Source of the DNA: Nitrospirota bacterium
GTDB lineage: Bacteria > Nitrospirota > Thermodesulfovibrionia > Thermodesulfovibrionales > Dissulfurispiraceae
Assembly (NCBI GenBank): GCA_040758355.1
Contig: JBFLWF010000009.1
Span: 30,203 to 94,202, forward strand
Direction: 5' to 3'
DNA: 64,000 nucleotides
A program made the translations under genes and the position numbers. Of the stretch, positions 1 through 64,000 are shown one piece after another (position 1 is the stretch's first letter; every line of letters starts with the position of its first letter). The notes under the pieces were generated by a model that was given only the letters and a program-made list of their open reading frames with translations, did no database searches and was not told the origin of the DNA.

Positions 1-532
1 CAAAAAGGATAATTACAGACATCTGAAAATAAAGGGCGTTCTTGGAGTTGATGACTATGCGATGATGCATGAGATTGTAGAACGCGTATTGAGAAAAGAA
101 CACTTAGTGCCAGACGTAATTGTCATAGATGGAGGCAAGGGGCAACTTGAGGTTGCAAGAAAAGTTATGGAGGATTTAGATATAAAGACCGATCTTATCG
201 CTGTTGCCAAAAAGCCTGACAGGGCATTTTTATTGAATGATGAAATTATAGACCTTGAGGACAGAAGCAAAGAATCTCTGCTTTTGAAAAAGATAAGGGA
301 TGAGGTTCACAGGTTTGCGATTTCTTTTCACAGGAAATTAAGGGATAAGAGATTGATGGAATCTCCTCTCGAAAAAATTCCCGGCATTGGTAAAAAAAGG
401 AGGCTCGAACTCCTGCGCCATTTCGGAAGTCTTGAAAACATCCGCAAGGCAACAGTTGATGAGATTGCGAAGATTAAGGGGTTTAATAAGAAGATTGCGG
501 AGAAGGTGAAGGAGGGGGTGAAGAAGGGTTGA
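1..532 (+). CDS. uvrC: Excinuclease ABC subunit C, C-terminal part (5'-truncated by window)
   Basis: DDYAMM..PDVIVIDGGKGQL RNase H-like motif, IRDEVHRFAI, and C-terminal HhH (IPGIGKKR..LLRHFGS). Confidence 0.95.
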   Translation, partial: KKDNYRHLKIKGVLGVDDYAMMHEIVERVLRKEHLVPDVIVIDGGKGQLEVARKVMEDLDIKTDLIAVAKKPDRAFLLNDEIIDLEDRSKESLLLKKIRDEVHRFAISFHRKLRDKRLMESPLEKIPGIGKKRRLELLRHFGSLENIRKATVDEIAKIKGFNKKIAEKVKEGVKKG

Positions 533-551
533 TGCCTGATAATTTAGGCAT
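528..551 (-). pseudogene. Possible HicA toxin remnant (first ~8 codons, MPKLSGIN)
   Basis: ATG overlaps the hicB end; resembles HicA N-termini, then runs antisense into uvrC. Confidence 0.4.
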
Positions 552-744
552 GAGCTACTTCAACATAACGGCTTTCTTTATTTTTGGTCAATTTATCAAC
601 TGTCTCTAAATAAGATTCTATCGCATCTTTAATGTTTTCCAGAGCCTCATCTTCTGTTTTACCCTGAGACCAACAGCCGGGAAGACCAGGAACCCATACA
701 GAATAGCCTTCTTCTGTTTTTTTGAGATTTACTTTATACCTCAT
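544..744 (-). CDS. HicB-like antitoxin
   Basis: GYSVWVPGLPGCWSQGKTEDEALENIKDAI is the HicB signature; ATG at 744. Confidence 0.85.
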   Translation of the reverse strand: MRYKVNLKKTEEGYSVWVPGLPGCWSQGKTEDEALENIKDAIESYLETVDKLTKNKESRYVEVAHA

Positions 745-872
745 AAATACCCCCACGCGGTTTTAGAGTGATGTCTTATTTTATCTTAATAAAGGCTTAA
801 CTTCAAACTTTCTATTCCGCCCCCTACGGCTGCCATAGAAAAATCGGGTGTTTTGATATAGAATAAAATGTA

Positions 873-1069
873 GAGGCTGTTTAATAGCTAAGACTGGTTT
901 AGGGCGTTATTCCTGCGAAAGCAGGAATCCAGAAAAATGAAAAATCATTAGAAAACAACTGGATTCCCGTTTTCACGGGAATGACAGAATTGCGGTAAAA
1001 GCAAATTTAATATACTCTCGAATTCTGAATTCTTGTTTTTCAAGGCTTCGTGAGTTATTGAACAGGCTC
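873..1069. mobile_element. MITE-like element with imperfect terminal inverted repeats enclosing a REP/dRS3-like pair
   Basis: GAGGCTGTTTAATAGCT ... AGTTATTGAACAGGCTC ends; internal GTTATTCCTGCGAAAGCAGGAATCCAG ... CTGGATTCCCGTTTTCACGGGAATGAC (906-985). Confidence 0.55.
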
Positions 1070-1094
1070 ATGTAAGTCGAGGAGGTATGAGAAA

Positions 1095-1346
1095 ATGCAA
1101 AAACAGCAAACAGCAGATTTATTGGACAGAATCACTGTTAACCCTGATGTGATGGTTGGCAAGCCTACGACCCGGGGGTTAAGAATAACTGTTGAGCAAA
1201 TACTGAAGGCCCTTGCAGGCGGCATAACAGTCGAAGAATTATTGGAGGACTATCCCGAACTCGAAAGAGAGGATATTCAGGCGGTTCTGCTATACGCCTC
1301 CGAGAGAATCAGCGAAGAACAGGTTTTTGCCGTTAACGCAGGATAA
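1095..1346 (+). CDS. DUF433-family putative antitoxin
   Basis: RITVNPDVMVGKP..RGLRITVEQIL..G.TVEELLEDYPELEREDI. Confidence 0.85.
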   Translation: MQKQQTADLLDRITVNPDVMVGKPTTRGLRITVEQILKALAGGITVEELLEDYPELEREDIQAVLLYASERISEEQVFAVNAG

Positions 1347-1432
1347 AAAATAAGTTTTGCGTATTTCAGGATAAAAAACTCAGAATATCCCGTGCATAAA
1401 AAACAAGAACTTTTTAAATATAAGGAGACACG

Positions 1433-2365
1433 ATGAACATTTATATTTCCGGCTCGATGGCGTATGACAGGATTATGGACTTTCCGGGGAAGTTCTCCGA
1501 CCATATCCTGCCTGATAAAATACACATCCTGAATGTCTGCTTTACCGTAAACGGCATGATCGAGAAATTCGGAGGCACTGCGGGAAACATTGCCTATTCC
1601 TTAAGCCTTCTTGGAGAAAAGCCCATAGTCATAGCAACTATAGGAAAGGACTATGACAGGTATTTTGAATGGTTAAAGAAAAATAACATTTCCACCGAAG
1701 GCATCAAAATAATTAATGAAGAATTCACCGCAGGGGCTTATATAACAACGGACAGGGCAGACAACCAGATAACAGGATTTAATCCCGGAGCAATGAAGTA
1801 TCAATCAGAATATGATTTTAAAAATCCTGAATCAAAGGACTCGGCAGTCATCATCGGGCCAGGCAATCTTCAGGACATGAAAGAATATGCAAAGAAAGCC
1901 AAAAGCAAAGGTATCAAGTGCATCTGCGACCCAGGTCAATCTCTCACACAATGGGACGGCAATTCTCTCAGGGAATGGGTTGACGGCTCATATATGTTGA
2001 TTACCAATGATTATGAGCTTGAGCTTGTTATGAAGATGACAGGAATGGACAAAAAAGGTCTTTTAGGAATGACGAAAACAATTGTTACAACACTCGGAGA
2101 AAAGGGCTCTCTTATTAGCACTTCTGATGGCGATATGCAAATACCTGCGGCCAAGATTTCAGAGATTCTTGACCCGACAGGCGCAGGAGACGCTTATAGG
2201 GCAGGGCTGATTAAAGGGCTTGCAATGGGCAAGAACATCGAGACTGCTGCAAAAATGGGAGCGGTTGCCGCTGCCTACGCGATAGAGAAATACGGCACTC
2301 AGGAGCATTGTTTTACTTATAATGAATTTGTAGAAAGGTACAGGAGCAATTTTGGAGAGCTGTGA
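1433..2365 (+). CDS. PfkB-family carbohydrate/nucleoside kinase
   Basis: GGTAGNIAY and DPTGAGDAY PfkB motifs. Confidence 0.9.
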   Translation: MNIYISGSMAYDRIMDFPGKFSDHILPDKIHILNVCFTVNGMIEKFGGTAGNIAYSLSLLGEKPIVIATIGKDYDRYFEWLKKNNISTEGIKIINEEFTAGAYITTDRADNQITGFNPGAMKYQSEYDFKNPESKDSAVIIGPGNLQDMKEYAKKAKSKGIKCICDPGQSLTQWDGNSLREWVDGSYMLITNDYELELVMKMTGMDKKGLLGMTKTIVTTLGEKGSLISTSDGDMQIPAAKISEILDPTGAGDAYRAGLIKGLAMGKNIETAAKMGAVAAAYAIEKYGTQEHCFTYNEFVERYRSNFGEL

Positions 2366-3441
2366 TTAACGAAGATGCAATAAAATCCTACCTTAAGAAT
2401 AAGTTTAAAGATGCCGATATATTCATCACAAAGCTCGGCGCTGGCGTTCACGGCGCCGGCTTCCTCATAGAGATTCAGACGACTGAAGGAATTAAGCAGT
2501 ATGTCATAAAAGGACTTTTCCCTGAGGGCTTGGGGCATGATTATCCATCGGACAGGGCGCAGGTCTTCTTACTCGACCTCGAAACATACGAGAGACTTCC
2601 AAAGCATGCAAAGGCAGTAGATGTGCTTGCAGAGATGGAGGATGGCTCAATAAAGTCTATTGGCGGCGGGAAGGAATATTATCTGTTGATGGAGAGGGTC
2701 GAGGGAATAGATTATTTCAATGACCTGAGAGAGTTTTCCAAAAAAGAAAGGCTTGAACCTTCAGACATCGAAAAAATAAAGGCAATGACATCTTATCTGG
2801 CAGATATCCATTCTGTGAAAAAAGATTCCCGTTCCCTATACTGGAGAAAAATGAGGGACATTATAGGGCATGGTGAATGCCTGATGGGGGTGTTTGATAT
2901 ATACCCTGACAGGACTTTAAGCTATGAGGAGATGGCAGAAATAGAAAAGATGTGCGTGGATTGGAGGGCAAAACTAAAACCCAAGACCCATCGACTGTGT
3001 CAGATTCACGGAGATTTTCATCCGGGAAATATATGGTTCAAAGAAGCCAGCAGTCAGCAATCAGCGGTCAGCAGTCAGGGAAGTATAGACTTTGTCTTGC
3101 TCGACCGAAGCAGAGGGCCTTATGGTGATGCAGCAGACGATGTTACTGCCCTTTGCATTAACTATATATTTTTCTCTCTTATGTATCATGGAGAGATAAA
3201 AGGGGCGTATCGCGAAGGTCTTAATCTGTTTTTCGAAGAGTACATCAAACAGACGAAGGATAATGAATTGTTCGAGGTGCTCGCTCCGTTCTTTGCTTTC
3301 AGAGGCATTGTTGTTGCCAATCCAGTATTTTATCCTGAATTGAGCGATGATGCGCGAAATAAGATATTCAGGTTTGTTAAGAGTGTGCTTTCATCAGAAA
3401 GGTTTGATACGAGTAAAGTTAATTGCTATATAGCTAATTAG
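2362..3441 (+). CDS. Aminoglycoside-phosphotransferase-like kinase
   Basis: HGDFHPGNI catalytic loop; translationally coupled to the PfkB gene. Confidence 0.8.
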   Translation: MINEDAIKSYLKNKFKDADIFITKLGAGVHGAGFLIEIQTTEGIKQYVIKGLFPEGLGHDYPSDRAQVFLLDLETYERLPKHAKAVDVLAEMEDGSIKSIGGGKEYYLLMERVEGIDYFNDLREFSKKERLEPSDIEKIKAMTSYLADIHSVKKDSRSLYWRKMRDIIGHGECLMGVFDIYPDRTLSYEEMAEIEKMCVDWRAKLKPKTHRLCQIHGDFHPGNIWFKEASSQQSAVSSQGSIDFVLLDRSRGPYGDAADDVTALCINYIFFSLMYHGEIKGAYREGLNLFFEEYIKQTKDNELFEVLAPFFAFRGIVVANPVFYPELSDDARNKIFRFVKSVLSSERFDTSKVNCYIAN

Positions 3442-4141
3442 ATTTAGTATTACCTGTGCCTACTTTTATATAATTTCCCCAGATTAAGAATAATTCCTTT
3501 GTAGCCCTGAGATCTCCTGCACAATACCGCGCAATATCCACATAGCGGCCTGATTTAAAGAGGTCTTTTACCTCATAACCCGTTATTACTTCGCCTGATT
3601 CATTGGCTGATTTCGGGCTCTTTATATTAAATGTTTTGCACCACATATCGAGGCTGAATCTTCTCTTTGATGCACCGTAAAATGTTAACTGGTCGAGGAG
3701 GTCTATGTGTGCGCTATTATATCTGTTTGGCATCAAATCCCTTGTGGGTTTTATCTTGTTTACTGCCGAGCGGATCATGATAAAAGGGCAGTCAAAGCCC
3801 CTGCCATTGAAGGTAATAAACTGATCGCATGTCTTTATGGCATTCCAGAATTTCTGGAGCATCTCTGCCTCTGTCCCGCATTCATATCTAATGCCGTCTT
3901 CTTCGAAGGGCAGGAGCATGTCTCCTGGTGTCTGGAAATATACAGCGCCTTTGTTTGAATCCGGGTTGAGCATTCCTATGGCAACTATCTCGCCTGTGAG
4001 GGGATAGAAAGAGAGGCTTTCTCTGACCCTCTCTTCTTCCTCTTCTGTCTCAGCCCATTTCAAGAGATATTCCTGCGTTGACGGGTCGAGGGAGTCGAAA
4101 TCCACCCCAACCGTTTCTATATCGAAGATTATTTTACTCAT
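3434..4141 (-). CDS. DEDD 3'-5' exonuclease (PolB exonuclease-like)
   Basis: FDIET, TFNGRGFD, YCAGD ExoI-III motifs. Confidence 0.85.
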   Translation of the reverse strand: MSKIIFDIETVGVDFDSLDPSTQEYLLKWAETEEEEERVRESLSFYPLTGEIVAIGMLNPDSNKGAVYFQTPGDMLLPFEEDGIRYECGTEAEMLQKFWNAIKTCDQFITFNGRGFDCPFIMIRSAVNKIKPTRDLMPNRYNSAHIDLLDQLTFYGASKRRFSLDMWCKTFNIKSPKSANESGEVITGYEVKDLFKSGRYVDIARYCAGDLRATKELFLIWGNYIKVGTGNTKSN

Positions 4142-4150
4142 CTCGTCACC

Positions 4151-4186
4151 GGGGGTTTCGTAAGGGGGACATTGTCCCCCTTACGA
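4151..4186. repeat. REP-like palindrome, copy 1
   Basis: TCGTAAGGGGGAC-ATT-GTCCCCCTTACGA; related copy near 13125-13161. Confidence 0.6.
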
Positions 4187-4187
4187 G

Positions 4188-5480
4188 TTACGCTGCCTTT
4201 TTCATCTTTTCAAAAACTTTCCATGTCTTAAGGGTGTCGATGGCCCTTTGTAATTGATTGTCGTCTTTTTCATCCACATCTAATGGAGCCATCTCTTTTT
4301 CTTCGGGACCCTCCTTTTGCTGGTCGTTTTTAAGGTGTCCTTCCAGATCTTTTTCCCTTATAACCCTGTGCTGCTCCTTTCCATCCTTAACCTCGAGTTT
4401 TACGACTATATCAGGGGTAATTCCAACACCCTGAATGCTTGTGCCCTTTGGCGTATAGTACTTTGCAGTGGTAAGTCGCAGCCCCGAACCGTCGCTGAGG
4501 GGAATAAGGCTCTGCACAGAGCCCTTTCCAAAGGTCTGGACACCGATAATTACTGCCCTGTTCCAGTCTTTCAATGCGCCTGCAACGATTTCTGATGCAC
4601 TTGCGCTGCCCTGGTTGACGAGGACTACCATAGGCATATCCGCATATGGTTTTTCCCCCTCTGTAAAGTATTCTGTTTTTTCACCGCTTTTGCTCTTTAT
4701 GTAAACTACGAGCTTTTTGGGCGGAAGGAACTGTTCGGTAACCTCCACAGCGCTGTTCAGGAGGCCCCCAGGATCGTTTCTCAGGTCAATGATCAGCGAG
4801 GTCATGCCTTCCTTTGACAGCTTCTCCAGCGCAGTGGAGAGGTCAGGACCTGTGGACTCCTGAAACTGGGTTATTTTTATGTACCCTATTCCGTCTTGAA
4901 GCATCCTTGACTTTACGCTCTTGATCTTTATGATATCCCTGACTATTGTAAAATCCTTTGTCTCTTTCCAGCCTTCCCTGAATATGGTCAATATAATGGA
5001 TGTGCCTTTCGGCCCACGCATTTTAGAAACAGCATCCGTCAACCCCATATTCTTTGTAGACTCTCCGGAGATCTTGAGGATCTTATCGCCTGCCTTAATG
5101 CCTGCCTTAAATGCCGGCGTGTCTTCGATTGGAGCTATAACCGTGAGTATTCCGTCCTTAATCCCTATGTGAATGCCGAGTCCCCCGAATTCGCCCTTTG
5201 TTTCTACCTGCAGTTCCTTTAATGCCTCGGGCGTCATATAGCTTGAATGCGGATCGAGGGAGTTAATCATCCCTTTAATGGCGCCAACCACGAGGTCCTT
5301 TGTTTTGACCTCATCGACATAGTTTTTCTTTACAAGGGTAAGAACCTCGGTAAAGGTACGCAACTCTTCATACCCGTTTTGTGCATTTACAGTTTCTACC
5401 GCCCATCTGCCCGCTACTATTCCGATTAAGGCGATGGAGAATATTACTGTTACAAAAAGCCATCTCTTCCTTCGAAACAT
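4188..5480 (-). CDS. ctpA: S41 carboxyl-terminal processing protease
   Basis: LDPHSSY, PDZ domain, DLRNDPGGLL, SASASEIVAGAL, TFGKGSVQ. Confidence 0.95.
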   Translation of the reverse strand: MFRRKRWLFVTVIFSIALIGIVAGRWAVETVNAQNGYEELRTFTEVLTLVKKNYVDEVKTKDLVVGAIKGMINSLDPHSSYMTPEALKELQVETKGEFGGLGIHIGIKDGILTVIAPIEDTPAFKAGIKAGDKILKISGESTKNMGLTDAVSKMRGPKGTSIILTIFREGWKETKDFTIVRDIIKIKSVKSRMLQDGIGYIKITQFQESTGPDLSTALEKLSKEGMTSLIIDLRNDPGGLLNSAVEVTEQFLPPKKLVVYIKSKSGEKTEYFTEGEKPYADMPMVVLVNQGSASASEIVAGALKDWNRAVIIGVQTFGKGSVQSLIPLSDGSGLRLTTAKYYTPKGTSIQGVGITPDIVVKLEVKDGKEQHRVIREKDLEGHLKNDQQKEGPEEKEMAPLDVDEKDDNQLQRAIDTLKTWKVFEKMKKAA

Positions 5481-5502
5481 CCTTTATCCTCCGTAACGAC
5501 TC

Positions 5503-6687
5503 TTATTTCTTCAGCCATTGTTGAGGGTCAAGGGGTTTCCCTTTATATCTGAGCTCGAAATAGAGACCGCTTGCTCCGATGGTGCTGGATTCCCCCACCT
5601 CTCCGATGGTTGTATGTTCTTTTATTATAGCTCCATTTTTCAAAAAAATCTTGGACAGGTTTCCGTACAGCGTATGATAACCGCCTCCATGACTGATTAT
5701 AATTAGTTGACCGTATCCCTTGAAATCGTCGGCAAATACAACCTTGCCTTCATGAACTGCCTTCACGGAAGACCCATTGGATGTTTTTATATGAATACCG
5801 CTTCTGAAGACAGGCAGGTTAAACAAGGGGTCGACCTGTGTTCCGTACTGAATGGCCACGGTGCCGTTTACCGGCCACGAGAGTTTTCCCTTTAATCTCG
5901 CAAACCCACTGTCCTCAACCGGCTCCTCTTCCTTTATTCCAGGTCTTGTTCCTTTCTTTTTCCTCAGCTCGCTTTCCCGCCTTTCGGATTCCTGTATTAT
6001 TCTCATGAGCCTGTTTGATGCCTCCTGCAATTCCTTTATCATTTTTTCATAAGTCTTTTTTTCCTTTCTGACGCTGACCAAGAGAGACTCCCTCTCTTTT
6101 TTCTTTTCTTTCAAAGAGCCTTCCAATTTGGTGAGTTTTCCCTCTTCTGTTTTGAGTTCTGAAGATAATTTTTTAAGGTTGTTCTGTTTTTCGCTTAAGA
6201 CCCTGACGGTCTCTTTGTATTTGTTTATAAGCCTGTAGTCGTATGTGGATATATCGCTTATGTACCGCAGCGTCCTTAAGGTTTGCGATATATCCTCTCC
6301 GCCTATTAGTATGAGGAGAGCGTCGTTTCCCTTGCTTATCCTCTGTAATACCCGCAGTCTTTTTTTGAGGAGATTACCTTGTAAATTAAGGCTCTCTTTG
6401 TTGTTGTTAATATCCACCTGCAAGGCCGATATATTGCTTTGTATTTTTTTTATTTTTCCGCGCTGGACTGTAAGCTGGTCTTCTATTTCATCGAGCTCCG
6501 CATTTGTTCTTCTCAGTTCTTCAATGACGGATTTTTCTGCCTTTTTTACCGATTCGAGTTTTTTCTTATGAGTCTTTATATCTTTTTGTATCTGTTTGTA
6601 CTCTTCGTGAGGGCTCTCGGCATGAACAACAGTAAACAATAAACATAAAAGAATGGAGTAATGGAGTAGTGGAGTGATGCATTTCAA
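5503..6687 (-). CDS. envC: Murein hydrolase activator (coiled coil + degenerate M23)
   Basis: Long coiled coil, C-terminal LytM-like domain (LYFELRYKGKPLDP); downstream of ftsEX. Confidence 0.85.
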   Translation of the reverse strand: MKCITPLLHYSILLCLLFTVVHAESPHEEYKQIQKDIKTHKKKLESVKKAEKSVIEELRRTNAELDEIEDQLTVQRGKIKKIQSNISALQVDINNNKESLNLQGNLLKKRLRVLQRISKGNDALLILIGGEDISQTLRTLRYISDISTYDYRLINKYKETVRVLSEKQNNLKKLSSELKTEEGKLTKLEGSLKEKKKERESLLVSVRKEKKTYEKMIKELQEASNRLMRIIQESERRESELRKKKGTRPGIKEEEPVEDSGFARLKGKLSWPVNGTVAIQYGTQVDPLFNLPVFRSGIHIKTSNGSSVKAVHEGKVVFADDFKGYGQLIIISHGGGYHTLYGNLSKIFLKNGAIIKEHTTIGEVGESSTIGASGLYFELRYKGKPLDPQQWLKK

Positions 6688-7559
6688 AGCTTTAATCTCC
6701 CGATGGCAATGACAGAGCCTACGATTCCCAGCGCAATTCCTGTTACTGGCAGCAGGATTAAAATTTCGAGGGGAAAGACTAATGTCTTGAGCATGGGAAT
6801 AACCATGCTCAATCTGTATGTAACTGCAAAATAAAAGAGCAGTGCGCCGATTATTCCAAGAATTCCTCCGAAGAATCCGATGGCGCCGCCCTCTATGAGA
6901 AAGGGCATTCGTATAAAGCCCTTTGTTGCTCCAAGGAGTTTGATTATCTCTATCTCATCTTTTTTTCTGTAAAATAAGATCTTTACCGTGCTGTAAGTAA
7001 CAAAGACAACGCCTGTGGAGATCGTTACGAAGATTATGATGCTCATGTTCTGCAAGGATTTTTTCAGGAGGTGAATCGCCTCTGCTATTTTTTCTCCGTA
7101 GTACACATCATCAATGCCAGATACCTTTTTTATCTCCTCGGAAATCCGTTTTGCAGCGGCGGATGTTACAAAATCTCTTTTCAGTCTTATTTCGATAGAC
7201 GACGAGAGCGGATTTTCATCCAGCCCTTCAAGAATATAGCGGGTATCCTTCAAGGTCTGTTTTAACTCTTTTATGGCATCATCCTTTGATATATATTTCA
7301 AGCCCGCAATGTCGTTCCTCTTTTTGAGGGCATCCACGATGCCCTGTACTTCTTCCTGCGAAACGTTGTCATTAAGATATGCCACCAGAGAAAAGCGCTC
7401 GGGAAGATGGCTCGCAACAAGCTCTACATTGTAGAGGAAAAAGGCAGTGAGGGTTATTATCAGCAGGCTGGACGCCACGGTAAGTATGGAAAGGATGTTA
7501 ATCCATTTCTCCCTGCAGAGGCTCTGGAAAGCCGATTTAAATGAATAGGCCAGCGTCAT
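6684..7559 (-). CDS. ftsX: Cell division permease FtsX
   Basis: ENPL motif, EIEIIKLLGATKGFIRMPFLIEG, four TM segments. Confidence 0.9.
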   Translation of the reverse strand: MTLAYSFKSAFQSLCREKWINILSILTVASSLLIITLTAFFLYNVELVASHLPERFSLVAYLNDNVSQEEVQGIVDALKKRNDIAGLKYISKDDAIKELKQTLKDTRYILEGLDENPLSSSIEIRLKRDFVTSAAAKRISEEIKKVSGIDDVYYGEKIAEAIHLLKKSLQNMSIIIFVTISTGVVFVTYSTVKILFYRKKDEIEIIKLLGATKGFIRMPFLIEGGAIGFFGGILGIIGALLFYFAVTYRLSMVIPMLKTLVFPLEILILLPVTGIALGIVGSVIAIGRLKL

Positions 7560-8221
7560 CAGCCTACCTCCTCGCCAACGAGATTTCCGCCGTCCAATTT
7601 CAGCACACGCCTTCCGGTATTTCTGAACAACTCCCTGTTGTGGGTTGCGATGAGGATTGTCGTTCCCTGGAGATTTATCTCTTCAAATAGTTTTATTATG
7701 TCAATCGATGTGTTGGGATCGAGGTTCCCTGTCGGTTCATCGGCAAGCAAAACGAGGGGCTCTGTTACAATTGCCCTCGCAATAACAACCCTCTGCTGCT
7801 CGCCTCCTGAAAGGCTGCGCGGATAGCTGTCCGAGAGGTGGCGGAGGTGAACTTTTTTTAATGCCTCGGAAACGAGGTTCTTAATCTCCTTTTCGCTAAC
7901 CCCCTTGATCCTCAAAGCCATGGCTACATTGTCGAATACGGTAAGGTTATTTATGAGCTTGAAATCCTGAAATACAACGCCGATGCTTCTTCGCAGGCGG
8001 GGTATTTGAGGCGTCTTTAAGGATTGAAGGTGAAAGTCTCCGATAACTATGTCTCCTTCATCGGGCCATTCAGCAAGATACATAAGCTTTAAGAGAGTGG
8101 ATTTGCCGGCGCCGCTGGGGCCTGTTAAAAAAGACATTTCGCCCTTCCGGACGGAGAAGGTTATATTTTTAAGGACGCTCTGATGTTCGTAATATTTCGA
8201 GACATTTTGGAATGCTATCAT
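7559..8221 (-). CDS. ftsE: Cell division ATP-binding protein FtsE
   Basis: GPSGAGKST, IGVVFQDFKL, LSGGEQQRV, LLADEPTGNLD. Confidence 0.93.
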   Translation of the reverse strand: MIAFQNVSKYYEHQSVLKNITFSVRKGEMSFLTGPSGAGKSTLLKLMYLAEWPDEGDIVIGDFHLQSLKTPQIPRLRRSIGVVFQDFKLINNLTVFDNVAMALRIKGVSEKEIKNLVSEALKKVHLRHLSDSYPRSLSGGEQQRVVIARAIVTEPLVLLADEPTGNLDPNTSIDIIKLFEEINLQGTTILIATHNRELFRNTGRRVLKLDGGNLVGEEVG

Positions 8222-8298
8222 AGCTTTAATGGTGGATGAGTTTATGAACAGATGAGAAAAAAATAATCATTAACTTATTAACCCATTTACCCATTAAC

Positions 8299-9279
8299 TC
8301 ATTTCCTCATAAACTCAATCACTGTCTTTACTATATCTTCTGCTGTAAGCCCGTAGAGCTTCAGCAGCTCATCAGGCTTGCCAGAGCCTCCAAAGGTATC
8401 CCTTGTGCCGATTCTCTTCACAGGGATCGGATGGTATTCTGATAAGAACTCGGCAACAGCGCCACCAAGACCCCCTATTATGGAGTGCTCCTCTGCAGTT
8501 ACTATGAGCTTTGCGTTTTTTGCAGCCTCAAGCAATGTTTCTGCATCAAGAGGCTTTACTGTGGACATGTTAACGACACCTGCATCTATTCCCTCTTTTG
8601 ATAGCATCTCCCTTGCCTGCAGTGCCGCAGAGACCATTATCCCGTTGGCAATGATATTTACATCACGCCCGATATGGAATTTATATGCCTTCCCTATCCT
8701 GAACTTATAATCAGCAGGCATTACAGCGGGAACCTTAGCCCTCCCAAGTCTTACATAAACAGGGCCTTCGTAGTCTGCCACGGTATCGATTACCTGTTTT
8801 GTCTCGAAACCATCAGAAGGGACTATTACAACTATTTCAGGCAGGACACGCATCAGGGACACATCTTCCAATGCCTGATGGGATGCGCCGTCCTCTCCAA
8901 CAGTTATGCCGGCGTGGGTGGCAACAAGCTTTACATTGAGGCGAGAGTAACAGATGGTCTGTCGTATCTGCTCCCATGCCCTTCCTGTTTCGAATATGGC
9001 GAATGTTGATGCAAATGGTATCTTTCCTGCGAGGGATAATCCTCCTGCTGTTCCCATCATATCCTGCTCCGATATGCCCATATTGAAGAATCTATCGGGA
9101 AATGCCTTTGCGAATTTGGCTGTCTTTGTTGAGCCTGAAAGGTCTGCATCGAGCACTACGATTTTTTCATTTCTTTTTCCCAGTTCTGCAAGGGCTGCGC
9201 CGTAAGCATCTCTTGTTGCAACAGCCTGCCCGGCGAAACTTTGAGATTCGACTGCTGACTTTTCTTCCCTACTTCCCAT
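8299..9279 (-). CDS. Transketolase, C-terminal subunit
   Basis: ATRDAYG, NMGISEQ, GEDGASHQ, EEHSIIGGLG. Confidence 0.92.
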   Translation of the reverse strand: MGSREEKSAVESQSFAGQAVATRDAYGAALAELGKRNEKIVVLDADLSGSTKTAKFAKAFPDRFFNMGISEQDMMGTAGGLSLAGKIPFASTFAIFETGRAWEQIRQTICYSRLNVKLVATHAGITVGEDGASHQALEDVSLMRVLPEIVVIVPSDGFETKQVIDTVADYEGPVYVRLGRAKVPAVMPADYKFRIGKAYKFHIGRDVNIIANGIMVSAALQAREMLSKEGIDAGVVNMSTVKPLDAETLLEAAKNAKLIVTAEEHSIIGGLGGAVAEFLSEYHPIPVKRIGTRDTFGGSGKPDELLKLYGLTAEDIVKTVIEFMRK

Positions 9280-10111
9280 TTCCGCCCAACTCCTTTAATG
9301 CGATTTCAAGCTCTTCCTTTGTGGGTGCAAGTCCGTGATATTCCACCTTGCCTTCGAATATGGATACTCCTTTGCCCTTTATTGTCTTTGCAAGTATCAC
9401 AGAAGGCTTGCCTTTTATCTTTTCTGCCTCATCGAGGGTATTTACAATTTCTTCCATGTTGTGGCCGTCTATCTCAAATATATGCCAGTTAAAAGCCTTC
9501 CATTTTTCAGCCACAGGATCTATTTTCATTACATCTTCACATCTTCCGTCTATCTGCAAACTGTTTAGATCCACAATGGCGCATAAGTTATCGAGGGCAT
9601 AATGCCCTGCTGTCATTGCAGCCTCCCATACCTGGCCTTCCTGGATCTCGCCGTCGCCCAGAAGGCAATAAACCCTTGCAGGGCTATCATCGAGCCTCAA
9701 TCCTAATGCCATGCCGTTTGCTATGGACAATCCCTGACCCAGAGAGCCTGTGGAGACCTCTATGCCCTGAAGCATTTTTGATGAAGGATGTCCCTGTAGA
9801 GGGCTACCAGTTCTTCTGAGGGTGCCAAGAAGGGATTTGTCGAAATAACCTGTTAAAGCAAGGACCGTGTAGAGAAGAGGTGCTGCATGGCCTTTTGATA
9901 GAATGAACCTGTCCCTTTCGGGCCATTTTGGATCATCGGGTCTGTGTCTCATTTTATAGAAATATAATGCAGTAACAATATCTGCCGCGGATAAGGAGCC
10001 GCCTGTGTGGCCTGAGCCTGCCTGTGCGAGCATTTTCAATATCTCTATCCTGACTGTACGCGCCTGCTCTTTAAGAAATTCAATATCGCGAGATTGTGTT
10101 ACAGTGGCCAT
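9269..10111 (-). CDS. Transketolase, N-terminal (TPP-binding) subunit
   Basis: SGHTGGSLS, DRFILSKGHAAP, GDGEIQEG. Confidence 0.93.
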   Translation of the reverse strand: MATVTQSRDIEFLKEQARTVRIEILKMLAQAGSGHTGGSLSAADIVTALYFYKMRHRPDDPKWPERDRFILSKGHAAPLLYTVLALTGYFDKSLLGTLRRTGSPLQGHPSSKMLQGIEVSTGSLGQGLSIANGMALGLRLDDSPARVYCLLGDGEIQEGQVWEAAMTAGHYALDNLCAIVDLNSLQIDGRCEDVMKIDPVAEKWKAFNWHIFEIDGHNMEEIVNTLDEAEKIKGKPSVILAKTIKGKGVSIFEGKVEYHGLAPTKEELEIALKELGGNGK

Positions 10112-10204
10112 TAACAATTTCCTTTCCCGGTCAAAAAATTAGAATATTATATACCATGCGGATAAAAAAATGTAATGATGAACTCGCTACGGTGATCTGC
10201 CAGC

Positions 10205-10597
10205 TTATTGTATCCGACCGGATACAGGCATTTTCTGGTCTCAACACGCCATAAGGTTTATATCATACCCATGCAACTGAAAGGCAAACCGCAAGTCCCT
10301 CCTCTGTTCCGAAGCAAGGGATGCATATATCTCCTTCACCTTTTCTCCGGAGCGCTGTGTGCAATTATATTTATAGAGGTTATCCTTTACATCTTGTGAC
10401 AGATGGGTGTCATTGAGTATTTTGCTCAAATCACCCGATTCGCAGAGCATTTTATAAAGCCCTTCCCTATTGCTCCCGAAGAAGTAACCCTTGCCATGCT
10501 TGGTAACCACAAAGGTATCAGAACAGCCCCAAAGGACGATTAAGCTTAACAGCGCAGTTAGCAGTGTCAATAATTTTATATTCTTTGCGCTCTTCAT
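10205..10597 (-). CDS. Small lipoprotein; candidate selenoprotein with Cys-Sec near the C-terminus (118 aa if TGA at 10241-10243 is a stop, 130 aa if read through)
   Basis: Lipobox LWGC; ...NLMAC-TGA-DQKMPVSGRIQ-TAA; hairpin TGTATCC-GGTC-GGATACA downstream of the TGA. Confidence 0.6.
10209..10226 (-). promoter_or_regulatory. Candidate bacterial SECIS hairpin
   Basis: 7-bp stem at +15..+32 after TGA, GGTC loop starting at +22; outer CCAG/CTGG pairing. Confidence 0.5.
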
Positions 10598-11103
10598 TTT
10601 TTACCTCCCAATAGTTTTAAAATTTTCTCCTTCATCTGGGGAGAATCCCACTCCCTTTCACCCATAATCTTTTCTATTACGACCCCGTTTCTGTCTATTA
10701 AAAAGGTTGTTGGAAGCCCTAATACAGCATACTCATCAAAGGAAACAGCCTTGTCTTTATCCATGAGTACGGGGAATGTGAGCTTAAGTTCCCTTGCAAA
10801 GGACTTCACAGGTTTTTCCGATGCATCCACAGATACTGCGAGGACAACAAGACCTTTATCCTTGTATTCATTGTAGAGATTATTCAGAGACGGCATCTCT
10901 GCCCTGCATGGGCCGCACCACGTTGCCCAGAAATTGAGAAGAACAGCCTTGCCCCTGAATTCCGAGAGATTCACTTTTTTGCCATTGATGTCATTCAGCG
11001 TAAAATCAGGGGCACTCCCTTGTGCCGCAGAGACAGGATTCGAAAGGATGGTACATAAAGCCAAAAGAGCGATTAGTGTAAGGAAAAGCCTGAACTTCAC
11101 CAT
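10594..11103 (-). CDS. TlpA/ResA-family thiol-disulfide oxidoreductase, exported
   Basis: Signal peptide, APDFTL, LNFWATWCGPC, GLPTTFLID. Confidence 0.92.
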   Translation of the reverse strand: MVKFRLFLTLIALLALCTILSNPVSAAQGSAPDFTLNDINGKKVNLSEFRGKAVLLNFWATWCGPCRAEMPSLNNLYNEYKDKGLVVLAVSVDASEKPVKSFARELKLTFPVLMDKDKAVSFDEYAVLGLPTTFLIDRNGVVIEKIMGEREWDSPQMKEKILKLLGGKK

Positions 11104-11219
11104 GCCACCTCCCACAAGTGCATAGTTTATTAATTTATAAACAGTATAGCACTTAGTTTGTGAAAAAACAATGAACGAACTAATGCGAGTGCGGGAATAA
11201 AGCGGAGACTGTGAAGGAT

Positions 11220-11250
11220 AAAAAAGGGAGGGGCGTACGCCCCTCCCTTA
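11220..11250 (-). terminator. Rho-independent terminator
   Basis: AAGGGAGGGGC-GTAC-GCCCCTCCCTT hairpin followed by a T tract on the minus strand. Confidence 0.8.
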
Positions 11251-11271
11251 AATTTAATGATAAGTTAGCGT

Positions 11272-12786
11272 TTAGAATAAGACATCAAAGGTCAGGTAGA
11301 TGTCTGTCGCTTTGTCAACTACCTCATGGAATACACCCGCGCCAGTCCCTGTTTGTCTTAAATCGGAAATTTTCTGTGGTGCGCCGACCCAGTTATTGCT
11401 TCCAGTGTATTTGAAGTCATAGTACTGATAGCCGAGCCTGAAGAAAGCCTTGCCTCTCTTAGCAATAGGCTTCTTACTGAGTTCCTGGATAAGATAAACC
11501 TCGTAAACATTGCCTCTTGTGCCGAGCTTGCCTGTCCATATGTCGTCATTTGCAGGAACGAATGTTATCCAGTTCTTTGAGCCGTGGTTGTATTCTGCTC
11601 CGATCTTTGTGCCTGTGGATTTAATGTCATACCTGCCGCCGAGATAGAAGGCATTTCCAGTACGTGATTTTTTGCCTTCGACAGTGTCCCACATTAATCC
11701 GAAAGAGTTACCATCTGCGAATGGTCCCATAGAGTTAGGATTGGGACGTGTTTTGCTGATAGCGCCAGATGCGAAGAGATTGAGGTCTCCGACCTTGCCC
11801 ATAGCTGTCACACCATACCAATCTATCTCGCCCAAATTTGTATTCGCGTTTGCGGTTAGGTTATCTGGGCGGAAAAATATATTAGAGCCTCTGTTCCAGT
11901 TGAGTTCGACATGGAAGTTATCGGTATCGTAAGGAACCACATCTAAGCCGAACATGGATGTATCTTTAAGATTATTGTTCTGCGGTCTGAATCCGCTGTC
12001 CAAGCCTTTCCCGTAACAGAATTTTGCATAGGCGCCGGGAAGGGCATCTATGTCAGGGGCATAACCTAATGTTAAACCATCAAATGCATAATCAACCAAT
12101 AAAGAGGGAACTCCTGCTGTTCCTGTTTTTTCGGTATTCATCCTCAGGTTTTGCGGGATGCCGCCTGTTGATGGCCTTCTACCAATGGAGAACCATACCG
12201 GTGCGCCGCCAATATTGCTCCACGTTGCATATGCCTGGTCAACCCTGAGGGTATTGTCCTGTGGAATGTGGCTGGTTGTTCCATCAAATACGGTCCTGTC
12301 AGCAAAGAAGGCATTGTTTGTTACGGGGTTGGCATTACCCATTCCCCATACCTTGTACATGAGGAGCCTTGCCTTGACATTAATGTCTTCTGTTGCCTTT
12401 GCATTCAAATTAAGTCCAAAGCGATTGGTGAATAGAGAGTCATTCTTTACATCTCTTCCTGCAGTTGCATTAACTGCCGAACCGTCTGCATTGAAGACCC
12501 GTGCATCGTGCGTTTTACCGCTTAAGCTGTCAATCCTTGCCCTGAAGTCTCCACCAATCTCCAGCCATGAAGGCCCTGCGGCTTGTTCAGCCTTTTTCTC
12601 AACAACCGTGATTCTTTCCTCCTTTGCGGTCTCTTTCTGCTGCATCTCCTGCATCTGCTGTTTCAGGCGATCGAGCTCTTTTGAAAGCGCCTCGATCTTC
12701 TGAAGAAGGTCGCCCTGGTCGGCAGCAAATGCGGGGAGAGGAAGTAGAAAAGAGAGTGAAAGGAGAACTGCCAAAAACTTCTTCAT
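11272..12786 (-). CDS. DUF3373-like outer-membrane beta-barrel protein
   Basis: Signal peptide, N-terminal coiled coil, LEIGGDFRAR, alternating beta strands, C-terminal Phe. Confidence 0.75.
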   Translation of the reverse strand: MKKFLAVLLSLSFLLPLPAFAADQGDLLQKIEALSKELDRLKQQMQEMQQKETAKEERITVVEKKAEQAAGPSWLEIGGDFRARIDSLSGKTHDARVFNADGSAVNATAGRDVKNDSLFTNRFGLNLNAKATEDINVKARLLMYKVWGMGNANPVTNNAFFADRTVFDGTTSHIPQDNTLRVDQAYATWSNIGGAPVWFSIGRRPSTGGIPQNLRMNTEKTGTAGVPSLLVDYAFDGLTLGYAPDIDALPGAYAKFCYGKGLDSGFRPQNNNLKDTSMFGLDVVPYDTDNFHVELNWNRGSNIFFRPDNLTANANTNLGEIDWYGVTAMGKVGDLNLFASGAISKTRPNPNSMGPFADGNSFGLMWDTVEGKKSRTGNAFYLGGRYDIKSTGTKIGAEYNHGSKNWITFVPANDDIWTGKLGTRGNVYEVYLIQELSKKPIAKRGKAFFRLGYQYYDFKYTGSNNWVGAPQKISDLRQTGTGAGVFHEVVDKATDIYLTFDVLF

Positions 12787-12940
12787 AAACACCCCCTGTT
12801 AAAATTTTGTAAACATTTATACCATCAATCGATAAATAAGTCAAGAGTTTTTTTATTAAAAGATTGCGAAACTATCTTCTTAAATTCCATAATCAGCAGC
12901 CAAACTTTTAAGTGTATGCAGGGTGTGCTGAATTTGTTAT

Positions 12941-13070
12941 GGCGGAAGACAAAGTATTTTCGCTTCATTCTCGGAAGACATCCAGCCTTCCTCCGAAGCA
13001 AAGGCAGCCAGCTTTGACATCCATGTCACGCTTAGGCTGCCCAAGTCGCTCCAATACTTTGTTTTCCGCC
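12941..13070. repeat. Structured palindromic element with GGATG loops, copy 1
   Basis: Terminal stem GGCGGAAGACAAAGTATT/AATACTTTGTTTTCCGCC; homologous to 46663-46794. Confidence 0.7.
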
Positions 13071-13124
13071 TTGACTGTCCGTAATTTATGAATAATGTGG
13101 GTTAGGAATCCATAAGTTCAAAAA

Positions 13125-13161
13125 GAGGGATTTCATAAGGGGGACCCCGTCCCCCTTATGA
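13125..13161. repeat. REP-like palindrome, copy 2
   Basis: TCATAAGGGGGAC...GTCCCCCTTATGA. Confidence 0.6.
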
Positions 13162-13180
13162 GTTATGGTATAATGACCAG

Positions 13181-13663
13181 ATGGAACTTCACAGAGAGAT
13201 AAGGGCGTTTTATATAAAGCTGTCTTATTCGTATAAGGACATTACCCCGGACATTGTGGATAGTCTATGGGATCTTTCAAAAGACCTTGCCATAAATGCC
13301 ATAGACATAAGTAAAAATAGCGAGGTGCTGATACATTCCGATATTGAATTCAGTTTGGCAAACTGGAATGAGGCTGTAGGGTACCTGAGGTCTGTGACCA
13401 CGCTCTTAAATGCAAAGAGCGGGTATTTGCTTGTGAGAAAAATAATAGGATTAAAGAATTCTGTCAGGACAGAATTGGAGGGATACAAGGTTACAAAGAG
13501 GGGTGTTTATAATGCAGAGATGCCGGAGTCCCCTGACTTTATAGAGGATGTAATAAGGTTTTCCGGCAGGAACAAAAAACTCCAGCAGATAGATGCAATG
13601 GAAAAGCTGTTCAGGTTTATTGAGGAACAGGAGAAGGACAAGGATAATGAGGACGCCGGTTAG
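13181..13663 (+). CDS. Hypothetical protein
   Basis: 160-aa ORF; TATAAT about 6 nt upstream of the ATG; no recognised motif. Confidence 0.6.
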   Translation: MELHREIRAFYIKLSYSYKDITPDIVDSLWDLSKDLAINAIDISKNSEVLIHSDIEFSLANWNEAVGYLRSVTTLLNAKSGYLLVRKIIGLKNSVRTELEGYKVTKRGVYNAEMPESPDFIEDVIRFSGRNKKLQQIDAMEKLFRFIEEQEKDKDNEDAG

Positions 13664-13711
13664 TTTGACAATGATTCAAATTTTTTGATATAAATAAGTT
13701 TTGTTAAAATT

Positions 13712-13784
13712 TCCTGGGTAGCTCAGCCGGCAGAGCGGGTGGCTGTTAACCACTTGGTCGGGGGTTCGAGTCCCTCCCCAGGAG
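13712..13784 (+). tRNA. tRNA-Asn(GTT), CCA not encoded
   Basis: TCCTGGG/CCCAGGA acceptor stem, CTGTTAA anticodon loop, GGTTCGAGTCC T-arm. Confidence 0.95.
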
Positions 13785-13794
13785 CTTAAAGGCA

Positions 13795-13832
13795 TAAAGA
13801 TGGCGGGATAAAATCCCGCCATCTTTATATTT
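13795..13832. terminator. Bidirectional terminator between tRNA-Asn and hsp20
   Basis: ATAAAGATGGCGGGAT-AAA-ATCCCGCCATCTTTAT. Confidence 0.8.
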
Positions 13833-14291
13833 TTACGATACTTCTATCTTAATTTCCTTCGGCTTTGCCTCTTCCCTCTTTGGAAGTACTATCTCGAGCA
13901 CCCCGTTTTTAAAGGATGCCTTTGCCTTTTCGCTGTCAACCTCTGCAGGCAAAGCAATTGTCCTCGTGAAGCTTCCATAGCTTATTTCAGCGGCATAATA
14001 ATCTTCTTCTTTCACCTCTTCTTCCTTCGTTGTCTCCCCTTTCAGGGTGAGGGAGTCCTTGGTTATTGTGAGGTCTATATCTTCCTTAGCAACGCCTGGA
14101 AGCTCTGCCTTCACTACAATTTCGTTTTTCCTGTCATACATCTCGATGTTTGGAACAATCACTCCCATTTCCGGCTTAAGCCAGCCCCTCCTCCTTCTGG
14201 TAATGGGAGAGAAAAACTCCTCGAAGAGCCTGTCCATGTCTTTTCTCATCTCTTCGAGTTCTTTTAATGGGCTCCATTTTACGATTGACAT
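13833..14291 (-). CDS. Hsp20/alpha-crystallin small heat-shock protein
   Basis: AELPGV.KEDI, YGSFTRTIALP, ASFKNGVLEIVLPK. Confidence 0.95.
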   Translation of the reverse strand: MSIVKWSPLKELEEMRKDMDRLFEEFFSPITRRRRGWLKPEMGVIVPNIEMYDRKNEIVVKAELPGVAKEDIDLTITKDSLTLKGETTKEEEVKEEDYYAAEISYGSFTRTIALPAEVDSEKAKASFKNGVLEIVLPKREEAKPKEIKIEVS

Positions 14292-14333
14292 AGCCAACCT
14301 CCTAATTTAGCTAAATTCAAGGGTCAAAGACCC

Positions 14334-16976
14334 TTATGACACAGTTTCAGCAACTGCCAACTTGCTGAATACCATTTTGTCATCTGCAAAATCCACTTCT
14401 ACCACATCTCCTTCCCTGAATGTGCCGTCAAGTAGCTTCAATGCAAGGGGATTGAGTATCTCCTTCTGAATTGCCCGTTTTAAAGGCCTTGCTCCGTAAA
14501 CAGGGTCATATCCTGCCTTTGCAATGAACTCTTTGGCGCCATCGGTAAGGACGATATCAAGCCTCTTTTCGTGGAGATATTTTTTCATCCTGTTTACCTG
14601 AATCTCAACAATCTGCTTAAGCAGTTCCTCGCTCAGAGGATTGAATATTATGGTCTCGTCAATCCTGTTGAGGAATTCCGGCCTGAAGAATGTCTTAAGG
14701 TCCTCCATGACTTTTTCTTTTAATTCCTTTTCATTTTCGCTCCAATGTGAAGGCCTTTTTATCCTCTCCTCTAATATCTCCTGAATATGGGTGCTGCCGA
14801 TGTTTGATGTCATTATGACCACGGTATTTCTGAAATCCACAGTGCGTCCATGCCCGTCTGTAAGCCTGCCGTCGTCAAGCAACTGGAGCAGGATGTTGAA
14901 GACCTCCTGATGCGCCTTTTCCACTTCATCGAATAGGATTACGGAATAAGGCCTTCTCCGTACTGCTTCTGTAAGCTGTCCGCCCTCTTCATATCCCACA
15001 TAGCCCGGAGGCGCTCCAACGAGTCTTGACACGGTATGCCGCTCCTGATATTCGGACATGTCGATCCTTATCATTGCAGCCTCATCGTCAAACATAAACT
15101 CCGCAAGTGCCTTTGCCAGTTCTGTCTTTCCCACGCCTGTAGGCCCGAGGAACAGAAAAGAGCCTATGGGCCTGTTCGGGTCCTGAAGACCTGCCCTTGC
15201 CCTTCTTATGGCATCGGATACTGCAACAATCGCCTTATCCTGACCAACAACCCTGAGCCTCAGCCTGTCCTCCATATGTATGAGCTTCTGCACCTCTGTC
15301 TCCAGCATCCTTGAAACAGGAACACCTGTCCATTTGGATACGACCTCTGCAATGTCCTCTTCATCCACCTCTTCCTTAAGCATCTTCCTTCTCTTCTGTG
15401 TTTCCTGAAGCCTTATATTTTCTCCATCCAGCGCCTTCTGGAGTTCGAGGAGTCGACCGTATCTCAGTTCAGCAGCCTTTGTGAGGTCTCCTTCCCTTTC
15501 TGCCCTTTCAGACTCTGTCTTTGTCTTTTCTATCTGCTCCTTTATATCCCTTATCTTCTGTATCACCTCTTTTTCGCTCAGCCACTGCGCCCTTAATGAA
15601 TCCCTTTTTGCCTGAAGTTCTGCCATTTCCCTGCCGAGTTTTTCGAGTTTTTCCTTTGCATCGAGGGAGCCGTCATCCCTCATCAATGCCTGTTTTTCTA
15701 TCTCAAGCTGTCTCAATCTCCTCTCTATCTCGTCCAGTTCCACGGGCATGCTGTCTATCTCCATCCTGAGCCTTGCTGCAGACTCGTCAATGAGGTCTAT
15801 GGCCTTATCAGGAAGGAACCTGTCTGTTATGTATCTGTGGGAAAGGACGGCAGCGGCTATAAGGGCGGAGTCCTTTATCTTCACGCCGTGATGCACTTCG
15901 TATTTCTCCTTGAGCCCTCTCAAAATAGAGATGGTATCCTCTACAGAAGGTTCTTTTACATAGACAGGCTGAAACCTCCTCTCAAGGGCAGGGTCTTTTT
16001 CTATGTGCTTTCTATATTCATCAACGGTTGTGGCTCCGATGCATCTCAATTCCCCCCTTGCAAGGGCGGGTTTCAGCATATTGGCTGCATCGACAGCACC
16101 CTCTGCCGCACCAGCACCAACAAGGGTGTGGAGCTCATCAATGAAGGTTATTATCTTCCCTTCGGACTGTTCTATCTCTTTTAATACTGCTTTTAGTCTC
16201 TCTTCAAATTCTCCTCTGTATTTAGAACCGGCAACGAGACTTCCGATGTCAAGGCCTATCAAACGTTTATCCCGCAATGTTTCGGGCACATCGCCTGCAA
16301 TTATCCTCTGTGCAAGTCCTTCTGCTATTGCTGTTTTTCCAACGCCCGGGTCGCCTATAAGCACCGGATTATTCTTTGTCCTTCTCGACAGCACATGAAT
16401 TACCCTTCTTATCTCTTCATCCCTTCCGATTACAGGGTCAAGCTTTCCCTTTTTTGCAAGGTCTGTAAGGTCTTTGGCATATCGTGCAATCGCCTGATAT
16501 TTTTCTTCGGGATTAGGGTCTGTTACACGGTGAACTCCACGGATCTCCCTCATTGCAGAAAGAATGTTATCAGAATCTGCACCGTATCTCTTAAGGATAT
16601 CAGATGCCGGGCCATATGCCTTTGAAATGGAAATGAGCAGATGCTCAACGCTTATGAATTCATCTGTTAAATGTGTTGCCTCTTCAAATGCCTTTTCCAG
16701 CACGGTTTTTAGTCTTGGAGCTATATAGATCTGTCCGAGAGGTGTTGCACCGGAGACCTTCGGGAACTTTTCTATTTCCTTATCAATGTCTGTCTTTAAA
16801 GAATTTATGTCTACATTAAGACGCTTGAGTATCTGGTATGCTATTCCCTCTTCGTCCTCAAGGAGCGCATAGAGGAGATGCTCCACATCGAGCTGTTGAT
16901 TGCCCTTTGCCTCTGCAATCCTCTGGGCCTCCTGCAGCGCCTCCTGGCTCTTTACTGTCAATTTATCCAATCTCAT
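14334..16976 (-). CDS. clpB: ATP-dependent disaggregase ClpB
   Basis: Two AAA+ modules ([16 protein letters not shown]) and coiled-coil M domain (KAAELRYG). Confidence 0.97.
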
Positions 16977-17041
16977 GTTTCCTCCGATCATTAAGTCATT
17001 GAGTAATTTTTTAATAACTTAATTACTTATTTACTCAATGA

Positions 17042-17395
17042 CTATTCTTCTGAGAATATCCTTCTTAATTTCTCTTCGAAATGACGTCTTATGTCTTCTT
17101 CCATGAAACGCATCATTTCCCGCATCTCTTCCTGCATTGACTGCATCCTGTTCCGCATCCGAAGGATTATGTCCACACCCGCCTTATTAACTCCGAGCTC
17201 TTTTGTTAGTTTTATAACAAGATTTAACCTCTCTATATCATCATCAGAATAGAGTCTCTGCTTGTTTACTCTATGGGGCTGGACAAACCCCTCCCTCTCG
17301 TACATCCGCAATGTCTGGGGATGCACTTCAAGGATCCTTGAAACTACGCTTATCATATATACAGGGCTGCTCTTATCCTGCCTTCTTCTAACCAT
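17042..17395 (-). CDS. hspR: MerR-family heat-shock repressor HspR
   Basis: PVYMISVVSRILEVHPQTLRMYEREG, ELGVNKAGV; between dnaJ and clpB. Confidence 0.85.
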   Translation of the reverse strand: MVRRRQDKSSPVYMISVVSRILEVHPQTLRMYEREGFVQPHRVNKQRLYSDDDIERLNLVIKLTKELGVNKAGVDIILRMRNRMQSMQEEMREMMRFMEEDIRRHFEEKLRRIFSEE

Positions 17396-17396
17396 T

Positions 17397-18470
17397 TTAT
17401 TGCCTCCTCATCCCCTTTCGCGGGCTTTCTTTATAAAGGGCCTCTATTTTATTTATTGCCTCTTTTGCGCTCTCAGGAATATCCTTTGGAACCACTATCT
17501 TTATATCTACATATTCATCGCCTCTGTGTTTTGTTTTGGGAGAGACGAATCCCTTTCCTGAAAGCTTGAATCGCTGCCCTCCCTGTGTACCAGGCGGAAG
17601 CTTCATGGCAGCAGTGCCGTCTATTGTCGGCACCTCTATCTTTGCACCAAATGCTGCCTCCCCAAATGTTACAGGCAACTGCACATAAATATCATCGCCC
17701 TTACGTTTAAATACAGGATGCGGTTTTATGGTTATTTCGAGCAGCAGGTCGCCTGCCGGCCCTCCCCCTATGCCTGCATTGCCCATGCCTTTTAGTTTTA
17801 CGATAGAACCGTCGTCAACGCCGGCAGGAATTTTTACTTTTAAGGGTTCTGTGTATACAGTTTTGCCTCTTCCTCCGCATTTCTTGCATACGGATGTAAT
17901 CTTTCTTCCCGAGCCGTGGCATTCAGGGCATGTCTGGGCGATCTTGAAAAAGCCCTTTGATGTCTGGATTTTTCCTGTCCCCCTGCACGCAGGGCATGTT
18001 TGAGAAGATTCAGCGCCCGTGCTATTACATGCATCGCAATTAATAGTGCGCGTAATGCTTATTGGTCTGGTTACTCCAGTGAATGCATCCTCGAGGGTGA
18101 GTTCAATGCCCATGAGGATGTCTTCGCCCCTGGCATAATGCTCTGCTGCCCTGAATCTCGTGCCAAATATATCTCCGAATATATCGCCGAAGTCAAAGGT
18201 TTCTTCAAATCCAGGCCACTTGAATCCTTCAAATCCTGGAAACTCATAAGCGGTTCCTGCCCTATCGTATTCTGCACGCTTTTGTGGGTCGCCGAGCACA
18301 GCGTATGCCTCGTTTATCTCCTTGAATTTCTCCTCGGCAGTCTTGTCTCCGGGATTCAGGTCAGGATGATACTTCCGCGCAAGCTTTCTGAAAGCCTTTT
18401 TAATCTCATCCTGAGATACATCCTTACCTACGCCGAGTATCTGGTAATAGTCTTTTACTGTTGTGGGCAT
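17397..18470 (-). CDS. dnaJ: Chaperone DnaJ
   Basis: J domain (YHPD), four CxxCxxxG zinc-finger repeats, C-terminal domain. Confidence 0.93.
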
Positions 18471-18492
18471 CTTCTTACCTCTATTTGCTCAT

Positions 18493-18522
18493 ATAATAAT
18501 ACTTTAGTCATAGCTTGTCAAG
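18493..18522 (-). promoter_or_regulatory. sigma70 promoter overlapped by a HAIR-like HspR operator
   Basis: TTGACA-17 nt-TATTAT on minus strand; CTTTAGT-N7-TGTCAAG (18502-18522) versus HAIR CTTGAGT-N7-ACTCAAG. Confidence 0.65.
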
Positions 18523-18651
18523 TATTTTTATCCGATTGCAGTCCGCAAAGAAACTTTCTAATGCACAAATTGAGCGATTCTTAGCATAAATATATGTCAG
18601 CACACCAGCTGCCACATGTCTCAAGCAAATTCGGTTTTATTTGATTGCAGT

Positions 18652-19371
18652 CTATTTGCCCACAAGGACTGCCTTGACAGAGCCAAGCTGTACTTTGGTT
18701 TTCAGCAGCACCGGCGTTCTCTTTTTATCATCGGTAAGCCAGATCAGGATGTCCCCTTTTCTGTAAAAGATGCCCTCTGATTTTATGATGGGTTTTATGA
18801 GGATGGTTTTGAATGTGCCGAGGGGTGTCTCAACAGTCTCTTTATTTAAGACCTGTACCTCAACCTTATATAATTTTTTGCTATCGAATACTTCAATAAA
18901 AACCGATTTGCCCACTTCCAAAGGAAGCCTTCTGACATAATAAAGGCATGAGAGGGGATCGAGGGTTGAATCGTTTATGTCATAACTTGTTGTTTCATTG
19001 TTGAGATGGTTTATGTATTTGGCCTTTTTTGCTGCATGGTCAAAGATGATCTCCTTATCCCTCCTGTATTTCCCTTCCCTGAGCTTTATCCTGTAGTTTT
19101 GAGGAATTCCGACAAAATTCTGGGATCGCTCTTTCTTCAGGGTACTGACCACAGTATCCTCCACCTTATAGAAAATGGATACCCAATTTGCCGAGTTTGC
19201 CTTTGATATGAATTGTACGTCAGCGCCGTTGTCTTTTGCCTCAAGGATAGATTCCCCTGCTTTTATTCCTGCCCATGTGAGGTCATACTGGAGCTTCTCA
19301 GGAATATCAAAAGCAAAGGCATCAGCAGAGATATGCATGGCGAATACAAAAAGCAAGAATTTAAATTTCAT
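18652..19371 (-). CDS. DUF3108-like exported protein
   Basis: Signal peptide, [33 protein letters not shown]. Confidence 0.75.
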
Positions 19372-19408
19372 ATTTCATTTCCTGAAACACTTTTTGTTAT
19401 ATTACCCT

Positions 19409-20134
19409 ATGATTGTAATTCCTGCAATAGATTTAAAGGATGGCCTCTGTGTAAGGCTCCTTCAGGGAAAGAAGGAGGATGCCACAGTTTATTCCGATGA
19501 CCCTGCATCAACCGCTCAAAGATGGGAGTCATGCGGCGCAAGACTCCTCCATGTTGTTGACCTTGACGGCGCATTTACTGGCAATCAAAAAAATATAGAG
19601 AGCATTTGCAGAATCAGGGAAGCAGTGAAAATGGATATAGAAGTGGGCGGAGGAATAAGGGATATAGAGAGGATTGATCTGCTTATATCCATTGGAATCA
19701 ACAGGGTGATTCTGGGCACTGTTGCCATAGAAAAACCAGAGCTTGTAAAAGAGGCATGTAAAAAATATCCCGGCAGGGTGCTTGTGGGGATCGATGCAAA
19801 AAGCGGTTTTGTCGCTGTAAAGGGCTGGGTGGAGGTGACCCATATTGAGGCAAAGGAGCTTGCGTTAAAAATGCAAGATTACGGAGCTTCAGGAATCATC
19901 TATACCGATATTTCTAAGGACGGGATGATGACCGGGCCGAATATCGAGGCAACACGTGAAATGGTGGAGACTCTAAATATCCCGATTATAGCATCTGGAG
20001 GAGTATCCTCAATCAATGACATAAAAAATTTAATGACAATAAAAAATCTCTGGGGAGCAATCACAGGGAAGGCAATATATTCCGGTGCAATTGATTTAAA
20101 CGAAGCAATAAAATTAACCGAGGGGCGTTCTTAA
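19409..20134 (+). CDS. hisA: Phosphoribosylformimino-5-aminoimidazole carboxamide ribotide isomerase
   Basis: [35 protein letters not shown]; true start 19409. Confidence 0.96.
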
Positions 20135-20135
20135 G

Positions 20136-20999
20136 ATGCTTGCAAAAAGAATAATACCATGTCTTGATGTGAAGGATGGAAGGGTTGTGAAAGGTGTGAA
20201 GTTTGTCGAAATCAGGGATGCAGGAGACCCTGTTGATAATGCTATATTCTATGACGAACAGGGCGCTGATGAGCTTGTATTCCTCGATATAACTGCATCT
20301 CACGAAAAGAGAAAGATTATCCTCGATGTTGTGGAAAGAACAGCAACAGATGTATTCATGCCATTGACTGTGGGTGGAGGCATAAAGACACTGGATGACA
20401 TAAGAGACCTGCTTAATGCAGGATGCGACAAGGTTTCGATAAATACTACTGCTGTGAATAATCCTGATTTTATAAGACAGGCTGCAGAGAGATTTGGAAG
20501 CCAGTGCATTGTTGTTGCAATCGATGCAAAGAGAGTTCATGATTCGAGATTCGAGATCAGGAATCCTGACGAAGTTCCCGATTGGCTAAGATCGTCAGAA
20601 GAACTCAGTGAGAGGTTACTAATTACGCCTCACGCCTCACGCCTTACGAGTCTATGGGAGGTCTTTACCCACGGAGGAAGAAAGCCAAAGAGCATGAATG
20701 CTGTTGAATGGGCAAAATACATGGAGGAGCTTGGCGCAGGAGAAATCCTTCTTACGAGCATGGACAGGGATGGCACAAAGGATGGATATGATTTAGAGCT
20801 TACGAGGGCTGTATCTGAGGCGGTATCTATACCTGTAATCGCATCCGGAGGCGTTGGAAATCTTGAGCACCTGTATGAGGGCATTGTTACAGGCAAGGCA
20901 GATGCTGTTTTGGCAGCATCAATATTTCACTACAGGGAATATACAATTAGAGAGGCGAAGGAGTATCTTAAGACAAAGGGAGTGCCTGTCAGGCTGTAA
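20136..20999 (+). CDS. hisF: Imidazole glycerol phosphate synthase cyclase subunit, with a ~30-aa insertion
   Basis: [37 protein letters not shown]. Confidence 0.96.
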
Positions 21000-22023
21000 C
21001 TTCTTTAAGAGTCTGTATCCTGAAATGATCAAGAATGCCGTTTGTGGCAGGAGTCGCCTGAATCTTAATTTCCGAGCCTTTTCCAAGCACTGTAACTTCA
21101 ACAATAGGCAGTCTCTTTGCATCGGAATACCTTGCACATATCGATGCAGCCAATTTTAAATCCTCATCGGTTGGGTCACCATCTGCATTGGCGCAAACAA
21201 TTGTTAAAGGGCTTCCAAATCCATCCACCCATAATAGATAATCGTCAGCATCTGCCAATGACTGGATTGTGTTATTCTCGTTCTCGTCCCTTCCGACAAT
21301 TATCCTGCACTCATCAGAAATTCTGAAGTGGCGGCCAATTCTTAAGAGATTTATATCCTTTACAGAAGGTGATGGATTGTGGGTCAGCAATTCTTTTAAA
21401 CGATAAGAATATAAGGGGTCTGTAAGCAGACAGCCGCCTGCTGGTGCTGGATATTCTGTCAATCCCATTTCCTTTGCCAAGGCCATCTGCGGTTTTCTCG
21501 ACCTTCCGTGAAAGTTACAAAGCATTTCTCTGTTTACAACGCCCATCTGTTCGGGAGTGGTTGGTTTTAAAAGCTTTGCGCTTAGAGGTCTTAATACATA
21601 ACCCTCCAAGCCTGCCTCTCTGTCTATCTTCGGGAATGTATCTCTCCTCTGGCTCATGGGCCGTTGGTAGAGCACTTCTCCTGTTATGATAAAATCAGCT
21701 CCGGTCATTTTCATAAATTCCTTTGCCTCTCTAAGCATCAATATTCTGCAGTCAATGCACGGGTTCATGTTCTTGCCGTGTCCGAATTTAGGATTTTTCA
21801 CAATCTCTATGAATTTGTCCGATAGATGGCAGAGCTTTACCTCGAAGCCGAACTTTTCAGAGGCTGCAAAGGGATTCTTTGAACAAGATGATTTATCAGA
21901 GATGTCGCAGCCGAAATGTGTAAGGAATGTGATTGCAGTGACCTCTATCCCCTGCCTCATTGCAACGAGTATGGCAAGGGTGCTGTCAAGACCTCCTGAA
22001 TATAGTGCAATTGCTTTAGGCAT
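20989..22023 (-). CDS. ThiI/MnmA-like PP-loop tRNA sulfurtransferase family protein
   Basis: [34 protein letters not shown]. Confidence 0.8.
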
Positions 22024-22036
22024 ATTTGTGTACTTC

Positions 22037-23014
22037 TTATTCCTGCAGAGAGATTATAAGTCTTTCCGGAGTTACTACTGCGGTTCCAACTTCTCCCACA
22101 ACTATTCCGGCTGCGTGGTTTGCTATTACTGCTGCCTCTTCGAGGGATGCTCCGGCAGCATGGGCAAGGGTAATGGTTGCGATTACCGTATCTCCTGCGC
22201 CTGTAACATCAAATACCTTTTTTGCTACAGTTGGAATGTGGGTCACCTTAAATTTTTTTAATGCATCCCTTTCGAACAGACTCATGCCATCCTCGCTGCG
22301 TGTTATAAGTACAGACTTGCAGGATAATTTGGTCATCAATGTCTTTCCTGCCTTTAAAAGGCTCTGCTCGTCCTTTATCTCAACACCTGAGCCCTGCGAT
22401 GCCTCCATAAGGTTTGGGGTTATCAGCGATACGTTTTTATAAAAATGGAAATGCCCCACCTTTGGGTCTACTGCAACAAATGTATTATTAGGTCTTGCGT
22501 ATTTTACTACTGTTTTTATGAGGGATGAGGATATAACGCCCTTTTTATAGTCCGAAATAATTACCGCATCGTGATCCTTTAAAGCCTTTTTAATATAGTC
22601 TGCAAGATTTATGAGATTCTTACCCTCGAGCCTTTTCCTGTCTTCCCTGTCAAATCTCACCACCTGCTGGTGATGGGCAATAACCCTTGTTTTCACTGTG
22701 GTCGGCCGCTTGTCCTCGATCATTCCCTCTGTGTTTATGTTCCTTTCTTCAAACAACTCCTTCAGGATCCTTCCTGCCGTGTCTTTTCCAACTATTCCTG
22801 CAATGGATACCTTTCCGCCAAGCGCTATAATATTGTTTGCGACATTTGCAGCGCCGCCGAGGAGGAACGATTCGCTCACCACATCAACCACGGGTACAGG
22901 AGCTTCAGGGGAAATCCTGTTCACCTTCCCGTAGATGAAACGGTCGAGGATCAGGTCTCCGATGATTAATATTTTTTTGTTTCTGAAGGAATTGATGATC
23001 TGAGTAAAGCCCAT
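22037..23014 (-). CDS. rfaE1: D-glycero-beta-D-manno-heptose-7-phosphate kinase
   Basis: RISPEAPVPV, GGAANVA, SDYKKG, DVTGAGDTV. Confidence 0.92.
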   Translation of the reverse strand: MGFTQIINSFRNKKILIIGDLILDRFIYGKVNRISPEAPVPVVDVVSESFLLGGAANVANNIIALGGKVSIAGIVGKDTAGRILKELFEERNINTEGMIEDKRPTTVKTRVIAHHQQVVRFDREDRKRLEGKNLINLADYIKKALKDHDAVIISDYKKGVISSSLIKTVVKYARPNNTFVAVDPKVGHFHFYKNVSLITPNLMEASQGSGVEIKDEQSLLKAGKTLMTKLSCKSVLITRSEDGMSLFERDALKKFKVTHIPTVAKKVFDVTGAGDTVIATITLAHAAGASLEEAAVIANHAAGIVVGEVGTAVVTPERLIISLQE

Positions 23015-23106
23015 TATTGGAAAATAACCTACAGAAGGCAAAAAAATCAAATGAGATTTGACATTTTATATGGATATTATTTAAAGTTAAAAAATTTGGG
23101 AGGCGT

Positions 23107-23733
23107 ATGGAACACTCGGCAATTCAATTAATCCTTCAGGCAGGAGTTATAGTAAAAATAGTCCTTGCAATCCTTCTCTTCTTCTCTGTCGTGTCATGGA
23201 CGATAATTTTCCAGAAGTGGCGCCACTTTACCAATGCTGACAAGGAAACATACAATTTCCTGAGAATATACGAGGCAACACAGAACCCGAAGGACCTCTT
23301 TTCATCTTCAAAGAAATTCTCTGTGAGCCCGCTGGCAAATTTATTCAGGTCTGTTTATTCGGAGAAGACCTATACAGACAGGGATGAGCTCAAGAGAATG
23401 CTCAAAAGATACAGCGCCCTTGAGTCAGCAAGACTCGAAAGGTATCTGAACTTCCTTGCTACAACTGGATCCTCAACACCGTTCATCGGCCTTTTCGGAA
23501 CTGTTTGGGGCATAATGAATTCCTTCAGGGGGATCGGCGCTGCCGGATCAGCATCCCTCGCAGTGGTTGCACCGGGCATTGCAGAGGCGCTAATAGCAAC
23601 TGCCATAGGTCTTGCTGCTGCCATACCGGCGGTCATCGCATATAACTACTACCTCAGCAGGGCGAACCGGATGATAATAGAGATGGAAGACTTTTCAGCA
23701 GAGCTTGTAGATTATATCCTGAAGAGCTGGTAA
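23107..23733 (+). CDS. tolQ: TolQ
   Basis: TPFIGLFGTVWGIM, VAPGIAEALIATA. Confidence 0.92.
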   Translation: MEHSAIQLILQAGVIVKIVLAILLFFSVVSWTIIFQKWRHFTNADKETYNFLRIYEATQNPKDLFSSSKKFSVSPLANLFRSVYSEKTYTDRDELKRMLKRYSALESARLERYLNFLATTGSSTPFIGLFGTVWGIMNSFRGIGAAGSASLAVVAPGIAEALIATAIGLAAAIPAVIAYNYYLSRANRMIIEMEDFSAELVDYILKSW

Positions 23734-24140
23734 TGGCATCCAGACCTGCAAGACATAGGACAGTCCTTTCCGAGATAAATGTTACCCCCCTTGTTGACGT
23801 AATGCTTGTTCTTCTTGTCATATTCATGGTCACTGCTCCGCTGCTCCAGCAGGGCGTTGATGTGAACCTTCCAAAGGCAAAGGGAAAGGATCTGCCTCCG
23901 GAGGAAAGGATTACCATTGTTATAAAAAGGGGCGGGAACATTTTTATGAATGACAATCCCGTATCTATGAACGATATGGTAAAAAAACTCTCTGCAATAA
24001 GCAAGCTCAATCCGAATGTCTTTCTTAAGGCAGACAAGGACGTGCCTTATGGATTGGTGGTCGAGGTCATGGGAGAGATAAAGGAGGCAGGGATAGAGAA
24101 ATTAGGCATGATAACCGAGCCTAAGATTGCCCTGCCATAA
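23733..24140 (+). CDS. tolR: TolR
   Basis: EINVTPLVDVMLVLLVIFMVTAP. Confidence 0.92.
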   Translation: MASRPARHRTVLSEINVTPLVDVMLVLLVIFMVTAPLLQQGVDVNLPKAKGKDLPPEERITIVIKRGGNIFMNDNPVSMNDMVKKLSAISKLNPNVFLKADKDVPYGLVVEVMGEIKEAGIEKLGMITEPKIALP

Positions 24141-24149
24141 TTTTGGGCC

Positions 24150-24844
24150 ATGAAGACTTCAGGCATTTATAGTGCCTTTACCTTTTCCGTTTTTCTACAT
24201 GTCTTGATAGTTGCTGCTGCATTTGTTATTGCAAGACATTCGAGTTTATACAAAATACCCTCGGCATATATAGTAACAATCGTGGACAGCGCAGCAGTCA
24301 GCAGTCAGCAGTCAGCAGTCAGCAGTCAGCCCCCCGAAGCAGAAGTCCGGGATTCGAAGCCTCAAGATGTAAAACCTAAAACTCAAAGCATGGATGCATC
24401 ACCTAAATTAAAAGACATTTCAAAAAAGGATGAAATGACAGTTAAAGAACGGATAGAGGCGCTTCAGGCCAAGAAAAGGATAGAAAAATTGGCAGCGCTC
24501 AGGAAAATGGTGGATATCGGAGGACAGAAAAGCCTTCCTCAAGGTAAAACAGGAGGGGCACTACAGGGCAGCAACAAACAAGAAGTAACTACAGGCAGCG
24601 GCGACTATTATTCGATGGTTATAAATAAAATAAGGCAACAGTGGATATTCCCTGAAAGCATTGACAGGGATTTGCTTGCAATAATCACAATCAAAATAGC
24701 AAGGGATGGAAGCGTGACAATTGGCAGAATGGAACAAAGCTCAGGCAATGCGCTGTTTGACCGTTCTGCATTAAGGGCAATAAGCAAGGCAAGTCCATTA
24801 CCGCCTCCGCCGCAGGAGATGGAGATGGGAGTAAGGTTCAGGCC

Positions 24845-24848
<4 letters not shown>
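24150..24848 (+). CDS. tolA: TolA/TonB-family protein
   Basis: N-terminal TM with S..LH, C-terminal SSGN..FD.SALRAI..A.PLP. Confidence 0.8.
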
Positions 24849-26203
<1,355 letters not shown>

Positions 26204-26222
26204 GCAAGGTATTTCTTGATGT

Positions 26223-26507
26223 TTAGCAGCCTTCTGCCTTTCTAAAATCCGTGGCTACATTCTTTCCGCCTTTGCTTTCGTATTTGCCTTTGACCTTATC
26301 GCCAACGCTGTATTTGCTAAGCTTTCCTTTGTCTTCCAGTGTTAGTGTTACGTCTTTGCCATCGCTGTCTGTGACAACGACCGTACCGGCGCCGGAGTCT
26401 ATGTTCTTGATCGTGCCTTTGATTTTTTCTGCTGCAATTGCAAGCCCTATAAGCATTGCAATGCACAGGATCGTCCCTAAAAGAACCGTTACTGTTTTTG
26501 ATCTCAT
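26223..26507 (-). CDS. Small exported beta/OB-fold-like protein with C-terminal Gly-Cys
   Basis: Signal peptide, IKGTIKNID..TVVV..VGDKV pattern, ends ...KAEGC-TAA. Confidence 0.75.
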   Translation of the reverse strand: MRSKTVTVLLGTILCIAMLIGLAIAAEKIKGTIKNIDSGAGTVVVTDSDGKDVTLTLEDKGKLSKYSVGDKVKGKYESKGGKNVATDFRKAEGC

Positions 26508-26563
26508 TTGCTACCCCCTGTGAACTGCGATTTAAACTTCAGGGGCAAAGCCCCAACTCTGTT

Positions 26564-28216
26564 TTAGAATTTAAACCATTCAATGGATTTCTGTATTTTA
26601 GAGCTTATTCCTGCAAGCCCTGATGCAGCATCTTTTACCTGGCCGATAGCCTCGGTTGTGCGGCTGACGGCTGATGAGATGTTGGTTATGTTATGCGTAA
26701 TTTCCTCTGCCGCTGCTGACTGCTCTTCGGATGCAGCGGCAATCCTCTGGACCATATCCATCGCATTGGAGGATGCCGATACGATGGAGTCCAGAGACTG
26801 GCTTGCAGCCTTCGAGAGATCGAGTCCTTTGTCCACTTCTGCACTTCCACTCTTCATTGCATCTACAGACCGTTTTGCCTCTGCCTGAATTACGGATATC
26901 CTCTGTGTAATATCCTGCGTTGCCTTTCCTGTTCTTTCCGCGAGTTTTCTGACCTCGTCAGCCACAACCGCAAAGCCCCTTCCCTGCTCTCCTGCCCTTG
27001 CAGCCTCAATGGCAGCATTTAAGGCCAGAAGATTGGTCTGGTCAGCTATGTCGCTGATAATTGCAGCTATCTCGCCTATCTGTACAGAACTTGCATCCAG
27101 CTCTTCGATGATCTTTGTGGTATCTTTAACATTCTCTACAATGTTGTACATTCCATGGGTGGTCTTTTCTACAACCGATTTCCCCTTCGTGGCCTCTTCT
27201 GATGAATTTCTCGATGCATCAGCAGCCTGAGCAGCATTTTTTGCCACATCCATTATTGTCTGTGACATTTCCGTTGCTGCTGTTGCCACCTGCTGTGCCT
27301 GCAGGGATTGTTCGTTTGCCGACCTGCTCAGGTCTTCTGCAGTGGTCGAAAGTGCTCCGGACGAAGAGAGGAGGTTTTGCATATCAGCCTTTATATCGCC
27401 TATTATGGCGGTTATTCTACGGGACATGGTCGTAAAGTCTTTCAGCATCATCCCGATCTCATCCTTGCGGTTTATTTCTATGTCAGCGGCGCTGAAGTCT
27501 CCATCCGCCATTGCCCGCGACTTTTGCGATACCAATGCTACCGGAGAGATTACGGATGAAGACAGAAATTTTGCAATGAGTACGAGTAAGGCAACAAACA
27601 CAACGCCTCCTGCTACAAAGCTCCATCCCACGATTTTTCCCTCTTTTTTCAAGGCGCCAACCATTTTAGGGACATTTGCCCTTGCCTTTTCAACAGTATG
27701 CCCTGTTTCTTCTAAAATAGTGTTGTACCTTTCAGCCTGGATTCCGCCTGCTATCTCTTTTGCCTTTTCTATATTACCGGCAAATATCAATGGTATTAAT
27801 TCCTTATCCCGTGTATCCTTGAAGGCATTCCATGCTTCCCGGGCTTTTGCTATTGATGGGGATTCGGCTGAAAGATTAGCAGCGCTCAAAGACTTCGCTA
27901 TTTTGTCAAAAAGCTCATCTATTCGTTCTGTCATATCCTCTATATCATCTTTAATATCCTCTAACTTTTCCCTGTCCTTTTCTATCATCATACTTAAGAG
28001 TTTAGAGCGAACAAGAGTGAGATTGTATCGCTGCCTCGCAATGTCGTCGGCTACAATCATGCTTTTTTCTATTTGTGCATAGGCATCTCCGCCAACCTGA
28101 ACCCTGTTAAAGAATATCTGGCCTATGGATATGCCAATTACTGCAAAGCCAATAAGGGCACCGAAAACAATGTACAGCTTTTTCTTGAGGCTCATGTCTT
28201 TAAACTTTTGAAACAT
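26564..28216 (-). CDS. Methyl-accepting chemotaxis protein (four-helix sensor, HAMP)
   Basis: Two TMs, HAMP (DEIG), [38 protein letters not shown]. Confidence 0.96.
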
Positions 28217-28365
28217 CTCTCCCCCCCAATAAAGTTTTTTATAAAGAGTTTTTAAAGTATAAGAGTTTAGATTCTTCTTAAGAAAGAAATTAATAATTTA
28301 TTTACAATAGTTATAGCACAGCAATTTTTATATAGTCAAATACAATAGTGATATGCAATTTACAG

Positions 28366-28408
28366 TCCTAAAAATAAGGCTGAGGGGGCCTCAGCCTTAT
28401 TTTTAGGA
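28366..28408. terminator. Rho-independent terminator
   Basis: TCCTAAAAATAAGGCTGAGG...CCTCAGCCTTATTTTTAGGA. Confidence 0.85.
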
Positions 28409-28419
28409 TATCAGATGAT

Positions 28420-29769
28420 TTATTCCTTGAATATTCCGTATGTCCCGTTGCTCTCAACCTTGATGACAGCATTGAGAAAGAGCGCCTTATATCCTGCATC
28501 CTTCAGGGTATGGTATACCATTTCTGCCCGCGCCCCGGTTGTACAGTGGATAATTATTTCTCTATCCTTCGGGATCTCGGAGAGGCGCGATGCTGCGTCT
28601 TTTGCAGGTATATTTTTAGCGCCTTTTATTATTCCCCTCATTGTTTCGTCCTTATCTCTGACATCGAGGATCAATTTATCAGGTGGTAATGTCTCTGCAA
28701 TTTTCTTGAAATCATCAACAGAGATCTCCCCCGGCTTCGGTTTGGGCACATATACAATCGCTGTCTTAAGCTCATTGCTCGCAACAGGGTTTCCTGCCTT
28801 CTTCCATGCCTCGATGCCGCCTGCAAGGTATGCGAGGTTGCTGTAGCCCCACTTCCTTACTATTTTAAACGCATCTTCAGAAAGTTTCTGCGTGTCGCAG
28901 CAAATAATAATAGGAGCTTTTTTGTCAGCAGGGAACCCATCCTTTGCCTGTGCAAGCTCGCTTAAAAAAATTGATACGGCACCTTTAATATGCTCCTTCT
29001 TTGCCGCGTCTGCTGGCCTTATATCAATGAGCACATGAGGGATGTTCTTATCCATGGAATCCTTGAGATTTATAACAGAGGAAGCTACAAGATTGCCCTT
29101 CTTCTTCCACTCCGGCATACCGTCGATGAATACCTTCACATTTGTGTAGCCTGACTTTTCTGCCTTACTGGCAGAGGATGGGCTGAGTCTTCATGTAGGG
29201 CCGGCGCAGTAGAAAATGAGCAGTTTATCTTTTTCCTTTGGAAGTTTATCTATATTCTTTTCAAATTCAGCGTCATAGATCGATATTGCTCCGGGTATGT
29301 GGCCTTCATGGAATTTCGGTGCAGGCCTTGAATCAATGAGTACAAAGTCGCCTTGAGTTTCTATGAGCCTTGAGAGTTCATCAATCTTAATCTTTTTTTC
29401 ATCAGGTAGCGTTGCAGGCTGTTTAACTGCAACGTACGCGGCATACAGGATCCCGTCCCGCTCAGTGAGGGTAATGGCAATCTCCTTTTCCTTAGGGATT
29501 TTTTCAAGTTCGCTTATTCCTTTTACCTTTGTATTGTCATCGTATTTTACAATCCATGAGGCAGGGCCGATCTGGATCTGTATCGTCTCTGCACGATCAG
29601 ACACACCGACCATAGTACCCATTAATGTTTTTTCGTCCGGTGCGTGGCATTGCTTGCATGGCGGCGCTATCTTCGGTTTTTGTGCCTGCGCCATACTTGC
29701 GGAATATGTCAGGAGCAGGCTGGCTGTTGCAAGGACGACGATTGCAATTAATAATAACTTTTTTCTCAT
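28420..29769 (-). CDS. Exported heme c / triple-rhodanese selenoprotein, paralog A (449 aa; Sec at TGA 29191-29193)
   Basis: ORFs 29191-29769 and 28420-29139 are in frame; IFYCAGPT-U-RLSPSSASKAEKSGYTNVKVF completes one rhodanese domain; CKQCH; SECIS-like hairpin. Confidence 0.9.
29159..29175 (-). promoter_or_regulatory. SECIS-like hairpin (paralog A)
   Basis: TCTGCC-AGTAA-GGCAGA at +16..+32 after TGA. Confidence 0.75.
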
Positions 29770-29890
29770 ATATCCCCCAGATTTTTTTGTTTGCCTGCAA
29801 AGGCAGACAGGTGATCCTATATTTTAAATTTGCAAGGGAAATATATCATAAAACTTCAGAATTGTAAATTATAATACGTAGAATTGGGGT

Positions 29891-29923
29891 AAAACAGGCG
29901 GCCAGCCAAAGCTGGCCGCCTGT
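29891..29923 (-). terminator. Rho-independent terminator between the two paralogs
   Basis: ACAGGCGGCCAGC-TTTG-GCTGGCCGCCTGT then T tract. Confidence 0.85.
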
Positions 29924-29929
29924 AGAGGA

Positions 29930-31291
29930 TTATTCCTTGCTTATCTCGTACTTGCCGTCTTTGTCGATTTTGATATTGGCATTGAGGAATCTTACTTTAT
30001 ATCCTGCTTCCTTTAGTGTGTGGAATGCCATTTCAGCCCTGACCCCTGTTGAGCAATGGGCGATTAGCTCTTTGTCCTTTGGCATTTCTGAAAACCTTGA
30101 CTTCATGTCCTGGGCGGGAATATTTTTTGCCCCTTTGAGCATCCCCTGCATTGCCTCATCTTCATCCCTTACATCGAGGATGAATTTATCTGCCGGCGAT
30201 GTCTCTGCGATCTTCTTAAAATCTTCAACGCCTATCTCACCGGGTCTTGGCTTCGGAACATATACAATAGCTGTTTTGAGGTCTCCGCTTGCAACAGGAT
30301 TCCCTGTCTTTTTCCATGCCTCGATGCCGCCGTCAAGCACAGAGGTGTTTGTATATCCCCAACTTCTTACAACCTTAAATGCATCGCCGGCAGTTTTTGC
30401 ATCATCTGCATAAAGGACTATCGGCGCTTTTTTGTCAGCAGGGAATCTGTCTTTTGCAGTGCTGATTTCCTTTGACGGAATAGATACAGCGCCTTTTATG
30501 TGGCCTTTTTGGGCATCATCCGGGGGCCTTAAATCAATAATAACCTGCGGCATGTCCTTATCTATGTTCTCCTTCACATATTGAGAAGTGGAGACTACAA
30601 GATTTCCTGCTTTTTTCCATGCAGGCATCCCATCGTGAAATATCTTTACATTTGTATATCCGAGTTTCTCCGCCTTACCGGCAGAGGAAGGAGAGAGCAT
30701 TCAGGTGACTCCGCCGCAGTAAAAGATGAGGAGATTGTCCTTCTCTTGTGGAAGCCTGTCGATGTTTTTATCGAAATCGGCATCATAGATAACTATAGAG
30801 CCAGGGATGTGACCTTCATGATACCTCGGAGCAGGACGGGAGTCTACAATGACATATCTGCCTTTTTCAGTCCCAATATCAATAAGCTTTGTCAGCTCTT
30901 CGGTCTTTATCTTCTTCTCTTCAGGGACTTTTGCCGGCTGCTTCACGGATATGCTCAGCGCATAAATGGAGCCGTCCTTTTCCTCATAGGCAACCGCAAT
31001 CTCTTTTTCCTTTGGAACCTTGTATATTGGCGGCTGCCAGCCTGTTAACTTTGTTTTGTCATCGAACTTCACGAGCCATACTGCCGGGCCGATCTGGATC
31101 TGCAGTGTTTCCGCCTTTCCTGACGCACTTGCCAGACTTCCCCTGAGGATTTTCTCATCAGGTGCGTGGCATTGCTTGCACGGCGGCGCTATCTTCGGTT
31201 TTTGTGCCTGCGCCATACTTGTGGAATATGTTAGGAATAGCCCTGCTGCCACAAGGACAGCGATTGCAATTAATAATAACTTCTTTCCCAT
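29930..31291 (-). CDS. Exported heme c / triple-rhodanese selenoprotein, paralog B (453 aa; Sec at TGA 30701-30703)
   Basis: IFYCGGVT-U-MLSPSSAGKAEKLGYTNVKIF in one frame; CKQCH; third domain HCSTGVRA; start ATG 31291 behind a G-rich RBS. Confidence 0.9.
30668..30686 (-). promoter_or_regulatory. SECIS-like hairpin (paralog B)
   Basis: CTCTGCC-GGTAA-GGCGGAG at +15..+33 after TGA. Confidence 0.75.
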
Positions 31292-31425
31292 ACATCCCCC
31301 TTTGTGTTTGATCTTCCACGCCAAAGGCATGGATTTAGGCAATCTATATTTACAATTATAAGTTTAGGAAAAGACGGTTAACATGTCAATAGATTTTTAA
31401 ACTTATAAACTTATAGACAGCTAAA

Positions 31426-31625
31426 TTGGGCGATTTTGCAAGGCAGGCACTGCTCCAAGACTTTAAAAAGTCCTCGTTCATGTGCATATGAGAGATAACA
31501 AATGCATCATCCATCAAGTATCCAATGTAGTAGATGACGGATACAAGATAAAGTTTTATACAAGTGCGGAGTTTAAAGTCTTTCTGCAGCACCTGCCTTG
31601 CAAATCTGAATATAGAATCGCTCAA
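31426..31625 (+). repeat. ~200-nt long-palindromic element, subfamily B copy 1
   Basis: Nested inverted ends (TTGGGCGATT/AATCGCTCAA; GCAAGGCAGG/CCTGCCTTGC); core shared with 53934-54132. Confidence 0.85.
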
Positions 31626-31704
31626 CTCAGGAGACAGATAAGCCAGTTGTTTAGAAGAGATGGATTTGGTTAGAATGAAGTAATGTTTAGTCCATGGAGG
31701 ATGT

Positions 31705-32181
31705 ATGAAACTGACACATTTTGACGATGAAGGCAAGGCGAGGATGGTTGATGTTTCGGAAAAGCCTTTGACCAAACGCGAGGCTATAGCTGTAGGCTCT
31801 GTTCATATGAAGCCTGAAACCATAAAGCTTATAAAGGACAGGCTGATTTCAAAGGGTGACGTGCTCGGAGTTGCGAGGGTTGCAGGGATTATGGCTGCAA
31901 AAAAGACATCAGAGTTGATACCCATGTGCCATCCTTTGAACATAACGTCTGTAGGCATTGATTTCGATATCGATGAAGATAAAAACAAGGTCGACATTAA
32001 AACAACGGTCAGGATTATGGGGCATACAGGTGTGGAAATGGAGGCCCTCACAGCAACATCCGCAGCAGCCTTAACCATTTATGACATGTGTAAGGCAGTA
32101 GATAAAGAGATGGTTATTTCGGACATAATGCTTAAGGAGAAAAGGGGCGGCAAAAGCGGAGAATTTAAGAGGGGAAAATAA
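31705..32181 (+). CDS. moaC: Cyclic pyranopterin monophosphate synthase
   Basis: [37 protein letters not shown]. Confidence 0.97.
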
Positions 32182-32182
32182 G

Positions 32183-32902
32183 TTACCCATGTGCTACTGA
32201 ACTCAGCAGGTCTTTGAGTTCTTTTGCCTTTTTATCGCTGAGTTCCAGAAATTTAACAGCTACCTTAATATATTCAGAATCAATAAAGGCCTCTGCAGCC
32301 TGAATCCTGACAACGAATCCCTCCAGACCTGAAACCTTGCTGTTGTTGTCCATTTTTATATCGCATGCCAGTTTTTCGAATATCATGGGAATCGGGCTTT
32401 TTCTATGAACATTACAGAGGAAGCCGCCTATGCTTAGGTCCAGGAGATTTCCTCTGGAGACGAGGTCTCCAAACTGTAGAATAACTTCTCCGCTTAAATC
32501 AAAGCGTTCGTACTGCCTCCTGTCAAATTTTCTGTTAACCTCTGCCATCTTTTGTATCAGTCCCTCGATGGTAAAGGGTTTTATGACATAACTGTTTACG
32601 CCTGCCTGCATAGCCTGTATAACGTTCTCCTTCTCGTTTCTGGCTGTTACCATTATAAACGGCAGGTTTTTGAGAGCGGGATGGTTTCTTATCCAGCTTA
32701 ATAATTCCGGCCCGTTCATGGATGGCATTTCCCAGTCGCATAAAATAAGGTCATATTTGTCTGTCTCCAACAAGGCTTGCGCTTCCTTGCCGTTGCTCGC
32801 TTCAAAAATCTCCACATTAGGGTGGTTTTTTTCGAGGCCGAATTTTATGAATCTCCGAACAGATGCCATATCATCAACAATCAGTATTTTATTCTTTGCC
32901 AT
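32183..32902 (-). CDS. Response regulator receiver + PilZ domain protein
   Basis: ILIVDD..LILCDWEMP..KPF; RRQYERF and DLSIGG PilZ motifs. Confidence 0.85.
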   Translation of the reverse strand: MAKNKILIVDDMASVRRFIKFGLEKNHPNVEIFEASNGKEAQALLETDKYDLILCDWEMPSMNGPELLSWIRNHPALKNLPFIMVTARNEKENVIQAMQAGVNSYVIKPFTIEGLIQKMAEVNRKFDRRQYERFDLSGEVILQFGDLVSRGNLLDLSIGGFLCNVHRKSPIPMIFEKLACDIKMDNNSKVSGLEGFVVRIQAAEAFIDSEYIKVAVKFLELSDKKAKELKDLLSSVAHG

Positions 32903-32908
32903 AAATCT

Positions 32909-33424
32909 TTATTTAAACCTCTCAACAGTGAATTTAAATATTTCTACGTCTTTATCCGACTGGTCTATGCCTGCCTTCATCTTTGTAATCATTAATTGTT
33001 CTTCAACAGTATCCACTCCCTCGAGGTCAGGCAGTAAAAGCCCTTTCCTGTAGCCTTTAGCAACGATTATCCCATACCTCTTTGGATCGAGCTCTGAAAT
33101 GTCTTTTACCTTTTCAGGCTCTGACAATACATCTACGGAATAAGTTATATCGTTGAGTTCGTCTTCCTGTACAGGATAGAATCGCGGGTCTTCTGTGGCA
33201 GCGGCAACGGCGTTTCTCACGATCTCCTTATAGATATTTTCCTCGCATGGCAGAAATGTGCCGATGCACCCCCTTAATTCTCCATGCTTCTTTAATGACA
33301 CGAAGACCCCTGCTTTTTTCTTCATCTCAGGCGGTATTTCCTTTGGACAGGCGAGGACATTCCCATTTTTTACATACTCCTCAATGGACTTTCTGGCGAG
33401 CTCTGCGTAAGGGTGCATTTTCAC
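32909..33424 (-). CDS. AMMECR1-domain protein (AmmeMemoRadiSam protein A)
   Basis: [31 protein letters not shown]. Confidence 0.9.
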
Positions 33425-34440
33425 TTTTCCCTCTGCATGGCATATTCGGCCATTATGAGGAGGGCATCTTTTTCTCTGGAAGCAGGAAAGATATTCAATT
33501 CTGATTTTGCCTCATCCACGAGAGAGCGGGCTACCTTTAAGGACTCTTCTATTGCATTGTATTTTGAGAATAACTCCAATATCCTGTTCAATCCAATGTT
33601 TTGGCCGGAGTTTATGCCTGAGTTTGGATTGCCTCCTGACTTCTGGTGGGAACCTGTTTCTTTAATGATATTTTTTATTTCATTCCTTTCCTGCTCCGAT
33701 GCGGTTCTCAGGAGATATATCAGCGGCATGGTAATTTTCCCTTCTTCGAGGTCTTTGCCCAGTCTTTTGCCGAGCTCCTTCTGTTCAGCCACATAATCGA
33801 GCACATCGTCTGCAAGCTGAAACGCAATCCCTGTCTTCATCCCGAATATGGAAAGCGCCATCTCTTTTTCTTCGGGCTGGTTTGCGAGTATTCCGGCTAT
33901 CCTGCATGCTGCTGATATTAAAACTCCGGTCTTTGCGGATATTATTTCAAAATATTCATCCCTTGTTATATCGGGGTCTCCTGTTTTATGGAGCTGGAGG
34001 ATTTCTCCTTCTGTCATCCGTGTTGTGGCCTCTGATAACGCCTCCATTATCTTCTGGTTTTTTTGGGCAACCGCAAGCTTCAGCGCATTTGAATAAAGAA
34101 AATCTCCTGTAAGTATTACGATCTGATTCCCCCAGATGGAGTGTGCCGTTGGCCTGCCCCTTCTTGTTTCTGCACCGTCTATTACATCATCATGCAATAA
34201 AGAGGCAGTGTGGATCGCTTCTATGATTGCTGCAAGCAGCGTGCGATTTTGTCCTTTATAGCCGCAAAGGTCGGCACTGAGCAGCAGGAAGATCGGTCTT
34301 ATTCTCTTTCCGCCGCTGCCGAGGATATGCTGCCCTACCATGGGTATTAGAAATACATTGCTTTTGAATATCCCAAGCAGTTCCTGGTCTACTATCTTCA
34401 ATTCTTCCGAATAATCAGCAAAGATGTCTTTTACATCCAT
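33421..34440 (-). CDS. Polyprenyl diphosphate synthase
   Basis: [32 protein letters not shown]. Confidence 0.93.
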
Positions 34441-35510
34441 CACCGTATCCTTATGGATTCAATATCCACATCCTCTCTCATTATTTTTTTAATGTCTTGG
34501 GGTCTGAATGCTCCTTTTTCGGTAAAAAAGGCGGTAACATACTTCGCCGGCGTAACATCAAAGGCTAAGTTTATTACATTTACTCCTTCAGGTGCAACCC
34601 TGTGCCCCCAGATTGTTGTCACCTCTTCGGAATGACGCTCCTCGATGGGGATAAGCTCTCCGGAGTTCATGTTGAAGTCTATGCTGCTTATAGGCGCTGC
34701 AACATAAAACGGTATATTGTGCTCTTTGCAAAGCACAGCAACGGTATACGTCCCTATCTTATTCGCCACATCACCGTTCCTCGTTGTCCTGTCTGTTCCC
34801 ACAATGGCGAGGTCAATAACTCCCTTTTTCATCAAAGCGCCTGCAGTATTGTCTGTTATCAATGTTACAGGAATGCCTGCTTGCATAAGCTCCCATGAGG
34901 TCAGCCTCGCTCCCTGCAATACCGGCCTCGTTTCATCAGCAATTACCTGTATATTCTTGCCCTGCTCTTTTGCTATGAGCATGGGTGCTGTAGCTGTGCC
35001 GTAACCTCCTGTGGCAAGGCTGCCTGCATTGCAGTGTGTAAGAATGGTATCTCCGTCTTTTATGAATTCCGCACCCCATCTGCCTATTGCCTTATTTATC
35101 TCGATATCTTCTTCGAGTATCTTTTTTGCCTCATCGATAAGAATCTTTTTTAAGCTGCTGACGGATTCATCCCTTTTTGTGGAAAGCAGTTTCTTTATCC
35201 TTTCGACTGCCCACTTTATGTTTACTGCTGTGGGTCTTGTAGAGAGCATTGTCTGCATGATGGGCTCAAGCCTCTCCATAAAATCGTCATAACTGCCTGC
35301 CTTTATGTCCCGGGCCCCGATGGCAATGCCCATGGCTGCTGCGATACCGATTGCAGGAGCGCCCCTTATCCAGAGCTTCTTTATCCCTTCTGCAACCATC
35401 TGGTAATCGGTGCATTCGATAAACTCCACCTCAAGCGGTAATTTGCTCTGATCAAGCATTATGACAGCGTCATTTTTCCATTCTATGGTTTTTACCATAT
35501 CTCTTGCCAT
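34440..35510 (-). CDS. mtnA: S-methyl-5-thioribose-1-phosphate isomerase
   Basis: IRGAPAIG, RPTAVN, LTHCNAGSLAT, ETRPVLQGARLT, ANKIGTY. Confidence 0.95.
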   Translation of the reverse strand: MARDMVKTIEWKNDAVIMLDQSKLPLEVEFIECTDYQMVAEGIKKLWIRGAPAIGIAAAMGIAIGARDIKAGSYDDFMERLEPIMQTMLSTRPTAVNIKWAVERIKKLLSTKRDESVSSLKKILIDEAKKILEEDIEINKAIGRWGAEFIKDGDTILTHCNAGSLATGGYGTATAPMLIAKEQGKNIQVIADETRPVLQGARLTSWELMQAGIPVTLITDNTAGALMKKGVIDLAIVGTDRTTRNGDVANKIGTYTVAVLCKEHNIPFYVAAPISSIDFNMNSGELIPIEERHSEEVTTIWGHRVAPEGVNVINLAFDVTPAKYVTAFFTEKGAFRPQDIKKIMREDVDIESIRIR

Positions 35511-36751
35511 CAAACCTTTCCTCCCGACGGTATTATTGTTGTAACAACCAGAAATGCAGTAAGACAGATTATCACAACCACGGTTCCCCATGATATATAG
35601 TTATAACTTTTAGGATTCACATATTCTCCCATGAGCGTTTTGTTGTTTATAAGCAAAATGGCGCATACAAGGACAAATGGCAGTAACAGACCATTGACGA
35701 CGGATGAAAGCACCATAAGAAGAACAAGCGGGGCACCGGGAATCAGTATGACTATCGCAGATAGGGTTATTGTCAATGTATAAATCCACATGAACTGAGG
35801 GGCGTCTTTGAAGGTCTTATTAATCCCTGCCTCCCATCCCATGGCCTCGCATATATAATATGCTGTCGCAAGGGGGACTATTATTGCGCCGAGAAGAGAT
35901 GCATTTGCAAGACTCATAGCGAATATAAGAGACGCATAATCCCCGGCAAGGGGTTTAAGGGCAAGTGCTGCCTCTGATGCCTCGTTTATCCTGATGCCGT
36001 GGGGAAACAATAGTGTACCGCAGGTCACGATTATAAAGAAGCTGATAATATCCGTTATTGAACAGCCTATGATTACATCGAGCCTCGATGCCTTGTAGTC
36101 TTCCTTTTTAATTCCCTTTTCTGCAATGGATGACTGGAGATAAAACTGCATCCATGGCGTTATTGTCGTTCCTATAATTGCTATGCTCAGGATGATATAA
36201 TGTGAATCCCATTTTATCTGCGGGACTAATGTGTTTTTTATCACGGTGTCCCATTCTGGTTTTGCAATGATGCCGGATACCACATAGCCGAAATATATGA
36301 GGCATGCGATCAGCAATATTCGCTCTATAAACCTGTAACTTCCTTTTGTGACAAGCATCCATATGGAGACAGCTCCGATGGGAACCATTATATACTTGCT
36401 TATTCCCAGCATTTCCATGCTTGCTGCCCATCCTGCAAAATTGGCGACAGTAGTCCCGAAATTTGCAATAAGGAGACCGAGCATCATGTAGAATGTTGTC
36501 TTTACGCCATAATTCTCCCTTATAAGGTCAGCAAGGCCTTTTCCTGTTATGACGCCCATGCGCGCAACCATCTCCTGTATAACCACGAGGGCGATGGTTG
36601 TGGGAATGAGCGTCCACAGCAGCCCATAGCCGAAACGTGCCCCTGCAACAGAGTATGTTGTTATGCCGCTTGCATCGTTATCTATATTGGCTGTGATGAT
36701 CCCGGGACCCATCACGGCTAAGAATAAAAGGATCCTTTTCCAGAGGGTCAC
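35510..36751 (-). CDS. NRAMP-family divalent metal transporter
   Basis: GPGIITANIDNDASGITTYS, GTTITPWMQF, multiple TMs. Confidence 0.88.
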   Translation of the reverse strand: MTLWKRILLFLAVMGPGIITANIDNDASGITTYSVAGARFGYGLLWTLIPTTIALVVIQEMVARMGVITGKGLADLIRENYGVKTTFYMMLGLLIANFGTTVANFAGWAASMEMLGISKYIMVPIGAVSIWMLVTKGSYRFIERILLIACLIYFGYVVSGIIAKPEWDTVIKNTLVPQIKWDSHYIILSIAIIGTTITPWMQFYLQSSIAEKGIKKEDYKASRLDVIIGCSITDIISFFIIVTCGTLLFPHGIRINEASEAALALKPLAGDYASLIFAMSLANASLLGAIIVPLATAYYICEAMGWEAGINKTFKDAPQFMWIYTLTITLSAIVILIPGAPLVLLMVLSSVVNGLLLPFVLVCAILLINNKTLMGEYVNPKSYNYISWGTVVVIICLTAFLVVTTIIPSGGKV

Positions 36752-38010
36752 ACCTTTCTCCTCTTCCTCTTCGCAGCAGGAGGAAGTATTCTGTCTATAA
36801 TGTCGTCTATGGTGACAATGCCGAGGAGAATTCCTTCATTGTCAACGACCGGCAGGGCAACTAAATTATATTTCGAGATAATTTCAGCCGCCACCATCTC
36901 GTCTGCCTCTGGCGTAACGGTCTTGAGCTTGGTCTCCATAATCCCGGAAAGCTGTGCATTCGGCTCTGCCAGTAATAGTTCCCTGAGGGATGTGGCGCCG
37001 ATGAGTTTTTCATTCTCATCCACAACATAAATGTAATACACGGTCTCTATCTCTTCGGCATCCTTTCTAAAGCCTTCGATGGCCTCTTTTATGGTTATAT
37101 TCGGGGAATATGCGATAAATTCATTGGTCATCAAGCCGCCTGCGGTGTCCTCTTCGTGGCCAAGCAGTTCCTGGATGTCTTCGGCCTCTTCCTTCTCTAT
37201 ATGCTCAAGGATCTCTTTTGCCTTTTCTGCAGGAAGATCGCTCAGCACGTCGGCAGCCTCGTCAGGCGGCATCTCCTCTATGATATCTGCAGCCTTTTCG
37301 GCATCCATGGCATTTATTATATCTGCCTGCATTGCCGGCTTTAATTCTGATAGCGCCTCTGCAGCGGTTTCTATATCGAGGTCTTTGAATAGATGGGCGC
37401 CCTCGTCTCTCGATACCTGACTGATTATTTCGGCAATGTCTGCAGGGTGAAGCTCCGATACCATCTGCCTCGGCACGGTAAGTGCTATGGTCCTCAGCTT
37501 CGGTTTTAGAGGCTGGAGGTAGTTCCAGCTTATCAGGTTATACGGCATGTGCGTCTGAAAGAGCTTAAGAAATCCCTCGCTTCCTCTCTCTATGCCGAGC
37601 CTCCGCAATATACCTCTCATTCCCACATCAACGGCTATCAGTATTGCTTCTCCATCATAGCCTTCGAGCTTGATGTCGTTTGCCCTCACTACCTTTGCTC
37701 CATTGGCGTCAACGATCTGCTTGTCAAGGATATCCCTGACAGCGAGGAGGTCGTCTTCGCTGAGGGTGTAAGGCTCTATAAGACTCGCAGTCAAATATGT
37801 GGAGATAATTCTTTTGTTAAACAGATTGATCTGTTCCCAACCGATCCTGAACAACTGATTTTTTTTCTCCACAATAATTGCAGATACCTTTGGAAGCGGA
37901 TCCCCTTTGACAACAGCAATATCCTTAACCCTTCCTGTAATCTCTCCCTTTGGGTCAAATACGGGTTTTTTAATAATTTCGCTCAGGAATAATTCGCCGA
38001 ATAAAGGCAT
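36748..38010 (-). CDS. PRC-barrel + MgtE N-terminal + CBS-pair protein (no membrane domain)
   Basis: LHPADIAEI, MPPDEAADVL, DTAGGLMT, GIVTIDDI. Confidence 0.85.
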   Translation of the reverse strand: MPLFGELFLSEIIKKPVFDPKGEITGRVKDIAVVKGDPLPKVSAIIVEKKNQLFRIGWEQINLFNKRIISTYLTASLIEPYTLSEDDLLAVRDILDKQIVDANGAKVVRANDIKLEGYDGEAILIAVDVGMRGILRRLGIERGSEGFLKLFQTHMPYNLISWNYLQPLKPKLRTIALTVPRQMVSELHPADIAEIISQVSRDEGAHLFKDLDIETAAEALSELKPAMQADIINAMDAEKAADIIEEMPPDEAADVLSDLPAEKAKEILEHIEKEEAEDIQELLGHEEDTAGGLMTNEFIAYSPNITIKEAIEGFRKDAEEIETVYYIYVVDENEKLIGATSLRELLLAEPNAQLSGIMETKLKTVTPEADEMVAAEIISKYNLVALPVVDNEGILLGIVTIDDIIDRILPPAAKRKRRKV

Positions 38011-38098
38011 AATGAATTAGTATACATCAATTCAAAAAAAATCTTGATTACTTTTTTGGACATGAGTATAATTGTAGAAATTGTAAACTAAAATTTAC

Positions 38099-39985
38099 AT
38101 GAGAGACATACTTAAAAAAATTATAAACCTCCTTACCTTTACCGACCTTCCTGTTCGAAAGAAGTTCCTTTTATTTTCCCTCGGCTCTCTCTTCTGGCTT
38201 GCAGTGATATCTGCTATCGGATTGATTACGATGTTTGACATGAGCGCCAAGTCCAAACTGATGGTTGATATCATCGGGCCTCAGGAAAAGACTGCAAATA
38301 TTGTTGTAAGGAAGCTAAGAGGCGCAAGCATTTCAGCACATAAGATAGTACTTTATAAAGACACAGAAAGAGTTAATAATAATTACCTCAGCGGCAAGGC
38401 ACGTTTGGAGGACTGCCGCTCGTATTTGAAGATACTGCTGACAGGCGGGCGTATAAAGGATTATTCAAGGGGGACCGGCCAGTTTTACAATGAATTTATT
38501 GTTGTGCCATTGAATGATGCTGAAAAGAGGAAATTTATAGAGGATGTTGTTGTTAAGGTCGACCAGCTCGAAGGGATTCTTGCAGAGATGGCAGAGAAAA
38601 AGCTCAGCGGCACAAATGGGGATGCCCTGCAGGAAAAGCTTTCCAATTACGATGTCCTTACAAGAGATACTGTAACTGTCCTGAACGAATATGCCATAAG
38701 CATTGGTAAAGAATGGGGGGCATTTACAGGCATAATAAAGAACAGGTTCAATATAGCCATAGTCCTCATCAGCCTTGCCTTTGGCATTGCAGCAATGCTT
38801 TCCGGCGTTTTTGGAGTGCTCATATCCCGTTCGCTGGCAAAGCCCATTAAGGCGATTATCGGCCAGATAAAGGCATTGTCTTCAGGAGAGGTAGACCTGA
38901 CCAAAAAGCTTGACGTGGCTTCAAAGGACGAGCTCGGCGTGCTATCCAGCGAATTTAACAGATTGATGGATACAATAGGGCATGTGACATCCTTCAAGAA
39001 GATAATAGAAGAGGATGAATCTATAGAAGACATTTATATGCGCCTCGGAAAGATATTTATAGAGGACCTTGGATTTGATAATTGTGTCATGTATGAAGTC
39101 TCGAGCAGTAAAAATAATATGAAGATAGTGTATCCGCCAGAGGCAGAGGGCATCGAGCTGCACTGTAAAAGGGATATTCAACTGGATTGTGAATTGTGCA
39201 GGGTAAAGAGGACAGGACACATGGTTTCATCGGCAGATTATTCTAATATATGCAAATATTACACAGAGGGTGTAAATGATATTCACTACTGCGTTCCCAT
39301 AATGATCGGGGGCAATGTTGGCGGGGTTGTTCAGTTTGTGTGCGGTAAACGAGGCGTATGCGATATAGACGATATAAAGAAGAAGATAAGCAGGGCAAAG
39401 CAGTACATAACAGATGCCCAGCCTGTCCTTGAGGCAAAGCGCCTTATGAAGACATTGAAGGAATCGGCATTCAAGGACGCATTGACAGGTCTTTATAACA
39501 GGAGGTTCCTCGAAGAGAGCTTTGAGAACCTGGTTGCGGGCGCTCTGAGAAGGGGAACGACCCTCGGTCTTTTGATGTGCGATCTGGATTTCTTCAAGCA
39601 GACTAACGATGTTTATGGCCACGACGTGGGAGATATGGTGCTGAAAGAGGCTGCAGGCAATATAAGAAAGAGCGTAAGGACCTCTGACCTTGTTATTCGT
39701 TTTGGAGGGGAGGAGTTTCTGGTATTGCTTATCGATACAAAGCCGGGAGATTCTTTCGATGTAGCCGAGAAGATAAGAGAGAGGATAGAGGAGTCAAAGG
39801 TCAAGATAGCAGGCGGATTTATACAGAAGACCATCAGCATAGGCGTCAGCGAATTCCCGACTGATACGCAGAATTTCTGGGAGGCAATAAAGTTCGCTGA
39901 TGTAGCCCTCTATAAGGCAAAGGAAAGGGGCAGAAACAAGGTCTTGAAATTTGCCATGGATATGTGGGCAGAAGAGAAATACTAA
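38099..39985 (+). CDS. Membrane diguanylate cyclase (HAMP, GAF-like, GGDEF)
   Basis: DALTGLYNRR, DLDFFKQTNDVYGHDVGD, RTSD I-site, RFGGEEF. Confidence 0.93.
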   Translation: MRDILKKIINLLTFTDLPVRKKFLLFSLGSLFWLAVISAIGLITMFDMSAKSKLMVDIIGPQEKTANIVVRKLRGASISAHKIVLYKDTERVNNNYLSGKARLEDCRSYLKILLTGGRIKDYSRGTGQFYNEFIVVPLNDAEKRKFIEDVVVKVDQLEGILAEMAEKKLSGTNGDALQEKLSNYDVLTRDTVTVLNEYAISIGKEWGAFTGIIKNRFNIAIVLISLAFGIAAMLSGVFGVLISRSLAKPIKAIIGQIKALSSGEVDLTKKLDVASKDELGVLSSEFNRLMDTIGHVTSFKKIIEEDESIEDIYMRLGKIFIEDLGFDNCVMYEVSSSKNNMKIVYPPEAEGIELHCKRDIQLDCELCRVKRTGHMVSSADYSNICKYYTEGVNDIHYCVPIMIGGNVGGVVQFVCGKRGVCDIDDIKKKISRAKQYITDAQPVLEAKRLMKTLKESAFKDALTGLYNRRFLEESFENLVAGALRRGTTLGLLMCDLDFFKQTNDVYGHDVGDMVLKEAAGNIRKSVRTSDLVIRFGGEEFLVLLIDTKPGDSFDVAEKIRERIEESKVKIAGGFIQKTISIGVSEFPTDTQNFWEAIKFADVALYKAKERGRNKVLKFAMDMWAEEKY

Positions 39986-40075
39986 GATTTCAGATCTATT
40001 CCTTTTTAAATCTGCTGTCGAAAAAAAAGCATTGTGAATAGTCTCTCAGTCGGCGGCGTGCAGCGCCGCTGCAAC

Positions 40076-40139
40076 GCAACACGTAAAGCTCACCAGGCGC
40101 GGCTGGTAAGTTGTGATCCGGCGAAGCGCTTCGTTATGC
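40076..40139 (-). other. Degenerate integron attC-like site
   Basis: GCATAAC overlapping the stop codon, GCTTCGCCGG/CTGGTGAGC arms, degraded R' (GTGTTGC). Confidence 0.5.
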
Positions 40140-40358
40140 GGTCTTCTGCATTAAACTTTTATCAAGCTCAAGTTCGTAAGAGAGAATTGTTTTAATGTTC
40201 ATCTTCTTGGAAGCATTAAGAATTTCTATCCCGACTATCTTATTTTCAGATGTCGTATCTAAATTAACACCTTCGGTAATCTCAATTACTCCGTCAGGTT
40301 TCTGGTTTCCCAACCTGATATATATCGCGTCAACTTCTTTATCATAATATACTCTCAT
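40134..40358 (-). CDS. DUF2283-family putative antitoxin
   Basis: YDKEVDAIYIRL...IVGIEILNAS. Confidence 0.85.
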   Translation of the reverse strand: MRVYYDKEVDAIYIRLGNQKPDGVIEITEGVNLDTTSENKIVGIEILNASKKMNIKTILSYELELDKSLMQKTA

Positions 40359-40582
40359 TTCTTCCTTCCTTTCTTCATTGGATAGTTTGTTATTACTGTT
40401 ATTAAATCTTCCTCAACAGAGACGACAATCTTCAAGGGATATTTAAATCCAGGAATATCTTTTATAATCTCATGTTCACCCTGATGTAAATTCATGTTCC
40501 TCAAAATGTCTACCACCATTGATTCTGAAATTCCGTAAAGTTTTGCCCGCCTTTTAGCATGCCGTGAAAATTTTATCTTCAC
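40355..40582 (-). CDS. DUF4258-like (RelE-fold) putative toxin
   Basis: FSRHAKRRAKLYGI...ITVITNYP; coupled to DUF2283. Confidence 0.75.
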   Translation of the reverse strand: MKIKFSRHAKRRAKLYGISESMVVDILRNMNLHQGEHEIIKDIPGFKYPLKIVVSVEEDLITVITNYPMKKGRKK

Positions 40583-40658
40583 CGTATCACCTGCTTGAAT
40601 TATAACTTATTTTAAGAAAACAGAGAGGTCAATTTACATAACGACTTGTTATGTGTTT

Positions 40659-40952
40659 TTATGTCATTGATTTCATTAATTCATCCCACTGTTCAGGGAA
40701 ATAGTCTTTAGCTTTCCATAATAGCCCTATTGGGTCTGTTAGCAAGACATCGAAGATAAATTTGTTTTCTTGACTTTCGCCGTTAAATGCGACAGCAACT
40801 GCACGTTCAAAGTCTCTCCACCCCGGCAAGGTCCGTCCTTGTTTCTGCGCAAGCATTCCTGATCCATCTTGATACGTGCTAAGAAGAAGCCGGAACTTTT
40901 CAACTGTCGTTGGTGGTCTATCAACAAGTGCCAACTGCATAATATTAGTCAC
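40659..40952 (-). pseudogene. Probable internally deleted restriction endonuclease
   Basis: 97 aa, coupled to the C-protein gene and divergent from an MTase; WRDFERAVA..K.IFDV fragment. Confidence 0.5.
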
Positions 40953-41205
40953 CTTTCTTTTTTTGCATAAGATCTATTTCATCCTTGAGGAGTTCATCTG
41001 TTGTCACCCCATAAATTCGTGAAACAGATAATACAAACTCAACCGTAGGTAATTTTTTCCCAGCTTCTAATTCACTCAAATAGCCATGCGCACTATAACC
41101 AAGGGACTCAGCAAACTGTTGCAACGTTAGATTTTCCCTCAGTCGCAAGACCCTGAGTTTCTCGCCAAAACGTTGTAAATCAGATTTAGCTTTTCCTCTT
41201 GACAT
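40945..41205 (-). CDS. XRE-family HTH regulator (R-M controller-like)
   Basis: FGEKLRVLR..LTLQQFA..YLSELEAGKK.PT. Confidence 0.85.
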   Translation of the reverse strand: MSRGKAKSDLQRFGEKLRVLRLRENLTLQQFAESLGYSAHGYLSELEAGKKLPTVEFVLSVSRIYGVTTDELLKDEIDLMQKKKGD

Positions 41206-41248
41206 TCTATTAATCCCAGCGGTATATTGTCTCCAATAGAGACAATAT
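41199..41248. promoter_or_regulatory. Divergent promoter region with palindromic operator
   Basis: TTGACA..TATATT toward the MTase; ATATTGTCTC-N5-GAGACAATAT (41224-41248). Confidence 0.6.
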
Positions 41249-42221
41249 GAATTTCGCTACGCAACATAAAGAAAATCTGATTTCTGGAAAAACTTCCAAC
41301 TTGGCCATGCTCAATAGTCCCATTAAATGGGTTGGCGGCAAGTCACGGTTACGAAAAAACATAATCGAGTTATTGCCTCCTCATACGTGCTATGTAGAAG
41401 TTTTTGGCGGTGCTGCTTGGGTTCTTTTTGGCAAACCGCCAAGTGATGTTGAAGTACTCAATGACATTGACCAAGAATTAATTAATTTCTTTCGTGTCGT
41501 GCGCGAACAACCGGAAGAGTTTATCACCTCCTTTGACCTTGAACTTGTTTCACGTGCAGAGTTCCAAAGATTATCATCTTTAGACCATAGTCAACTTACC
41601 AATATCCAAAGAGCCCACCGATTTTACTACCTCATAATGGCCGGGTGGGGCGGCGAGTTAAACTATCCGCGATTCCAGACTAGTATAACAGATGGAGGTC
41701 ATGGGAATAGACTTATTGGAGCATTGCAGACACTCCGAAAACGTATCGAGCCTATTCACAAACGACTCCAAACCGTTATCATTGAAAACCTATCATGGAG
41801 CGATTGTATAGATAGATATGATCGTCAAGGAACCATTATGTATATTGATCCTCCTTATCCAAATAATGGAGTAAACTATTATCACAATATGCGAAGCTGG
41901 AATCAACATGAGCATCTGGCAAGCCGCCTAAATCAGGCTTCATGTTTTTGGATTCTCTCGTCATATGATTCAAAAGAGGTGCATACGCTTTTTAAGGATC
42001 ATTTTTTTACCTATGTAACTTCTGCTTCGGGAATGAAGGCGAAAAAGAATGGTAAAGATCGTGTTCTAAATAAGGAAGTTCTTATAACTAATTTCCCGCC
42101 CTCAAAAGAGGCTTTTTCCCAAAAGCGCCGATGGGACGGAGACGGCTTCCTTTTAGTCCTTTATTCCGTCTCCGTCCCATCATATAATATACCAACCTGC
42201 CTTTTGCTGAAGATATGTTAA
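41247..42221 (+). CDS. Dam/D12-class N6-adenine DNA methyltransferase
   Basis: SPIKWVGGK, YVEVFGG, LNDID, YIDPPY, EVLITNF. Confidence 0.92.
   Translation: MNFATQHKENLISGKTSNLAMLNSPIKWVGGKSRLRKNIIELLPPHTCYVEVFGGAAWVLFGKPPSDVEVLNDIDQELINFFRVVREQPEEFITSFDLELVSRAEFQRLSSLDHSQLTNIQRAHRFYYLIMAGWGGELNYPRFQTSITDGGHGNRLIGALQTLRKRIEPIHKRLQTVIIENLSWSDCIDRYDRQGTIMYIDPPYPNNGVNYYHNMRSWNQHEHLASRLNQASCFWILSSYDSKEVHTLFKDHFFTYVTSASGMKAKKNGKDRVLNKEVLITNFPPSKEAFSQKRRWDGDGFLLVLYSVSVPSYNIPTCLLLKIC
42130..42181. repeat. Perfect 16-bp inverted repeat inside the MTase 3' end
   Basis: GATGGGACGGAGACGG-N20-CCGTCTCCGTCCCATC. Confidence 0.8.
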
Positions 42222-42327
42222 CACAAAGAGGCACGATGCTAAAGAAAAAATCACTTAACCAATCGAATTTTCACGCAGTACTTGGTATTTTGCGATAATA
42301 TGGACTAAAAGCGAAAGGTTGTAAAAT

Positions 42328-42495
42328 ATGACAAAATCGTCTGGCTCTAAGACTGCAAGGAACTATCAGGTTCAGGGCATTAAAAAATCGGTTAAAGCGG
42401 CTGATCGGCCTGATGCAAAATTCGTCGACCATGAAAAAGTTGCTGAGTGGCTCGATAGCTGGGGGACAGAAAATGAACTGGAGCCTCCAAAATAG
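42328..42495 (+). CDS. 55-aa ORF resembling the C-terminal half of an RHH/CopG-type antitoxin (below track cutoff)
   Basis: [14 protein letters not shown]...[24 protein letters not shown]. Confidence 0.55.
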
Positions 42496-42531
42496 AAGAC
42501 AGGATTGATTCGGTTATTCGAAGGAATTGTA

Positions 42532-42616
42532 TGGTGCCGAAGGCGGGACTCGAACCCGCATGGATTGCTCCACACGCCCCTCAAACGTGCGTGTCTACCA
42601 GTTCCACCACTTCGGC
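42532..42616 (-). tRNA. tRNA-Leu(GAG)
   Basis: GCCGAAG...CTTCGGC-A-CCA, TTGAGGG anticodon loop, long variable arm. Confidence 0.96.
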
Positions 42617-42650
42617 GTCCTATCAATATACCAGTTAAGAGCTAATCTTT

Positions 42651-43358
42651 TCAAGTATTCTGTTTAGGCATTGACCGTGCTAAAGCAATAACGGTAACGC
42701 TCTTTGCGCCGGCCTTTATCAATGCCTTTGCACATTCTCTTACTGTAGCGCCTGTGGTTATAACATCGTCGATCAATAATAAATCCAGGCCATTTATTTC
42801 CTCGTATGTTCTGAAGACATTTTTAATGTTTTTAAGCCTTTCTTTTCCTGTAACATCTGTTTGTGGAGGTGTTTCTTTGGTTTTTTTCAGGACATCCAGC
42901 ATCAATGGGATTTTCAAATTTTTTGACAGATGTCGGCTGATGGAGGCAGTCTGGTTGAATTCCCTTTGATGAAGCCTCTTGTGGTGCAATGGAACTGGAA
43001 TAATTCCATCGGCTTTTGGAATGGGCAATTCAGAGAGCATTAAGCTCAGAGGTTTTGAGAGTCTTTTTACTCCGTTGAATTTCAGGAGATGAATGGCTTC
43101 TTTCAATGCCCCATCGTAAATGCCGTAATACAAAACCCTTGAAAAAGGAGGTTTTGTTTTCAGGCATGACTCGCAGGTTATTGTAAGAGACGATACTGTT
43201 GGTATTCCGCATATGTTGCAAGCGGGCCCTGAATATTTTTCAATTCCTCTCCAGCACTTTGTACAGAATGGATTATAGAGATGATCATCTGACTTGTTTC
43301 CGCAGACAGGACATTTTGAGGGGAAAAGCAGGTTTAGTAATGCGCCAAGATATTTCAT
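42651..43358 (-). CDS. comF: ComF-family protein (zinc ribbon + PRTase)
   Basis: CxxC pairs, IIPVPLH..R..QREFNQ, LLIDDVITTGAT. Confidence 0.9.
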   Translation of the reverse strand: MKYLGALLNLLFPSKCPVCGNKSDDHLYNPFCTKCWRGIEKYSGPACNICGIPTVSSLTITCESCLKTKPPFSRVLYYGIYDGALKEAIHLLKFNGVKRLSKPLSLMLSELPIPKADGIIPVPLHHKRLHQREFNQTASISRHLSKNLKIPLMLDVLKKTKETPPQTDVTGKERLKNIKNVFRTYEEINGLDLLLIDDVITTGATVRECAKALIKAGAKSVTVIALARSMPKQNT

Positions 43359-43362
43359 CCTG

Positions 43363-43568
43363 AATTACACAAGTATTGCTCAGCATATGGCAGCAGGTGT
43401 GCTGAAAAGACTTTACACTTCGAAATATTGTAAGGCATTTTCTTGAATCTGTCACCTACTACATTGCTATCTATTTAGGTAAAAGCGTTAATAGTCTTCT
43501 GATATGCATAAAAAACAACGACTTTGTAAAGGCTTTGATGCACACCTGCTGCTATATCTTGCATAATT
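43363..43568 (-). repeat. ~200-nt long-palindromic element, subfamily A copy 1, with 37-bp end duplication at 43618-43654
   Basis: TATGGCAGCAGGTGTGC...GCACACCTGCTGCTATA; close match to 54580-54785. Confidence 0.85.
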
Positions 43569-43647
43569 TGGTTTAAAACCTTGTTGTAGGTTTTGTTTTG
43601 GGGTGTTTTTCAGTGTGCACCTGCTGCTATATCTTGCATAATTTGGT

Positions 43648-44994
<1,347 letters not shown>

Positions 44995-45021
44995 TTAACC
45001 CCAGCCTCAACCTTAACCTTT

Positions 45022-46599
45022 TTATAGATTTATCACCTTGACATCAAGGATATTGGGGAGATTCTTTATCTCTTCCAAAGTTTTATCTTTTACAGGGGAA
45101 TCGATATTCACAACAGAAATAGCCGTCCCTCCTGCCTTCTCTCTGCCAAAATGCATTCTGGCGATATTTATATTATTTTTTCCTAAAAGCATCCCGATAT
45201 TGCCTATAACTCCCGGCTTGTCATTGTTATACATAAAGAGCATACTGCCTTCAGGAACTATTTCCACTGTAAAGTCATCTATTTTAACAATCCTCGGATC
45301 CCGCCTGCTGAAGAGCGTCCCTGTGACCGATAATGCCTTTTTAGGGGATTTGATCCTCATTGTTATTGCGCTCTGGTAGTCCCCTGCATCTGTGCTCTTT
45401 GTCTCTTTCACCTCTATTCCCCGCTCTTTTGCTATAAACGGTGCGTTCACAAAATTCACCGTTTCTTCCAGTATCGGCGTCAGTAATCCCTTGAGGGCAG
45501 CAATGGTTACTGGAGATATATTTAATTCAGAGGCGTCTCCCCTGTATTCAAGGGTGACCTCTGTGATGCCGCCGTCGAATATCTGGGACGCAAAACTTCC
45601 TATCTTCTCAGAAAGCGTTATGTAAGGCTGTAAGACAGCCACCTGATCTGCAGGTATGGACGGGAAGTTTACAGCATTTCGGATAGTCCCATGAACAAGA
45701 TAGTCCGCAATCTGCTCGGCAACCGCTATTGCCACATTTTCCTGCGCCTCCTGAGTTGATGCCCCGAGGTGCGGTGTGCAGACAACCTTTTCGTGCCCGA
45801 CCAATGGATTATTTTCCGGCGGCTCTTTTTCAAAGACATCCAGTGCAACCCCTGCAACTTTTCCGCTTTCGAGGGCATCGTAGATGTCTTTCTCATTTAC
45901 GATTCCGCCTCTTGCGCAGTTTATGATATAGACACCATCTTTCATGGTCTTTATTGTCTTTGTATTTATAAGATTCTTGGTCTCTGCTGTTAGGGGCGTG
46001 TGTATGGTTATGAAGTCAGCCTGCTTTATGAGCTCTGCAATCTCCATTTTCCTGATGCCCATTTTTTTTGCCTTTTCTTCGCTCAAAAACGGATCATAGG
46101 CAATCACATTCATTCCGAGCCCCTGCGCCCTTTTTGCAACCTCTCCACCTATATTTCCGAGTCCGATGACGCCAAGGGTTTTATTGAAAAGCTCTATACC
46201 CATGAACTTCTTTTTCTCCCACTGCCCCTTAGCCATAGAGGCATTTGCCTGAGGGATCTTTCTCGCAACAGCAAACATCATGGCAATGGTATGCTCTGCA
46301 GTTGTTATTGTGTTTCCACCTGGTGTATTCATGACCACAATACCCCTCTTCGAGGCAGAGGCCTTGTCTACATTATCGAGACCTGAACCTGCACGGCCTA
46401 TTACTTTAAGATTTTTTGCAGCATCGATGACGTCTGCTGTCACCTTTGTTGCGCTCCTTACAACAAGCGCATGATACTCTCCGATGACGGACTTCAACTC
46501 TTCTGGTTTAAGACCTGTTTTTACATCCACATTGAGTCCTGCCTTTTTAAGGATCTCGACTCCTTTTGATGAGATGTTGTCGCTAACAAGAACCTTCAT
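45022..46599 (-). CDS. serA: D-3-phosphoglycerate dehydrogenase
   Basis: VRSATKVT, GLGNIG, INCARGG, TPHLGAST, ASB and ACT domains. Confidence 0.96.
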   Translation of the reverse strand: MKVLVSDNISSKGVEILKKAGLNVDVKTGLKPEELKSVIGEYHALVVRSATKVTADVIDAAKNLKVIGRAGSGLDNVDKASASKRGIVVMNTPGGNTITTAEHTIAMMFAVARKIPQANASMAKGQWEKKKFMGIELFNKTLGVIGLGNIGGEVAKRAQGLGMNVIAYDPFLSEEKAKKMGIRKMEIAELIKQADFITIHTPLTAETKNLINTKTIKTMKDGVYIINCARGGIVNEKDIYDALESGKVAGVALDVFEKEPPENNPLVGHEKVVCTPHLGASTQEAQENVAIAVAEQIADYLVHGTIRNAVNFPSIPADQVAVLQPYITLSEKIGSFASQIFDGGITEVTLEYRGDASELNISPVTIAALKGLLTPILEETVNFVNAPFIAKERGIEVKETKSTDAGDYQSAITMRIKSPKKALSVTGTLFSRRDPRIVKIDDFTVEIVPEGSMLFMYNNDKPGVIGNIGMLLGKNNINIARMHFGREKAGGTAISVVNIDSPVKDKTLEEIKNLPNILDVKVINL

Positions 46600-46662
46600 A
46601 ACAAATACCTCCTTTTTATTTAGCTCCTCATAACAGAGTGAGCGGTATAGCAAGTGAATGAT

Positions 46663-46794
46663 AGCAGGTAATAAAGGTATTGCCGCTCATTCTCGAAAGG
46701 CATCCTGCCTTTCTCCGAGGCTACGCCAGCCCGCTTAAACATCCATGTTACGCTTGGGCTGCCGAAGCCGCTCTAATACCTTATATTACCTGCT
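46663..46794. repeat. Structured palindromic element with GGATG loops, copy 2
   Basis: AGCAGGTAATAAAGGTATT/AATACCTTATATTACCTGCT ends; core homologous to 12941-13070. Confidence 0.7.
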
Positions 46795-46802
46795 GTTTAT
46801 CT

Positions 46803-47942
46803 TTATTCCATCAACAATTCCTGAGCCTTTGCAACTCCTGTTCCTAATTTAACAGGATGGCCAAGCTGTTTCAGCACCATCTCCAGCGCTGCGATACCCG
46901 TAATTATATCGAATGTATCTGCATAGCCGAGGTGTGCGAGTCTGAATATCTTGCCCTTTGCCCTATCCTGGCCTCCTGCACCTGTGATACCGTATTTTTC
47001 ACGCAATGTTTTATAGACCAATTGACCATCGATTCCCTCAGGCATTTCAATGGCAGTGACAGAGTTGCTCGGCGATTCTTTCGAATATATGCCGAGACCC
47101 ATAGCCTTCACTGCTTCTCTTGTTGCATTGGCGAGCTTTGCATGCCTCTTGAATACATTCTCAAGTCCTTCCTTCTGCAATATCTTTATTGCTTCATTGA
47201 GTCCTATTATCAATGTAACTGCCGATGTGAAGTTTGTCTGGTTCTTTGCCAGATTCTCTCTCTCCTTCTTAAAATTGAAATAAAACCTCGGCATCTTCGA
47301 TGTCTCATTTTTCTTCCATGCCTTAGCGCTCACGCTCACAAAGGCGAGACCCGGAGGAAGCATCAATCCCTTCTGTGAACCTCCAACCATTATATCTATA
47401 TTCCACTCGTCTGTCTTTATGTCCTGCGCAACAAGTGCGCTTATTGCATCAACGACAAAGAGGGTATCAGGATAATTCTTTATTACCTTTCCGAGTCCTT
47501 CGATATCGTGATAGACACCAGTTGATGTCTCTGTTGCCTGAACAAAGACCGCCTTAATCTCAGGATCTTTCTTTAACGCAGCTTCAACCATATCGGGTTT
47601 TATTGAATGTCCCCAATCAACAACTATCTCTTCGACCTTTAATCCATACGCCTGGCATATCTTTGTCCATCTCTCGCCGAACTTTCCTCCGTTTATTACC
47701 AATACCTTTTCTCCGGGATTGAAGAAGTTATTTACAGCACCCACCATACCGCCTGTTCCTGTTGAAGCAAGTATGAGCACATCATTCTTTGTTTGAAAGA
47801 GCCACTGAAGTCCTTTTTTTGCAGAATCGAGCACAGGCAGAAAATCAGGAGACCTGTGATGTATTATGGGCATTGCCATCGAAAGCAGCACCTCCGGCGG
47901 CACAGGCGTTGGCCCGGGGGCTAAAAGGTATCTCTTTAACAT
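46803..47942 (-). CDS. Class V aminotransferase (serine-pyruvate/alanine-glyoxylate type)
   Basis: LLAPGPTPVP, ETSTGV, VDAIS, GSQKGLMLPPG; upstream of serA. Confidence 0.92.
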   Translation of the reverse strand: MLKRYLLAPGPTPVPPEVLLSMAMPIIHHRSPDFLPVLDSAKKGLQWLFQTKNDVLILASTGTGGMVGAVNNFFNPGEKVLVINGGKFGERWTKICQAYGLKVEEIVVDWGHSIKPDMVEAALKKDPEIKAVFVQATETSTGVYHDIEGLGKVIKNYPDTLFVVDAISALVAQDIKTDEWNIDIMVGGSQKGLMLPPGLAFVSVSAKAWKKNETSKMPRFYFNFKKERENLAKNQTNFTSAVTLIIGLNEAIKILQKEGLENVFKRHAKLANATREAVKAMGLGIYSKESPSNSVTAIEMPEGIDGQLVYKTLREKYGITGAGGQDRAKGKIFRLAHLGYADTFDIITGIAALEMVLKQLGHPVKLGTGVAKAQELLME

Positions 47943-48069
47943 AAATCCTCCAGATTGTTTTGTGTTTAAAGCCGAGTATGTATAATAATACAAACCCATT
48001 GTCTTTGAAAAGAGTTACATAAAGGGGTAAAATATAGGCAACAAAAAATATTAGACAGGAGTAAAGGGG

Positions 48070-49464
48070 ATGAATAAACAAAAGCTCTTGGCATCATTGC
48101 CGTCTGTTGACGAAATCTTAAAGTCCGAAAAGGGATTGGAATGGCAGGAATCATTCCCGAGGCGGTATGTGCTTAAGGCGATCCGCGAAGTTATCGAAGA
48201 AAAAAGGCAGGCAATTCTCAAGGATGAATTAAAAGAAATTTCGCAGGAGGCAATGCTTCCCGAAATTCAGAGCAGAATAGAGAGGCTCTCTTCATTCAGC
48301 CTTAAGCCCGTGATTAATGCAACAGGAGTTGTAATTCATACTAATTTAGGCAGGTCTGTGCTTTCCGAAGATATACTGGAGAATGTAAAAAAAGTCGCCT
48401 GCGGATATTCCAATCTTGAGTATGATCTTGAAAAAGGCGAAAGGGGCAAAAGATATTCTCATATCCAGAGATTATTGAACGAGATTACAGGTGCTGAGAG
48501 CAGTCTGATAGTTAATAACAATGCCGCGGCAGTATTTGTATGCCTGACTGCCCTTGCAAAAGGGAAAGAGGTCATTGTCTCAAGGGGAGAGCTTGTAGAG
48601 ATCGGAGGCTCTTTCAGGATACCAGATGTGATGAGCAGCAGCGGAGCGATTTTAAGAGAGGTAGGAACAACCAATAAAACACATCTTCATGATTATGAGA
48701 AGGCGATAAATGAAAATACAGCACTATTGTTAAAAGTGCATCAATCCAACTTCAGAACAATTGGTTTTACAAAACAGGTCGAGATCGAAGATCTTGTAAC
48801 ACTTGGAAGAAAGCATAACATACCGGTCATGTTTGACCTTGGAAGCGGATGCCTTGTTGATTTGAAGCCTTACGGTGTTCACATCGAGCCGACTGTTCAG
48901 GACATTGTAAAGTCCGGATGCGACATTGTTACCTTCAGCGGCGATAAACTTCTTGGAGGTCCTCAGGGAGGGGTAATAGCAGGAAAGGCAGAACTCATTG
49001 AAAAGATTGCAAAAAATCCACTCATGAGGGCAGTGAGGATTGACAAGCTCACACTCTCGGCATTTGAGGCAGTGCTTATGAGTTATCTCGATGAGGAGAA
49101 GGCTAAAAAAGATATTCCGACATTAAGGATGCTTTTACAGGATATAAATGAAATAAAGGCGAGGGCGAAAAAGATAGCAGCTAAATTGCACAGGGAAATA
49201 AAAGAAGATATCGCAAATATAGAGGTGATGGCTGACTCATCTCAATCAGGCGGCGGAGCATTGCCTGAGATTGAGTTCAAGACCTATGTTATCGCAATCA
49301 AGCCGAAAAAATTATCCGTCAATAAACTCGAAGAACGGCTTAGACATGGCAACCCTCCGATAATAGCGAGAATAAAAGAAGACGCATTAATTATAGATGC
49401 GAGGACAGTGAGGGATAGGGAGACTGAGGTGCTGGTGAAGGGGATTTCAGGGGTATTGCTGTAA
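48070..49464 (+). CDS. selA: L-seryl-tRNA(Sec) selenium transferase
   Basis: VINATGVVIHTNLGR, VNNNAAAV, EIGGSFRIP, FSGDKLLGGPQ. Confidence 0.97.
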   Translation: MNKQKLLASLPSVDEILKSEKGLEWQESFPRRYVLKAIREVIEEKRQAILKDELKEISQEAMLPEIQSRIERLSSFSLKPVINATGVVIHTNLGRSVLSEDILENVKKVACGYSNLEYDLEKGERGKRYSHIQRLLNEITGAESSLIVNNNAAAVFVCLTALAKGKEVIVSRGELVEIGGSFRIPDVMSSSGAILREVGTTNKTHLHDYEKAINENTALLLKVHQSNFRTIGFTKQVEIEDLVTLGRKHNIPVMFDLGSGCLVDLKPYGVHIEPTVQDIVKSGCDIVTFSGDKLLGGPQGGVIAGKAELIEKIAKNPLMRAVRIDKLTLSAFEAVLMSYLDEEKAKKDIPTLRMLLQDINEIKARAKKIAAKLHREIKEDIANIEVMADSSQSGGGALPEIEFKTYVIAIKPKKLSVNKLEERLRHGNPPIIARIKEDALIIDARTVRDRETEVLVKGISGVLL

Positions 49465-49482
49465 TAACTAAAAAGCAACCAC

Positions 49483-49950
49483 ATGCAAAAAGAACAGAAA
49501 CCTTATGTAGAAATCTTTGCTGACGGAGCGTGCAGCGGAAACCCCGGTGTTGGCGGCTTTGGAGCGATTTTGCGTTCTGGCGAAAAAGAAAAGGAAATAT
49601 CGGGCTGCGACGAGATGACGACAAACAACAGGATGGAGCTTCTTGCAGTTATCTCTGCATTAGAAGCCCTGAAAAAACCATGTAGGATAACTGTAACGAC
49701 AGATTCAAATTATGTTGTAAAGGGCATGACCGAATGGATTCAAAGCTGGATAAGGAACAAGTGGAAAACATCACAGAAAAAGGATGTGCTGAACAGGGAT
49801 TTATGGGAAAGGCTTTTAAAGGCTTCGTCTCAGCACGAGGTCAAATGGAAATGGATAAAGGGCCACAACGGCCATACTGAAAACGAGCGGTGCGATGAAC
49901 TCGCGAGGAAAGCGATTAAAAAATGCAAGAGGAGAATGGAAGATCAATAA
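49483..49950 (+). CDS. rnhA: Ribonuclease HI
   Basis: [33 protein letters not shown]. Confidence 0.97.
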
Positions 49951-49956
49951 AGAACA

Positions 49957-50994
49957 ATGACTATCCGCGAGCAAACAGAAGATATAGAAAAACAAATCCT
50001 GCATCCCAATGCGTGCCCGAGCTCTAAAAGCAGGGGAAGGGCAAGACCTGAGAAGGAAGATGATTTAAGGACATGTTTTCAGAGGGACAGGGACAGGATT
50101 ATCCATTCAAAGGCATTTCGCAGATTAAAGCATAAAACACAGGTTTTTCTTGCACCGAAGGGAGACCATTATAGAACAAGGCTAACCCATGTGCTCGAGG
50201 TATCACAGATAGCAAGGACAATTGCGAGGGCATTAAGACTTAATGAAGACCTTGTAGAGGCTATTGCCCTTGGCCACGATTTGGGACACACACCTTTTGG
50301 ACATGCAGGAGAGGCGATTTTAAGGGAGATTAACCCAGGAGGCTTTGACCATTACAAGCAAAGCCTGAGAGTTGTTGATTTTCTTGAGAAAAATGGACAG
50401 GGGCTCAATCTCACTTATGAAGTTAGGGATGGAATTGTTAAACACTCAAAGGGCAAAGGCTTAATAGTATCAGATAGTCCCAAAGACAAACCTGCAACCC
50501 TTGAAGGGCAGGTTGTCCGCATATCCGATATTATCGCCTATGTGAACCACGACCTCGACGATGCCATAAGGGCAGGAGTTGTTAGGAGGGCGGAAGTGCC
50601 AAAGGAGATAATTAAGGTCATAGGAGAGGCATATTCAAAGCGCATAGATACAATGGTGCGGGATGTCATTGAGGCAAGCAGTGCCACAAGTCTTACAAAT
50701 ATAGTCATGAGCGAAGATATATCTTTTGTTGTTTATAAACTCAGAGACTTTCTCTTCGAGAGGGTTTATGAGAGCGAAGGCATAATAAGGGAGTTCAACA
50801 AGGCAAAGGATATTCTAAAAGCCCTATACGAGTATCACCTTGAGCATATAGATGAGGTTTTTAAGGATATCCCCCCCGAGAAAAAGCTGGACAGGCACAG
50901 AATGGTCTGCGATTTTATTGCAGGCATGACCGACAGCTTTGCCTTTATGACATATGAAAGGCTTTTCCTGCCGGAGCAGTGGAAGGTGCTTTAA
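49957..50994 (+). CDS. dgt: dGTP triphosphohydrolase-like HD protein
   Basis: [39 protein letters not shown]. Confidence 0.92.
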
Positions 50995-53363
50995 TGTTCC
51001 ACGTGGAACACTCCCTCGAAATTCTTGAGTTCAATAAGCTACTCGGAATAATCGCTGGCTTTGCAAAGAGCGATGCTTCCCGAAAGGCTGTTCTGGTTAT
51101 TTCTCCTCTCAACAGCATTGAGGAAATAAATAAAAGACTCCGGCTGATAGAGGAGATAAGGCGCATGTCCCAGAAGGGCAAGCCCTTAAGCATCTCGCCA
51201 TTCCCTGATATCGAGCCTCTTTTGCGGAGGGTTCGTCCTGAAGGCGCTGTCTTAGATCCGGTGGAGCTTTCGGGAATAATGGCCTTTTTAAGTACTGCCA
51301 ATTCTATTTTGAGTCAGATCAGAGATGACACGGACATATCTTTCTTGAATAGTCTTACCGAAGGAATGACAGGCCATCCAGAAATCCTTAAGGTGCTCAA
51401 GCGCTCAATAGACAGCGAAGGCAATATCCTCGACAGTGCCTCGCCTTTATTAAAGGAACTGCGGATAAGGATAAAAGGCCTCGAAAACAGGATAAGGAAG
51501 AAACTCGAAGAGATCACGAGGGATGAGAGGGTTGCTGTCTTTCTTCGGGATGATTTTATAACACAGAGGTCTGGGAGATGGGTCATACCTGTAAGGATGG
51601 ACTCAAAAGGTCAGGTTCAGGGTGTTGTCCACGATGTATCGAGGTCTGGAGAGACTGCCTTCATAGAGCCTCTTTCTATAATAAGCCTTTCCAATGAGCT
51701 CGAAAACCTCATTGCAGAGCAAAAGGCCGAGGAAATAAGGATTCTTAGAAATATAAGCGCTAATATAAGGGCTGTGGTTTCTGAAATCGATGGTGAATAC
51801 AGGACTGTGGTTTACATAGATGTGCTTCACTCCGTAGCCTGTTTTGCAGACAAACTCCAGATGGAGTCGCCACAGATAGATGAGAGAAATGAAATAAGGC
51901 TTGTGAATGCACGGCATCCGCTTTTAATGCTTGCATTTCAGAAAAAAGACACGCCTCAGCAGGTCATCCCGCTCGATATGAAACTCGGCGGCAACAATGC
52001 AGTGATGGTGATAACAGGGCCAAATGCAGGAGGAAAGACCATTACCATAAAAACCATAGGGCTTTTGCTTCTAATGGCTCTTTCGGGCATGCCCATCCCT
52101 GCTGATTCTTCGTCAAGCCTTCCCCTTGTTCACAATCTGCTTGTTGATATAGGCGACCAGCAGTCTATTGAGAGCAATCTGTCCACTTTTTCCGCTCATG
52201 TATCAAATATCTCCGGAATACTAAAAAATGCAGATTCAGGGACGATTACACTCATAGACGAACTCGGCACAGGCACAGATCCGGATGAAGGCGCTGCCCT
52301 TGCATGCGCTATACTTAAGGAACTTAAAAACAAAGGCGCATTGGTATTTGCAACAACACATCTTACAGAGATAAAGGGTTTTGTCCATAAGACAGAAGGG
52401 ATGCTCAATGCCTCCATGGAATTCGACCAGAATACCCTAACACCACTTTATAAATTAAGGGTTGGTGAGCCGGGACAGTCCCATGCCTTTGAGACAGCAA
52501 AGAGATATGGATTGCCTGATGAAATCATCGAATCCGCAAAGGGTATTTTAGGAATAAGGAAAATAGAGCTCGACACCCTGATTCACGACCTCAACGAAAA
52601 AAGAAGGCAATATGAAAGGTCGTCTGGCGAGCTTCGGCAAAAAGAGGCAGCTATAAAGGAAGAGGAAAGACATCTCAAGGAGATGATGCAGGAGGCGGAG
52701 ACCCGACAAAAGGATATTCTTTCCAATGCTTACAAAGAGGCATCCGAGATCATTTTCAATATAAAGAGGCAGATGAATGCCTTTTTAGAAGATATTAAGA
52801 AAAGGGATAGAGAAGGGGCAAAGGAAGTCATAAAAGAGGTCGAGTCGGTTCAGGCGTCTGTTGCAGAAAAAGTAAAGGAATATGCTAAAAGCGAGGAGTC
52901 CAAATTCACGATAGACGAACTCAATGAAGGCGATATCGTTTTCATAAAATCAATAGGACATGATGCAACAATAATCAATATCAATCTCAAAGATAATCGC
53001 TTGCGGGTCAGGGCAGGAAGCATGGAGATGGAGGTGCCCCTGTCGGATGTCGGCTTTAAAAAAGATTTGTCTGCAGAAGCAGAAAAAGGCGACATTTGGG
53101 TGGAAAGGCTGGATGAGGCTGTGTCTTCAGAGATTAATATTGTCGGATTAAGGGTTGACGAGGCATTATCGAGGCTTGAGCCATTTCTAAATCACGCCTC
53201 GCTGGTCGGATTCTCTGAAATCACTATTATCCACGGAGTGGGAACCGGCATCCTTTCTAAGGCTGTGCGCGAATACCTGACAGGGCACCCCCTTGTAAAG
53301 GGATTCAGGAGCGGCGCGCTGGGCGAGGGAGGGGCAGGGATTACAATAGTAAGCATGAAGTGA
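50994..53363 (+). CDS. mutS2: MutS2 endonuclease
   Basis: ITGPNAGGKT, LSTFSAH, DELGTGTDP, C-terminal Smr (IIHGVGTGIL). Confidence 0.95.
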   Translation: MFHVEHSLEILEFNKLLGIIAGFAKSDASRKAVLVISPLNSIEEINKRLRLIEEIRRMSQKGKPLSISPFPDIEPLLRRVRPEGAVLDPVELSGIMAFLSTANSILSQIRDDTDISFLNSLTEGMTGHPEILKVLKRSIDSEGNILDSASPLLKELRIRIKGLENRIRKKLEEITRDERVAVFLRDDFITQRSGRWVIPVRMDSKGQVQGVVHDVSRSGETAFIEPLSIISLSNELENLIAEQKAEEIRILRNISANIRAVVSEIDGEYRTVVYIDVLHSVACFADKLQMESPQIDERNEIRLVNARHPLLMLAFQKKDTPQQVIPLDMKLGGNNAVMVITGPNAGGKTITIKTIGLLLLMALSGMPIPADSSSSLPLVHNLLVDIGDQQSIESNLSTFSAHVSNISGILKNADSGTITLIDELGTGTDPDEGAALACAILKELKNKGALVFATTHLTEIKGFVHKTEGMLNASMEFDQNTLTPLYKLRVGEPGQSHAFETAKRYGLPDEIIESAKGILGIRKIELDTLIHDLNEKRRQYERSSGELRQKEAAIKEEERHLKEMMQEAETRQKDILSNAYKEASEIIFNIKRQMNAFLEDIKKRDREGAKEVIKEVESVQASVAEKVKEYAKSEESKFTIDELNEGDIVFIKSIGHDATIININLKDNRLRVRAGSMEMEVPLSDVGFKKDLSAEAEKGDIWVERLDEAVSSEINIVGLRVDEALSRLEPFLNHASLVGFSEITIIHGVGTGILSKAVREYLTGHPLVKGFRSGALGEGGAGITIVSMK
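50995..51010. other. parS site
   Basis: TGTTCCACGTGGAACA perfect palindrome matching the ParB-binding consensus. Confidence 0.85.
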
Positions 53364-53651
53364 TTGCCAGTAATCAGCAATGACACCATTATAGATATAG
53401 ATGGAAAGCAGGCATGGGTGAAAAGCCTTTATCAGCGATATCTCAGCGCCGAGCCCTCCCGCTGTTTAAGGGCAATTTCAGTATCACTTTTGCATTCAGC
53501 AGTATAAACAGGCAGCAAAATAATCTCGTCGCATTGATAAAGGCTTTGAAGCCGTGCCTGCTTTGCTTAATTGCGGGATTGCGTTTGGGCTTGTGGATGG
53601 GGTATAAATATATAACTGTTTAGCAATGTTTGAAAAAAGGAGGTGAGGCAA

Positions 53652-53870
53652 GTGGCAGAAAAAGCTAATGGGGTTTGCTGGTCATCAATTATAATTCTGG
53701 CTGTCTTTTGTATCCTGGCTGGATTCGGAGGAGGTATCACAGTTCAAAATGTGTTGAGCAGTAACCATGCCGGCTGGGTGCCTGTGGGATATGGGGTTGT
53801 TGCCGGAATATTTACAGCAATGTCCGCTGTTATATTCATGCAGGTTTTTTCATCCTTAAAGCAGAAATAG
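53652..53870 (+). CDS. Small two-TM membrane protein
   Basis: Strong RBS AAGGAGGTGA before GTG 53652; two hydrophobic segments; terminator-like hairpin at 53891-53921. Confidence 0.6.
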   Translation: MAEKANGVCWSSIIILAVFCILAGFGGGITVQNVLSSNHAGWVPVGYGVVAGIFTAMSAVIFMQVFSSLKQK

Positions 53871-53933
53871 ATTTTTAGGAATGGGCTTATAGGGATAAGG
53901 CAGAAATTAGCCTTATCCTTTATTTTTGATAAC

Positions 53934-54132
53934 TTGAGCGATCATATATGTCAGGCACTGCTCAAAGACTTTAAAAAGTGCTATTTCAAGTGTATATAGA
54001 AGATTATAAATGCATCATCCATCAAGTATCCAATGTAGTAGATGACGGATACAAGATAAATGTTAATACAAGTGCGGAGTTTAAAGTCTTTTCGTCGCAC
54101 CTGACATGCATTTTAAGCATAAAATCGCTCAA
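53934..54132 (+). repeat. ~200-nt long-palindromic element, subfamily B copy 2
   Basis: TTGAGCGAT/ATCGCTCAA and ATGTCAGG/CCTGACAT stems; ~50-nt core identical to the 31426-31625 copy. Confidence 0.85.
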
Positions 54133-54168
54133 ATTAAGTATAATGAATTAGTTAATTGTGATTTATTT

Positions 54169-54546
54169 ATGATAAATTTTGCGGTAAGTGAAGAAAAAAA
54201 CAAATGGCTCGGGGAGAAAATGGAGTCTCTCGGAATTAGCGAGTTTGACATTGAGGAGAAGTTTATTCGCTCATCTGGCAAAGGAGGCCAGAATGTTAAC
54301 AAGACCGCCACATGCGTTTATCTCAAGCACATCCCAACAGGCATAGAAGTGAAATGCATGAAGGATAGGAGTCAGTCCATCAACCGCTTCCTCGCCAGAC
54401 GGGAGCTTATAGAGAGAATTGAGAAGCTGTCCGGCAAAAAGACAAATGAAGACATAAAAAAGGGAAAGATAAGGAGACAGAAGGCGAAGAGGAGAAAGAG
54501 GGCGAGGTTGAAGCACGAGCACACTGATAGCCCACCAAATCAATAA
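54169..54546 (+). CDS. RF-1-domain peptidyl-tRNA hydrolase (ArfB-like)
   Basis: FIRSSGKGGQNVNK, RSQSINR, basic C-terminal tail. Confidence 0.85.
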   Translation: MINFAVSEEKNKWLGEKMESLGISEFDIEEKFIRSSGKGGQNVNKTATCVYLKHIPTGIEVKCMKDRSQSINRFLARRELIERIEKLSGKKTNEDIKKGKIRRQKAKRRKRARLKHEHTDSPPNQ

Positions 54547-54550
54547 GTCA

Positions 54551-54566
54551 TGTTCCACGTGGAACA
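54551..54566. other. parS site
   Basis: TGTTCCACGTGGAACA, second identical copy. Confidence 0.85.
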
Positions 54567-54579
54567 TAACCCTACTCTG

Positions 54580-54785
54580 AATTGCACAAAGTATGGCAGC
54601 AGGTGTGCTGAAAAGACTTTACACTTCAGAATATCGTAAGACATCATACTTGAATCCGTCACCTACTACATTGCTATCTGTTTAGGCAAGAGCGTTATTA
54701 GTCTTCTGATATGCACAAAGGGCAACGACTTTGTAAAGGCTTTGATGCACACCTGCTGCCATAGCGTGGTAATACTTGCGCAATT
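54580..54785 (-). repeat. ~200-nt long-palindromic element, subfamily A copy 2
   Basis: Perfect 17-bp IR TATGGCAGCAGGTGTGC/GCACACCTGCTGCCATA (54592-54763) plus outer IR. Confidence 0.85.
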
Positions 54786-54848
54786 TTTATCATTATAATA
54801 TGGTAAACTATCTATCTTTGGTAGAAACTAAAAGCATGAGGAGAAGAA

Positions 54849-55277
54849 ATGGCGGCGGTTAAACAAGGAGATACAATAAGGATCCGTTATGTTGGAAGGC
54901 TCGAAGACGGCACAGTATTTGATTCCTCGGAAGGTCGTCCTCCTCTTGAATTCAGTGTAGGCGGAGGAGAGGTTATCCCGGGTCTTGAGCAGGGAGTCGC
55001 AGGAATGAGCATCGGGGAAACTAAGACTATTACAATTCCCGCGGAACTTGGATACGGCCAGTACATTAAAGAACGTGTCTTTGAGATGGACAGGAAGAAG
55101 ATGCCTGGCAATTTTAATATAGAGGCGGGATTGAGGCTGCAAATGTACAGGGCTGACGGCATGCCCATGATGGTCACAGTAGTGGGCATATCCGAGAACA
55201 CACTGACAATGGACTGCAATCATCCCCTTGCAGGCAAGACTTTGATATTCGATGCCACGCTGGTTGCGATAGTATAA
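54849..55277 (+). CDS. FKBP-type peptidyl-prolyl isomerase (SlyD/FkpB-like)
   Basis: Y.GRLEDGTVFDSS, VIPGLE, D.NHPLAGKTL.F. Confidence 0.92.
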   Translation: MAAVKQGDTIRIRYVGRLEDGTVFDSSEGRPPLEFSVGGGEVIPGLEQGVAGMSIGETKTITIPAELGYGQYIKERVFEMDRKKMPGNFNIEAGLRLQMYRADGMPMMVTVVGISENTLTMDCNHPLAGKTLIFDATLVAIV

Positions 55278-55357
55278 ATACTTATTTTTCAATGGGTTAT
55301 GATTAAGCGACAGCATGAAGTATTATAATCAACCACTCTTGAACATAGTAAGAACCT

Positions 55358-57532
55358 GTGAATATTTTTGATATTGATAAAAGTTTGTTCTTTCTCATAA
55401 ATCACGGCACCTCCAATGCCTTATTTGATATGGCAATGCCCTTTATTACATCAAAGAACTACCTGCTGCTCATTCCCTACCTGCTCTATGTTCTTTACAA
55501 GGCGTGTAAAATACAGAATACAGAATACAGGAGTCAGAAGTCAGAATTTGATATAAAAACAGTCTTGTGGGCATTTGTTCTGGCGGCGTTTGCCTTTCTG
55601 TTGAGCGATTGGCTGGGGAATGAAATAAAGCATATCATCAGGAGGATACGGCCTTGTAATGTCCTTGAAGGGGTAAAGCTTCTTGTCGGCTGCACAAAGT
55701 CATACTCTATGCCTTCAAACCATGCCACCAATTCCTTTGCTGCTGCTGTAGTCCTGTATTATTTTACACGCCGGAATATTCCCGTGTTGTTTAGTGTTTA
55801 CCCTTTAATCCTTGCTGCCCTCGTTGCCTTTTCGAGGGTATACGTGGGAGTCCATTATCCAGGAGATGTTGTAGTAGGAGCACTTTTGGGCACTGCTATT
55901 GCGTTTGTAATCGTAGGATTATTCAGATATGCATCATTACACTATAAGACCAAACCGCACTCAACACTGCTTTTTTCCTTTCTGTTCGTAATAAGCGTTT
56001 TCAGGATCTATTACATTTTCCATGGGCCATTGGATCTCAGCCCTGACGAAGCACACTACTGGGAATGGTCGAGAAGGCTTGATTTGAGCTATTACTCAAA
56101 GGGACCAATGATTGCATATCTGATTTATGTTGGCACTTCTATTTTTGGTGATACAGTTTTTGGAATAAGGATAATGGCAGTTATCTTTTCTGCATTGAGC
56201 AGTGTTTATATGTTCAGGCTTGTTAATCATGTGTACCCCCAACAGACAGAAAGTAATGGCCAGCTTGTGGCTTTATCGTCGGCGCTTTTATTGCAAGTTA
56301 TTCCTCTTTTTGCACCATTCGGCGTGATTTTTACCATAGATTCTCCATTTGTATTTTTCTGGATTCTCTCTCTGTATATTTTCTGGAAGGCAATAAACAG
56401 CGAAGGGTCAAAGGGCAATGGTCAAGGGTTAAATTATACTCAATGGATTCTCTTAGGCATTTCCATTGGGCTTGGTCTATTAACAAAATATACAATGGCA
56501 TTCTTTTATGTGTGTGCTTTCTTATTCCTCTTGCTTTCAGAAAAGAGATTCTTGCTCAAAACCGTAGAACCGTATCTTGCATTGGTAATAAGCCTTGTGG
56601 TTTTCAGCCCTGTAATAATCTGGAACTTCCAGCATGACTGGGTAACCATCAGACATACAGCAGAACAGGCGCATGTTTCAGAAGGATTAACAATATCCTT
56701 TAAAACCTTTATTGAATTTCTCGGCTCACAGATAGGAATAATTACACCGATTATCTTCGTAATGATGTTCTATGCCCTAATCAAATTAGGGGCAAGGGGC
56801 AAGTCGAAGACCCATGGGGGGCAAGGGCCAGAGGAATTATTACAATCCGGATTTTTATTGCATTTTTCTATACCTGTTATAGGACTTTTCTTATTAAAGA
56901 GCATCCATGGAAAGGTTCAGCCAAACTGGGCGATGACAGGCTATATAACAGGAATAATCGCATTTGCAAAATATTTTATGGGACGAGGGACAAAAGGCAA
57001 GGGTCAAGGAAGATTGTTAGTAATTGCGGGTATTACAGTTGCGATTCTCGTCACTGTGATAGCCTACTATCCGTCAATCATAAAATTACCTCCTAAATTA
57101 GATCCGTCTTCGCGATTAAGAGGCTGGAAGGAATTGGGCGTGGAGATCGGTAGGATTCATGACTCTATGAAGAATAAAGGGGAAGTCTTTATTTTCTCCG
57201 ACAGATATCAAGTATCGAGCGAGCTTGCCTTTTATGTAAAAGGCTATCCAAGAACATACTGTATAAACCTCGGAAGAAGGATGAATCAGTATGACCTCTG
57301 GCCTGATATAAACAGTAATGCCTTTAAAATACGTAGCAGTGGAAGCACTATTAATGCCATTTTTGTTAGAATAGACAATGTTGATATGCCTTTAGAAGCG
57401 GCTGAGGCATTTGAGAAATATGACAAGAGGCTGTTGCAGGTTTATGATAGAGGGCATCTGTTGAGGGAATATTCCATATTCATTTGTTATAATTTCAAAG
57501 GCATTAAGACAGCAATGCCAGAAAAATATTAG
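55358..57532 (+). CDS. PAP2 phosphatase fused to ArnT/PMT-like GT-C glycosyltransferase
   Basis: K...RIRP, SMPSNHA, SRVYVGVHYPGD (PAP2); DEAHYWEWS...Y..KGPM, LTKYT (GT-C). Confidence 0.85.
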   Translation: MNIFDIDKSLFFLINHGTSNALFDMAMPFITSKNYLLLIPYLLYVLYKACKIQNTEYRSQKSEFDIKTVLWAFVLAAFAFLLSDWLGNEIKHIIRRIRPCNVLEGVKLLVGCTKSYSMPSNHATNSFAAAVVLYYFTRRNIPVLFSVYPLILAALVAFSRVYVGVHYPGDVVVGALLGTAIAFVIVGLFRYASLHYKTKPHSTLLFSFLFVISVFRIYYIFHGPLDLSPDEAHYWEWSRRLDLSYYSKGPMIAYLIYVGTSIFGDTVFGIRIMAVIFSALSSVYMFRLVNHVYPQQTESNGQLVALSSALLLQVIPLFAPFGVIFTIDSPFVFFWILSLYIFWKAINSEGSKGNGQGLNYTQWILLGISIGLGLLTKYTMAFFYVCAFLFLLLSEKRFLLKTVEPYLALVISLVVFSPVIIWNFQHDWVTIRHTAEQAHVSEGLTISFKTFIEFLGSQIGIITPIIFVMMFYALIKLGARGKSKTHGGQGPEELLQSGFLLHFSIPVIGLFLLKSIHGKVQPNWAMTGYITGIIAFAKYFMGRGTKGKGQGRLLVIAGITVAILVTVIAYYPSIIKLPPKLDPSSRLRGWKELGVEIGRIHDSMKNKGEVFIFSDRYQVSSELAFYVKGYPRTYCINLGRRMNQYDLWPDINSNAFKIRSSGSTINAIFVRIDNVDMPLEAAEAFEKYDKRLLQVYDRGHLLREYSIFICYNFKGIKTAMPEKY

Positions 57533-57540
57533 GAGAGAAG

Positions 57541-58485
57541 ATGTCGGTATCTGTTGTTGTTCCCTTATACAATGAGGAAGAAAATGTTAAGGTATTGAAT
57601 GAGAGGTTGAAAGAGGTCCTTGATAACCTTGGCACAGAATACGAAATTATCTATGTCGATGATGGAAGCAGCGACAGGACATTGAACCTCCTTGAGGATA
57701 TACAGAAGGCAGACAGGAATGTTTTGGTGCTCAGCCTCAGAAGGAACTTTGGACAGACTGCCGCTTTTGCCGCAGGATTTGACTTTGCAAGGGGTGACAT
57801 CGTTATCACCATGGATGGTGATCTCCAGAACGATCCGAAGGATATTCCGAGACTCCTCGATGCCATAAGGGATTGTGACCTTGTCAGCGGATGGAGGAAA
57901 AAAAGGAAGGATACATTTCTCACAAGAAGACTCCCTTCAATGATAGCCAACTGGTTAATAAGCAAGGTTACAGGGGTCAAGCTTCACGACTACGGCTGCT
58001 CATTAAAGGCGTACAGGAGGGATGTGGTAAAGAACCTCAGGCTGTATGGCGAGATGCACAGATTTATTCCTGCTGTTGCAAGCTGGTACGGTGTCAGGGT
58101 GGCAGAGATAGAAACCACCCATCATCCAAGGCTCAGGGGAAAATCAAAATATGGTATCTCAAGGACAATCAAGGTATTGCTCGACCTGATAACCGTAAAG
58201 TTCCTGCAGAGCTTTTCCACAAAGCCTATGCAGTTCTTCGGCCCAATGGGCATGATATTCGGAATGGTTGGTGTGGGCATATCCCTGTATCTTTCCATAG
58301 AAAAACTCTTTAGGGGGGTTAATATCGGAGGGAGACCCCTTCTCCTTTTAGGCGCCCTCCTTATAATAGTAGGTGTCCAGTTTATTGGTATGGGTCTCCT
58401 TGGGGAGATGCTTGTAAGGGTGTATCATGAGAGCCAAAAAAAACCTATATATGCAATAAAGAAGATCCTTAGCATAGGAAAATAA
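57541..58485 (+). CDS. GT2 polyprenyl-phosphate glycosyltransferase (ArnC-like)
   Basis: VVVPLYNEE, VDDGSSD, RNFGQTAA, MDGDLQNDP, two C-terminal TMs. Confidence 0.9.
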   Translation: MSVSVVVPLYNEEENVKVLNERLKEVLDNLGTEYEIIYVDDGSSDRTLNLLEDIQKADRNVLVLSLRRNFGQTAAFAAGFDFARGDIVITMDGDLQNDPKDIPRLLDAIRDCDLVSGWRKKRKDTFLTRRLPSMIANWLISKVTGVKLHDYGCSLKAYRRDVVKNLRLYGEMHRFIPAVASWYGVRVAEIETTHHPRLRGKSKYGISRTIKVLLDLITVKFLQSFSTKPMQFFGPMGMIFGMVGVGISLYLSIEKLFRGVNIGGRPLLLLGALLIIVGVQFIGMGLLGEMLVRVYHESQKKPIYAIKKILSIGK

Positions 58486-58486
58486 A

Positions 58487-59452
58487 ATAAATAAAAATAG
58501 AATAAATAAGACAATCAAAAAAATAGCAATACTCATTGCAAAGCTTTCTGTAAGCACTGTCCTCTTTTATTTTCTCCTTTCAAGGATTGGCATACAAACA
58601 ATTATCAACAACATAAGGATGTTAAGTCCCGAGACCTTTATTGCAGCCGTAGGAATGTATATAGCGGCAACCTATCTTTCTTCCAGGAGATGGAACTTGT
58701 TGATCCCGCAGGACGTGGAAACAAAAAGGCTTTTTCCCCTGTATATGATGGGGTCATTTTTTAATGCCTATATGCCTGGAATAATAGGAGGAGATGCGGT
58801 AAAGGCATATTATCTCAGTAAAGTGTTAAAAGAAGATAACTCTACCCACACCTCTCAATCCTCGCTCTCGATTGCCATTGCTTCTGTATTCATGGACAGA
58901 TACATAGGCTTCTCTGCCCTCCTATCCATCAGTATTATTGCTTTCCCCTTTGGATTTAATTATCTCGAAGGAACCCATGTAAAATGGCTTATGCCCATGG
59001 TTTTAGTTGCCTTTATATCAGGCAGCATCATTGTTTTTAAGTTCAGGCTTGGGGAGCGGGTGAAGTTTCTTTTCAGGATCTACGAATACTTCCAGATTTA
59101 CAGCAGAAAAAAGGGTGTTTTGTTCAAGGCGTTTTTATATTCTGTTGTTATCCAGATTTCCGGCATTATCGCCATTTATATTTTATCAAAGGGTATTTCT
59201 CTGAATATCTCGTTTCTGTCTCTTCTGATCTTTGTTCCGATTATTATTCTGATTTCCTTCATTCCTGTATCCATATCAGGGATTGGTTTGAGAGAAGGAG
59301 CATTTGTCATCTTTTTAGGAACAATAGGAGTGCCTTCGGATTTGGCAATGACCCTGTCTATTCTCTGGTTTTTATCGGTGGTAGTTGCGAGTTTGTGGGG
59401 ACTTTTCGAGTATTTAAGATTCAAGGCGGTGCTTGGCGGAGAGATAAAATAG
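58487..59452 (+). CDS. Lysylphosphatidylglycerol-synthase-TM (flippase-like) protein; start uncertain
   Basis: RW, FFNAYMPGIIGGDAVK, SVFMDR, PVSISGIGLREG; open frame with a TM helix upstream of ATG 58619. Confidence 0.8.
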   Translation: MNKNRINKTIKKIAILIAKLSVSTVLFYFLLSRIGIQTIINNIRMLSPETFIAAVGMYIAATYLSSRRWNLLIPQDVETKRLFPLYMMGSFFNAYMPGIIGGDAVKAYYLSKVLKEDNSTHTSQSSLSIAIASVFMDRYIGFSALLSISIIAFPFGFNYLEGTHVKWLMPMVLVAFISGSIIVFKFRLGERVKFLFRIYEYFQIYSRKKGVLFKAFLYSVVIQISGIIAIYILSKGISLNISFLSLLIFVPIIILISFIPVSISGIGLREGAFVIFLGTIGVPSDLAMTLSILWFLSVVVASLWGLFEYLRFKAVLGGEIK

Positions 59453-60994
59453 TAGTCTCTTCAGATCCTTTAAGTTGTTTTGAAATGTATGTGTTTCGTA
59501 ATATTCCTTTAGTCCAAGGAGCAATGCCTTATCAGTGAGATTGAGATTGTATTTTTCTATGACGCTGCTTCCAATAAACTCAAGGTCTTCTCTCCTCTCT
59601 CTCAATGGCGGAATATAAATACTTACGGGCTTTAAGACGCGTAAAAGCCTTTCTGAAAACCTTCCCTCCTTTGCCTCTTCGAAGATATTCTTTTTTGCGG
59701 TAATAAAAAACCTGATATCGAAGAATGCAGGATGGGTTTCCCCTATTTTGTAGAATTCATCTCTGCAGAATATTTCTGCGAGCTTGTCCTGCAGGCTCAG
59801 TGGGATTTTGTCTATATCTTTAAGCAGTATGGTTCCTCCATTTGCAAGCTCTAAAGCGCCTTTGTGCTTTTCTTTTCCTAAAAAACCTCCCTTTGCTCCA
59901 AAGAGTTCTAATTCGAGGGTTTCGCTGTCCAGTGTCCCGCAGTGAATGGATAAAAAGGGCTTTGTTTTTCTGGGATTGTCAGGACGGTGGTGAAGGGCAA
60001 CAGCCAGCAATCGTTTTCCAACACTGGTTTCTCCATGTATGAAGATGTTTTTTTCTTCCCGATTCGCGGCATATATTTTCTCAAGGGAATTTTTCAGAGG
60101 CTCAGATTTTGTTAAGAAGCTGATTCCTGAAAGGTGATAATCTTCTGCACTGACTATGAATTTTTCCGAAAGTTCCTCAACTTTGAACTCCTTACACACA
60201 TCCTCGAATCTTTCTACGATGTCCGCAAGCAATTCCTCGACCTCATTTTCAGGTATTTTGAAATACCTCTTGCTCATCTCCCTGAACTTCTCCTGTGCTT
60301 CAACAACAGCAGGGAAAAGGATTGCCCGCGCTGCGGACTCGCTAACGTCCATAAGCTGGAAAAGCTGATAGGATTTATAGTTTACAGAAAATCTTGCTGG
60401 ATGGCTAAAAAGTTCTATGCGCTGACCATCCTCTGAAAATATAAAATTCATGATGTTTATTAGTTCCTTATAGATTCTGGGCGACACGGTATTTTTGTCA
60501 AGCTGCTTTAAGAGATTTGTCTTGAACAATCTTTCTTCTATAAAGATTTTATGTTCGATAGGGACTCTGAGCAATAAGTCGCAAATTTTTTTATGTTTAG
60601 GATGCTCTGCATACATAAATAAAATCCCGATGGATGACATAATGCCTGCGAAAAATGCCTCTTCGTCTTCTGCTATATCTGCCTTTTCGTTTATAATGGA
60701 TGCCGCCTCTCCAGCCAGAACCGAATAGCACCATAGCAGCATATATTCTTCATCAAGAAAGTAGTCCTGCTGGAGTATATGCCTCTGGAGACCCTCTGCT
60801 CCGATGAGCGATATGGCCTGGGATATGGATGTTATTTCTGCCCTCGTGGTAAGGGCATTAACATTCTGAAGAAGAGAAAAATATAAGCCTGGGTCATATT
60901 TGATCAGTCTCGAAACCTTTTGCAGCGGCTCATTTTCATTCTCAATAATAGAGCGGAGGGAGATTACTGTATGTTCGAAAACAGGGGTACTCAT
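59414..60994 (-). CDS. HDOD + degenerate sigma-54-activator-like AAA+ protein
   Basis: IKYDPGL..LL..VN, ISQAISLIG (HDOD); GETSVGK, ELELFG, ANGGTILL, IPPLRERRED. Confidence 0.8.
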   Translation of the reverse strand: MSTPVFEHTVISLRSIIENENEPLQKVSRLIKYDPGLYFSLLQNVNALTTRAEITSISQAISLIGAEGLQRHILQQDYFLDEEYMLLWCYSVLAGEAASIINEKADIAEDEEAFFAGIMSSIGILFMYAEHPKHKKICDLLLRVPIEHKIFIEERLFKTNLLKQLDKNTVSPRIYKELINIMNFIFSEDGQRIELFSHPARFSVNYKSYQLFQLMDVSESAARAILFPAVVEAQEKFREMSKRYFKIPENEVEELLADIVERFEDVCKEFKVEELSEKFIVSAEDYHLSGISFLTKSEPLKNSLEKIYAANREEKNIFIHGETSVGKRLLAVALHHRPDNPRKTKPFLSIHCGTLDSETLELELFGAKGGFLGKEKHKGALELANGGTILLKDIDKIPLSLQDKLAEIFCRDEFYKIGETHPAFFDIRFFITAKKNIFEEAKEGRFSERLLRVLKPVSIYIPPLRERREDLEFIGSSVIEKYNLNLTDKALLLGLKEYYETHTFQNNLKDLKRLLFYLSAKHRLES

Positions 60995-61015
60995 TAATGT
61001 TATAATAATAGATTA

Positions 61016-62896
61016 ATGTATAAAGAGCAAGACTTTGATGTAATTGTCATAGGTGCAGGCCATGCAGGATGCGAGGCAGCCCTTGCATCTGCCCGTCTCG
61101 GTCTGGAGACCTGCATCTTCACCATTAATATAGACACCATGGCGCAGCTTTCGTGTAATCCAGCCATTGGAGGCCTTGCAAAGGGACATCTCGTGCGCGA
61201 GATTGATGCCCTTGGCGGCGAGATGGCAAAGGTCACGGACATGTCAGGAGTCCAGTTCAGGATGCTCAATCTTTCAAAGGGTCCTGCTGTCTGGTCTTTG
61301 AGGGCACAGGCTGACAGGGTTCTTTACAGGAATAACATGAGACAATCTCTTGAAAGGCAGGAAAACCTTGCCATAAAACAGGGCATGATTGAAAGGATAG
61401 TGACTGAGGACAACAGGGTTAAAGGTATTATCACATCACTCGGCATTTTTTATGGGGCAATGGCCGTGATTGTCACTACAGGCACATTTTTAAAAGGGCT
61501 TATGCACATAGGTCTTGAGAGCTTTCAGGCTGGAAGGGCCGGAGAATTCCCATCCATAGGGTTGTCGGATTCTTTAAGGAACTTAGGTCTTAAAATGGGA
61601 AGGCTGAAAACAGGCACTCCGCCGAGGCTTGATGCGAGGAGTATTGATTTTTCAAAAACCACGTCGCAGCATGGCGATGACCCGCCGCCGCCCTTTTCTT
61701 ACTCCACAGAAAAAATAACAAATCCGCATATGCCGTGTTATATAACATACACTAATAAAAAGACCCACGATATAATCCTCGGAAGCCTCGGCAGATCACC
61801 CCTTTACAGCGGGAAGATAAAGGGTATCGGCCCGAGGTATTGTCCATCCATAGAGGACAAAGTCGTGAGGTTTTCTGAAAAAGAAAGGCATCAGATATTC
61901 TTAGAGCCTGAAGGCCTTGAGACAACAGAATATTATGCAAACGGAATATCCACAAGCCTTCCATATGATGTTCAGGTAAAACTCGTGAGGAGCATAGGGG
62001 GCTTGGAGAATGCAGAAATCATGAGGCCGGCATATGCCATTGAGTACGACTTTGTGTATCCCACACAATTAAGACATAGCCTTGAAACTAAAGGCATAGA
62101 CGGGTTATTCCTTGCTGGACAAATAAACGGGACATCTGGTTATGAAGAGGCTGCTGCACAAGGGATAATGGCTGGTATCAATGCTGCTCTGAAATTAAAG
62201 GGAAAAGATCCCATTGTTCTTGGAAGGGATGAGGCTTACATAGGTGTACTGATAGATGACCTTGTAACAAAGGGAACCAGCGAGCCTTACCGGATGTTCA
62301 CTTCGAGGGCAGAGTACAGACTTCTCCTCAGGCATGATAATGCAGATTTCAGATTGATGGATAAGGGATACAGCATCGGGCTTGTGCAGGAAAATATCCA
62401 TGAAAGATTCAGAGAGAAAAATAGGTTAATGTTTGGCGAAATTGAAAGGCTTAAAAAGGTTCGTATTAAGCCTTCTGATGAAATCAGCGATACACTCACA
62501 TCCCTCGGCACATCTGCAATAAGTGAAGATACTGCTCTGGATAAGATACTTAAACGGCCTGAGATAAAATATGATTTCATAAAAAAATTCGCTCCTGCTC
62601 CTGAGGCTTTAACGTCAGAAATTGAAGGCCTTGTGGAAATTAGTGTCAAGTACGAAGGTTACATTCAGAAACAACTGGAGATGGCAGAAAAGTTAAAGAA
62701 GTTTGAATCTAAGAAAATACCGACAAACTTTAATTACAAAGCAATACCGGGATTGTCAAAGGAAATTGTGGAGAAGCTGTCAGAAATCCAGCCTGAGACA
62801 ATCGGCCAGACAAGTAGAATCCCTGGAATTACGCCTGCTGCGGTATCAATAATATTGGTTTCGGTGGAGAGGCATTGGAAAGAGAAAAACTTCTGA
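61016..62896 (+). CDS. mnmG: tRNA uridine-5-carboxymethylaminomethyl modification enzyme
   Basis: GAGHAGCEAA, SCNPAIGG, GPRYCPSIEDK, AGQINGTSGYEEAAAQG. Confidence 0.98.
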   Translation: MYKEQDFDVIVIGAGHAGCEAALASARLGLETCIFTINIDTMAQLSCNPAIGGLAKGHLVREIDALGGEMAKVTDMSGVQFRMLNLSKGPAVWSLRAQADRVLYRNNMRQSLERQENLAIKQGMIERIVTEDNRVKGIITSLGIFYGAMAVIVTTGTFLKGLMHIGLESFQAGRAGEFPSIGLSDSLRNLGLKMGRLKTGTPPRLDARSIDFSKTTSQHGDDPPPPFSYSTEKITNPHMPCYITYTNKKTHDIILGSLGRSPLYSGKIKGIGPRYCPSIEDKVVRFSEKERHQIFLEPEGLETTEYYANGISTSLPYDVQVKLVRSIGGLENAEIMRPAYAIEYDFVYPTQLRHSLETKGIDGLFLAGQINGTSGYEEAAAQGIMAGINAALKLKGKDPIVLGRDEAYIGVLIDDLVTKGTSEPYRMFTSRAEYRLLLRHDNADFRLMDKGYSIGLVQENIHERFREKNRLMFGEIERLKKVRIKPSDEISDTLTSLGTSAISEDTALDKILKRPEIKYDFIKKFAPAPEALTSEIEGLVEISVKYEGYIQKQLEMAEKLKKFESKKIPTNFNYKAIPGLSKEIVEKLSEIQPETIGQTSRIPGITPAAVSIILVSVERHWKEKNF

Positions 62897-63498
62897 TAAA
62901 CGGTCTAAAAAAGTTAGGCGTTGAGCCTTCTGATACCATTATTAGTCGATTCGACAAATATCTCTTTGAGCTTAAAAAATGGAACCGCGCCTACAACCTT
63001 ACAGCATTAAAAAAGGATGAAGATATAATCATTAAACATTTTTTTGATTCTCTCTTGTATCTAAAAATCATACCCGAAGGGCAATGGAATATTTGTGACA
63101 TAGGCAGCGGTGCAGGTTTTCCCGGAATACCGATGGCCATCGTGAGACCAGAGCTTAATATTGTCCTCATTGAGCCATCAAGAAAGAAGTCGGCATTTTT
63201 GAGGCACATGAAGAGAACCCTTATGCTTAATAATGTCGAGGTATTGGAGAAGAGGGTAGAGGATGTTAAGGACAAGCTTTTTGATATTGCTGTAACCAGA
63301 GCCCTTTTCAGTATCAGCGATTTGATAGAAAAGGCAGGACATGTTTTAAAAAAAGATGGTTTTTTTATATTAAACAAAGGGCCAAAGCTTGAGGATGAAA
63401 TTATTCGTCTTCCTGGCAATGTTAAATTCGAGGTTGTTACAGTCACTTTGCCATGCACCCCTTTACAAAGGAATCTAATAAAGGTTAAAATACTTTAA
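62875..63498 (+). CDS. rsmG: 16S rRNA m7G527 methyltransferase
   Basis: WN..YNLTA, HFFDSL, DIGSGAGFPGIP, VTRA. Confidence 0.95.
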   Translation: MEREKLLINGLKKLGVEPSDTIISRFDKYLFELKKWNRAYNLTALKKDEDIIIKHFFDSLLYLKIIPEGQWNICDIGSGAGFPGIPMAIVRPELNIVLIEPSRKKSAFLRHMKRTLMLNNVEVLEKRVEDVKDKLFDIAVTRALFSISDLIEKAGHVLKKDGFFILNKGPKLEDEIIRLPGNVKFEVVTVTLPCTPLQRNLIKVKIL

Positions 63499-63574
63499 CA
63501 AAGGAATTAGAGGCATAGCCAGTTCTGCTAACTTTTTGAAAAGCAAAGCTTATTGTCCATATAGATTAATCCCC

Positions 63575-63625
63575 TTGACATTAATAGCAGAAGCTGCTAT
63601 TCTAATATTAGAAGATGTTCTTTGA
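63575..63625 (+). promoter_or_regulatory. rRNA operon promoter and boxA-like site
   Basis: TTGACA-17 nt-TATTCT; TGTTCTTTGA at 63616 (second copy at 63824). Confidence 0.75.
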
Positions 63626-63877
63626 TCATGCCTTTCTCTGCAGTACCTTAAGGCTTAGGTGAGCTGAGGGAACAATAAGAGTATGGGAGCCAGTGAGTAA
63701 GTGTAGTGATGCACGCCCCAAACGCCAAAGATTTGGAAGTGCGGGGAAGCCTAAACGCTTACCAAGGTACCCACTTAGAAAAGAGCCTCTGTGAGCTCAG
63801 GCCAAAGGTGCTGTGGGGATTTTTGTTCTTTGAAAACTACTGGTAGATTCTGTCAATGAATTTGAGTTTTCAGGAAA

Positions 63878-64000
<123 letters not shown>

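Follow-up and report, generated by a model that had tools for sequence, protein, structure and literature searches.

Five forms of rhodanese selenoproteins are distinguished in a 2026 review, among them form 1, which carries the motif UxxS, and TsoB, which carries UxxxxU (accessible parts of PMC13188914). Form 1 is described by a PF00581 domain, the UxxS motif and the representative WP_010941598.1 (accessible parts of PMC13188914 and PMC9312934). Analysis of a 64,000-nt stretch of DNA (the window) of Nitrospirota bacterium GCA_040758355.1 (contig JBFLWF010000009.1; all positions follow the window numbering) revealed two tandem genes, A and B, whose predicted products each combine a PF00581 domain, one Sec and a UxxS motif (URLS and UMLS, respectively), as does form 1. 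Both proteins probably belong to this form, to which they were matched by motif and description and not by sequence. WP_010941598.1 was not present among the Geobacteraceae-protein homologs, the profile matches or the 10 matches of 421-425 aa that were checked. A and B differ from form 1 in carrying an N-terminal CxxCH motif, whereas the form 1 table entries in the accessible part of the review name no heme, beta domain or function.

The preliminary description of this locus had presented the architecture as uncharacterised. Its novelty was overrated, as UxxS form 1 and U-x4-U TsoB rhodaneses are already catalogued (accessible parts of PMC13188914); A and B are hidden selenoprotein genes representing a heme-motif variant of a catalogued (predicted) but uncharacterised class.

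Both proteins score below the cut-off of every NCBIfam model. TsoB (NF045694, form 5), a rhodanese/DsbD fusion-like protein, shows the same five-residue spacing and aligns with rhodanese domain 1 (aa 115-240). Identity with TsoB was rejected on the basis of a score of 75 bits (cut-off 805) and the presence of one Sec and not two; moreover, TsoB is a DsbD-like fusion, whereas A and B are built of three rhodanese domains. Form 3, LYCAU (NF041203), was rejected with scores of 91.6 and 77.9 bits (cut-off 115), its motif being CxU and that of A and B C-x4-U. ExtH (NF040901) was rejected too, with 21.9 bits for gene B (cut-off 200) and no match for gene A.

ExtH, ExtJ and MccSep (ExtKL) of Geobacter likewise bring together an exported rhodanese, a small beta protein, and heme and Sec polysulfide chemistry, all of it periplasmic. 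A and B are distinct from MccSep: they have one heme motif and not five, and the ext operon is absent from the locus. Sud of Wolinella succinogenes (PDB 1qxn) is a periplasmic sulfur carrier for Psr. Its rhodanese fold is shared with the proteins described here (Z 11.8), its sequence matches their domain 3, and the members of the family, which often adjoin psr/phs genes, may be likened to it in this respect. However, Sud is a 137-aa single-domain homodimer without Sec, heme motif or beta domain. Among solved structures, BH2092 (PDB 3nhv/3o3w) comes closest to domain 1 in both fold and loop, its CWGPAC corresponding to CAGPTU. BH2092 is a single-domain structural-genomics protein with Cys, and its aligned part has neither a heme motif nor an export signal.

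No description of a CxxCH-bearing triple-rhodanese selenoprotein was found in the accessible parts of the literature. A CxxCH-bearing Sec rhodanese is not described in the accessible parts of PMC13510729, PMC5877670, PMC12142623, PMC13047784, PMC12998232, PMC13490349, PMC1794560 and PMC1914089, and the literature searched yielded no experimental study of this type of selenium rhodanese.

Tandem genes with an in-frame UGA codon

Gene A (28420..29769, minus strand), read with TGA as U, encodes a predicted protein of 449 aa with Sec at position 193, composed of a signal peptide, a CKQCH motif, a beta-barrel and three rhodanese domains. Gene B (29930..31291, minus strand) is its read-through paralog, with a predicted product of 453 aa and Sec at position 197. 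Under translation table 11 each gene appears as a pair of minus-strand ORFs (29191-29769 and 28420-29139 for A, 30701-31342 and 29930-30700 for B). That the four ORFs join pairwise across a single TGA, at the same aligned position in both paralogs, had been proposed from the sequence and was confirmed. The codons for the predicted Sec residues are located at 29191..29193 (gene A) and 30701..30703 (gene B), both on the minus strand, and the surrounding residues are FYCAGPT-U-RLSPSSA and FYCGGVT-U-MLSPSSA, respectively.

The TGA of gene A is unchanged in a contig from another public study (run X3), as is that of gene B in contigs from other public studies (runs X2, X3, X5 and X6). Since these contigs show no change at either codon, the TGAs are not assembly errors. 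The gap between the genes is spanned by other-study contigs (runs X2, X4 and X5), which confirms the tandem order. Terminator-like hairpins were identified 3′ of gene A (28366..28411, minus strand) and, followed by a U-tract, 3′ of gene B (29894..29923, minus strand); A and B are likely to be separate transcription units, each with its own terminator-like hairpin.

The two proteins share 66% identity and the DNA of the paralogs is 68% alike; the latter value, and a FastTree tree in which A and B are not sisters, led to the rejection of an origin by recent, simple tandem duplication. Over the end of the signal sequence and CKQCH, A and B have in common a block of 77 nt that differs at no more than 3 positions. 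Within this block, which was picked after the fact, 21 of 26 silent codons match, compared with 122 of 264 elsewhere. The presence of a near-identical block in paralogs that are not sisters suggests gene conversion between A and B.

Several lines of comparative evidence indicate that the UGA in genes A and B almost certainly encodes selenocysteine. For the codon count, genome and metagenome loci were pooled, duplicates were removed and the codon was taken at the aligned Sec column; the two genes of the window are among the resulting 147 loci, as is one strain with 97% identity. TGA occupies the column in 106 loci, TGC in 29, TGT in 7 and other codons in 5, with TAA or TAG in none of the 147, although kin among the pooled loci are not independent. 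Homologs had been expected to carry Cys opposite U, and TGA (106) or Cys (36) indeed stands there in the great majority of the 147 loci. Among full-length database homologs, 89/90 have Cys in this column; the DNA count is the stronger of the two, because tools may display U as C. The survey of the phylum found a family match in 67 of 301 genomes, with exactly one TGA in 66 of the 77 matches listed. At least seven switches between Sec and non-Sec forms are needed on the family tree.

The bacterial SECIS (bSECIS) consensus consists of a loop of 3-9 nt, a stem of at least 4 bp, G in loop position 1 or 2, a distance of 16-37 nt from UGA and an MFE of at most -7.5 (accessible parts of PMC13188914). 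SECIS-like hairpins consistent with this consensus follow both TGAs. The hairpin of gene A (29159..29175, minus strand; MFE -9.6 kcal/mol) extends from +16 to +32 after UGA, and that of gene B (30668..30686, minus strand; MFE -12.8 kcal/mol) from +15 to +33. Their stems comprise 6-7 bp, their loops (AGUAA and GGUAA, respectively) start at +22, and both have G at +23 and U at +24. The loop start and the stem change that preserves pairing, reported before, were reproduced: the +18/+30 pair is U-A in A and U-G in B.

The SECIS search across the family gave a consensus-fitting hairpin after 101 of the 106 TGA copies, as against 6/33 of the Cys copies; none was present in the seven rows whose motif was different or misaligned and which were counted separately (0/7). 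Synonymous-recoding nulls of the same peptides give the hairpin in 35% and 18%. The +18/+30 pair, both members of which are third codon positions, covaries (UA 44, CG 43, UG 17), G is present at +23 in 96%, and +24 is invariably G or U.

The selA gene (selenocysteine synthase) lies within the window (48070..49464, plus strand), as noted previously. In the host genome selA, selB and selD all score above cut-off and a tRNA-Sec (selC) was found, while the selD gene itself contains one TGA. Among the 67 family-carrying genomes, 65 have selA, and the two without it are 86% and 74% complete. UGA/Cys exchange, a bSECIS element and selA/B/C/D, the features by which bacterial selenoproteins are recognised, are thus all present for A and B. 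Cys or TGA stands at the column and both selB and selC are found, so the sequence-level counter-evidence named in the preliminary description was not encountered.

The chance that TGA is a true stop, leaving two separate proteins (one N-terminal, one C-terminal) or pseudogenes, is negligible: gene callers do record C-terminal fragments of ~256 aa beginning at the Met just past TGA (standard annotation splits the gene, as had been anticipated) and gene B has ATG directly after its TGA, but in gene A the next residue is Arg and not Met, a stop would interrupt a single rhodanese fold within its active-site loop, TGA swaps solely with Cys codons and never with TAA or TAG (0/147), and the SECIS is restricted to TGA copies.

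Domain organization and the heme motif

Pfam distinguishes three rhodanese domains in each protein, the first of which (domain 1, aa 130-224) extends across the TGA, in agreement with the earlier proposal that this codon splits a single rhodanese domain. An AlphaFold2 model built from 105 sequences is of high confidence (mean pLDDT 92.9, pTM 0.82). In it, a helix at the N-terminus is followed by a short one at the heme motif, by six strands and by three alpha/beta domains. The N-terminus is hydrophobic in both proteins; a signal peptide and export are predicted from inspection by eye and from the AlphaFold2 helix.

In domain 1, Cys188 (29206..29208, minus strand) occupies the canonical rhodanese catalytic position and is kept in 89/90 homologs. 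Sec is placed five residues after it, giving C-x4-U-x-x-S. This domain resembles the CxGxxC-type BH2092 (Z 16.8, rmsd 2.7 Å over 113 residues). The number of rhodanese domains given in the preliminary description holds, with the reservation that in domain 2 a conserved catalytic Cys is lacking and most homologs have Tyr-Asp in its place; activity is therefore likely in domains 1 and 3 only. The active-site Cys of domain 3, Cys409 (28543..28545, minus strand; CxTGxRA), is kept in 88/90 homologs. The best matches of domain 3 are rhodanese domains from persulfide reductases (Z 15.5, rmsd 2.1 Å over 93 residues with 3nt6), and by sequence and fold it also matches Wolinella Sud. Sequence and fold searches, which barely probe the N-terminal domain, gave single domains as their best hits and no solved structure homologous over the full length. 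One search revealed no long fusions of 847-2415 aa, which is weak evidence.

The c-type heme motif CKQCH (aa 38-42) is encoded at 29644..29658 in gene A and at 31166..31180 in gene B, where it falls in the 77-nt near-identical block (both on the minus strand). This motif and the beta-rich linker behind it, described before, were both recovered, the linker as six strands at aa 48-115 in the AlphaFold2 model, with the motif on a short helix ahead of it. C38, C41 and H42 are invariant in 105/105 close homologs, and in 8 loci the spacing is CX4CH in place of CxxCH. Among these 105 homologs, conservation of a further His or Met that could serve as distal ligand does not reach 90%. No cytochrome c domain was recognised around CxxCH, with weak Pfam heme matches in 3/105. 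The cytochrome c maturation genes sought in the host are present, with four PF01578 cytochrome c assembly genes above cut-off. Heme is likely to be attached at the predicted CKQCH motif, and the coupling of A and B to a heme, as proposed from the outset, appears plausible.

The motif is not universal. Fifteen loci with a long N-terminal frame (in one of them broken) show no heme motif, 9 being Sec and 6 non-Sec forms. They mostly constitute a separate well-supported clade that keeps the same domains and C-x4-U/C. In a heme-less profile search, whose outcome is biased by the query, the motif was present in 22 of 108 representatives of 380-640 aa. The existence of heme-less Sec and Cys relatives suggests that the motif is an optional add-on.

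The six-stranded beta domain (aa 48-115; 29425..29628 in gene A, minus strand) is akin to small ExtJ-like proteins with a Gly-Cys (GC) tail. One such protein, of 94 aa, predicted to be exported and ending in Gly-Cys, is encoded nearby (26223..26507, minus strand); it is a homolog of the beta domain and a candidate partner of A and B. It matches the ExtJ model NF040942 over positions 2-77 of 77 with 25.1 bits. As this is below the cut-off of 52.5, identity with ExtJ was rejected and the protein is termed ExtJ-like only. A profile of four GC-tail proteins matches the beta segment in 13 family members (best E 9e-9). The small protein ends in GC or GC-x at all 12 fetched loci, that of the window included, and two GC-tail proteins are encoded directly upstream of Cys-form genes (L141 and L145). 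A fused Gly-Cys tail was found in 7/316 family-sized proteins, compared with 1/1266 background ORF segments.

Genomic context and putative function

The gene pair is flanked by an MCP gene and moaC. In this genome and in most Nitrospirota the family gene is isolated in a neighbourhood of housekeeping genes (moaC/tolB, ffh), sometimes adjoined by a sigma-54 activator, and a conserved operon in this phylum was rejected on these grounds. Both genes are missing from two same-genus genomes (99-100% complete), in which the flanks of the syntenic site are preserved, as are the small GC protein and MccSep. The absence of both genes from this site indicates that the pair is accessory, and the retention of the small protein speaks against an obligate link with it, which was rejected.

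Of the 80 metagenome loci, 69 covered the Sec column. Genes similar to psr/phsABC adjoin 9 of the 31 Cys-form loci with flank and none of the 38 Sec forms, 9 of which had little flank. Two neighbours are PsrA-like, with PhsA scores of 521-539 bits, below the cut-off of 694. Among the genome loci only L053 has psrABC nearby. Divergent paralogs are accompanied by YeeE, TusA and other rhodaneses (L081, L090 and L145), an octaheme cytochrome gene follows the family gene in genus g16, a few homologs adjoin cysK/Rrf2 genes, and one (L086) is located near an ExtI porin.

The host genome carries dsrA, soxB, YeeE/TusA clusters and two TGA-containing MccSep genes; no close PsrA was found in it (best identity 31%). 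Within selA genomes, MccSep accompanies 48/65 carriers and 43/81 non-carriers, a modest to weak association in which kin are not independent, and no MccSep match was obtained in any of the 6 carriers of genus g16. An obligate link to MccSep was therefore rejected.

On balance, we consider it somewhat probable that the proteins are periplasmic carriers or transferases of polysulfide (sulfane) sulfur serving terminal sulfur reductases. The selenolate of the domain 1 C-x4-U loop would attack an S-S bond of polysulfide, and Cys188 would either resolve the adduct to a selenenylsulfide or accept the sulfur in persulfide form. Domain 2 would act as a scaffold, and Cys409 of domain 3 could hold the sulfane sulfur or hand it on to a terminal reductase or transporter. 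The acceptor might be a Psr/Phs-type enzyme where the genes are linked; in the present organism, its place might be taken by MccSep or a YeeE/TusA route. Docking and hand-over may be provided by the Gly-Cys tails and the ExtJ-like beta domain, while the single N-terminal heme, where present, would be an optional module that re-reduces or senses the C-U pair.

The psr/phs, YeeE and TusA neighbours and the likeness of domain 3 to persulfide-reductase domains and Sud argue for a carrier role, as do the match of domain 1 to BH2092, the sulfur genes of the host (dsrA, soxB, YeeE/TusA clusters, MccSep) and the fused Gly-Cys tails. An exported triple rhodanese is also included in the psr operon of Desulfurivibrio dismutans, which is upregulated during sulfur disproportionation (accessible parts of PMC12142623); it was compared by description only and not as an ortholog. 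Against this role stand the solitary gene in the host, the absence of psr from the Sec-form metagenome loci (0/38), the lack of a close host PsrA, the weak co-occurrence with MccSep and the two same-genus genomes that retain MccSep and the small GC-tail protein but neither A nor B. Of the periplasmic C-x4-U sulfur/selenium transferases envisaged initially, the C-x4-U loop is retained and the gene neighbourhoods favour sulfur, but selenium transfer gained little specific support.

It is possible, though rather doubtful, that the heme-motif form is instead a small periplasmic reductase, in which heme c would receive electrons from cytochromes and pass them to a Cys188-Sec193 selenenylsulfide, cleaving polysulfide or reducing selenite, with Cys/Sec possibly as the sixth heme ligand. 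The invariant C38, C41 and H42, together with the lack of another His or Met as distal ligand, would suit such an enzyme, as would the near-invariant C188, which has the geometry of a redox pair with Sec, and the octaheme cytochrome of genus g16; MccSep, with a His/Cys heme plus Sec, provides a precedent (accessible parts of PMC13510729). However, the well-supported heme-less clade retains C-x4-U/C and the same domains, one heme supplies one electron where the step needs two, and the linkage to psr operons suggests that the reductase is a separate protein.

A role in detoxifying or delivering selenium (selenite, perselenide) or in scavenging reactive sulfur, outside respiration, is very unlikely. 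The ExtJ-like beta domain and the ExtI porin near L086 recall the ext cluster, which is tied to selenite/tellurite handling (accessible parts of PMC5877670), and the patchy, accessory distribution and the few homologs beside cysK/Rrf2 would also be in keeping with it. But the neighbours belong mostly to sulfur respiration and transport (psr/phs, YeeE, TusA), many forms have Cys, and the family genes show no linkage to selD or selAB.

A more elaborate scheme is put forward as a conjecture, which we regard as unlikely. Here, an as yet undescribed monoheme seleno-enzyme, its heme on the ExtJ-like beta domain being ligated by or coupled to the Cys-x4-Sec loop, would cleave polysulfide and exchange sulfur with Gly-Cys ExtJ-like carriers. 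The whole would form a periplasmic sulfur relay for Psr and MccSep resembling that of SoxY. If true, such a relay would operate in sulfur-reducing and disproportionating bacteria.

Because gene callers split these genes, the Sec forms are likely to be overlooked, or to be deprived of their signal peptide, in proteomic and comparative work on sulfur disproportionators. The family is a concrete and widespread candidate, present in 67 of the 301 sampled genomes of the phylum. Its natural Sec and Cys versions, with and without heme, are directly comparable, and for the Cys versions expression does not require Sec machinery.

Genes A and B and other features of the window

The paralogous triple-rhodanese selenoprotein genes A and B share a 77-nt near-identical block (approximately 29638-29715 and 31160-31237 of the window), which spans the signal-peptide end and the heme motif CKQCH; elsewhere the paralogs are 68% identical. 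This block is likely a product of gene conversion. At the corresponding loci of two same-genus genomes (L201 of G090 and L202 of G114), everything that lies between the MCP gene and moaC here, a segment of 3.2 kb, is missing. Region 40659-42221 contains a short ORF, an HTH regulator gene and an ORF that, by its translation alone, resembles a DNA adenine methyltransferase; this suggests a restriction-modification remnant.

Divergent members of the family

Four loci of genus g16 (L051, L052, L053 and L112) carry a family gene with a CX4CH heme motif (CSLPGCH), followed by a gene for a ~630-aa octaheme cytochrome, which no NCBIfam model matched at E 1e-12. Divergent small exported rhodaneses accompany both genes, and in L051-L053 an SLAC1/TDT transporter also follows the family gene. 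L112 represents a recent Sec-to-Cys change.

A divergent clade of Sec paralogs (L081, L082, L090) is located behind a two-component system and neighbours YeeE/TusA or, in L082, lies ~7 kb from the heme- and Sec-containing polysulfide reductase MccSep. Another subclade (L035, L067, L076, L083) combines a shortened loop (CVGGC) with the heme motif; L076 carries this gene and, in tandem, a Sec paralog that lacks the heme motif.

Sulfur gene clusters and ExtJ-like proteins

The host genome (G000) encodes two tandem MccSep/ExtKL polysulfide reductases, each with one in-frame TGA (C4:99670-102782, L102), and a YeeE-family gene lies ~8 kb upstream. Elsewhere in this genome, an exported double rhodanese is encoded near soxB (C11, L107), and a second cluster (C15, L106) combines a double rhodanese with TusA and two YeeE genes.

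Small exported ExtJ-like beta proteins with a Gly-Cys end are encoded in the window (26223-26507, minus strand), G000 contig C27 (15806-16114, preceded by an octaheme cytochrome), L141 (42-365) and L145 (6521-6850). The C-terminal GC or GC-x was present in all 12 loci examined. In L192 and L193, TGA directly follows these two codons and could conceivably add Sec as the last residue. These proteins may serve as sulfur carriers in the periplasm.
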